Assembly: GCA_011109175.1 (NCBI GenBank)
Contig: RDEW01000026.1
Location: 186,001 to 250,000, forward strand
DNA length: 64,000 bases
Source of the DNA: Dicyema japonicum
Taxonomy: Eukaryota; Animalia; Dicyemida
Reading direction: 5' to 3'
Part shown: piece after piece, positions 1 to 64,000 of the stretch
Layout of the letters: every line of letters begins with the position of its first letter
How positions within the stretch are numbered: the stretch's first letter is position 1
Position numbers and translations under genes: made by a program
The notes under the pieces: generated by a model
The model's input: the letters and a program-made list of their open reading frames with translations, nothing else
Told to the model about the DNA's origin: nothing
Databases searched by the model: none

Positions 1-1454
1 ATGGCTTTATGGAACGTGAAGAGTCTTTGGATGATATTTCCCAGTACGAACGACTCAGGAAACTAGGAGACAGGAAGGTTCTGGACCAAATTAGAAAAAA
101 GAGGAGGAATGAGTCTCACAGGAGGAAGTTTTTGAAGCCACATGTTTAAAATGTTTATATAAAATTATAGAATTACGGGGGGGTTTTCGGCAGTGTTAAA
201 GAAGATAATGAAGATGATGAAGGAGATGACTATGATGATATTGAGTTAAGACTTTCCCATGATTTGAAGAAAATGCACGTTCTCATTTGATCTAAAAAGT
301 CTAGGACAAAGCTGGGGGAGATAGCAATATTGGAAGTCGGGAGATGGATTTGCTGAAGATTATTCTGTGTGTGTCATTTTATCCTCAGTTTGCTTATGCA
401 GATGACTTTAATCGTATAAAAAACGACCAATTCTTCCACACAAAAGTTTAATCACCTCATTTATTTTCTATAGGAAAAGCCCTTTGTACAGGTCCACCCC
501 TCATCTGTTTACGCCTCTATGTCTGATGTATTGAAGGCTGAAGAAGGCTCAGCATTGCTTCTTATATATCTGTATTGATCTTCTTTATGTTCAAGGTCAC
601 TCCTTGAGACCAACAAACCATATTTGATCAATGTCATGCCAGTCCCTGCCCTCCAGGCACTGTTGTTGTTCTCTGCTCATATTGACACTGATAAAGAATG
701 TGGGAGGTTTGGATTTTACTTATGGTAGGATTATATGTGATGATTGGCTTGAGGTGAGAGTCATGGGAGAAGGAGAAGAGGCGGTTCATCAGTCCATAAA
801 GCTGAGGAAGCTGTGGCTAGATATGCTAGAACTGAAACTCCAAGCTGTGGGTTTGCATTAATATTACCTGTGCAGAAAACGAGGACGCAGAGTTGAAGAA
901 TCGTAAAAGAGTTGGTAAAACGAGAAAAGAGTTGACTAAACGACTGTGTTCATTTATAAATCATCGATATTCATACAAATTGAGGCGGATTATGCCAGCT
1001 GAACTTGATAATTCGTTTATTTCTCCAGGTTATATCATTTATTTACTTTAGATGACACTACTCAAGTTCTGTGGGATGGTTGTGGGCACTACAAAATTGA
1101 CAAAACACGTGGGGGATTAGTCATATCTCCCTTTATTACACATGGATGGTTTTAGTATGTCTGATTTTTAGTCTGAAGCCGGTGGAGGAGGTCGATTGTG
1201 AGGCAGAATTCCTTTTTGGAGATAATATGCAGAGGCACTGGAATTGTCCTAATTGTGGAGTGGACATGATTGTGACTCTGGTGCAGAGACTGAGGCACGA
1301 GGAGGGGTGTAAGGCTAGAGAGGTTGATGAAGATGAGGATGAGTTATATGTGAATGATGGTGATGATAAGATTAATTATGAATGTGGGATTTGTAATAGA
1401 CTGCTACGATTGAGTGCTACGCAAATACTACGACATAAAATGACTCATTCTTGA
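1..1454 (+). CDS. DHX34: DEAH-box RNA helicase DHX34 (NMD factor), 3' part of a multi-exon gene; 5' end lies outside the window
   Basis: Spliced translation gives [59 protein letters not shown] and a C-terminal pair of zinc-finger-like motifs ([16 protein letters not shown]; [24 protein letters not shown]). These match the remembered DHX34 C-terminus in order. Tiny GT-AG introns are present (e.g. 144-170). Stop codon at 1452-1454. Confidence 0.9.
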
Positions 1455-2136
1455 TTATATTGGGTTTCACTTTATAAAATTTATATCAATTACTGAAATA
1501 ATCACTTTCTTTAAAATCAGGATTTATTACATAAACCATCAATAATGCATGATAATTAATAGGGCAATTTTTTAATTGCATTATGGAAAAATAAACGAAA
1601 TTATTTGTTGCAATACGAAATTAAATATTCCTGAACATTTTCAGGCTTAAAGTTTCGATTTTTAGCAAGAATTTTTGTCAGAGATATCGCCTTTTCAACT
1701 AAGGCTGAGCTTCCGCAAAAATTTTTAAGGTATGAGTAAATTTCTTGCGAAATATTTTTATTTGAGAAATCAAGAATACTTAGTATCCAAGATTTCTGAA
1801 GGTTTTTTGATATATAATTTTTTACATTGCACCAAACTGATGAAAATTCTAGATTTTTCAATAGAATAATCGAGTAGTTCGTATTTGAAATCATTTTAAT
1901 TACAACAAATAGTTTGAGTTGATTTCGGTTAAACTTGAAAACAACGTGGGAATACTAACTGATTCTTTGGCCTAAAATAATTAAGAATCGAAACATTTTT
2001 GATCAAAACACCGTCTCCTTCAAATTCAGAGACAATTTTAATAATTTATGGAATATTCTGGGAGTAATATTTGGCTGCTTTAAGCCAGCTTCCCCATATT
2101 TGTTTTCCTATTTCCCAGCGTCTTTTGTTTTCACCG

Positions 2137-2216
2137 TTTTTTTATTAAACCCCATGACCACCAAGAAAGATAGGTCAAAACTAATTAGGTGATCCTAACC
2201 TCCAACAACATCCGAA
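2137..2216 (-). mobile_element. 3' terminus of a Jockey/I-like LINE
   Basis: Minus strand reads RMLLEVRIT* followed by TCTTTCTTGGTGGTCATGGGGTTTAATAAAAAAA. The same terminal motif occurs at other LINE 3' ends in this window (e.g. 34821-34873). Confidence 0.6.
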
Positions 2217-2340
2217 CTCTCTTCATTCAGTCTTCTGATGATCCAATCGTTTTTTATTCTTCACCGTGGCAGCTTTTACAGAAAAAAATCAGGTTATCAA
2301 CATCTGTGAAATAGTGTTTCTTGTAAGGTTGTTTGAGTCT

Positions 2341-2600
2341 AATGATGAGGGCAAAGGAGAAAAAATAGGAAGTGCTACTCGACCGATTCGCGTTCTACTT
2401 CATTGTTGTTGAGACGACTGGTGGAATAAGTGGGAAATTGCTTCGTTTCATAGAGAAGCTTAGACGCCTCGCTACACTAAAAAACCACGACGCACTTGAG
2501 ACCCGTGGCTTTTCCAGATGATCTCTGTTGCAATCGTGAAAGGCAACGTTACGTCTGTAATGTCGGCTGGGACCACGTTTGATGGATTTTTGTGTTAATT
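2341..2600 (+). mobile_element. CRE-clade non-LTR retrotransposon (family B), 3' fragment, C-terminal end of restriction-like endonuclease region
   Basis: Translates to IVVETTGGISGKLLRFIEKLRRLATLKNHDALETR(W)..ISVAIVKGNVTS. Clear nucleotide similarity to 28830-29050 and 32835-33300. Confidence 0.75.
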
Positions 2601-2679
2601 TATTAATTTCGTTAATAAATGTCCAATGAGAAGAGCTGTTCAGGATTCTCGACCCCGCCGGACTCGTCCTCACCTTTGT

Positions 2680-2746
2680 CGGTCTGGGATCACTTAGTTA
2701 GATTTCTTTCTCTTTGACCCAGTGATCCTGGGTAATAATAATAATT
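2680..2746 (+). mobile_element. 3' terminus of a Jockey/I-like LINE with (TAA)n tail
   Basis: GGG ATC ACT TAG (G-I-T-stop) at 2686-2697, then CAGTGATCCTGGG and TAATAATAATAA. Confidence 0.6.
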
Positions 2747-2940
2747 AATTTCGTTTGTTAACGGTAATAAATCGGATAATAACAAAAACTTGTTGAAAAA
2801 ATGATAGATATTTTTGCCAGTTGTTATTTCTTTCATAGGGATAATAGCAAATAATTCTTCCTTGACAGTTATATCATGGAAAATTAAACAAGAAAATACA
2901 CATAGTTTCGCGATATCAATCGATTGAGTTTTAACGAAAA

Positions 2941-3040
2941 GGCTGGACTGGGACTAGACGTTTGCCAGGAGCACCGATGCGGATGTGATCGTCAGAGCTC
3001 TGAAGGCTTCAGGGTTCCCAGCACAGCTTGAACCAAAATT
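2941..3040 (+). mobile_element. Small internally deleted CRE-clade fragment
   Basis: LGLDVCQEHRCGC is joined directly, in another frame, to DVIVRALKASGFPAQLEP. Both are parts of the CRE zinc-knuckle/RLE region seen intact at 36087-36750. Confidence 0.6.
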
Positions 3041-3379
3041 TTTTGTTTAAAAAAAATTATTTTAATTATTTTTACATTATTTAAAAAATTATTTTAAAAA
3101 ATAATTGCAAAAAGTTTCAACCATTGCCTAAAATTGTAGAAATTGCAGAAATTGCAATTTTAAAAAAAAATATTTAACTAAAATTAATTATTATTCACTA
3201 TTTTATTATTTATCTAACTTTTATTAAATTTATTCACTTTATAAAAAAACATTGATAGTTAATTGATGATAACCCTATTCTGATAAAAATCAAAAGCGAA
3301 ATTACAGTGGAAAAAAGAAACCTGCATATACAATCTTGCAAATTGGCAATTATTCCGATCAGTTACAGACCAACATTTG

Positions 3380-4443
3380 GCTAATATACAGCTGGAAAAC
3401 TTTACCTCCCTTTATATAGTGGTTGCCTACGTCAACAAAGTCATCCTGGAAGCAAGAACAATGGCTGTTCCTAAAAGATATGTCGTTTACACGAGAGAGT
3501 ACGGAAGGAAGGCTCTGGTCAAGGAACGAAACCGTCTCAAAAAAGCAGGGATCCGTTCCTCCGAAGCAAGGATCCGTCTAAAGTGTTGAACGAGGAAATA
3601 AAAGCAATAAATTCAAAATACAGAGAGCTAAATGGAAGATGGTCCTTATGTCATTAAATCGAAACCGGTCAACATCCGAAGTCTGGAAGACTATTCGAAA
3701 TATCTCGAAGGTGGATGAAAGAACACCCGGAAATGACGAATTCAGCCAAAATGACCTAAACGCCCTAATAAAATAATACGCGAAAATCTCTCACAAAAAC
3801 CACCTGACCCACCTAAACCGCCTCTAAGAAAACCGAAAAGGGATCAATTAACTTATTTCACGGAAAAGGAGGTAATGGAATCCCTAAGCCAAACGAAAGT
3901 AACACATTCTCATGTTCCAGACGGAAATTTCATAATCCTCCTGAAAAACCTAGGCAATAAGGAAATCAGTACCCTGACCAAAATCTACAACTGGTCGATT
4001 AATTATAACTCAATCTCAACGATGTGGAAACTTGCAAACATTCGCCCAGTATTGAAGCCAGAAAAATCGAAAGAGGACCCAACTCCCTTCAGGCCTATTC
4101 TCTCTTATGCTCCATGTCAAAAATTCTAAAAAAGGTTATCCTCGCAAAAATCACTGAAAGGACTCCCGATAAACCGTTCCAGCATGGTTTCAAAAAGGAT
4201 CGGTCCACAACGAGCTATCTCACATTCCTGACTAACTTTATTCGCTCTGGATTTCTGTGCAAGCCAAGACACCAGAAAACTGTGTTATGCTCACTAGACG
4301 TCCACAAAGCTTTCGACTCTGTGCCGAGGAAAAATCTAACATGGAAAATCTACCAATCAGATATCCCTGAAAACCTCAAACGCTGGCTGATGAACTTCCT
4401 CAGCGGACGAAGAGGTAGAGTGTGTATTGGAAACATTCATTAG
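3380..4443 (+). mobile_element. Degenerate Jockey/I-like LINE reverse transcriptase fragment
   Basis: WKLANIRPVLKPEKSKEDPTPFRPI, QHGFKKDRSTT, SLDVHKAFDSVP, RWLMNFLSGRRGRV. Frameshifted and truncated before the YADD motif. Confidence 0.9.
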
Positions 4444-4447
4444 ACTT

Positions 4448-4508
4448 TGATAAGAAGGGCTGCATACTACGACCGGTTGCGGTCGGGTTTGTCTTTAGAA
4501 GACTGCGC
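4448..4508 (+). mobile_element. Short CRE-clade RT fragment abutting the preceding LINE
   Basis: DKKGCILRPVAVGFVFRRL, homologous to NKKGG*VRPVADVYVFRRL in the CRE copy near 47300 (minus strand). Confidence 0.6.
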
Positions 4509-4684
4509 TAAAAAATGATTCAGTCATTTCATGAATTGACTAAAATTGTAATAAATTTTCTCGCTTATTACCAAATATGTTTCCTACTTTTTCGATTTTT
4601 AATCCTAATAATTTAAAAACAATTTTAAAGAACATTAATTTTTGACTTTATTGACAAAAATCGCCCTAATTATAAATGACTGAC

Positions 4685-5300
4685 TAATATACACTTTTGG
4701 GTATTTTCCATTCACAAGCCTGTTTAAAGGATCCATTATAATAACAAAAAGATGTGGAGACAATAAATCTTGTAAAGTACCCCCTTGATCTCTACTGTTC
4801 CAATTTAGTTTTTATTAAAATTCAATTTGACTGTCACTTACCAGACTTAATTAATAATCCGACGTTCAAGTCCACAACATTCCAGGATTTGAAATAAAAA
4901 TTAGTGATCTACCGATCGAACTTTCCTTCACATCAATAAAAAATATAAGCGACTTAAAATTTCTGATAATACATTGATTGATCGAGGCATTTTCCTTAGC
5001 ATCCTGGCACATTCTTCTCGTTCCAAGTTGATTGTAAGAAATAAGTTTGTATGTTTCAACGAAATCACTTAATTTTTTAGTTAACACAAGTTGGCCTAAA
5101 TCTTTCGGAGATTGGTAAATTGCTTCTTACTTCAGATAACTTATTGGCCTGACTAAATGTTATCTCCAATGAATACTCCTTAATTGCGATATTAATTCCA
5201 AAAGTATCACAATTTCACGAAAATTGGTGATCTCTAAGAAAGGGTATTCAGGATAATCATTCCAAAAGCCTTTCAATATCATCTTGTGGTTAGACATATA
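4685..5300 (-). mobile_element. Degenerate R4/Dong-like (RLE-type) non-LTR retrotransposon RT fragment
   Basis: ISYNQLGTRRMCQDAKENASIN, FIDVK..DSVDH*FLFQILECCGL, KIGTVEIK.GVL..DLLSPHLFVIIMDPLNRLVNGKYPKV. These are RT subdomains 2-4, with stops and frameshifts. Confidence 0.7.
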
Positions 5301-5433
5301 TCCTATAAAATGGACTAAAAAGAGTGAAAACAAATTATACTTAAATCTGTGGTTTTATTGATAGTTAATTTGATAATGAACAAACAAGATTTATTTTTAT
5401 TAAACCAGTATATCGTTAAGACTATTAAGGGGC

Positions 5434-5736
5434 TTAATCTTCAACCAATTTCTCTCCAATAATGTCGGAACTCTCGATTTGGTACTCTGAGTTGAGATAA
5501 TCCATGAGCGGATTGGTTGGGTTATCCACGTGGACGAAGGGTTCAAGTCTTTCGGTAGCGTAAACATAGACCTTCCTAGTTGGGGATACAATTACTAGTG
5601 CCACATCACTTCCTGTGAGGACTGATAGTTCGTAAGCCTTTTTCATTATTCCTTGTTTTCTTTTTGTAAGGGCTTGACGTCTGCGAAGGTTATTTTCAAT
5701 GTATTTTATTGTGATCTTGGATTTCCCACTAGGCAT
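5434..5736 (-). CDS. Minimal (100 aa), intronless SRF/MCM1-type MADS-box transcription factor
   Basis: GKSKITIKYIENNLRRRQALTKRKQGIMKKAYELSVLTGSDVALVIVSPTRKVYVYATERLEP. The MADS core plus a SAM-like segment aligns better with SRF/MCM1 than with MEF2. First ATG at 5736; the ORF track starts at an upstream TTG. Confidence 0.85.
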   Translation of the reverse strand: MPSGKSKITIKYIENNLRRRQALTKRKQGIMKKAYELSVLTGSDVALVIVSPTRKVYVYATERLEPFVHVDNPTNPLMDYLNSEYQIESSDIIGEKLVED

Positions 5737-5860
5737 ATTCAACGATGTAATTTATTATTTATTTTATTTATTTGAACAGTTTTTATTCATAATTTAAAAA
5801 TAATCTTAATGATTTTAAGGTCATTTTGTGATTTTAGTCATAATTCACTTAAATTATATA

Positions 5861-5968
5861 ACCTGACGGCTCTTTTGGTTTGTCGGTGATTCTTCGCTTA
5901 ATGAAGCCGGGATCACCTGACGGCCCCACTCTCTTTTGTTTTGTCGGTGATTCTTGGTTTTAAATAAA
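5861..5968 (+). repeat. Two tandem LINE 3' ends (imperfect direct repeat)
   Basis: ACCTGACGGC..TCTTTTG.TTTGTCGGTGATTCTT occurs at 5861-5895 and 5915-5955. The second copy is preceded by GCC GGG ATC ACC TGA. It matches the terminus of the LINE at 25023-25086. Confidence 0.65.
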
Positions 5969-5989
5969 TACATAACCGAAAAGTAATGG

Positions 5990-6630
5990 CATCTTACTTT
6001 TCTGAAAAAGAAGTGAAGGAAGTCCTGAGTCAGACCAGGTTAACACGTTCACATGGGCCAATGGGATTCCAATCATAATCTTGAAAAATACTGACCAAAG
6101 TATATAATTTGCCCATAAACCACAATTCAATTCCAATGTTATAGAAACTTATGAACAACTGACCTATATTGGAAATGAGAAAACCGAACAAGGACCCGAC
6201 TTCATTCAGACCAGCTAGTCCTTGTGAAAATCAAAGACCTTCTAAAATGTCTATATAAAATCGGTAATAATCCCTTACTAAAAACGTTTTACTCGCAATA
6301 CATTAAGACGTGCATTTCCTTTCCATGTGCTTTGTTGGAACCTTACGTTTCTGGATTAATGCTCAAAAAACTGCGGTTATAGACAAAAGTCTTTTGGGGT
6401 GATAAAGAAGTGATCTACGGACAAAAAACATAATGTCAGCAACCTTGGAGATTCTAATTGGAAGGAATAACGGAGGAGGCCTGATCCAACGTGATCACGA
6501 GACAATCCGACCCAAACGAGCTTGTGTAAGATCAAGGGAGGAGCATTGAGTAAAGCTGGGAGACTGCCTTTAATTTGTCGGGATCACTTAGGTTGTTTTT
6601 CAGTTTAACGGTGGTCTTGGAATAATAATT
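5990..6630 (+). mobile_element. Fragmented Jockey/I-like LINE (RT linker fragment plus 3' end)
   Basis: 5990-6240 translates to YFSEKEVKEVLSQTRLTRSHGP.., similar to 3860-4100. 6580-6630 has GGGATCACTTAG..GGTGGTCTTGG-AATAATAAT. Confidence 0.6.
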
Positions 6631-7204
6631 TATTCAAATTCTGCTTAAAGAGGAGGGTCGTGAAAAGTAATGAGATCTAAGGTGGAGCACTAATAAATCT
6701 TTCGAAAGGTCTGGATTACCACTTAATTAGTTGGTTAAACTCCTTTTTTTTGGTGCTCCCTTATTTTGGGTTAAATAATAATTATCTCTATCTTTTTAAT
6801 AGCTTGGCCTGGAGGTGCTAGGATTTCTCTTCCTTCTTCTAGTGGCGTCATCACCTTAACTCAGAAGATGCCTGTTAAGTATTCAAAAGGATCCATTTCT
6901 TCATTCCACTGGGAAACTATTTTTCCCTGGTGATGAGTACTGGCTTAGATCTCCTCTGGATCACTGTGCCTGAATAAGGGTTCAACTGGAATGCGTCAGT
7001 ATCACGGGGTTATTTATTGTGGTTTTGGACTGGAGTAGTTTCATTTCCTTTGTTAATCACCTCCTCGAGGTCAAGGTTGGATACTATCTTTTTCATAGCA
7101 ACTAAAAACCCTCTTCACTTTCCTCACTTCCTCTCATGGGATTGTTAATTTAAGCAAGGACCTATAAATCCCTATGAAGACTTGGAAAAATCCGGGTCCA
7201 TCTA

Positions 7205-7720
7205 AAGGTCCTAATATCAACGGAACCTTCCGTAAACGAGACGAACTCGTGCTGTTTCTGAATGCCCACAACATTGCTCTTCTTTAAGAAACTCGTCTCC
7301 TTCAAAATCGACCTTATATGTGCGGATAGAACAAATGGTTAAACGATAGAGGTGTGCTACCAATGTTTCGGGATACCGTTGTCTTAACTAACACAGCGGA
7401 CAGTACACGCATAACAGTGTTGAATGACACTAATTTGGAGTTTCTATCAATAACCTTCGTCAATTTTTACATTCCCTTTCCATCCAATTGTCCCAAAAAT
7501 ATACAAACAGAATCTTTCATGTTTTCATTCGTGAGGGATTTAATTATATATGAGACTTCTTTTAGGTTTTTGCGTATCAACGGAATTGGAGGACCTCATG
7601 GTCCTAATGATTCACAGACGCTCTAATACTTATCATCTCACTGTATATTTTTTTGAACTTTCATCCCTTACTTCTTGGAGTGTAATAGATTATCTCCCAT
7701 CAGATCACAGAAACTGAATC
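7205..7720 (+). mobile_element. Degenerate LINE apurinic-like (EEP) endonuclease domain
   Basis: NINGTFRKRDELVLFLNAHNI..ETR, ITFVNFYIP and terminal SWSVIDYLPSDH motifs, with frameshifts. Confidence 0.7.
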
Positions 7721-8149
7721 CCATTTCAATGACTTCTCTGTAGCAAATTTTAATTGTCTATTAAATATTTTATGCTGATTGCAAATGTATTTCAGGGGGA
7801 TGTATTCTTTGGGTTTTCAGTTTCCTGGTAATGGAGTAGGTGGCCTCGATAAGGAAAAGACTGATGTGGAAAGAAGCAACACTTCTGAGACGCATTTCCG
7901 TAATAAACTTTTCTGGAGTTAATAAATATAATCAAACCAAATCCTTTAAGGAATAACTTACAGTATAATGGATTACTATTCGGAAATCACTCATAGAAAA
8001 TTACATTAAAACATAATTTTATGATCTTTGGATTACATATACTGAGAAGAAAATTGATGAATAACTGTGAAATTATTGAAATTTGCATAACAATACTATT
8101 TTTAGACACCTCTATTCAACTTTTCAATTAATTCTGGTCAACTTCCTTA

Positions 8150-9200
8150 GTCAATCTGACTTCCTTAACGATAATAGCCTTCACGACTATAAAAGAGACC
8201 GTTACAATATACGATTGCATAATGGACGGACGTAAAAGGAGGTGACTTTACTTATAATTTGTTAGTAAAAAAAAGAAGGTAAACGATTCCATTTACAAAC
8301 AATGTATTATAGACTATAAAGAACATATTGATGGTAAAGTAATTAAAACATGTTTAGATCCCACAAAGAATGAGACTGACCCACAAAGGATTAAGTATTT
8401 GAGATCTACTGAATACACACATAGACACTTGAATAGAGTGCTGAGTGGATATCTGAATGAATCAGTATATTATATGCATATTTTAGAATCTCTATGACTC
8501 TTCACAAGACAGTTATGAAGGGGATACATTAATATACAGGAACATTGTCAACTCATTCAGATGCTCTGAAAATAATAGAGAGATTGAATATTCTGACAAC
8601 ACAGAGTTAAATTTTAATATAATTTCAGTGATCAAATTAATGATCACAACGAAAATAGTCCTAACGTTGAGATGACTAATAAGGAGGAACCAAAAAAGAA
8701 AACAGAACCTAAACAGAAAAAAGTGAGAGTTCGAAACCCCCCATTGAGACGAACATATAATTTAAGATCACAAGCTACAAATATCAAAGAGGAATGTACT
8801 GCAAAGTGGAAATATTGATTTTTATAATTTTAGAGAACAATGTGATCCACCGAATAGTCTTAGTGGAGACATGAGTAAACAAGATAAACGTGAATATAGA
8901 AAACGTAAAGTCAAGCCAACGAGACGAAACGTTAGAATTCCTCCACCAAAACGAATTAATAAAAATATTAAAAAAGGTGGTTCTGAGAGTACAAAGTATG
9001 AATTTGATATAATCATAGAGTGAGGGACAATACAGTAAATGAGAGAGAAAATAATCGTAGTGGAGATATAACTAATAAAGATCTTAACGAATTAAAGGGA
9101 CTCAACCCAAACCTAAAAAACAGGGAGTTATAACAAAACGAACATACATCTTAAGACGACGCACTATAAATAATCCCTATAATTGAGACATTATTTAATT
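8150..9200 (+). pseudogene. Orphan micro-intron-containing gene or pseudogene with basic K/R-rich C-terminus
   Basis: A reading frame can be threaded through five 22-28 nt GT-AG introns (e.g. GTATATTATATGCATATTTTAG, GTTAAATTTTAATATAATTTCAG, GTGGAAATATTGATTTTTATAATTTTAG). It gives ..KKVRVRNPPLRRTYNLRSQ..KRKVKPTRRNVRIPPPKR... There is an in-frame stop near 8234 and a frameshift near 9108. No family recognised. Confidence 0.55.
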
Positions 9201-9469
9201 TTTATTATTATTTAATAAATATTTAAAAATAATTCTAGTTAAGTGATTTAAGGAATTTAAGAGTCCACTAATTTAATACAATTTTAATGTTATGTTCCTA
9301 AATGGAAGAAGAGGAAGAGTAACTGCTGGAAAAACTAGATCAGTTACCAAGTTCCTTCCAAATGAGTCCTTCAAGGATCTCCACTTTCACCACACCTATT
9401 CAACCTATTCTTGAATGACATGCCCTTCCTTACCAGTGACGATACTCTGGTTCTGACATATGCGGATGA
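8632..9469 (+). repeat. Copy 1 of an ~840-bp inverted duplication (orphan gene tail + AT-rich spacer + 5'-truncated LINE RT piece)
   Basis: The reverse complement of 25730-26569 aligns end to end. The RT part reads FLNGRRGRV..PQGSPLSPHLFNLFLNDMP..TYADD. Confidence 0.95.
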
Positions 9470-11074
9470 CTTCTCCATCTCTCTTCGGAAACCTATAATG
9501 AAGTATTGGGAGATGGATTTGGTCGGCACAACATGACATTATTGGGACAACTAATTGTAGTATCGTCAAGATAGCACAAATTGAAAGGATACTTCATATT
9601 GTATGGAACGTCGGCGATCGTCAAAGGGAAGAGAAGTCCCAACAGACATATTCAATATTCGAACAAAAAATAATTCCTTACTCACCTCCATGCTTGCAGG
9701 TTTGCTCCATAAAAGAGATCTTTTGCAAAAAAAACATTAGGTCCTATACACTATCTTTTTATCAAGGCGGTAAATAGAAGGTCCTCCTTAACACGGGTCG
9801 GATGTAAGTCATCCACTTTTCCATTACTGCGGTCAAATGATCCGATGGTGGATGCTTTGAAAATCGAATGTCATGGATAACCCAAATGTCGACAGAAAAG
9901 AGGAGACGATAGGTAGGCTTCATATCACATTAATGAAGTTTAAAACCCACATGCTATTGGAGACTGCAGACTCTTCTGGTTTCGACGACTCGGAACAAGG
10001 ACTACGCAAGGTAAAGGGTTTGTTGACGGACGAAATAGTTTTATTTGATAGATCTACCTATGGTGGTCCGAGAACCTAGAGCATAAGCATCGTCCATAGT
10101 TGTACGACCGTTAACTCTACTGCACTGTCGAATGAACATAATTAAAGCTTGGTTTACGATTTTGTCCTCCGATTTTTGGAAGTGAATATCAGGCGGTTTT
10201 TCTCAGTATGTATTACAGGAAATGCTTCCTCTCGTGGGTAGCATGCAGAGGCTGGGAGATATTTCATAATAACGGTGGTCTAATTATAACAGAGTAGATT
10301 GGATAAACAAATACACATGAAAAAGTCAGAGCATAAACAACAGTTAATTCCATGTTACAAGGAGTTGTTCATTTCACATCCAATTTGACTTTATGAGGAA
10401 GGGAAGTATTATTGTTTTGACGGGATAGCAAATAAAAAGTTCATGATGGTCATTTATCTTGTTTCTGTTTTAATGTAACAACAAGGACACGTTTTCAGTA
10501 AGATTGTCTCAATGATGGCTCATAAAATGATATAATCTAAGTAAGGAAATAAGTTAATAATATGACTACTGTGAATGACCTATTGATCCTCGTTCCCCTC
10601 CGTATTCTATAACATTTAAGAATGAGCAATTACACATAAATTAAAACATTGACCTAATTTGCAATTATTATGGGGATATTATGCATACAATAACGATAAA
10701 GCACAACCACAAGGATGATACAAATTAGATAAATCCAACCTTTAGGTTTAATAAAGCTTGAATATTGATTATTCTGAAGTATTAACCATTTAAGCAATCA
10801 CATGGTATCCTTTGTTTAAGATCATAATGACCATTTGTGAATAAGTAATTTCAAATAAATGCACACATTTATTAACCACAAAGATAACAAATTTATGAAG
10901 ATTTAATTTAAAAACTAATGTATAATTTGTCATTTTTTTAAATACTAATAATAAGTAATTTATGGAATCTATAAATTGAAAAAATGTAAAATTTAAGGTC
11001 TTTTAAAGTTTTATTATACAATGGCAAACCTAAAATATAATAAATAAATTCCGCATGATTCGAATTAATATTAA

Positions 11075-18447
<7,373 letters not shown>

Positions 18448-19289
18448 AGTTGTTTGATTATTTCTGTTAGTAATATTATAACATAATAAATTGTTATAGG
18501 TAATTTCGTCAATTGTAAATCAAGGGACCTAGTGGGCGGGTTCTAGATACAATTAAAATGTGATTCGACGTTATGTTTTTACAACTGATTGTGTGATGTT
18601 TCTTTGTTAAGAGTTTGATTTTCTCTCAATTTCGTTCTTGTTTCGGTTTGGAAACAGTTTGCGGATCCACAGTATTTTAGATCTGATCCTTCTGCAGGCT
18701 CAATAGGGCTGGCACGTATGGGTGACGCTGACTGCTGTGGAGTTTAGGTTTCCTAAGGTGTTTGTCAGCCACGGAAAGGATCCCCTCACAGTTTCGAATC
18801 ATGCCTTTCCGGCGGAAGATCCGTTCCTATACTTTTGATTGACTCTGATACACACTCTTCATATTCTGTGCAGTTTTCGTGACGAGCCATATAATTCAGT
18901 CATATACCTCCTTCTTGATCCCGTGGAATTCACATCATATTGAATTTGGATGAAAAACAATACGTATGCTGGGACCACAATGTGGAACAAAAATACCTTC
19001 CCTGTTGACGGAATCTGCAACTCGTAGATGTGGTTTGGATTTCTCCGCATTTTCACGCAAAAGAAAATCGGTTGGCTAAGAAATTTCCGTCCCCAGTCAG
19101 CTTCCTCTGCAAGGATCAAAAAAGGCACTTCCGTTCGGCAGTGGAACAATGGAAATGCACAGGCTTTGGATGGCACGTTTGGTTGCAGGAACTGGAACTG
19201 ACATTTCTTTTGTCTTTCTTTCTCGGTAGTCCGGGGTTAATAAATAAATCGATTATAAATCTTAAACGGATTTCCTGTGTTCCAAAGTC

Positions 19290-19850
19290 GGGAGCTTATC
19301 CACGTTGTTTTATGGCATGTGGAATGTTGGAATTGGGTGTTACATATAGCTGTGCCAGGATCCCCATTCCACGTGGTCCAATAAATCGTTCGTATACTTT
19401 TTGTACCCCAACTTTAGCATTCATAAAAAGGAATGAGGAAGACTTTAAGTGAGATACAATCTTGGAAAGTTTTTGGTAGAAATCGCCCAATTCCTATGAG
19501 TCTTTAGAAACGTTGCCACTATGTGGGAGGTACACAATGGAAATTATCCGTCTATATTTCCCTCTGAGTACAATAAGTAAGTAGTAGAATGACACTAATC
19601 CAATCATTTGTCTTCCAAAAGATATGTAATCCGGAAAGTAATCCTTGTGCACAGCGAAACCCTATCCATAGAATAGAATGGTGTAGGACTACTCTATAGT
19701 TTCTAGAACGTTCGTCAAGTCCTTCTCTGACCTTCGTCTCTTGGAAACAGCAGACTGAACATCGATACTTCTCAAGGTCCAGAAATAGTCCCTTCGACCA
19801 GCCATTTAGGCCCCTGGCATTAAAGGATAGAAAACCAATAGGAATCACTA
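19290..19850 (-). mobile_element. Degenerate RTE-like endonuclease (5') fragment
   Basis: IGFLSFNARGLNG..LDLEKYRCSVCCFQETKVREG and GDF..NAKVG-like motifs of an EEP domain, interrupted by stops. Confidence 0.7.
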
Positions 19851-20431
19851 AAACACGTATCTACATGAGTGCGAGAGAGGGAAGTCATCACCTCAATCGA
19901 AAAGTGTTTAAAATATCACATTTGTTGTATAATTAAGTATTCGATGGATTAATTCTTATATCAACAGAGACTAAGTTGCTAGCATGATGGAAAATCGTCC
20001 GGTTTGCAAGATCACGTAATAGTGACGCGATTGTTCTTAAAACATTGTCCTTACAATTTGAAGAATAATCATAATGGCTAGCATAATATTCAAGACATTC
20101 GGGTAGAACATGTCAGTTACCGTTAATAGTTGTCATTTTATTATTGAGAACTTTACAATCACGAGGAAGGTATATTAAAGTGTCATCAATTGTATAGATT
20201 TGTGTTCTCACCTATTACAACTATGTTCCATACGTGGTGCCTCATTCTCTAACTTTTGGTAATTAAAAGAGTTAATGTCTCTGAAGAATGAAGCGTGAAT
20301 ATTAGTGAGTAATAACAAAGATCGTGATTAATGAATCAATAATTGTTCTATAATTGTATAATTAGATTACACTTTTATTGTTTGTTAAAAGTCTAATATT
20401 TAAATACAATCTCACGTTTCTCATTTATAAT

Positions 20432-23400
20432 ATGCTGATTCAGGAACTTTTTAAGAAACAAGTTTTAAAGACACCTTACAAACTGGCGGTCATCGACGAA
20501 CATGAGAGTCTCACATTTGACCAATTGGACACTAAGAGTGACATTTTGTGTAATTATCTCCGAATAAGTGGTATTACTGTCAACACACCTGTCGGCATTT
20601 TTCTTGAAAAAAGTGTGACCTTTATTGTTGCTTACCTTGCTGTTCTCAAAGCAGGTAAATGCGTCTTAATAAAACCCAGGTGGCACGTGCACTGTAATCG
20701 ACATAAAATATCCCGAAGTGATGCTAAAAATGGTGTTGGAGAACGCTAAACCTCTTTTGATCCTAACAAATGCCGATCTCTCGTCCAATCTGACTCATAT
20801 TGGTTATTTGTGTCTCATCATGTCATAGACAGTCATATTAGCATCATTGAACTCTCCAATGAGTGGTACAAAAAACAGCTAATATGCATATCCCCAATGA
20901 AGGAACCTCAACTTCACCAACCGGACAACACTGCTTTCATAATTTACAGTTCGGGACAACTGGAGTTCCTAAAGGTAATAGGGTCTTTAATTTAAGGGAT
21001 TTTGTGTCCTCACAGAGCAGCTGTATTCTCATATTGCTGGCGACACAGACACTATCCTTATGTAGAGGATGATAGGGAGGCATGCAATGTATTCTTTATA
21101 TGGGAGATGCTCCGACCAATAACTAAGGGTCCGTTTATTGTTTACTGGTAAGGAATCACTATGTACATAATTCCCGACTCAGTCATTACCAGTCCTAAGA
21201 GAATTGCTAACTTTATATGTGAAAACAAGATAACAAGAATGTTGTTCACTCCATCACTATTGCTCACAGTTCTGCAGGACTCAAGTATAGATTTTAGTGA
21301 GAAATTTAAGACTATGAGGTTTTATTAGGTTTATATTCTCAGACAAGCCTGGCTTTGTGGAGAAGTCGTAACTATCAGTTTACTCAGTTTGACTGTTCAA
21401 ACCATTCCGTGGGTCACAATCCTCAACTTATACAGTGTCTCTGAGTGTCACGACATTGCCACGTCTGATCTCTCAGTCTTTTACAAACATGCGGTACCTC
21501 AGTTCACTAAACAGCCTTTTAGGATACGTCTAACAGGAAATTTGCCCCAGTTGGGAAGATAAATGAGGAAGTTTCTGTCTACATCATGGATTCTGAAATG
21601 CGATCCCAGCCTATTGGAGTTCCAGGAGAGGTAAGTGATGTCTTTAAGTTACAGATTTATGTCGGAGGGCCTGGGCTTGCTGTAGGATACTTAAACAGAC
21701 CTGAGGTTACTTCAGAAAAATTTATTGAGGACACAAAATATGGAAGACTTTACAGAAGCGGGGACTGGGGATATCTCTATGCTGATGGAAACTTGGAAAT
21801 TTGTGGCCGATGTGACTCGATGGTCAAAATCCGCGGATATTCGATTGAAATCCACGTATTTAGCTTTAGTTGATTTTTAGGCCGTGGAAACAGCTGTAAC
21901 TGAATTGAATTACGTTGATGGTTGCTGTGTCATTGTCCAGGGTGATGAGGGGGAGGAAAAATTCATCGTTTGCTACGTCGTCCTCAAGTATAAGCACAAA
22001 GTCGCCCTCATCAGGGAGGATCTAAAGAAGAAGTTACCATTCTATATGATCCCTTCATATTTCGTACAAATGACTAGGTTCAAGTCATAACTAATTTCAG
22101 TCTCCCTCTTTTACCAACCTCTGGTAAACTGGACAAGAAAGCTTTGCCTTCAATTATGGAAACCAACGAGTCCAATGCAGGAGTTGCTCATCCAGTGACT
22201 GCTACTGAGAAGAACATTTACTCCATCTGGCTGAACATTCTTAATTGCAAGAATATCGATATATACGACAGCTTTTTTGACATTGGGGGGTTAGGTTTTA
22301 ATATGAAAGGTTTAGGCATTCGCTTATGGCAGTGAGACTCGTCTCTGCTGTCTCTGATAAGTTTGACGTAGAAATCGAGCCAGAGATTCTCTACAAATAT
22401 CAAAGTCTTCACAGATTTTCCGCATATGTTGACTGGTTGATAGGAGACATGACTGGTTCTCCTCCTCAAATAGAAAAGTTTGACCTCCAGCAGGAAATAA
22501 TCAATTTTAAGCAAAGCAGTGTAAAGTAATTGGTTCTCTTACCAAACAGACTGGACATGCAGCTTCGTGCCTTTTGGAGATCCTGTCAATATGGAAATCG
22601 ATGGAATAGAGGAAGGATCCTTCTCACTGGAGCAACAGGATTTTTCGGGTCCTTCATACTTCGTTCTCTATTATTGAAGACTCAGGTCTCTTAACTACTT
22701 GTATTTCCAGTCTATCATATATTGTCTTGTTCGGGCAGATGAGAAACAATCTGTTTACGAAAGACTACAAAACGTGCTTAAAAAATATAAGATAATTGCT
22801 GTCTCCGATAGTGGGAGAGATCAAAGTCTTCCTTGGTTATCAAAAAAGCTTTTCATGATCGAGTCCATGTTGTCAAAGGTTTGTTTGGGGGGTAAATTAA
22901 GGGGATATTACCTTGACCAACATGGGGATGTCAGATGATGATTATTGTCATTTGTCCTACGAAATAGACTTTGTTATCCACGCCGCTGCAGTTGTAAACA
23001 TGCTGTATAACTATGAGGTCCTCTGATTTGTTAAGTATAGACTTTGAGGACATCGAACGTCATTGCCACGAAAAATATCCTTCTTTTTGCAGCGGAAAAC
23101 AAAATAAAACCTCTCCAATATATTAGGTTGGTGATCTCTGACTTAGGTTAGTACAAATGCGGTATTTCCCCACTCACTGAGGGACTGCAGTGAGGAAACC
23201 GACATTTCAGTTTATTCCGATCAACTCAGTGACGGTTATTCTCAGAGTAAATGGGTGGCTGAACAGCTCGTCCAAAATGCAATATCTCTCGGATTCCAGC
23301 CACCATATTCAGAATGGGTTTAAATTATTCATTATTTAAGGAAATTTGTTTGCTGCCAAGGATGACGGGTTGTGGAACGACAAGGACTTTACTTATCACA

Positions 23401-24772
23401 TTTTGAGGGCGTGTGTAGTGGCTCAGATGACTCCAGACATAGAATGGGAGATTGAAGGGACCCCCGTAGACTTTGCAGCGGACACAGTAATCTCAATTAG
23501 TGGGGACATGACTACAATTGGACAAACCTATCACATAATAAACTCAAAGACACTTAATTTTAAGTTATTTTTGAGATTTGCAATTTTAGATATGCAATCG
23601 ACCGATTACGATTTCTTGGCTATCAACTAAAGACAGTCTGCTTTAACGAATGGAAAAAGTCAATTTTACAGAACCACGAGTTGTCCACTGGTCAAAGGAT
23701 TGCTAAACTCGTGGATTTATGGGTTTCTCTGTTTTATTTAATCTCAGAGATAAGTTTTTTGAATCCTTCAGTACTTTCAAGAATGGAAGGGTCACTGAAT
23801 ATTTGTCTCCCGAAACTTATCCAGTAATCGACCAGATTCTGTTTGACCTGTACATCAATCAACTGATTTCTAACCACCAACTTCCTTCACCACCAAGTAC
23901 TACTTAACTAAAATACCAGAAATCCACTTTACAAAGAGATCATTGGATGGAATCGTTGCCATAGTAACAGGATCTTCCAGTGGAATTGGAAGGGCTATTG
24001 CAATGCATTTGGCTTTGGAAGGGGCAAAAGTCGTTTTGGTAGCTCGAAGGGAACAAAAGTTAAAGGAACTTGTGCATCTTATAGAAACAAATGGTGGACT
24101 GGCTATTTATGTTTTGGCTGATGTAGTGTCTAGAGATCAGGTTGATAAATTGCAAGATTTTAGATGAAGCAAATGATGGCGAGGACTAACTTTGTTTTTG
24201 GGAGAATTGATGTATTAGTGAACTGTGCTGGTGTCATGTATTACACTTACATGAAGAATATGAGAGAAGACCAATGGGAGAGACAAATCGATATAAACTG
24301 CAAGGTTTTGTCTCTTCTGACATTTAGGGGGTCGTAAATGGCGTTGGAGCTGTTCTCCCATCAATGCTGCATAATGGTTCCGGACATATCGTAAATATTT
24401 CATCTGACGCTGGAAAAAAGGCAGATTTGTTTTTTATAGTAGCCTTTTGCTGGCTTAGCCGTTTATTCAGGGACCAAGTATTTTGTTGAGGGATTCAGCG
24501 AGGCTCTGAGACAGGAAGTTGCCGGGAGTGGTATAAAAGTGACCACGATACTCCCAGGAGACGTTCATTCTGAGTTACTGAGTCATTCAACGGATATTGA
24601 GGTATTTTCACCTAATATTGGTGGATAGGCTAAATCTGAGTGTGATATGAGCAAGAAACATCATATACTGAACCCTGAGGACATTGCAAAGGCAGTTGTC
24701 TATGCCCTCGCCCAACCCAAACATTGTGCTGTCAACTCAATTCTCATAGAGCCACGGGAAGCCCCTATTTAA
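20432..24772 (+). CDS. NRPS-like A-T-R-SDR reductase, ATRR (glycine betaine reductase)-like; multi-exon
   Basis: A domain: YSSGTTGVPKG, REACNVFFIWEMLRP, YRSGD, GRCDSMVKIRGYSIE, SGKLDKKALP. T domain: FFDIGGHSL. Thioester reductase: ILLTGATGFFG, GYSQSKWVAE. SDR: VAIVTGSSSGIG, NCAGVMYY, YSGTK, ending ILIEPREAPI*. Domains are joined in frame after removing 22-30 nt introns. Two single-base frameshifts (20953-20955, 23296-23297). Confidence 0.88.
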
Positions 24773-25022
24773 TTATTACTTTTGAGTAACAAATTATTCA
24801 ATAATAATACTACCATTTTATTATTTTTTGTTACGACAATGGCTGAGATCATACTAAGGCTCTCTTGACAAATTCACTCCTTGGAAGATGATTATGTTGC
24901 TTTACACTCCAAACTTCACACGATTGAATGGTTTTTACGAATCCAAGTACGATCTGAGCACCTCCAATATGTGCTTTGTCCCTTCCTGTATTTTAAATGG
25001 TACAGATTTCATCATGTTCTAA

Positions 25023-25912
25023 ATTATTATTAAAAACCAAAAATCACAGACAAATTAATTAACTACATAGCCGTCAGGTGATTCCGGCCGCCTCGAGTAG
25101 CCATCTCATTCTTGCTCGGTGTTCTTCCTGGGTTCCAACGCATTTCCAGATTGGGCGGGGGTTTTATAACTTTTTTGGAGGGTAGTAAGGCTCCGGTTTT
25201 CCCACTAATTCCTCAAAAGGTGTAGGGTTTAGAAGTGTCCAAGAAAACCTTTTGCAAAGCCTTACTGGCCATTTTTGGAAGATATTGATTTTTTCTATAT
25301 TCCTGTTTGATAGGTTGGTTCCCCATGCAGCACACCCGTAAGTTAGAGACGGTTGAATATACTGCACGTAGAGCGAGTCCAAATTTGAGTTGAAACACCC
25401 ATTATATTATCCAAGGAGTGTTTTAACAAAATTTAGCATTCGTTGTGCCGAAAGATGACGTTGTCGATGTATTTGCTGAAGGTCAAGAGTGGGTCGTAAG
25501 TTACGCCCAGTATCTTGACCGAGTTGGTCGTGGGATTGAGTTTCCATTTATGGTTACACATGGAGCGGAGTTTGTCAATCTTCTGTTTGTTGTGAAAATT
25601 GTTGTATAAGACTTTTCGGGACTTGTATGAAAAATGTTCTTAACGAGCCAACAGTTCAGATCGTCCAATGAAGCTTATATCCGGTATAAAGCAGTATTAA
25701 CGCACTGGTCTTTGACTGCGACGATTAAATCATCCGCATATGTCAGAACCAGAGTATCGTCACTGGTAAGGAAGGGCATGTCATTCAAGAATAGGTTGAA
25801 TAGGTGTGGTGAAAGTGGAGATCCTTGAGGGACTCATTTGGAAGGAACTTGGTAACTGATCTAGTTTTTTCCAGCAGTTACTCTTCCTCTTCTTCCATTT
25901 AGGAACATAACA
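25023..25912 (-). mobile_element. 5'-truncated Jockey/I-like LINE with intact 3' end
   Basis: PQGSPLSPHLFN, TYADDLIV, YLGVTYDPLLTFSKYI, YVQYIQPSLTYGCAAWG, ending MRWLLEAAGIT*, then GTGATTTTTGGTTTTTAATAATAAT. Confidence 0.9.
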
Positions 25913-26569
25913 TTAAAATTGTATTAAAGTAGTGGAATCTTAAAATCGTTAAATTACTTAACTAGAATTATTTTTAAATATTTATTAAATAATAATAAAA
26001 ATTAAATAATTTCTCAATTTATAGGGATTATTTATGCTATGTCGTCTTAGGATATATGTTCGTTTTGTTATAACTCCCTGTCTTTTAGGTTTGGGTCGAG
26101 TCTCTTTTAATTCGTTAAGATCTTTATTAGTTATATCTCCACTACGATTATTTTCTCTCTGATTTATTTTGTTATCCCTCACTCTATAATTATATTAAAT
26201 TCCCACTTTTTACTACCAGAACCACCTCTTTTAATATTTTTATTAATTCGTTTTGGTGGAGGAATTCTAACGTTTCGTCTCGTTGGCTTGACTTTACGTT
26301 TTCTACTTTCACGTTTATCTTTTTTACTCATGTCTCCACTAAGACTATTCGGTGGATCACATTGTTCTCTAAAATTATAAAAATCAAAATTTCCACTTTG
26401 CAGTACATTCCTCTTTGATATTTGTATCTTGTGATCTTAAATTGTATGTTCGTCTCAATGGGGGTTTCGAACTCTCACTTTTTTCTGATTAGGTTCTGTT
26501 TTCTTTTTTGGTTCCTCCTTATTAGTTATCTCAACATTAGGACTATTTTCGTTGTGATCATTAATTTGA
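25730..26569 (-). repeat. Copy 2 of the ~840-bp inverted duplication, including the orphan gene 3' end (stop at 25985)
   Basis: Aligns with 8632-9469. The last exon is open here (..KETRPKPKRQGVITKRTYILRRHSINNPYKLRNYLIFIII*). Confidence 0.95.
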
Positions 26570-26583
26570 GATGAAGAGATGAC

Positions 26584-26747
26584 GTTAATTTTAACTAATC
26601 GTAGAACCAAGGAATAATCTTCACTTCTATTTTCTTTTTCTTGTGTGTGGGTCTTTTCTAGACAATCCAGTTCCGCAGTGAAAGTCCACTGATGACGGCG
26701 TCACTCTTCAAGCCTTTTTAGCATCGTAGATGCGTGAAATGTTCCAC
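26584..26747 (-). repeat. 5'-truncated copy of the SINE-like element
   Basis: Reverse complement aligns with 63261-63417 (CACGCATCTACGATGCTAAAA..GATTGTCTAGAAA.GACCCACAC..GAAGTGAAGAT.ATTCCTTGGTTCTACGATTAGTTAAAATTAAC). Confidence 0.85.
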
Positions 26748-26879
26748 TTACCCATAGGAGCCCTTAAAATCATTTTTATAAGATTAAAAAAATGACTTTT
26801 TTACCTAAAAATGTCAAACACATTGTAAAAAAAATCTCGTGGTGTTAATTGATGAACTTATCCAAAACCTGAAAAAATT

Positions 26880-28090
26880 AATTGGAGGCCATTTTTGCCG
26901 TTATTTCTAGTGAGATAGGTTTGCTTGATGTTCTGGCATAAACTATTTTGCTTCTGAGCCTTAGGGTAGAGTACGTCGAAGCTGATCTCTATGGAACGAT
27001 TCTAGATTGTGATTGTGTATCAAAGTCCCATGTTCCGCATTGTGGAGGAGAATAGCTTCACCAGTGAATTGTATAAACGTATCCGTGTTTTGTACTCAAT
27101 CCTTTACGCTTAGTGGACTGTTTGCATGTGTTTTCCGATAATTACGTCTTGTTCATCTCCCAATAACGATCCGAGTTTCTTACTTTTCTCCAATTTTCAT
27201 CCAGCTTGGATTTTTGTCTGACTAGTTCAGTCAATTCTGTTTTCTCCACATTTACATTGAGGAACCACTCGGCAAGTTTATTTGGCATCACCTCCAATAG
27301 GTTTTCAGAACATTCATGTTGAGAGAAATGAAATCCACGTCATCGCATAAGCCACCACATCGATTTTTTTGCTTTTAGCACCCTCAATGCAGCTTCCAAG
27401 ACAAATAGTATGGGAGATAACGGATCCCCTTGAGGTGTCCAGATGTTGTTTCAAATGGCTTAGAGAACTTGTCCCGTACCCTAACTGATAGGTAAGTTTC
27501 TGATAAAGTGCCCCGACCATCCGGGTAGAAGATTCGTCAAGGAATTCTGTGAGACATCCATCAATTTCTGACGATTGATTGAGTAAAAAGCTGACATATC
27601 GATTCAAAGAATGTTTGTCGTGTTTTTGAACCTTTGAGTAGTGGAGTATCGCCATCTATAGCTCACACAATGTCAGAAGTGATCTTCCTTCTCGAAACGC
27701 TGTGGAAATCAGATATAAATTATTCCGTACGAGGCTTTATCCTTTTTAGAGTAATAATTGTAAGCACTTTCCGTATGGTGTTCATAAAAATTACTGGCCT
27801 GAGGTTCTCCACTTTTCCTTCGCTTTGTTCTGTTTTTGGACAGGGACCAGTATTCCTTGTCTAAAAGGTAAGTGGTTGTTCGTTTTAAACATTCCATTGA
27901 AGAGGTCCGAAATGCTGCAATTCTGTTGCTGTCTGACTTAAACAATTTCTTGAATTGACCGGCAATTATTTCTGCAGCTTCTGCAGAGTCTGTATCCGTC
28001 TGCCATTTCAGTCGTTCATGATTAGAGGTTGTCTGCGTTTGCGCTCACGGAGTAATCTGATCGCTTCATAGCACCTTCCATTGTCCTTCA
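26880..28090 (-). mobile_element. Degenerate RTE-clade retrotransposon RT region
   Basis: ENLRPVIFMNTIRKVL, FREGRS, IDMSAF, TTSGHLKG/QGDPLSPILFVLEAALR, VVAYA(D)D, NVEKTE, KKLGSLLG, RIRLYNSLV, all with frameshifts. The ORF-track ORFs 27314-27655 and 27709-27945 are pieces of this. Confidence 0.85.
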
Positions 28091-28829
28091 TCTTCATAAA
28101 ATATTAATATAAAATTATTTTATAGTTTATATATTTACAGTAAATCTTCTCGAATCCAATGCTCCAAAATAATTTTTTTATTGAAGGTGTTTAAGTTAGT
28201 TCTTAAATGGTTTTAATAATTTCGTTGAAGAATGTTGGAGATTAAATAACCATGTCATTATTGAAAGATCTAATGTACAAATATGATCCTTTATAATTTG
28301 AAAATTTAAAGACTCACAATAATTTAAAAAAATGTTCTTAATCACAAATTTATTAGTGATGTCTCTCAAAATCTGTAATTAAACCAAACTGTGATTTTTC
28401 TCATCTACAGTCAACGACTAAGGAGTAAGTAAAGGTAAATAAGATAAAGTTTGTTGATATTAAAGAATGGTCAATAAAAATACATTTAAAGGAAAATTAA
28501 GGACTCAACAATAATTAACTAAACGTGCATAGTGAGCTAACAGTAAATAACAATTACTGGTTATTTTAGATAATATTTACGTTATTATTAGGGATTGGTT
28601 GGAGATGAATAATTTAAAATGAAATTAAATAAAGACGATAGAAATTCATAAAATGGCTGATCCGATAAGATTCACTGTATTTGTTCTTTTAGATTTTCCG
28701 ACTTTAAGGTACATTGTTTAATTTTTGTTTTTGTAAAGTCATTTTTATTTTAATAATCAATATTTTTAATTGTATTTTAATTTTATTATAAAAGTAATCA
28801 GTTAATTTATCCCTAGTAAAGCATATTTA

Positions 28830-29050
28830 AAACTGCCATCCATCCAAAGTGACCCCGCCGACATTATCGACGTTGCGTTGCCTCTCACGATTGCAACAGA
28901 GATCAACTGGAGTAGCCACCGGGTCTCACGTGCGTCGTGGCTTTTTAGTGTAGCTAAGCGTCCAAGTTTCTTTAGGAAGCGAAGCGATTTTCCACTTATT
29001 CCTCCAGTTGTCTCGACCACTATCGGATAAAACGCGAATCGGTCGCGTTA
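28830..29050 (-). mobile_element. CRE-clade family B 3' fragment
   Basis: VETTGGISGKSLRFLKKLGRLATLKSHDARETRWLLQLISVAIVRGNATSIMS. Near-identical to 32835-33030. Confidence 0.8.
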
Positions 29051-29818
29051 TCGTATTTTGTATTTTTATGGCATACTTTTTAATTACTTTGGAAGTAATT
29101 TAATTTCAACACGACTTATGCTCATTATTTTTTGAGCTTTTCTCATTCAGTTTTTTCTTTAAATCAAATTTGTTGAATAGGATTTAAGTCGGATGCCCTC
29201 TAATCATACATTTTTTCTTTCAAAAATTTTATTTCGCCTTCGATGTGTGACAGGGAGTAAAATCCTATTAGAAGTATTTACCTCGATATCTTAAATAAAG
29301 GAAACTTGTAGTTAACCAAGAACTTTTTTCTCTGTCTGCTTCATAAGGTTATGTATTCCCGGGTGTATTATGCAAAAACAGATAATAATTGTGGTTTTCT
29401 TCCCTCTGCCGATGGAAGTTCGTTTTATCTTGCCTCTTCCAGTCTATAGCATTGAGAAGTGTAGGGTATTAGTGAATACTGTCCAAGGTTGGTGACAGCA
29501 TATATTAGTTATTTGATTGGCATGTCAATTGTACTACATAGTTGAAATTCTCAGAACTGAGTATTTTGTTATATAAATGTGTTTCGTGATTGTATTTCTC
29601 TAAATTAATAATATTACCACAGTGTTACAAAAGGAAAAAGAGGAAAACAATTAGTCATAATATCACTATTGACGTTCATAATCTGCAAACTATGGAAACA
29701 TTGAATACAAAAAGTTCCCTGAATACTCAAAAATTCCACATTTGACTGAACGAAGGGTTCTAGTAATTAAACTGTATAGAACAGGACGTCATTTTAGTAA
29801 AGAAAAATGTTAGTAATG

Positions 29819-30658
29819 TTAAACGTGGTCAATGTCGATAATATCCCTGGATGGTTGGTATTCGTCCAGTAATTTTGACTCAACAATAAGAATGCCCTGT
29901 TCGACGTATGCCTGAATACACTCCAAGTCACAATTGTTAGGAATACTGTACTCACGTGTGTATTCGTTGATTGATTTGCATCCCTCATATATTTCTACAT
30001 GTTTCGCAAAAAAATTAAGTTTATTTTCACCTTCATTCAATGTTATTTTAATTTCACTACTGTCCACTTGTTTAACATTCAGTTTGAGTCTCCAAAGCTT
30101 GGTCCCCAGTATGTCAATTACTCCAGGATCGTTTATAGCTCGAAAAACTCCAGGACCACTTCTTGTCTCAGGCGGTTGTTCGCTAATTCTAGGAGCAGAT
30201 CTAAATCGACTGTCAGATGCAATCGAAGGTCTGTAATCGGGTGGGTCATTTACGGGACCTTCAATTGTAAGGATCCCATCACTCGAAAGAGTGCTCACAA
30301 GAGCGTCAGAATCCACGTTGTGAGGGATACTTGCTGTCTTTTTGAAAATTTTTTCAGAAAAGGATCCATCACGTGTTGTCCCCGTTTTATTGGCTTCCAC
30401 AATAATTAATCCATTCTCGACTTTAGCTGTAATGTCACCAGCTTCAAAATCACCAACATTCAAGCGAATCTGATACTTTCGAACTCCATCCTCGTCAGAA
30501 ACAAACGAAGAATCAAACCAAATTGTGGAAGAAAGTCTGCTACTAAACCGCGGACGGAGTATTTCCAGCCTCTCCTCATTGAACCGTCTGTCAAATTCTT
30601 CAATAAACCGCTTCTGTCTCTCAGAAAAACTTCGGGGATCGTTCTGAACAGGCAGCAT
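29819..30658 (-). CDS. Small heat-shock protein with two alpha-crystallin domains (p40/major-egg-antigen type), intronless
   Basis: MLPVQNDPRSFSERQKRFIEEFDRRF N-terminus; ACD1 YQIRLNVGDFEAGDITAKVENG..SIPHNVD..VSTLSSDGILTIEGP; ACD2 LKLNVKQVDSSEIKITL..YTREYSIP..AYVEQGILIVE. First ATG at 30658. Confidence 0.9.
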   Translation of the reverse strand: MLPVQNDPRSFSERQKRFIEEFDRRFNEERLEILRPRFSSRLSSTIWFDSSFVSDEDGVRKYQIRLNVGDFEAGDITAKVENGLIIVEANKTGTTRDGSFSEKIFKKTASIPHNVDSDALVSTLSSDGILTIEGPVNDPPDYRPSIASDSRFRSAPRISEQPPETRSGPGVFRAINDPGVIDILGTKLWRLKLNVKQVDSSEIKITLNEGENKLNFFAKHVEIYEGCKSINEYTREYSIPNNCDLECIQAYVEQGILIVESKLLDEYQPSRDIIDIDHV

Positions 30659-32247
30659 AAAAATTTTCGCCAACCTAGATGATAAAATTGAATTTTCGCA
30701 TTTCCCACATTTTATCGGACACAATCGATAACCTCATAATTTACGACAAAAATATTGACTTTAATTGCTCTATCATATATGATCAATAAATATATATCTA
30801 AACTACAGGATATTTATTGTACCACACATTTAATTGACTGTGAAATAATCCTACATTCACCATTTTTATGCCTTAAAACCATTCTCGGACAAATGTTGGA
30901 AACCACAATTGCTTTTTCCCTTACGAACATTTAGCTAACATTTGTCTGTCAGTCCTTTTCTTTAATAATTTATATCTTTTTTACAAACCGATTTTTTCAA
31001 TGAGACATATCTGGTTCACGAACATAGATTCCATATCCTTGATTTAATGTTTATGTTTTTTTAATGAGCTAATGTTTATGTGGCTCTTTGTAAATTGGGC
31101 GTTACTTGTCAGTTTCAACGCCTGTTTTGGGTAAATATCAGTAATAAAGTTTTCAGATCTTTGGAAAGCTGGACGTGTTCTAATTGTGAACTGGGATTTA
31201 TAATTTGGTTTCCTCCCACTGGAATAATATCTATCTTATTACCCAAATAGTTTGCAGTTTTGAATAATCGACAGGGTGATACTAATACATGCCTCTGTCC
31301 TGTATTGCAAATAGTTATTCTTGATGGCTTTAAAAAAGATTAGATTATGTTTTTCTATTTTCCAGTACGAGCACTGGATCTGTAAACAAATTCTCTTGCA
31401 AAAACGTCTTTATCAAGTCGAATGAAAGCACACTTGACTACCTTTATTGAATCATTAAGCACAAACGCTTGATTAGCTTTATTGAATCACTAAGAGGCCA
31501 CAAAGTAAATCGATTGAAGGAGATCTAATTTACGTCAGATGACTTCTGTGAAAACGCCTGTCCCGAACCTAGGAGAGAATATTCCTTCTGCCGATCTTCA
31601 TGATGCCTTTTATCATCTCGAAGGGGTAGTAGTTGAGTTGATAGACTTAAGACGTACATCTCACGGACCTTTTATCTGAACCTCCTACATTCTGGAGAAT
31701 TATGAATCTTGTGAATGGGATACTTTTGGGAATATTTCTGATTTTGGACGTAAAATTCTATTTTCTGCAAACTGCTCAAGGAAAGATAATAGAATTCGTT
31801 TTATTGCAGTCATCAACGTTTTTCCGGAATGATTGCTTGTCATTCAATAATTAGAAATGTGCCAATTATCGCTGGCCGTGTGAAGTGAAAATCCGTACTG
31901 TAAGGCAGTCGTTCCCAAAGTCCTCGCGGAACCCTTTTGGGCTAATTTTTTGCGGAACCCTTCCAATTCAATTATTACAATTTCATTTAAACATAATCGT
32001 AATAACCAAAAATAAATTTAATGTGAACATTAACTTTTATCATAGTTGTGTAACATTAGGAACTGTATCCTCATATCGTCAGAAGCATTGAGTTTATATT
32101 TTTATTGAAAATCCGGTAAGTCGTTGGAAAAGGTAATAGTGTATTGCCTTTTCTTAAATATCAGGATATTTTGAAATGTATGCTCTCCAAAAATTAAAAA
32201 GGGATATATCTGATTTATTATTAGCACTTTCACGAGAGCCATAATAT

Positions 32248-32745
32248 TTATAGCCCCGCATGTGCAGCAAAAATTATAAGAGAATTAGTTAGGTTGCTCC
32301 AAGCTCTTCTGTTCTTTGCTAGGTCCCTCAGTGAGTCCAGATCGTCACCAGATGCCAATGTTTTCTTCACGGCTTTCAGATCGTTTTGTAGAACGACAGG
32401 GAGGGTAGTTCTCGGTCTTCCACGAAAGCGTTTTACATTGGAGGAGTCTTCCATTGCGATGTTCGGAGGGGATATCGGGTCCAACCTCAGGACATGTCCA
32501 AAAAGTCTCCAACGAGAGCTAATGATCTCGTGGCTTAATGGTATACAGTCACACTTATTGTAGAGTCCATTCCGTGAGATCTTGGATGGCCAGGACATTC
32601 CAGTTATGTTTCTTAGATGATTCCTGTGAGATGAGTCTAGCCTCTCCAATTCCTCTTTAGAGGTGGCCCAGAGTTGTATAGTAGAATTGGTTTGATGAAA
32701 GTATCGTATAACATAATCCTTGATTTTTCAGCCTATTTGATGTTG
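32248..32745 (-). mobile_element. RTE-clade 3' fragment nested in the hAT shell
   Basis: ERLDSSHRNHLRNITGMSWPSKIS..RWRLFGHVLRL..RGRPRTTL..DLAKNRRAW, a typical RTE C-terminus. Confidence 0.85.
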
Positions 32746-32834
32746 ATTCTGATATTCAATTGATGTTAGATTTGCTGGTATTACTTTAATTTGAAAATAA
32801 AATGTTTAATAATAAAAATAATTAATAATTAACA

Positions 32835-33300
32835 AAACCATCTATCCAAAGTGGTCCCCCGACATTATCGACGTTGCGTTGCCTCTCACGATTGCAACAG
32901 AGATCAACTGGAGAAACCACCGGGACTCACGTGCTTTTTAGTGTAGCTAGGCGTTTAAGTTTCTTTAGGAAGCGAAGTGATTTTCCACTTATTCCTCCAG
33001 TTGTCTCAACCACAATCTGATAGAACGCGAATCGGTCGCGTAGCGCTTCGTATTTCTTCTCCATTGCCCTCATCGTTTTTTTCCGCGACATGGAGTGTGT
33101 CTACCGCGCTCCAGATAATGTTGGATGGGCAAAGGGGTCGACACAAGTACCATCCCAGACCAAAGGTTTCCCTCTTCGAATGGGAAAATTGTGATTCCGT
33201 CAGGACTTTTTTCCATCTCCTCTGTCCAGGCAAACAGGTTCAAGTATGGCGGGGTATCCCGAAGACTCCAGGGCTCGCTTGACAATTCAGTTGATCGCCT
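32835..33300 (-). mobile_element. CRE-clade family B fragment nested in the hAT shell
   Basis: PDGITIFPFEEGKPLVWDGTCVDPFA (frameshifted)..KYEALRDRFAFYQIVVETTGGIS..ISVAIVRGNATS; PD..D/E restriction-like endonuclease motifs. Confidence 0.8.
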
Positions 33301-33419
33301 TATGTCTTGGAAATCTCTTATGCAATTATTGTTTCTCATTAAAAATCTTATAAAATTGACTAACCCAAAACAGAATCAATGTATAAGCGTGGATGTTTAA
33401 TATATTTTAATTTTTTGAG

Positions 33420-34873
33420 AAACAGAACTCGAAAAAGTAAAACGAGTAAATTATCTAGTTAACCGGATTTAATCCAGATTGCTGGTAATCCCTCTACTTC
33501 TCTAAAAGAAGATTGTGCCATCAATTCCCAGTTATTCCCCATCTCCAAATCATAGTCAATCGAAATATCCCTGTTAAAGTCCAGTGGGATGGCAGTTTCA
33601 CAAGTTGAGAGGTAGAAGAGGGTTCTCTTCATAAGAAACCTTCATCCCGTGTTTCTGTAATTAAAAACTATTATTAAATAATTTATAATAAATTTCGCTA
33701 ATAACCTCATGAAAGACTATGTGTCGATCAGCCGCAAGGAATTTTCTCGATCTCTGCATGTCAAACGAGGTGGTCCACAACAGTCGACATATACGACGTT
33801 CTTCACTCCCTACGACGTTCTCATTGAACACTCCAATCCTCAAGCTTGGAAAATCAAAAGACATTCCATCCTCTTACTGTCTCCATAACTTGCGCCTTGT
33901 CAAAAGTGTTGGAGAAGCTTGTACTAATGTTAATCACCCCTGTTCTACAATTTCCTGATTTTCAACATGGCTTCAGATCAGGTCGTTCTGCAAAGACGCA
34001 TTTGGGATCTGTCTCCAAGTTCATCACAGACGGCTTCAACATGAAGAGACTCAATTACGGACGGCTCTGGTGTCTATAGATATACAGAAAGCCTTCGAAT
34101 CGGTTTCGAAAACTCTTCCAACAAAGAAGATCTCCCTCCAGGGCTGTGGCGATGGTTCAGTCACACCTCAACCAGGTGTGTGATTGGCTATCCATAAATT
34201 TGCTGTCTGTGTCTGCATCCAAGTCTCAGTTCACCCTATTTACTACGGACAGAAGATTTAAAGGTGGACTTGAGATATTCCTCGGAAACATTCCCATCCC
34301 TTATACACGAATCCATAAGATCATTATTGTAACCTTCGACTCTCTGATGACGTTCGCCAATCATACGGAGGAGGTATTAACCAAGTGTCTTCGAAAATGG
34401 AACGTCAGAAAAGCCATCGTAAAGAAGAGTCCCTTCCCTCCTACTGCTTGTATAAGCAAAGTATATCTCCAAGTTATTGCGCCGACGATTGAATATGCTT
34501 GTTCTGCCTGGAGATTCGCTATTCCTTCTACGAGGGTGGAGCGTATAAACTCTCTCAGACGGGAGATCATGAAGCATATACAATCAGACTCCACATCCGT
34601 CTGCTTTCAGAGGAGGCGACGGTGAGAAATGGCCTAGGCTTTCTACGTATGTGCAATGAGCTAGAAAACCCATTCAGAGAGAGGGTGGTTCATGCGGAAG
34701 AATTCAGATCGGCATTAAAAAGTGCACTCCGATAGAATTCCTCTGCAGAAATAAAAGAAGACACTTCAGAAACGCTGTTGGTTCACTGGCGGAGCATTCG
34801 AAAAAAATTCGAGAGATGTTGGAGGCTGGAATTTTTTCTTTCTTGGTGGTCGTGGGGTTTAAAATAAAATAAA
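33420..34873 (+). mobile_element. Internally deleted Jockey/I-like LINE with 3' tail, nested in the hAT shell
   Basis: SKVLEKLV..FQHGFRSGRS..DIQKAFESV joins directly to post-YADD sequence (HLNQVCDWLSINLLSVSASKSQ..TIEYACSAW). It ends MLEAGI + CTTGGTGGTCGTGGGGTTTAAAATAAAATAAA. Confidence 0.85.
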
Positions 34874-35337
34874 CTAATAATTTAGCGGAACCCTAAAACT
34901 GCCTCCGCTGAACCCTGGGGTTCCCTGGTTGGGAACCAGTGCTGTAAGGGCCTTCGTAAGGCTATCATCTAAAGCTGAGGAGAACGTCTTTTTTTAATTT
35001 GATCAACAAAACGCCTCTAACTCTATGAGAAGAGATATAAGAACACCGAAAATTTATCCTTTTGTTCATCATTCATATTCTACTCATCCCCCTCGTTTTT
35101 GGAAATGAAATTATTACTCAAAACGAGAGTACAACAGGGCGAACATTTGTTCCCCTTTTTTTCTTTAACGATCGATCACATTGTGTAAGATATTTTTACT
35201 GATTAATTTATGACATTTGAACAATTGCATCCTCGGAGGAAGCCTTAAGATTGTTTTCTCAAAAGTCACATAATTGACAGCTGGTTAGAATCTCGATGCT
35301 GTACATTATGGCTGAAGGTTCAACTCTGTGGTTTGTA

Positions 35338-35402
35338 CAAGGACTCGCACACAAAAAAGAAGTGAAGAATATTGTTTGGTTTCCTTTCTTAGTTATCATA
35401 AC
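35338..35402 (+). repeat. Diverged 3' fragment of the SINE-like element
   Basis: GGACTCGCACACAAAAAAGAAGTGAAGAATATTGTTTGGTTTCC..TTAGTTATCATAAC aligns with the 3' end of 63185-63417. Confidence 0.55.
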
Positions 35403-36086
35403 TGATCTTTAATTGTCTCCTGTCTAGAGTTATATTGTGGTTCTGCTGTGTATGCCACAAAATTGAAGTTAACACAAAAGTAAAATAATTTTAGGCAACC
35501 AATAATATATAAACTCATGGATCGTCTTAGTCATGGTGGACCTTTGAGATGGCGGAGGAATCTTCTTTAGCATTTTTCGACAGTCAATTACTGTAGAAAC
35601 AATGTCTTATAAATTTCTTGTTTTGGTTGCAAGGATAGGATTTATTAGTTAAGTAACCCCAGCCTCACTAACTTGTAAGTGGCCAGCAGCTATTAAGTAG
35701 GACGCAGAGGATTTATTAAATCACTGAAGATGCTTGGTTTCAGGTAATCTTCCAATGTCAGTGCTCTAAAGGTGTATGCAGGTTGCAATTATCGAGAGCC
35801 ACATTTTGAGTTTTTTTAGATTTGAATGGGAAACACTGCTGGATTAGCTAAAACTAGCGTAGTTCAGAGGAGTTCAAAAAACCGTTTGAATATAAAATAA
35901 AACTGTTTTTTGTTGTGTCTAACTTTGACATCAGAAACAGCACGGAGAGCGTTGAGTATACTTATAGCCTTCATTATGACTAGGGCGATTTTTTTAACCT
36001 AAAAAATAAAAAAATTAACATAAAAAATTAACTTTATTAACCTAAAAGCTAAAAAAATTAACCCAAAAATTTAACTTTATAACTAA

Positions 36087-36750
36087 GCCATCCCAAATGA
36101 AGCTCTGGGCACCATTCTAGATAATGAATGCGTTAGAAGTGGTATCTATCTGCGGCTAGGACTGAAAGTATGTGTACCTCACCCGTGCCGATGTGGCGTT
36201 CTGATAGACTGCTATGGCCTGCACCCTCTCGTCTGCAAGAGGAGTGCTGGCAGATCTCCAAGGCACAAGGCTCTGAATGAGATTGTCAAGCGGGCTGTGG
36301 ATGCTGCTGGATACTCGGCCATTCTTGACCCGGTCGGGTTATGCAGAAGTGACGGGAAACGACCGGACGGGATGACCATATTTCTCTTCGAGTCCGGGAA
36401 ACCATTGGTTTGGGACGTGACATGTACAGACACGTTTGCCCCGAACAATCTTCACGAGTGCGCTTCAAGGGCCTGCTCTGCAGCCGTCAAGGCGGAGAAG
36501 GCTAAACTCTAAAAATACGGCGGCCTTCCCGATAATGTCCAATTTGTTCCGCTTGCTATGGTGACTTCCGGATCCTACTCCCACTCTACACTAGAGTTTT
36601 TCGGACGTCTTGGAAACCGGATCACTTCATGCACTGGAGATCTCCGCGAACGCCGCTGGCTGTTTGAGCGAATTTCGCTCGCAATTCTGAGAAGGAACAG
36701 CCACGCAGTGAGGCTGCAGCTAACTGATGTTTCGTTCTTTTTTTGCTCAT
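36087..36750 (+). mobile_element. CRE-clade family A, 5'-truncated 3' fragment (zinc knuckle + RLE)
   Basis: LRLGLKVCVPHPCRCGVLIDCYGLHPLVCKRSAGRSPRHKALNEIV..RSDGKRPDGMTIF..GKPLVWDVTCTDT..RRWLFERISLAILR. Closely similar to 45385-46050 (inverted). Confidence 0.9.
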
Positions 36751-36989
36751 ATATAAATATAGTTAAAAATCATTTTAATGATTATTTACTATTATTAAAT
36801 TTTAATTTTTTAACTTAGTTCGCCCAAATTATGACATAGTAAACGTGGGACGAGAAAGAAAGGGATTGGGCATAATTCATCTCAAGTATTTTTTTACAGT
36901 TTTTTGTTAAAAGGAAAACTTTTCTGAATATCATCACTTCTGGTTGAAGGTTAAAATGCTGGCAGTAAAAACCGTAATGGTATATTTTG

Positions 36990-37745
36990 ACGGCGGAGTA
37001 AGTTGATTGTAGCTATTTTGTTAAAATATCGAGATTTGCTTGTAACCTTCACGACTTTATTTAAGTAAATAACAGTTATGATAGCTAATCGACGAGGGAG
37101 AACCAAGGTGTCTTCTTCACCTCTTTTTCGTTGGACATGAGTCTTTTTATAGACGATCCGGTTCCGCAATGAGACGTAACTTGTGAAGCAAAGCATCGTA
37201 GATGCATGGAACCTTCAGTTTGAATGTATAGCAACGAGATTCTAACTAGGCCTCTTGTTACATTGTGCCACCGGCTTGGAATCCGATGAAATAATCTTAA
37301 AGTTCTATCAAAAGCTTTGGTCATGTCGATAGTGGCGAAAACAGTTCGAAGAAGTGATTTATGGTTATTGAATCAATCGGCGATAAAGTCAGTTTAATTA
37401 GGTGGACGATAGTGGAATTATGTGGGTTGAATAAATATTTTGATTTTGATAGGTTGGTAAATCGTTAGATATGGTTAAGTAAGAGTCTTACAAAATATTA
37501 GAAGTGGCAAAAAAAGAGAAACAGGGGAAAGATCCTGGATCACATCCTTGTTTGGTTTCAGAATAGGAATGATTGTTGACTGTTTCCACAAGAAAAGATA
37601 AATCGGGAGTGTAGGGAAGCAGTTAAAATTGCATGTCTCAAACATAAATAGTGACTTGAAGGAGCGGCTTACCGCCCCCTTATTAGCAGCCAATACGATT
37701 TTCTGAGAAAAAAATCCTGTGGGGAAGGATAGGAGATTCAATTTT
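36990..37745 (-). mobile_element. Degenerate Jockey/I-like RT fragment
   Basis: WKQSTIIPILKPNKD..TVFATIDMTKAFDR, with many stops. Confidence 0.75.
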
Positions 37746-38623
37746 CACTACGAGGATGTGATTCATGGAAAATTTTAAATTAGTTATTTTTAAGTAAGCT
37801 AGTTATTAACCATAACCTCGCTACTTTGGAGGCCAAATGTCCTCAGCTGTACATCATCTAGTTCTAGACGCTTCCACAGGACTCTGATGTTTACCTGATG
37901 TTCAGGGCAGGAGAAAGTTTTTTGAATAATCAATAATAACTGGTCCGGTTGAGAAAGTCGAGAGCCTGATTCGTCTCTTAGGAGGAATGCCCAGAATGTA
38001 ATTATACTAGGGACCTCCTTGTTTCTCTGTCGAGGGTAGTCTCCGAGTCATCCATCAGTGGGGGAAAGGCCTCCAGTAGATCGTTCCGAACCAGGTAGAG
38101 ATGTGGTCATAAATTGTATATTTTTTATGTATTTATTTATTAACCTAAGACTTGCAATCTTTGGCAAGCCCAGCACAAACAGTAACAACTAATTAATCAG
38201 GGAAGAAAATTTGCTTGCAATCTTCACCAGATGAGTTGGTCAAAGAGAAGGTAAAGAAGATTTCTTTCAACTTATGTGTCGTGGCAGAAAAACTCGTCGC
38301 CTCAATGGTCGAATCTGTTTGATGAGGATTGACCTTCGCTGAAAACTCAATCTTTTGGATTCGAACCCACAGCCTTCAAATAAGATGCAATCAAAAGTTC
38401 AGCCAGAAAGTCTAAGTATCAATAAAAAATATTAATATTTAAAATTTAAAATACATTGTATTAAAAATAAATATTAAAATTCAAAATTATGTTTTACTGG
38501 TTATGATGTTTTGCTTTGCATAAAATATTAATGAATTATTTTGCTATTGCATAAGTTATTAATTAATTATTATTATAAATGAAATACAAATTAATTAATA
38601 TATGTAATTATTTCAGATTATTA

Positions 38624-41600
38624 ATGGCAAATTTTTCAGTTCTGGAAACAAATAAACGAAAAAACGACAAGGATCTCCAGGATAGCCAGTCAAAGCGCAA
38701 AAGGCACATCCTCAACGTTCTCGATTCTGAATTAAGTCAAAAATTTAAAATATACAACCATAACGTGTCTGAGTTGTTTTTAAAACAACAAATGAGAGAT
38801 ACTAGTCCAATTTCTCATTTCGACTTCTTTTCACATTGGAAGCTTGACGATGACTTCTCATTCACAGAGAAGGCCCTCTTGGTTCTTCCAAATTGTAATG
38901 TCATAGGAGAAGGGAATCATGCTGACTCATCCAAATTTAATGAAACGTATTCACCGCATTAACTTTTAGAAACGGAAACAATCCCTTCTCAGTTCCAGAG
39001 TCCTCACCATGAAGAATCCGATGACCCTAGAAATAACAGAACGTTGAATAATGAGAGTCTGTCGATCCTAGAACGAGCCAAGAAGGTATATTTAAGGTGG
39101 TATTTCTAGGATGCGGCTATTCTGAAAAAGGTGGCCCACTTGAGGAAGACAGGACTCTGGTCTATCAAACAACTCCCTAAAATACGGGAATCCGACAGAA
39201 GCAAGTCCCATTGGGACTACCACCTTGAAGAAATGAGGTGGATGGCTAAGGATTTTAAAATTGGTGGGAGATGGAAAATAGCTTCTGCCAGTTTGGTTTG
39301 TCTCAATGTTCATTAATCTAGGTATCCAATCTGTGCAAAAAGTGTTACTTAAAGACACAATTAGATGAGGAAATGACGTATTCAAAGCTTCTCCAAGTAA
39401 AGGATACAAACCAAAATGAGTATATTGAGAATTTGGACACAGTTAACTCCGTATATATGGTTATTAACGGTAGAATGGGGAATCTGATAATATGTCAACT
39501 AATTATGCGATGGATAACAACAACTACTCTCACAAATTGGAAATATCTGATAATAGAGAGCACGTGGTTGTCTGCCAACTGTCACCAACACAGACACGAC
39601 TGTATAACAGCCAAATTGACAAAATAAGGTCATTTTATTGCTATTATTATAGAAATATGACCTCATCTAGTGATTTCAGTGGATTTAACAGCATCTTGTT
39701 AGCTTTAATACAAATTTGTGATCATCCTGACTTGGTAGAACAACATACTGTTAGATTTCCGTTCAGGTCCCCTCAAATAATCCACCAAACCCCCGAATGA
39801 TCCCAAATATGTTGAATTCCGTCTCAAAAGAAGTAATATTAGTTTTATTATAGAAACCTGATATTATTGGGATATTTGGGGATAACCTCTTAGAGATGTG
39901 TAGGTACTCCGTCTATGATTTCGATTCAATCAGAAACATTAGATTTGACTTGCATTTTATGTTCACAACTGTAACAGCACCTCCCGTTTTGAAGCACGTG
40001 GGTGGAGTTGACTTGAATTTGTTGTTAAATTCCGCCTGTTTGGTAGTTTTGTTTCTCATAGTTAAGAAAACGTGTTCTCTGGTCCGTCACGGAAAGAATA
40101 CCAATAGGGGTCATCTCCGTAGAAAGAAAAAGACCCTAAAATTAGTTCCGATCGAGCGATTTCGAGGATTTTCTCGTAATTTCAAGAATATATACGTCTC
40201 ACGTAATAGGGGACTGTGGAAAGTTAGTTAAACTATAATCTCAGTTATCCGTGGTTGAGGACTTGAGTGGCAATTGGGATGAAGATAAGACAAAGAGATT
40301 ATCTGCCTCTAATGATCGCAATCATAACTTACGGATTACTCAGCCAATGTACGGCAGAGATCTCCTCTCACTAGTAAATGTGTACACGTCCTCTAAAAAT
40401 GGTTCTTTATCTGTCACCTGTCTCTCGAATGTGGAGGATCTTAACAGTTGTGAGGTTTATTTGTCTACCACAACCACTCTGTGGAATATCATAAAGTCTC
40501 CATTGTCTTATAAAAATGTCTCAGTTTATAATCAGTATTCAAAAGTGGTCATTTTAGGCTATTTTTTGTTGTGAACAGGTTATCTGCGCTCCCACTATCT
40601 TAGAGACATCGGGTCACTGCAGAGTATCCACTCAACTGGTTGGGGATGTATATAAAAGCTTTAACTGTGAGGATATATCAACTAAATTGGTTCCAATCAC
40701 TGACAGGAAGAGAGTCAAGTTGGTTTGTGGTGAGCTGTCTGTTCTAAAGGTTAGGAAAACTACAAATACTTGATGATATTTTAAAACAATTACAAAAAAT
40801 TAGCAAAAAGCCAGTAATTATTACAAAAATGCACAAAATGTTGGATTTGCTTGAAGAATTTTTGACCTCATATTCCTATCGATACATAAGAATTGACAAT
40901 ACAACCTACTACAAACAAGAACTGCTAAACATGTTTTGTTGTGATTCCAACTATTTTGTGCTTATAATGATTGCCAAACCTGGCTATCTAGACATGTCTA
41001 GTCTCAACACTGTCATTTTCTATGATCAAGAATGGAGTGACACCTTTGTTGATGGGATCACTGATTTGCCTGAATCACTGAGGAATGCTAATATTTATAG
41101 GTATTTAGTTTATTAATTAAGACTGTTTAATAAGAACACTGTCGAGGAATGTTTAATTAAGGCAGCACATGAAGGACGATTTCAGAGAAACAGAAGTGAG
41201 GGAACTCATATATCCATTAATGATCACATTTGTAGAATGCTGCAGATTCCAAGAGTTATGGATGTGAACATTGGGGACACGGATGATAACATGGTAGTTT
41301 AAATTATTATATTTAGAAATTTATTGAAGAATGTAGCCCATCTGTTCAGATGGAAATTCAAGATGAGTCTTCATTTGATTTTGAAAATGATTTCTTTGAT
41401 GAACAATTTCAAAAATCAGATCAGAATGATCAAGAGATCTACAGATATGACCAAATTGACTCATTTGGTAAAGATTTGTTTGTGAACCCACTAATGGACT
41501 ATGACCCTCAACCTCAAGAATGGGAGAATTATTTTTTTAATCACAAAGATCAGGTTGTTTGTTAATTATGACTTTTAGGAACTTGATTTGAATGAATCGG

Positions 41601-43821
41601 TGGAATTTGTTCTTATTTTTAGGGATTTTACGAATCCGATGATTATATTTACGGGGAGGATATCCCAGAAGTATACTTACCGCCAATAGTCCCGGATTCC
41701 ATTGTTCCTGTTGAAGTAGAACATACTGAACAGATCTATAGAAGTGATTGTAGTTAATCAACTTAATTTAGCTGGTGTTTTTACCCGTCGACCAAAGCGA
41801 TGTGAGAAACATGAACGGAAATTGTCTACTTTTTTCAATCAAGATGGAATTTTGCCTGGGAAAATAGAACCAAAGCGACGTGGGGACAGAAAACTCCTTC
41901 AGACTGTGGATGCCAAACAAGAATGGCTGATTGACGAAGAATGGTCCATTTTACAGGTATTTTGATTTGTTGTATTCCCAGACATCGCGTCGACTCCTCA
42001 TGAGACCAAACCTTCTAAGTTCTTCAATTGCCTCCAATTGGAATTTGAGTTCACATGCGGTTGCAATAAGGACGGGGTGTGTGGTGTCCTCGAGACTCAT
42101 TTCGAGTCGGTTCTACTCCACGATTGGTCCTAGGGAAGAAGGGAAGTACCTGACAGAACTCAACACTCGTAAGGCAGTCAGAGGGAGATTCATAGTTTGA
42201 CTTTGTCCTCATTTAGTTTCCGAAAACCAATAAGCAGATAAGGACAGATGAACTTTATGTCAGAGACGACGGATTTGCCATTCAGGACTCAATGGAGAAG
42301 GTTATTTCACTATTCTCTGTGGATTCTTTTGAATACAAACGTTTTAATCTCAACGTGTGTCCACCACCCAAGAACTATTTCATGCCAAAAAGGTCGCTTT
42401 CTGTGGAAAAGGTTGAAGCGCACAAAGTAAAACTCCAATCTATTTATGGGAGGCAAATAAAATTGATATACTTCAATTATATTTGTCATAAACGTCCCAA
42501 AAAAGAGGAGAGTACACCCGAAATACTTCCATTTAAGGTTAATTTACTATTTATGAAAGTTCCAGAGTCTCTGTTTTTCCATTAAAGATGGAATCCTGTT
42601 TTTCAAACGAATTACCAAACGATATAGCTCCATTCCCACAAACTTTGTAAAAGATCAAAGTTGTCGGATAAGATCAAAGCCATACCTTTTGTATTCTACT
42701 GCAGTGGGTTGTCTTTTTTATTATATTAGTAGTGGCTCGCTGTAGGTCTAATGCTATTCGTATGCTGTACTCCATGCAGTACTGTTACTTCCTTTGTCTT
42801 GTGGGTTGCGTACTCCCAAAGCAGCAGAAAGGGACTGCTCATTTGGGTGGAAAGAACTATCGGTTTCAATCACGGGTACTTTGTTTATTTACTGAAGTAT
42901 GAGCAGGAGATGATACTGAAACAGCAGTATAGAAGGCAGGTGGAACAACCAGAACAGAAGGTGTGCCTTTTTATAATAAAATAGAATCCCCGTCCAGTAA
43001 TGAACCCCACTGCCTATGTAGATGTACTCCTGCTGAATAATTTTTAGGAATCAAAGTACCGTCAGTATTACACCAAAACATCCCAGGTTCCAGTTCAGTA
43101 TGTACAAAACAGTCCCAATATGCGTCCAGTTGTTGTTTGATTATTTACTATAGAGTCCTCTCTATTCTGGTGGATATTCTATCCCCAACTATGTGCCACA
43201 GTCTCCTGTTCCTCATCGATCCCCCTTAGGATATATTCCTCGTAACTCATACGCCCATAAAATACCCCGACAGATGTCAAATATGTACAGTCAAATGTAT
43301 GACTCGACTGGGTGTATGACTGGCTCCCCTGTTCGGAGAAATTGTGATTGCTGTGGTAATTTTAGTATCCTCAGCTTATTTGGAAGAGCAAAGTCGACGA
43401 AATAACCAAATGACGGGTTCTATCCCACAGAGAACACAAATGCCTCGTATTTTTTAGTTAAACTGTGGTAGAGCAAATAAGATCGAGTAATATCAACTTG
43501 GTTGGTAGATCGGGGATCCCTGTCCCTACTCTACAAAGGAGGCCGAATTCCGTCATAAACAGACCTACATATGTTGGAATGAGCATGTCTAGTACTCCCA
43601 CACCTACAATTGTGTCTTCAAGTCAGAGACCGATAAGATTGCAAGTAAGTAATAATAATGGGAATCTCCGTCTTCCAACCTCTGAACCATCTAATCGTAA
43701 TCAATTGACTATTTCAGTGACTAATATTGGTGTTACTCTCCCTTCTTCAATTTCTTGGCCTTCCTCTTCTCATCTGGGTATCAATAATCCCAATCACCCT
43801 TATTACAACCAATACAGATGA
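38624..43821 (+). CDS. Highly divergent Domino/p400/SRCAP-family protein (HSA, partial Snf2 region, SANT-like domain, low-complexity tail); start codon uncertain
   Basis: HSA region: ILERAKK|DAAILKKVAHLRKTGLWSIKQLPK..HWDYHLEEMRWMAKDF..RWK. Snf2-derived: REHVVVCQLSPTQTRLY, IQICDHPDL, MYGRDLL, KMLDLLEEFL..YIRID..TVIFYDQEW..IYRL..TVEE. SANT-like: EWLIDEEWSILQ..NWNL..IGPREEGK. Followed by a Q/P/S/N-rich tail to the stop at 43821. Confidence 0.85.
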
Positions 43822-43899
43822 TTTTGTAAAATATTCAATTTGTTTATTTAATGGCTTTTTATTAAGAGGAATATAAGCTTAATAAAATAAATTTTTTAT

Positions 43900-45014
43900 T
43901 TGAAAAAAGTGGTTAACGGCCTGCGTGGCTATTCCCTCTCCAACACCGCAGGCTCAAGTGAACTAGATGTCGAAACGGCGAGTAGAACAAACAAGAAATC
44001 CTCGTTTAAGACCACATACTTTGCTCGTTTCAACGAACCGGCCTTCTCACCGGCTGAACAGGCAAATTCCTTGCATTTAGAATAACACAAAACCAACACA
44101 AGAACACCTACTCGACAAAAGACAAACCTACATCCCATGATTTCTCTTTATGTTCCCCCTCATCAACTGGACTGTAAAATATGAACTAAGAAGTGATCAC
44201 AACCTTATCATGATGAAAATCAACACTGAAAATAAATTTATCAGACAGAATTCCACTTTTTTAAATTTTGAAACTTGTCTAATTACATCGACACAAATAT
44301 GGAAGTATTTTACACATTGGTATTCTCATCAATTGACCACATGATCAAAACTTTCACGTTATACGCAAGAAAATTATTAATTCCAATGCCATCAAGCAAG
44401 GAATACCTATTATAATATACATACAAAAACACTTATCAGAAAAAAAAAAATAAATTTAAAAGGCAAAAGAATTCATCAAATGACGATTTTCAAAAATGAA
44501 AACCTTAAATATACAAATTAAACAAGTTACCCAATCTAGAATCAAGAAGCGATGTACATCACTTAGAATCAAGAAACCCCTTTCCCAGCTTTGAAATTGT
44601 TGTACAAACAATTCATTGAGCCTTCTGTCAGCTATGCCTATGCGTCATGGGGAATCAATCTGTCCTGGACGAATAAACAAAGAATCCGCGCCTTAACAGC
44701 CACTATTTTAGTAATCTCGGGAAACTAGAAAAACTAACCCCCTCATCACTTGAAGAACTTATCCGACAAAATGGAAAGTGATTTGCTACACTGTGCAGGC
44801 AGTGCAACTCTCAACAATACACAGCCACGATATGTTTTATGAGAAGGGCATAATCATCCCCTCTCCGATTCCTATTTCCCAAACTCGCCCACAGAGAAGT
44901 TGTGTTGGATCCCAGAAGGCGCTCGAAGAGAAAATGAGAAATCTGATAGAGGCCTTCGAGATCACTTAATTTAGTAATTAAATTAACTATTGGTGTTCTT
45001 GGGTTAATAATAAT
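43900..45014 (+). mobile_element. Jockey/I-like LINE: endonuclease end fused to C-terminus, RT core deleted
   Basis: ELRSDHNLIMMK (end of EEP domain), then LKLLYKQFIEPSVSYAYASWG, ending LIEAFEIT* + ATTGGTGTTCTTGGGTTAATAATAA. Confidence 0.75.
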
Positions 45015-45040
45015 TTTCATTTGGATTTACATGTGATGAA

Positions 45041-45162
45041 TTGATAGCAAAGAACTGAAACCTCATACTGCTTGTCGTATCATTGCTCGGACTATGTTTG
45101 GTCATAAATATGAACAAAAATTAATGAAGATACCTTTGTCAGATAACACTGTTTCTCGTCGG
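45041..45162 (+). mobile_element. hAT (Buster/ZBED5-like) transposase fragment
   Basis: IAKN*KPHT..CRIIARTMFGHKYEQKLMKIPLSDNTVSRR resembles the conserved 'KPHT...IPLSNNTVSRR' block. Confidence 0.75.
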
Positions 45163-45384
45163 TTCTTTGTCGGAGAATATTAAAAACAATGTCTTATTTT
45201 CTATTAATTACAACTTATGAATCCACAGACATTTGAGCAATTGGTCATTTGTTGGCATATGATTTGTCTATTTAGGGAAAATTACAATACTTGTAAGCCT
45301 CTAAAATTCGTTTATTTTAATATTTTAAAATTTATAAATGACAATAATATTGTTAATTTTTATTATTTATGTAAATCAAATAAA

Positions 45385-47690
45385 AAAAGGACGAAACATT
45401 AGTTAGCTGCCGCCCTCACTGCGTGGCTGTTCCTCTCAGAATTGCGAGCGAAATTCGCTCAAACAGCCAGCGGCGTTCGCGGAGATCTCTAGTGCATGAA
45501 GTGATCCGGTTTCCAAGACGTCCGAAAAATTCTAATGTAGAAAGGGAGTAGGATTCGGAAGTCTCCATAGCAAGGGGAACAAATTTGAAATTATCGGGAA
45601 GGTCGCCGTATTTTTCGAGTTTGGCCTTCTCTGCCTTGACGGCTGCAGAGGAGGCCCTTGGAGCGCACTCGTAAAGATTGTTCGGGGCGAACGTGTCTGT
45701 ACATGTCACGTCCCAAACAAGTGGTTTCCCGGCCTTAAAGGGAAATATGGTCATCCCGTCCGGTCGTTTCCCGTCACTTCTGCATAACCCGACCGGTTCA
45801 AAAATGGCCGAGTATCCAGAAGCATCCATAGCCCGCTTGACAATCTCATTCAGAGCCTTGTACCTTGGATATCTGCCAGCGCTCCTCTTGCAGACTAGAG
45901 GGTGCAGGCCATAGCAGTCTATCAGAACACCACATCGACACGGGTGAGGTACACATACTTTCAGTCCTAGCCGCAGAAGATACCACTTCTAACGCATTCA
46001 TTATCCAGAAAGGTGCCCAGAGCTCATTTGGGATGGCGTTTAGCCAAGCTCCGCTCTCATGGGAAGCCCCGAAAGCAAACAAGCGCGTCGGTGCTGATTG
46101 GCTATTCCAGTAAGAGTCCAAATGATTTCCAGCACAATAAATTGTCCAGGTTTCGCTGGCAGTCTTGTGAAGGTGGCAGGGGGAGGTTGTGGCATTCTAG
46201 GCTTCTCGTGCGTGGTTATGTCTTGGTCAATTGAGAATTCGGGTAGGGAGTGTAGAATCCTCTTGACATGGGAGCTACAGCCCACTAGCGATGATAGGTA
46301 TGAAGGGAGAGAAAGGTCCACAGGGTTCCGAATTCCAAGTCTTCCGGGTCTCACTGGTAGCGTGGTTTGCTTCCATGAGTAATCCTCGAACCGGACGTTG
46401 AAGATACGTTCTGCTGTCGTACGGAAGATCTCGTTAATCTTCGCGAGTTGGTCATACAGGGTGAAATAAGGAGCAGTCCTCAGGATATATGCAAGCCTCT
46501 GTACGTTGAGACTGTTTTTCAGGAGGAATAATGCTGTGTGCATATCAAGTAGACACAAGCGGTTCAGAGTCTTGCTTCGAGTGACAGTCGTTTTTCACGT
46601 ATAGCTCTTCCCATTGCATTTATGGTGATCGGGGATCCGAGAATATAAGTTCTTCATCGGGTGGAAATACTTCCAGGCAGTAAATTTCCGAAACATGACA
46701 AAGCTTTTGAATACTTCTCTGAAAGTCCGCAATTGTAGATTTCGCATTTAGTGTAATTTAATTCCGCCTCCAACAATGCAGGAATTATCACTTCCAAATC
46801 CCGGAAAACAGTATCCGGGGTCCTCCGAGGACCGCATCATCCAGATACCATAGGTTGAGGGGCGAGCACGGAAGTTTGGTGATTTTCTCTATTGCACGAC
46901 AAAACAATAGGGTCCAAGGGGATCTCCCTGTTGCACTCCAGAATACGAATGGATTAGGTAGTCCCCGAAAAGTAAGGATGAAGGTAGACTGTATGACTGA
47001 TTCACAAAATTCGAAAATATTAGGGCATTTCTCAACACACGCCTCCAGGATATTGTCCCTTCTTAGACTATTGAAGGCGTTATTGATGTCCAGTTTGACC
47101 AGGACATGTCCCCGGGAATCTTCTATTCTGTGGTTTATGAATGTCCTCACTGAATGGACAGCGGCCTCGCATCCCAAGTGAATACCGACGCCTACTTGAG
47201 GGAGGTTCAAGAATTTTGTGACGAGTGGAATAGAATGTCTGGAGGCAATTTTAGTAGCAAGTCTTCTGAAGACATAGACGTCAGCAACTGGTCGTACTCA
47301 CCCGCCCTTCTTATTGAAGGCTATCAAATTGGCGGAGAACAGGACATGGCGCATAACTTTGGGAAGAATTCCAGACATGATCTGATTCATAAGTGAAGTA
47401 ATTGAATTTGTAAGACGAAGTACCTGGTCTCCTACAGACAAAGAGTTAGATCCTTCAGGTAGCCATGTCTCATTCTGTCGAACCCGACACTGCTACTAGA
47501 GACAAAATTCCGTATTGCGAGGAGAACTTCATCGTTTGATGTAATCAGGGGACTCACTCCGGATGAGGGAGCGACTTGGCGTAGGTTTTGGGGTGGCAGT
47601 GGATGCTTGTTCAGTAAAATATTGTAGGCGTCTGGAGTCGGTTTTCGTGGTCCACTCGAGGAAAGTGCCCTGATGGCTACCCACCTTCGA
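45385..47690 (-). mobile_element. CRE-clade family A non-LTR retrotransposon, 5'-truncated, RT + RLE, frameshifted
   Basis: QVGVGIHLGCEAAVHSVR, LVKLDINNAFNSLRRD, LNLWYLDD, FLLKNSLNVQRLAYILRT, SGAWLNAIP, CRSDGKRPDGMTIFPF, RRWLFERISLAILRG. Confidence 0.93.
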
Positions 47691-47863
47691 TTTTAAAATT
47701 TACTATATTATTTGTTTCCGTAAGCGAGTTGTGGCTAAATATCCTCTAGGCGAATTTGGGGATCACACGACCATCGAAGTGAATATCTTTAATTGACTAG
47801 GAAGAAATGGAAATTTAGAAGGTTAAAGTAGATGGAGTAAACCTAAGATGTTAGTATTAATTA

Positions 47864-50800
47864 TTATTTAGTAGAGCAGAGAAGAGCAGTGCCTCTGAAA
47901 ATCCAGTGATAATTTGGTTCCAAACTCTTCAACCGAATTGAGGCAATAAAATTAATTCCAGATCTTTGGGGATTTTTGTAAATTGGGCAAACATAAAAAC
48001 TCTCTTTTATAGCATTAATACTGCTAACTGCGAAAAGACGAATAACAGGCATATCCTCGTAAATAATCTACAAATATTTATTATAAAAACCTTAAATTTA
48101 GATTCTTTAAGACGACAGCGTTTCCTATCCCATCCAGCACCTTCAAGAAACAATCCATGAATATACACGCCCTCCGACGCCTTCTCAGAGACTTCGTCTT
48201 TGAAAAAGTGCATGACTTGATTGTGCAAGACAGCACAGTCCAAATTCCACCCTTTATGGTCCCTCACAGATTCCTACACTCAACTGAATTCTAACCTGTA
48301 GTACAGCTGTTAGAAATCCCTGAGGATTAAAAAACCCAGGAAGCCAAAAAGATATTGGTCTGCCATTGTTAAGCCAATCAGAGTACTGTGAACTTCTTTT
48401 GACCAATTCATTAATCCATAGAGCAAGTGAATGAGTGACCCAAGAAAACTAAATTGATTGATGTAATTAACTTTAATCCATATTTTGGAAACTCGTAAAT
48501 TATAAATATTATTGAAAGTCTCTTTAAGTTCGTCATTCATCACTATTGTTCCATTAATGGCCAAAATTAAGTTATCCACAGTTTGCTTGATCAAATTGAC
48601 TAGTCTTTCCATTCGTTCTAGTTCCTGTCTTAAAAATATAATCATTGGTTGGCCAATCCCGAATTCATGAAGACGTTGATTTACCTAAAATTTATTACCC
48701 ACTAACTTCGCCGTAGACGGGTAGAATGGAAAGAATCTCTTTACAAAATCTGAGGACAAATGCCTCCTTCGACTCACTACTGTACACATTAGTGTCACTA
48801 GGCATCACGTTTACAATACTGGAGAGGCAATACTCAGCAGCATTTCGACAGTATCTATTTTAATGTTCAACAATACGTTATTTCAGCATTATTGTCAAGT
48901 CCAAAAACATGAGGGGAGTCATTGTCAGCAAATTCATTAATTTTTGTCAAAATCTCAATTTTATTACGGTCTTTAGGATATTGGTAATTGTTAATGTTAT
49001 AATTTGGACGGAAAATGTGATCACCAAAGTATTTGCTGCAAAATGATATCAAAAGTCTCTTATCAAAGTCATCAGTCACCCGTCCCCCATACATAATTTC
49101 CCCAATCATATAGTGGATGCAGTTCCAAGAAATACCCTACAAAATAAGTTATTTGTAACCCTTTTGGGATCCACATCGTCCAAATAATTAAAAATAAACT
49201 GGACACTGCTGTTAAAGTCGGAGGCATTGAATTCATACGGAACATTCCAACCCAATGGACCAAACTTCCTCCTCTCCTGCAGAATACTGTGCATGAAGGC
49301 TGTCGTAAATATGAGAGGAGTCCACTGAGTGGACGGCATTGATTCAAAAAAGTCTTCATTGATCGAATGATAGGTTCTCTTCAAGCCAGCTCGAATACCA
49401 CACGGAGGTTCAGAAGTGTATTTAAGAGAAATCCGTCTAAAACAATAAATATTACTTGGAGGAAGTTAATAGGGAATTTATCATGATATTCCGTGGTTAT
49501 CCAAAGACGGAAATCACTGTGAATATAGTGGGATGGATTTATCAAAATTTGGAGAATAGTTTCCAAAAAGTCAAAATCCAAGTGGCAATTTTGAAGCAAA
49601 ACCCAGTTTCCATTAAGCATTGCAGATTGTAATTTCTTAATGGCTATGGTTTGTTGTCCCTGCCCCATACTAACGGAGGACAAATCTGTTTTATTACAAA
49701 ATAAGCACCTGTCTCATATTTCTTGGACAGAATATCGATAGATTCAGTAGGGTCAGACCCAATGGCCAGTATTCCTAACAGCGGGATACGTGACGTTGAT
49801 TCTTTTAACATTTCTTCAAAGTTGAGGACATTCCCCTCCACATATTTGTCTCCCATGCTGAATGAGACAAAATCTTTGGCACAGGAAAGCATTCGTTCGG
49901 GGAGAAAACATCGAATAAGCAATAATTGTTGGAATTTACTAAGAAATTCAGAGTAACCGTTTGGAAGTGGTTGTGTTTCAGGAGAATTGTGATCATACCA
50001 CAATTTCCAGGTTTTCTCGTTATCCTTAATAACATTTATAATTCCTGTGAATTTTTGAAGTTTGGACAATGACAATAAATTGAGCCAAATGTGATCCTGA
50101 ATCCAACTAAACTTGTTAGGTTCAACAGATCTTAAATCTAGAGAATCCCCACCTACAAATAATTACAAGAGAACCTTTAAGGAAGGTAATATATTCCTCT
50201 TTACGAATATCTTTAGCTTTCAAGCCAATTTTCATTACTAATAAAAGAATAAACGTGAATTTGTCCTTTTCGAGATATCCCCTAACAGCATGGGTGAAGA
50301 CGTTATATGTCAAGGTATCTATTATAGTCTGCACTCTTTTAGCCGTTAAAATTTCCTTGGGAGTCCTAAGTAGATAGAAATTGACTACTTTGTTATGGAA
50401 CTGACAAAAAGGTTCATAAACTGATCAAGGGATATTGCATACATGCAGTTCACCTGGGACATTTCAAATATTGTAAAGTAAAGAATTGCCCCTCGAATTG
50501 CCACATGTCTGTATTCCTCCTCAATATTGTAGATTTTGATTTGAGTTTCTTCAGAGACTTCTAGTTGGTGACTAACAGTGATCTCTGTCTGTTTAGTTTC
50601 CTGGAGTACTTGTAGTAATGTTTTATCCTCTACCAGAGATCCCTTATAACTGTTTAGCATAAATACCTTTATACTAATTAATCTTGATAGAAGATTATCC
50701 TCGAGTTGTTTTATTAGTAATTTATTATTCATTACTTGATGAACTAACGATATTCTTTCTTTTTCCAACTCCTCCTGTTCATAGTGAATCACTGACTTGA

Positions 50801-53800
50801 GCAATTGTTCTTCCAAACCTGATTCAGTAACAGTCATGTCGACTATTGAGGTTTTACTGCTTATTTGTGCTTTAAAATTAGGATTTGACAGTTTAGATAT
50901 CAAATACAGACGAAACCCAGGCATTACGTCAACTTCCTTATCACCAACCTTCACCTATTCAAATTCAGAATTTACACTACCTTATACATACTCCCTAGTC
51001 TCACAAAATTTTTTCCAAAATATTATCCAAAATAGGATCAATCTCTTCTTCAACGTTTTCTATGATCAATGGATGCCCAAAACTCAACGATTCTTCCACT
51101 TTCATACGAAAATTTTTATCGTTAAAAGTTGTTTTAATAAATTCATTGTTTTCTTCCATATTCTGATAATACAAAATCATACTTTAATCCACCTATGTCC
51201 CTGGTCTTGGGGATCAATCAACAAAGGATAACGTAAAGACTTTACAACTATAAGTCCATTCGAAATTGACAAATTATCACTTGGAAGTCCCTTTAGATTC
51301 CAATCTAGAACCTATGAACTCACACAAGTGACTACAGTTGTTGGCAAAACAAGTTTTTCAACAATATCCAAGGATAACTCGAGTGGAATTTGATTATTAC
51401 AAATTTGCGTTATCCAAATATTTTTGAGATAACTTCTAAAGTCATGATTGAATGGTCCACAGTAGAAGTAAATGCACTACAGAGAGTAATGTCCCCAATA
51501 AGTCTATTTTATTTTATAACCAAACTTTTCAATTTCATCTTCAAAATCCTTTATCTGTTGAGTCCAACGACCTTTTTCGCCTTCCAGTCCATTAATGAGA
51601 ATTTGAGCAGTGTTCATTTTATTTCTGCAGTCATTAGCCTCATTAATTAGTCTCTAAACTATGAAATAATGATTACTGACCATCTTCTCCCCAACTGCTC
51701 TATCATACATTTCTCTAACCACTGCAAGTTCATGTTCCTTCTCGTCCAATTGAGATTGTGCAGTAGTCAGGTCTTTATTAGCCAATTCCAATCGAGCTTC
51801 TTGAATTACTAAATTTTCCTATTATTGGTAATCATTTAATACTTTCAAAGGAAGCACCTCTTTGTTTATTACGTAAAAATAACACATTGCCTTCGTCCAT
51901 GACAAAAGTCCGGCCACGTTTCCACACACTTTTCTCGCATTAGTGATGTTATAGTCCTCCATTCTCATGTAAGGCTCTAAAAGTTCCACAATTTCATCAT
52001 TTATTATATCCTTGGCAAAGTTCTGCAGCATTTGAAGTAATGATCCTGCTGACATGAACTGTACACTATATGACAATTTACCTTCAGGGACTCACTCCAT
52101 GACAGATTTATGAATTTTTTCTCAGAATTATAGACCACCTGGTTTAATTTCATACGAAAGAGAATTAAGACACAGTCCATTATTCTCATTATCAAATGTG
52201 GAGGTTTTGGAAGTTTTCTGACGGTGGCAATATCTTGAATTTATGGAAAATATAAACCGCTAGGTTTTATAGTGTTTAAAGCAGCTTCGGCTTCTTCTAA
52301 TGCAGGCTTTGCTTCTAAAAGCCTCTCTTCTGCTATCTTTCTGTCTTTATCAATACTATCCACAATATTCTGGGCTTTGTCTTTCACTTTCTGAACTTGA
52401 GTCTTGACAACTTCAGCCAATGAAGCTTTTTCTTTAACTTCAATTAAAACCTAAAATTAAAACAACGATACGTTTTCAGCCTTTTCAGACGCTACAACTA
52501 ATTCTGCCTCCATTACTTCCAATTCCTTACTTAGAACTTCGATTGCAGATGATGCTTCCACTAACTTTTTAATTCCGTCGCTCATTTTTGTTTTTTCGTT
52601 TGTGACTTCCCAGAGTTTATCCTTGTACGTTTCTTTAAACAACGTCAAAAAAGAAAAATATGATTTTGGAGTCACATGCACTACACGACGAAATCTACAT
52701 TTTAATAAATTTTAACTTTTTAAAGTATTCTTGTGAACCCTCGACCACCGATTCGTGAATAGTACCCATAAGTGAGACCAAATTCTGGAAAGTTTTATTG
52801 GAACAGTTTAATTCTTTAAAATCCTTCAAATAACGATTGGCGACAGAAAGCAAGGCATTCTTGGGCCAACTGTGAAACCAAACAACAGTACATCCGGATA
52901 TGAGACCGGAGAATCTTAAAGATCTAACTCTCAGAGTGTCCCCAGCCTAATTTGATATCCAAATTAAAATACAGGAGAAAAGCATAATGCTACATGCAAA
53001 TTCTTTCTTACTCTGTGCATAAAGTATTCACGAAGGCTATTAAGGGTAGGTACTCTCTTAGGGAACTCCTTCCTCATTATGTGGGTCAGGTTACTGTTTA
53101 TTTCTACAACTTCTTCAGATGTGAATAAATCGGAAATCTAAAATTGATAAATTGAAATATTTACAGTTCCACAAGATAACATGTTGTTTATTGGCTCTAG
53201 AAAAGTCTCGTCTTTAATATCTGTTTCAGAAAAAATGAAAGTGATGCCTCTCCCATCCAAGCCTGCAACCAGGTAGAGTACTTTCAAGTCTTCCATGAGG
53301 TCAGTTAAACCATAAGATCTTAAGTAAAAGGAAAACAGAACCTGGATAGGGAGATTTGATAAGTTTTATAACCTGCTATAAACGATGCCAATTTGGTTAA
53401 AGACTTTCGCCCAGATCCATCAATTCCGACAAGGAGAATGTGTCCTCTCTCTAGTCTCATTATTCTTGATATTTTTATTATATTAGTTATGGCTTCATCA
53501 AAGAAAACCAAGTCAAGGCCGGATCCACGAATTGTCTCATTATAACTACACATTTGTATTTCAAGGTTCTCCCTGAGAATGTTAATATCATAAATCTTAA
53601 ATTACAGGAATAAATACAGGAATATATGGCAAACATAACTCAGAATCAAGGTCATCATTTCCCTCATATTCAGAACTAATGTAGAAATAAGAGGATAACT
53701 TGATAAAATTAGCAAAATAGACATCATCTACAAGTTTTAGGTCTCCAAACTCGCTGGCAATTGCTGATGTCAAAAGATTAGAAAACCATTTGCATTCATC

Positions 53801-56800
53801 CTTGTTGATAAATCTGTTTTAATATTTTCTATTACCTGTCTGCAAACACTCTCATACATTCATGTCTCCACAAAAGTAGTAGATTTTCCTTATTTGTTAC
53901 AACGTCTGGGGTGGAACAGGTCAATCCTTGCCAAATCCTCGACAAATCACGGAGGTTGAACACATAGTGGAATTTAGCAGGGGAAGGAAGCATTTTATTC
54001 TAAATTTGAAATCCTCGGATGTACTTTGAGTGATTCCCATACATTTCTAGTCATCACAATGACTTTATCGATTGAAGTGAGAATATCCTTAGAAAATTTC
54101 CGCCCTTCAGTAAAGTAGGTATTTGCTATCGTTTTAAAAATTTTGTCTATAGACATCTCCGTTGGTAAACATGCATTAAAGATACAAAACTGTCGTTTCA
54201 ACCTCTCAGGGATATCATTTCGACCTCCTCCAGGAGAGATCATTGAACATATAAACTATATAACAAAATCACCATACCTGAATATCTACAATATTGCAAA
54301 ATATTCCAGGCTTATCTAAACTGTAGAAGCCACCTGTTTCCATGAGCTGCCGTGTGAGTTCATTTGTGACTTGATCCCCCCATTCATTAATTGAAGGCAT
54401 ATTGATATCATCTATGAAAAAAGTCATCTTCTTTCCACTGGGAGGGCCATATGTAGTTCCTACGCGTTTATCGACGTTTGTTTCGATCACTCTCTAAAGT
54501 TAAGTTCAAAATTGACAACTTGGAATATTTGAGGCGTTGTATAGTATGAAAAGTTAACTGTGGTCACAAAATGACTCTCTGGGTCGTGCTTGCTCAAATA
54601 TGAGTTAATTGTGACTGTTTTGGCTGTTCCTTGGTCCCCAGTTAAGAGAACTCCCTTGCCTTGAATAGCTATTAGTCCAATCAAATATTCCATTCTAACA
54701 CTGTCCAGATTGGGAACAAGTATTGAGTTATATTCATTAAAATCAGTCGTCAAAACAATTTTATTTTCCACAATATTTTCAAAATGCTTCCATTCACACA
54801 TTTCATTAATAAAATATTCAAAAATTGACGAATCAGACAAATCTAATGTAGGCAAGTCCAAAGATTTGTAATAATTTTTCATAATAAATTGACTGAGTTT
54901 ATTTCTGTCCTCGTTATTCAAAAGACTCCCAAAACTCCAAATGATTGAAAAAGTGCATAATCGTTTAAATGTCCAGGAAGAGTACATTTTAGTATCCTGT
55001 CGAATAAGCAATCCATCAAAGATATCACAAGCCTAAATATTCATGAAAATGACCTGTCGGAGAATGAAAGACTCGTAAATTGGGATTTTCAAGTGTAGTT
55101 GTTTATTCGTATATTCAAAAATTCCATGAAAGCAATCATTAAAACAATCTGCAATAACCTTATTTTCTATCAAAGTGTTTTTACCAAGCCAACTCTTAAA
55201 TTTATAATAAATTAAAACCTGAAATTGGGGTTCCCAACCAAGACCTAATGAACTAAAGTAAACAATTCCATTTCTTGAAACGGTCGCTGGTGAAGCATTA
55301 TCAATGTTGTGGACTTCAAAAATTAACTTACAATTCGGAGACATTGGAATTCTATCACCATTTGCCAATGTTAGTGTCTTGTTGTCATCCAAAACAGAAT
55401 TAAGGTTCTCGATCCACAACGAATCAACGGGACCATCCAGAATAATCCAAAGATATTCGCCTTTTTTAATATTGCTAGCTTTTCTCCACAAAGTTGAAAA
55501 AATTCCATCAGTCCAGTCATTAGTTGATACATTCAGTTTTCCAAACATCTGAGATGATGTTATGGCTTTTGGGTTCATTTTATAGTCTCTATAAATATTT
55601 CCATTTGTCGACAAAGCCTTCATTAGGACTTCAATACAACTACTCTTTCCTGTTCCACTCGACCCCAAAGTAATGATCCCATGCCTCACCATTTGAGTCT
55701 CATTAAGCTGAGGATAAGACAATTTAAAACCTGAAATATTTTGTTGACCCAAGGTTGGTGGTAAATATATTTATTATTCGTAATTACCTCTCTGATAGAA
55801 TTATTTAGGTAAATGTTTTCATTTTCTTCCAGAGTTAACGAAGGGAATAGTCCTGTGATTAAAGATTTAAAAAGAGGTTCATCAGCATCCACCAATTTGG
55901 ACAAATTCATATCAACCAATCCTTTCATAACTACAATTTCCTCAGCCTTATCTGGGTTAGATCTCTTTGAAGTACCCAAAGTCCGCAGAACTGAAAGCAT
56001 ATTTCTCAACCCAAAATCATAATGGACCTGCATTATTAAGAGACTACTTGTTTAGACAACAACTCTTCACATAGTTTGTAAAGAGTGAAAAACTTTCGTG
56101 CAAGGTCTATGTTATGGATGAATCCAATTGAGGCCAACTTAACCCGAATTATTATTTGTCTGTCGGGAATCATCATGGAAATTGTTCGAAATTAATTTTT
56201 AGATTTTCTGGGAGTTCCTGTCGACCAGCGTAACCGGGATTCTATAAATAATCAAAATCATAAACCATCGTCAAGAAAATTCCAAATTCGTAGTTAAAAT
56301 TGACAACATCTCCATCTGTGAATATTAACATTTTTTTCCTTTTCTTTTTAAAGTTGAGAACCACAGATATTTGTTGGGCAGCCACAGACAACACAGAAAG
56401 CTCAATTCTGTTAAACTCATCAAAACAGCCCCAAGTGCCTGACATGGCCAAACCTATAAACTATAAAACTAAGTTTAAAAACCTTTAAATATCCTCCCAA
56501 GTCCAATATAGTCCATCTGATCAGAACAATTGAACACAACAACGTATTTTCCAATGCAATGCCCCATATCTTTGGTTGTTTCAGTTTTCCCAGTTCCAGC
56601 AGGTCCAGCGGGGGCAGCACCCATTGAAAGTCTAATTGCCTGTGCGATCGTAATATAACATCTTTAATAAAAGAAATCAGAACCTGTCCGTAAGTGGAGT
56701 TACTACAAGACGTTCAGTACACCCAAGATATTCATTTTGATAAGTAAAGTTAACATCAGTTATGGAAATGGAGCATGTCTTTGTGTTGCTATCAAAATAA

Positions 56801-59800
56801 AAACGAGTCTGTTTAGTCCATTCAAAATCACTAATAGACCTTACATTAGCACGACACTAATAATAATGATATTGTATACCAATCCATCAAAAATATCTTT
56901 TTGGTGTACTTGGATAGTGATAAGAGTTTCAAACTTTGTCCTTTCATTCTTGGAAAGATCTTTTGTGGTTTGTGAAATTAATTCATTCAACAATTCTAGG
57001 AAGTATCGATTTGTATTTGACATTATTTTTTTGTCCTGTTTTGATTTATAAATGGAAACAGCAGAATCCCTTGTCCATATCATTTCAAGTCCGAGCAACC
57101 CAACCTACAATTATCAAACAATTACCTGAGAAGGAAACCTTTCCAAAAACTCTAGAATTTGAAAGTTCGGCTCACTAATAGCATCGTAGGCTGAGGCAAT
57201 AATCTCCATTATTGTAGAATGTGACACGTTTAAGAGATCCTGGAGCCAATTTTCTACATTTCCTTCAGCCTTTACATACTTTTTGAGCTTAAAGTAATAA
57301 AATTATTTTACCATTACTTCTTCTCCCTCAGAAGAAACAACTCCCAAAATATTGTCATAGTATTTTTTGCTAAATATTACAGTTTTTGTGTTATCAAAGA
57401 CGGAGATCAGGTTGTTTTGGATTGTGTGACTGTCACTAGCTTTCCCCAAAATTTCAAGCAAGAGAGCGTCAGAGACAAAACAAAATCTGGGAAAACTCTT
57501 TCGTTTGCTCTCAAGATATCTTTACTCATGCAAATATTTACCCGTACAAAGATTTTCTACAAATTTCCAGCTGTTCGGTCATGTGAGTGAACACATCGCC
57601 AAGACTTTCATCAAAACAGCAAAACTCCACAACCAATCTTATCTCACGTGCACGTGTCATAAGTTTATTCCATGTTTTGTCAACATTGATGAATCTCTTG
57701 GACTCCTATTAATGATTTCAAATGACTTTACTCACAATTGGTAGCTGCCTTGCAATATCTCCCCCAATAAACACGGATTCAAGGTACAACCACAAATTTT
57801 GAAGATTAAGCCATTTATCGAGCAATTCAGAAACCTGATTTAAATCCTTCTGCCACTTTTCACATTTTTGTTTGAATGGTTCATTATACCTTCAAAATTA
57901 AATAACTCAAACCTGTTAGTGACTAATGAGTTAAGAATCAATAGGGTGTCCTCGAGTGATTCAGTAATCTCATCTGTAGTCTCACCTTTTAGGAGTAGTT
58001 CTCCACGTGACTTAAATTTGTTAAATTCAAATTCTTTGAGATTCCATTCTAATATAATCTTTTTCAGTTTTGTGTCGATTTCTTTCTCCTTTTCAGCAGC
58101 AACGTAAATGTCCTAAGCTTTATTTAAAGAAGACTTGTATTGTTTCTTTGTACATGTTAATATTCAAGTCGATTAAAGTTTTTATCACAAATTCTTCATC
58201 TTTAGGATCCAGATTAGTGCCCAATGTCGTTGATATCTTCTCCCAATGTCGTTTTAATAAAGCTTTGCTCGACATCATTTCTATCAACGGCAGGATTTCG
58301 TTGAGATCATCTATCCTCTTTTTAATTTCAACATATGCATCACAGTCCTTAGCTCCAAAGGGAAGACGTCGAAGCCTAAATAATTATTTAAACTCACCTG
58401 ACTTGAAATTCCTGTATTGTGTCCAATATCATGGCTGGTTTCAACTCCTTCCACCGGATGTTGTTTAGATGATAAATATAATTATTCACGTCATTGTATA
58501 ATGTAAATATTTTCTCTAGCATAGAAAGTTCTTTCTTTATTTTTTCCAATTTTGGACGTTCTGACTTTTCTATACCAAATAATTCCTGTTCTCCACAATA
58601 AATGCTGTGTCGACGATAAATAGATTCAAAGTTAGACAGAACCAAAATTAAGATATCAGACACTTCAGTGGGGGTCTTGCCTTTAGTCATAGGGCCATTC
58701 TTAAAATTAGTCAGACTTTAACCTTTTCGTAAGACTCGTAAAATTTATCACATTCACTTTCAAGCAATGAGATATTTTTGTTTAACTTTTGATGGAAAAT
58801 GGGGGCTGCTTCTAATAAGCGGTCAGTCGTCGATTGTTCAAGTTCCTTTAATTTGATCCAAAGATATCTTAGTCCTTCAACCATTTCCATTTCATGGTGG
58901 GGTATTGCGAGATTCTTGCTCAACATAGAGTAAGCCTCCTTGAAGTAAAGCTACAACAGTAATGCCTCAATGGGTCCTATGGTCAGCTCTATATACGATT
59001 CCTTTTCTCTGATGAGGGCCATTCTTCTCATTATTGAACGAATATCATCGACCTCTTTGAATGAAAGAGACAAAATTTTGATTGAACTGTTAAAAAAGAT
59101 AGAAAATTCTTCAGCCATTGACTTGAACTTTTTGTAGAATTTTGAGCACAAAAGCAATGACTTGTCGCCCATATATTCATTCAATTGTATTTTAAGGAAA
59201 TCTAATATTACAATAAAATTACAATTATCAATTTCAAAAGGAAAACTCAGAATTGTGTCGGGAATACAACAAATTGTGTGTTTTATTTCATCTATTCTGC
59301 ACATATTTGTATGTAATTCGTGATGTAGTAAGTTTTCTCCACTCATTTCCTCATTGAAAGTGGTTATTATTTGAGTAATAAAGTCATCCTCAAATTGTTT
59401 AATGTAATCTCCCAAAACCTACAAATAAGTTTAAGCTAACGTTTGCTGATTTGTGTATGTTATTCTGAAATTCGTGAGTAATCTTGTTCATGTCCTTGTG
59501 GTTTTTTACATAATAGTAGCATGTAGATATATCTTTCACGTCAATCCCACTTTCAAACGCGTATTCAGGCTAAACTTTAAATTCTAAGTACGCTAATTTT
59601 ATCAAAGAATTTCCAAGTATCTATATTCTGTAAACTTTCCACAATTTCATACACAATTGATATCAGGGAAGACTTTATAGTCTGAAAATTCGAAGAGGGG
59701 ACAACTCTCCCTTCTTCCAGTCTGAGTTCTAACAAAATTAGTGGAGATTTTTCAAGATCTTCTAAATTCCTAATACTTTGGCCTGATTTATAATCTTGTC

Positions 59801-62800
59801 TGATGTAATGTTTCACATATTCTAGAGACTGCTTAAAGGACTTGAACAAGCACTCCATGGTTCTTCTATGAAAGTGAACCATAATCATTGTCCTTTCAAA
59901 ATTTACTTCTTCCTTTTTCTTGTTGTTTTTCTTTACGTCCACCAAAGGTTTGATAACACAGTCGCAGTAATTATCAATAAACTCCATCAAAGTTGTACCA
60001 ACAGACTCGTACTTTATTTTGAACAGATTTATGACATTCACCAGGTTTTTCTCGCAAATAAATGAAAATTACCTTAAATTTATTTTTAAACTCCGAGAGT
60101 GTCAAAGTCTCCTTCAAGTTAATGTTTATGAATAAGGTTGAGAGAATACTGTCCAAGTTATTGCAAATTCTGTGCTGATTGATACAAGTAACATCATTTA
60201 TTAAGTTTAGAAATTGATTGATCACATAATCAACCTCATTAAGATAACTAAATACAGGGAATTATATACTTTTGCAGATTTAGAGAATTCCAGAATATTG
60301 AAGTGATTCCCTTTTCGATGACTTTGTCGACAATCTCAAAGTTCCAGAAACCGAAAAAACGGTAAAACTTTGGAATCTTCATGCAGCAATTATTATAGCA
60401 GTCCACCAGCAACTACAATTGACTTATTAGGCTGACCTTCACACGGTAAGATTCCTCATGTACCATTTCCGATGATTTAAATGCGTTATAAACAAACAAT
60501 GGGAGATCAGAATATATTTTGGTCATAAAATTGTAGTCCTTGAATATTTCCCAGTTTTGTTGATTAAAATTTAAGTAAAGTCTTTTGTCTTCCTGATCTC
60601 TATAGAATATTGTCGATGAATCCATTTGAGAGACTGACTCAACCTGCAAATCAAAACAAACCCCGACCATTGTGAGCCACTTTTGTTGATAATAACACTC
60701 ATAATCTGCTAGAACTTTCATCAAATAGTTGTGTCTCGATATTATAGAGTTGTATTCCTGTAACGTAAAATATTCTTTTGTTAAGATTATGGCTTGGATG
60801 GAATTCTCTGTTTTATTTAATAGATTTCGGACCCAAATAATTCGACCTGAAAATGAAAAATCAACAAACCTGTGAAAAACGAAGAAAGTCGATCCAAATT
60901 TGGGTTTTTGTTTTCATTTTTGTAGACATTTTCGACGTATTTGAGTATGTCTTGCACTACGCTTAGAATTTTGCCCTTTGCCTTTTCAATGTTCAAGTTG
61001 GGTAAGTTAAGGGACGAAAATACAGTCAAATAGTGAATAATCTGTTCCACAGACTTGCATTTGTCAAGAATACTTACGGCCGCCTGGGAAAACGAGTCCT
61101 TTAATAAATCATGGATTTACGTCGAAAATTAAAATATTTTTCTTGAGGACTGAAAAGTTGGTCTCAAACTGTTTATCACGGAAATTTAGAGGTGATGAAT
61201 TTGACCGTTTGAAACTATTTACAGTTCCATACAGGTTTTCTGTGATTCCAGCGAATCCTAGGCTTCCAAATAAGAATTACCATCTAATTTTATATCCGCC
61301 AATTTAGCATAATTCTGTATAATTTCGATCACTTGGGTGATCATTTCCACTCGTCGGTTAAGAGAGTCGATTTTTGTGAAAATTTCATTCTCTGAAAAGG
61401 TAGGAGAAAATAAAAGAAACTAAAATTTATGTAAAGGCTACTTGTAATTTTACTTTATTAAATGATTCCCGGTAATTTATAAATACTTTTCTACATTTAT
61501 CCAATTTTAAGAGCAAATCCTTATTTTTGTGGTTCCAAATAGATTCGTCACAGTCTGTAAGCAAATAGTCTTTTAATGATGAAATGGTTTGATTTGTGAC
61601 CTAAAATTAATTTTAATTTAAAAATATTTTATTAAAAATAATTTTACTTTAATTAAAATAGAATTAATATTTGTCTTATAATACTCCGAAGCCGTTTGAG
61701 TGTTGACAAGGGCATTCATTAAAGGTTCATATTGTGTCATGAATTTGTCCTTTAAATAAAATAACATAATTTTACAATATTTTTAGAATATAAAAAATTA
61801 AAATATTTGTCCAGAGCCTGCAAAAACTGAATATTATTGTTTGCTAAGGAAATTTGCTTTGAAATGTCGTAATAAATGTTTTTCCATTTCTTAACATAAA
61901 ATTTAAAATACTTTCAATATTTGTGATTTTGATGAATGTAATGCTTGTATTGCTCCTGATATTTTTGGGTCTTCAATGAACTCAAAAACAGTCGAAAATT
62001 TGCAATAAAACTTCATCCAAAAAAAAATTTCATCCTTTGGGCCAAATTCGTCGTTTTCTTGCCTGATTTGCTGAAAAAGATTCAAAATCTAATTTCCATC
62101 AAAATTTACTTGTTTAATTTTAGTGATCCATCTAAGCACATTTTTTTCTACACGAGTGAGTAGTTGCTGATCAACAAAACGTGAGTAATCGATTTTAAGG
62201 TCATTTAAAGATTCATCAAAATTCAATTGGAATCTTTCATTTAGGTAGACCTTGGCGTCTAAACTGACTATGATATTTCACTTTTTAAGCATGTTAATGT
62301 TAGATCAACTGAGGAAAGCATTTGGTCAGTGATTTCTGACTTATCTCCCCCAAAGTAATCAGTGGTTATGTTTCCTATTATGGGGACTTTGTAGACTTGC
62401 TCAAAGATCTGTTGTAATTCATCTAATGATTCCCCTCCTTCGTGCATATTTGCGAGTGTAACCATGAAAACGATCTAAATTGACAGAATATTTAATGACA
62501 TTTGTAAAATATTTTAAAATTACCTTCATAATATTATCAGAATTCAAAGGAACGGAGAGATCCCTTCGAATGAAGCAAATGCACTCGCTCTGTCTTATGT
62601 TTTTATCAAATATTGAAATTTTTTTGGTTTCTACACTTACTGAATAACGTCGTGGAAAGTTAGTGCTTGAATCAATACCACCTATCGATCACGGTAAAAT
62701 TAAAACTTAGTTCATCTTGAACTGAGTCATCGTGGTTGTAACTGACAAAAAGAGATCTTTGACCTCCGTCTATGAATCTGTTCAGATTTGTGAGCTATGA

Positions 62801-63035
62801 TACCTTAAAGTCTAAAATACCTCAATGTCAAAACAAAATGCATTTTTCACCACAGAAAGGTCGACTTGGAAGAAAAAGGCTATCAAATTCATAAAATGGC
62901 AGTGAATGTCAGTAAAGGAAGAAAGTCTTTCATTTCTGATTTCTTTAAACTACTGTTTAGACATTAAATTACCCTTTCGAGATTCAGTAGGCTTGACCTG
63001 TTTATAAGTCCATGGCGAGGTTGCAAGTTAGCCAT
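47864..63035 (-). CDS. DNAH5: Axonemal outer-arm dynein heavy chain, gamma type (DNAH5/DNAH8-like), apparently full length, dozens of micro-introns
   Basis: P-loops [33 protein letters not shown]. Diagnostic blocks [100 protein letters not shown]. Putative ATG at 63035. DNAH5 and DNAH8 cannot be separated by eye. Confidence 0.95.
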
Positions 63036-63184
63036 TTCAAAACTAATAATTAAATTTTTTAAGGTTGATTTAAAAATTTATTTATAAAAATTTTAATATT
63101 TTAATAATTAAATTATTATTAAAATCTTTTATAATTTTTCTTACTTTACATGCCTAATTAGTTTTTTATGGTCAATTAATCTTA

Positions 63185-63417
63185 GCCCGGTGGCATAGTG
63201 GTTAGGTGTCGGGCTAAAGTGGCTTAAGTTATAGGTTCTGTTCTCGCTGCTGTTCACCTGGTGGAGGGTTCCACGCATCTACGATGCTAAAAGGGTTTGA
63301 CGAGTGACACCGTAATTAGTGGATACTCACTGAGGAACTGATTGTCTAGAAAGGACCCACACAAGAAAAAAAAGAAGTGAAGATCATTCCTTGGTTCTAC
63401 GATTAGTTAAAATTAAC
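63185..63417 (+). repeat. tRNA-headed SINE-like element (or Pol III ncRNA), apparently full length
   Basis: A-box TGGCATAGTGG (63191-63201) and degenerate B-box GGTTCTGTTC (63234-63243). No complete cloverleaf. The body recurs at 26584-26747 and 35338-35402. Confidence 0.75.
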
Positions 63418-64000
63418 TGTTCTTACTTAAAGTGTGTGTCCTGCCTATGCGGAGCTATAAATATTATGTATCTCATGAAAAGGCTATTATATATATAATC
63501 TTTGGTGGGACACATGTCTTTTTGCCGAGTTATGATTTATATTTTTAATAGCTATATTAGTAGCAATCATACTAGTTTCCTTTTAGGATCAAGAAAATGG
63601 AAACATACTACGTAGTTTGTGGGAAAATAAATCAGCAGCACTACATTTTGTTTAATATTGTTGGTTTTGTGGTAATAAATAATTTATTTTTGAATACTTA
63701 CCCTATATTTTGGTATGATTTTAAGGAATTAAAAATATCTCGCCAATGCTTCATTCTATTTTTATTGACTTGTATAAACAATCAGAAATACTACTTAGTT
63801 TATGAATGCTTTTTGGTTTACTTTTCATAAATCATAATTTACTAATAATCTTCTACTTTGATTCGTTGAAAACCAATTATCAGAGTTCCAATATTTTTAA
63901 TTTGTCTAATTCATTAATTCTTTAGGATTTTACTAACTAATGAATAATTTCTGGCCAATCTCAAATTCTAAGCATATGAGGGACGTATTCTCAGCTTTTG

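Follow-up and report, generated by a model that had tools for sequence, protein, structure and literature searches.

[quoted passage not shown] It consists of 24 exons and 23 micro-introns of 22-29 nt, 22 of which are GT-AG and one GC-AG, and, once four single bases are corrected as the reads indicate, encodes 1,260 codons (Table 1). The corrected model is an open frame of 1,260 codons with zero internal stops, and its start ATG at 20432 and stop TAA at 24770-24772 lie exactly where the initial annotation had placed them.

Gene model and resemblance to ATRR

The adenylation, thiolation, thioester reductase and SDR domains that the initial annotation had read in one spliced frame were recovered by exon-by-exon comparison with Pfam and NCBIfam. 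The Pfam scan gave the order AMP-binding, AMP-binding_C, PP-binding, NAD_binding_4 and adh_short, while the NCBIfam models matched in addition were those of the amino-acid-adenylation and thioester-reductase domains; together with the collinear alignment described below, they place A-T-R1-R2 on a single polypeptide with a C-terminal YdfG-like SDR as R2. The thiolation motif GGHSL, also reported previously, is present with the carrier Ser548 and a PP-binding match, and is split by the intron 22290-22315. During modelling, a stop-free splice path obtained by shortest-path search through the uncorrected window was rejected, because the TTGVPKG motif is missing from it and the break is accounted for by the reads. 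The same search on the corrected sequence misplaced the junctions at GGHSL, at the GC-AG intron of the SDR and at the in-frame intron 21631-21654, and these were reset from homologues and Pfam profile coordinates. The contig also carries a CAD-like gene, itself broken up into many short ORFs, together with LINE-like fragments.

Table 1. Exons and selected introns of the ATRR-type gene, in window coordinates
Feature	Position	Strand	Content and evidence
Exon 1	20432..20654	+	aa 1-74, start of A domain; Pfam AMP-binding 1.8e-13; junction 74/phase 1 common to L002
Exon 2	20680..20802	+	Poorly conserved region; 3' junction ambiguous, intron 20803-20828 or 20810-20832
Exon 3	20829..20974	+	SSGTTGVPKG motif; window one base short behind 20952
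Exon 4	20997..21128	+	Cage motif NVFFIWE 21086-21106; F197 = 21092-21094, W200 = 21101-21103
Exon 5	21153..21318	+	AMP-binding profile and homologue comparison
Exon 6	21343..21493	+	W267 (21350-21352; = W270); SECHD, with D301 (21452-21454) at the place of E304
Exon 7	21523..21630	+	Homologue comparison, junctions against L002
Intron, 24 nt	21631..21654	+	In frame, stop-free; seen only via homologues; junction 350/phase 0 shared
Exon 8	21655..21855	+	Core motifs YRSGDWG and KIRGYSIE
Exon 9	21881..22077	+	AMP-binding_C (Pfam)
Exon 10	22101..22289	+	A10 Lys K492 (motif SGKLDKK); T domain, first half, through FFDIGG
Exon 11	22316..22525	+	HSL; carrier Ser548 at 22320-22322; PP-binding PF00550, 1.8e-7
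Intron after aa 615	22526..22549	+	Without counterpart in L002
Exon 12	22550..22685	+	R1 NADPH motif TGATGFFG
Exon 13	22711..22878	+	Window one base short behind 22826
Exon 14	22902..23017	+	NAD_binding_4, 1.8e-8
Exon 15	23041..23126	+	Pfam scan; junctions against L002
Exon 16	23152..23317	+	R1 catalytic Y814 and K818 in DGYSQSKW; window one G short behind 23290
Exon 17	23341..23563	+	C-terminal part of R1; TIGR01746, 3e-9
Exon 18	23590..23722	+	Window carries one surplus base at 23690-23693
Exon 19	23748..23896	+	End of R1 and R1-R2 linker
Exon 20	23920..24140	+	R2 motif TGSSSGIG; G1026 = G1036; adh_short 3.3e-15
Exon 21	24164..24304	+	R2
Exon 22	24328..24420	+	R2, NISS motif; adh_short profile positions 111-140
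GC-AG intron, 22 nt	24421..24442	+	Flanking exons = adh_short positions 111-140 and 142-189; reads agree
Exon 23	24443..24601	+	R2 catalytic Y1168 and K1172 in VYSGTK; Y1168 = Y1178
Exon 24	24629..24772	+	C-terminus ILIEPREAPI and stop; conserved with fungal ATRR right to its final residue

An Aspergillus protein (section Nidulantes) aligns through its residues 10-1270 with residues 3-1260 of the model at 35% identity (735 bits). The collinearity with fungal ATRR extends through all four domains, and a homologue named 'Glycine betaine reductase ATRR' was among the fungal matches of the same search. The known glycine betaine reductase is AN5318 of Aspergillus nidulans (Hai, Huang & Tang 2019, bioRxiv 10.1101/559534 / PNAS 116:10348), whose Y811, G1036 and Y1178 were named as the R1 tyrosine, the NADPH glycine and the R2 tyrosine (10.1101/559534), and in our Aspergillus reference F201, W204, W270, E304, G1036 and Y1178 occur under their published numbers. 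In the aligned columns, the aromatic cage F201, W204 and W270 is represented by F197, W200 and W267 of the dicyemid, the catalytic tyrosines by Y814 (R1, = Y811) and Y1168 (R2, = Y1178), and the NADPH glycine of R2 by G1026. The string CNVFFIWE, already noticed in the A domain, was located at 21083-21106; it is identical to the aromatic-cage motif of ATRR, with NVFFIWE shared letter for letter by the dicyemid and Aspergillus proteins as A4 motif in the place of FDxS, where it replaces the amino-group-binding aspartate (D235 of PheA; 10.1101/559534). The E304 column holds Asp301 (SECHD against the fungal CETHE), as it also holds Asp in the homologues L002 and L003, so that the charge is kept though the residue differs. 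The alignment shows that, apart from this change of E304 to Asp301, the residues probed or named by the 2019 study are conserved. R2, a 249-aa SDR domain behind R1, is the best-conserved domain (48% identical to R2 of ATRR), and the C-terminal ILIEPR..PI is common to the dicyemid model and fungal ATRR. The proposed ATRR identity is thus supported by the four-domain collinearity and the identical cage motif. Searches of other kinds were less informative: the PDB search returned no ATRR, its best matches being LgrA and other NRPS A domains, and an exhaustive protein search with a 116-aa A-domain query gave giant multi-module NRPSs only, because their scores are summed over many A domains, and says nothing on ATRR.

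Intactness and descent of the gene

Frameshifts had been suspected previously, and the assembled window indeed contains four frame breaks, at 20952/3 (inside SGTTGxPKG), 22826, 23290 and 23690. The contigs spanning these sites in three short-read runs (X1-X3) carry one base more at the first three and one base less at 23690, restoring the frame each time, and the frameshifted version of the window is absent from every spanning contig at all four sites. At 20952 the contigs insert G or A, giving TCG or TCA, both serine; at 22826 they insert T or C, giving AGT or AGC, again both serine; and at 23690-23693 two haplotypes occur, each one base shorter and both reading Thr-Val. Since every spanning contig differs from the window by one base with the frame restored, the four breaks are assembly indels and the dicyemid gene is intact. 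All eight exonic polymorphisms in the contigs are synonymous, one further variant being intronic, and the gene is therefore under purifying selection. Frame breaks in this assembly can accordingly be indel errors at polymorphic sites, and pseudogene calls need a check against reads. In run X5, 0.64 of the sampled words were present, close to the 0.66-0.68 that a fully spliced transcript should give; this near match hints at expression of the gene and is the sole pointer to it.

In the phylogenetic analysis, the ATRR-like clade including the dicyemid sequence received 100/100 support against four generic NRPS A domains. Of the groups named for a phylogeny in the initial annotation, this tree covered fungal ATRR and spiralian homologues, with algal homologues and the NRPS A domains besides. 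A clade of the dicyemid with fungi was rejected (AU p = 0.0006), a clade with the named spiralians was compatible with the data (p = 0.29), and the animal and algal homologues grouped apart from the characterised fungal enzymes; the tree gave no settled sister group for the dicyemid sequence, which has a long branch and skewed composition. Intron positions and phases were identical to those of the invertebrate-type homologue L002 in 13 of 15 cases, the other two lying within one residue, which shows vertical descent. In the aligned A-domain exons, L002 and the dicyemid model have about 45-60% of residues in common, and the dicyemid gene has one intron more, after aa 615. The introns of L002 and the spiralian homologues measure 122-4,869 nt, in contrast to the 22-29 nt of the dicyemid, and the A. 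fumigatus ATRR locus shows a single 53-bp gap between two called ORFs as against 23 micro-introns. The shared introns suggest that an intron-rich ATRR may have existed before the split between dicyemids and one or more other lineages of invertebrates.

These observations bear on three other explanations. That the gene is a decaying or silent pseudogene with real frameshifts would fit the four breaks in the window, but the contigs of three runs lack them, the exonic variants are synonymous throughout, and 1,260 codons without a stop retain every catalytic residue, so that we consider it very improbable. Foreign DNA, whether contamination from a fungus or the cephalopod host or a recent horizontal transfer, might be thought of as fungi are the commonest carriers of ATRR (10.1101/559534). 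Such an origin is contradicted by the gene structure of 23 micro-introns and by their agreement in position with L002, and also by the rejected fungal clade, by a G+C content equal to that of the flanks and by a contig shared with the CAD-like gene and LINE-like fragments; it is hardly credible, and the earlier statement that the gene is a long resident and no contaminant has held up through the shared introns and the tree. An enzyme of CAR or LYS2 type (carboxylic-acid or alpha-aminoadipate reductase), or an Ebony/AASDH-type NRPS-like enzyme, with an unrelated substrate, might explain the weak partial matches of single exons to LYS2 and CAR models. CAR and LYS2 (A-T-R) indeed have the adenylation, carrier and thioester-reductase logic in common with the dicyemid protein, as animal Ebony and AASDH have the adenylation and carrier logic; to our knowledge, however, none of the four has a fused aldehyde-reductase SDR domain or the aromatic cage motif. 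The dicyemid protein does not end after the thioester reductase but continues into an R2 whose collinearity with ATRR reaches the final residue, and its A4 motif is that of ATRR, which makes this explanation highly unlikely as well.

Comparison with known ATRR systems and predicted activity

The dicyemid protein resembles fungal ATRR (AN5318) in its A-T-R1-R2 order, in collinearity over about 1,260 aa and in the retained carrier serine, and differs in its modest overall identity, in the aspartate at E304 and in its place within a separate non-fungal subgroup. ATRR was noted in invertebrates in 2019 (10.1101/559534), and in 2024 MiATRR of Meloidogyne incognita (1,306 aa) was found to be functional and to convert betaine (PMC11050029). 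Compared by description, MiATRR is likewise an animal-encoded A-T-R1-R2 protein of a parasite, proposed to turn betaine into choline and to support parasitism (PMC11050029), but its niche is the plant root and not the cephalopod renal sac. Fragments from Ruditapes philippinarum (LOC132741329) and Lingula anatina (LOC106154791) carry the cage motif ACNVFF(V/I)WE, and fragments of the annelid Paralvinella and of the mussel Mytilus, the latter named 'tyrocidine synthase 1-like', are related to the dicyemid protein. The earlier proposal that the gene could reverse the usual animal pathway overstates its novelty, given the clam and brachiopod homologues with the cage motif, the related annelid and mussel fragments and the characterised nematode enzyme. 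The dicyemid ATRR is, as far as homology tells, an addition to the animals encoding a reverse betaine-to-choline pathway, a type already known. No paper linking dicyemids with betaine was found in the literature searched.

Going by homology, the enzyme should act like ATRR of Aspergillus nidulans. The A domain would hold glycine betaine by its trimethylammonium head in the aromatic cage of F197, W200 and W267, with Asp301 as counter-charge, and would adenylate the carboxylate. The acyl group would then pass as a thioester to the phosphopantetheine arm of Ser548, R1 (Y814/K818) would reduce it with NADPH to betaine aldehyde, and the fused SDR R2 (Y1168/K1172) would use a second NADPH for reducing the aldehyde to choline. 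Glycine betaine is thus the predicted substrate and choline the predicted product.

It might alternatively be a true ATRR-family enzyme acting on another quaternary-ammonium or sulfonium acid abundant in marine invertebrates, for instance a different betaine, with the corresponding alcohol as product instead of choline. This is suggested by the separation of animal and algal homologues from the characterised fungal enzymes, by their SE(C/A)HD in place of the fungal CETHE, which turns E304 into Asp, by F or Y at the W270 position in some homologues, and by the five of ten pocket residues in which nematode ATRR differs from the fungal enzyme (PMC11050029). However, the cage residues are retained in the dicyemid together with an acidic counter-charge, the nematode enzyme accepts glycine betaine in spite of its pocket differences (PMC11050029), and fungal ATRR shows a strong preference for the trimethylglycine head group (10.1101/559534), so that we regard another substrate as unlikely.

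With glycine betaine as the predicted substrate, the parasite, bathed in host fluid, may use host betaine as a choline source. It is a tentative further suggestion, and perhaps a doubtful one, that a parasite of about 5,000 genes keeps a costly 1,260-aa ATP- and NADPH-consuming enzyme because host glycine betaine is its main or only choline route for phosphatidylcholine. If true, dicyemids would have evolved the salvage of a host osmolyte in parallel to the route suggested for plant-parasitic nematodes, and might depend metabolically on their cephalopod host. The retention of the gene under purifying selection, in a genome from which most metabolic genes have been shed, is an argument for the importance of the enzyme to the parasite, and the dicyemid ATRR would connect the osmolytes of the host with lipid synthesis in the parasite in a concrete and testable way.

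Gene structure and domain order

The window is AT-rich (G+C 0.31-0.45; published value for Dicyema japonicum 36.7%, PMC6736024), and its 20-26 kb portion has the same composition as the flanks. Three-frame translation of 20300-24900 gave coding pieces of 30-95 codons with a change of frame every 90-220 nt, a pattern diagnostic of very short introns; within the animals, such micro-introns are known from dicyemids and myxobolid myxozoans alone (PMC13644364). The gene was resolved into 24 exons separated by 23 introns, each 22-29 nt long and together 560 nt; GT-AG borders are found in 22 of them. The remaining one, a GC-AG intron at 24421-24442, has the sole non-GT donor and, at 22 nt, is the joint shortest with one other; its placement is fixed by the adh_short profile, of which the adjoining exons cover positions 111-140 and 142-189, and the read contigs show no difference from the window there. 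Another intron, of 24 nt at 21631-21654, keeps the frame, contains no stop and was recognised from homologues alone; if retained, it would add eight residues before the GGxGLAxGY stretch of the adenylation (A) domain, and introns like it will escape any reader that relies on ORFs. One splice junction, where conservation is low, can be placed in two ways, giving an intron at 20803-20828 or at 20810-20832.

Database, family and structure-bank searches were run with single exons or single ORFs, while the joined indel-corrected model was used in local alignment, in tblastn against fetched loci and in the tree. Scanned exon by exon, the Pfam domains follow the order AMP-binding, AMP-binding_C, PP-binding, NAD_binding_4 and adh_short, and NCBIfam added an amino-acid-adenylation domain (2.6e-29) and a thioester-reductase domain. 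These scans bear out the A-T-R-R architecture proposed in the initial annotation, whose limits coincide exactly with the start and stop codons; the GGHSL carrier motif it reported is present, split by an intron, as is the string CNVFFIWE.

Features of the ATRR-type gene and its surroundings (window positions)
Feature	Position	Strand	Evidence
CAD-like gene, upstream	11200-17000	+	GATase and CPSase ATP-grasp pieces; likewise many short ORFs
LINE/RTE-like ORF fragments flanking the gene on both sides	19445-19850, 25100-25800	-	resemble endonuclease and reverse-transcriptase remnants
ATRR-type gene	20432-24772	+	24 exons
AMP-binding	exon 1		Pfam 1.8e-13
AMP-binding_C			Pfam 6e-7
PP-binding			Pfam 1.8e-7
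NAD_binding_4	several exons		Pfam, best 1.8e-8
adh_short			Pfam 3.3e-15, 1.2e-7, 1.5e-6, 3e-9
Frame break inside SGTTGxPKG core motif	20952/3		extra G or A behind 20952 in every spanning contig
Frame break	22826		extra T or C behind 22826 in every spanning contig
Frame break	23290		extra G behind 23290 in every spanning contig
Frame break	23690		one base fewer at 23690-23693 in every spanning contig, two haplotypes
HSP20 gene, downstream	29819-30724	-	uninterrupted 301-aa ORF, two Hsp20/alpha-crystallin stretches, 7.8e-21

Frame breaks and sequencing reads

The window carries four frame breaks in the gene, and it had been considered that these might be real and the gene silent. We compared Logan contigs from three short-read runs of one sample against the gene, and this reading fails: each of the four contig differences restores the frame, and does so in every spanning contig, so the frameshifts are assembly errors. 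With the four corrections applied, an open frame of 1,260 codons is obtained. All four single-base indel errors fall within 4.3 kb; three lie at sites where the read contigs carry two haplotypes, and one lies in a G run. The published assembly was merged from assemblies of pooled animals made with PacBio RS II (Falcon) and with Illumina (Platanus) (PMC6736024), which, if the window stems from it, would explain indels at polymorphic sites. The alternative letters at the indel sites are synonymous (TCG/TCA, AGT/AGC, ACC-GTC/ACT-GTT), as are all six exonic substitutions in the contigs, the one remaining variant being intronic. The 8/8 synonymous changes are a pattern of purifying selection, not of decay. 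Other frame breaks in this assembly, such as those of a p400-like gene at 38.6-43.8 kb, need the same read check before decay is called. Contigs of the 2019 runs carry Nextera adapter tails.

A separate run of 2017 (only 12 Mb) contains 0.64 of the gene's sampled 31-mers, where 0.66-0.68 is expected of a fully spliced transcript and 0.96 of genomic DNA (observed in the genomic runs, 0.93-0.95). This share fits a transcriptome, and is only a hint of expression. No listed run is recorded as RNA.

Homologues, residues and descent

A word search with one exon returned many short ORF fragments of 60-68% identity on eukaryote-type contigs, at whose loci AMP-binding, PP-binding and NAD_binding_4 pieces are separated by long introns. 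A 203-aa ORF spanning the cage region of one such locus (L003), used as second query, matched named fragments from animals (the clam Ruditapes, the brachiopod Lingula, the annelid Paralvinella), algae (brown algae, cryptophytes, a green alga) and fungi (Aspergillus fumigatus, Aureobasidium). At the A. fumigatus locus, a gap of 53 bp separates the 294-aa fragment from a downstream ORF of 961 aa that contains PP-binding, NAD_binding_4 and adh_short. A search with this ORF gave more than 7,000 proteins; the best 120 are without exception fungal, have the A-T-R-R architecture and a length of about 1,270 aa, and include one with the name 'Glycine betaine reductase ATRR [Exophiala dermatitidis]'. 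In this set, the proteins of Aspergillus section Nidulantes have F, W, W and E at 201, 204, 270 and 304, in A. nidulans ATRR the aromatic cage (first three) and its counter-charge (10.1101/559534), together with G1036 and Y1178, residues mutated in that study.

Residues 3-1260 of the dicyemid model align with 10-1270 of the section Nidulantes proteins at 35% identity (735 bits; A 38.5%, T 28%, R1 30%, R2 48%). The cage motif NVFFIWE is identical and W270 corresponds to W267, whereas E304 is replaced by Asp301, likewise Asp, within SE(C/A)HD, at two homologous loci (L002, L003). The R1 tyrosine is kept as Y814 (in DGYSQSKW), the R2 tyrosine Y1178 as Y1168 (in VYSGTK), G1036 as G1026, and the C-terminal ILIEPR..PI is retained; the carrier serine is S548. 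The ATRR-like identity initially proposed is thus upheld by the end-to-end alignment and the identical cage motif.

A tree computed under LG+C20+F+G4 from the first 300 residues (42 rows, 290 columns) places all cage-bearing sequences together, with 100/100 support, apart from four generic NRPS A domains. Within them, fungal, actinobacterial and green-algal sequences form one group (98/90); the second group, which is unresolved, comprises those of the dicyemid, clam, brachiopod, annelid, brown algae and cryptophytes. The dicyemid sister group is unresolved because its branch is long (1.07) and its composition skewed. A constraint that unites the dicyemid with fungi lowers the log-likelihood by 57 units and is rejected (AU p = 0.0006), while one that unites it with the three named spiralians is not (p = 0.29).

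Gene structure is evidence independent of the tree, and stronger. Locus L002, an invertebrate-type homologue on a 933-kb ENA contig, shares about 60% identity with the fragments from clam and brachiopod; with splice sites placed by best alignment, 13 of its 15 introns (122-4,869 nt) coincide exactly with dicyemid introns in both codon and phase, and the other two are at most one residue off, in gap-rich stretches. Conversely, the dicyemid intron after residue 615 (22526-22549) is without counterpart in L002: either it was gained in a micro-intron genome, or the other lineage has lost it. The common positions and phases rule out contamination or recent transfer, and point to an old, intron-rich gene whose introns have shrunk in place; the long residence first suggested is accordingly sustained, also by the rejected fungal grouping. 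The neighbours fit the host genome. A Pfam scan of the LINE-like fragment at 19555-19848 gave no match.

Three actinobacterial-type fragments (Rubrobacter and Actinomycetota MAG names) have the same cage region, reading NVFFIWE in P0285 and P0286 and SVFFVWE in P0290, and group with fungal ATRR; they bear on the published claim that atrr is exclusive to eukaryotes. On the P0286 contig (ENA ERZ25039504, 498 kb), a gene for a BCCT (betaine/carnitine/choline) transporter is immediately upstream of the A, AMP-binding_C and NAD_binding_4 pieces, with no adh_short among the listed pieces. These observations support a betaine-type substrate for the cage-bearing A-domain clade.

Putative reaction and significance

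The sequence features described above are shown directly; given its homology to the ATRR of A. nidulans (10.1101/559534), the dicyemid enzyme most likely works in the same manner, and we infer its substrate and product from that likeness. The A domain would adenylate glycine betaine, held in the cage by cation-pi contacts; the acyl group would pass to a thioester on holo-T; R1 would reduce it with NADPH, in a two-electron step, to betaine aldehyde; and R2 would reduce the aldehyde to choline. It is plausible that host betaine feeds the enzyme, a comparable use having been proposed for Meloidogyne (PMC11050029), and our literature search on dicyemids and betaine found no paper linking the two.

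Invertebrate ATRR is already known: atrr was noted in 'several protists and invertebrates' by Hai et al. (10.1101/559534), the enzyme of a plant-parasitic nematode was characterised by Zhang et al. in 2024 (PMC11050029), and protist atrr transcripts occur in marine metatranscriptomes (PMC9321204). The dicyemid gene is a further case, and it is of interest because a parasite so extremely reduced has kept it.
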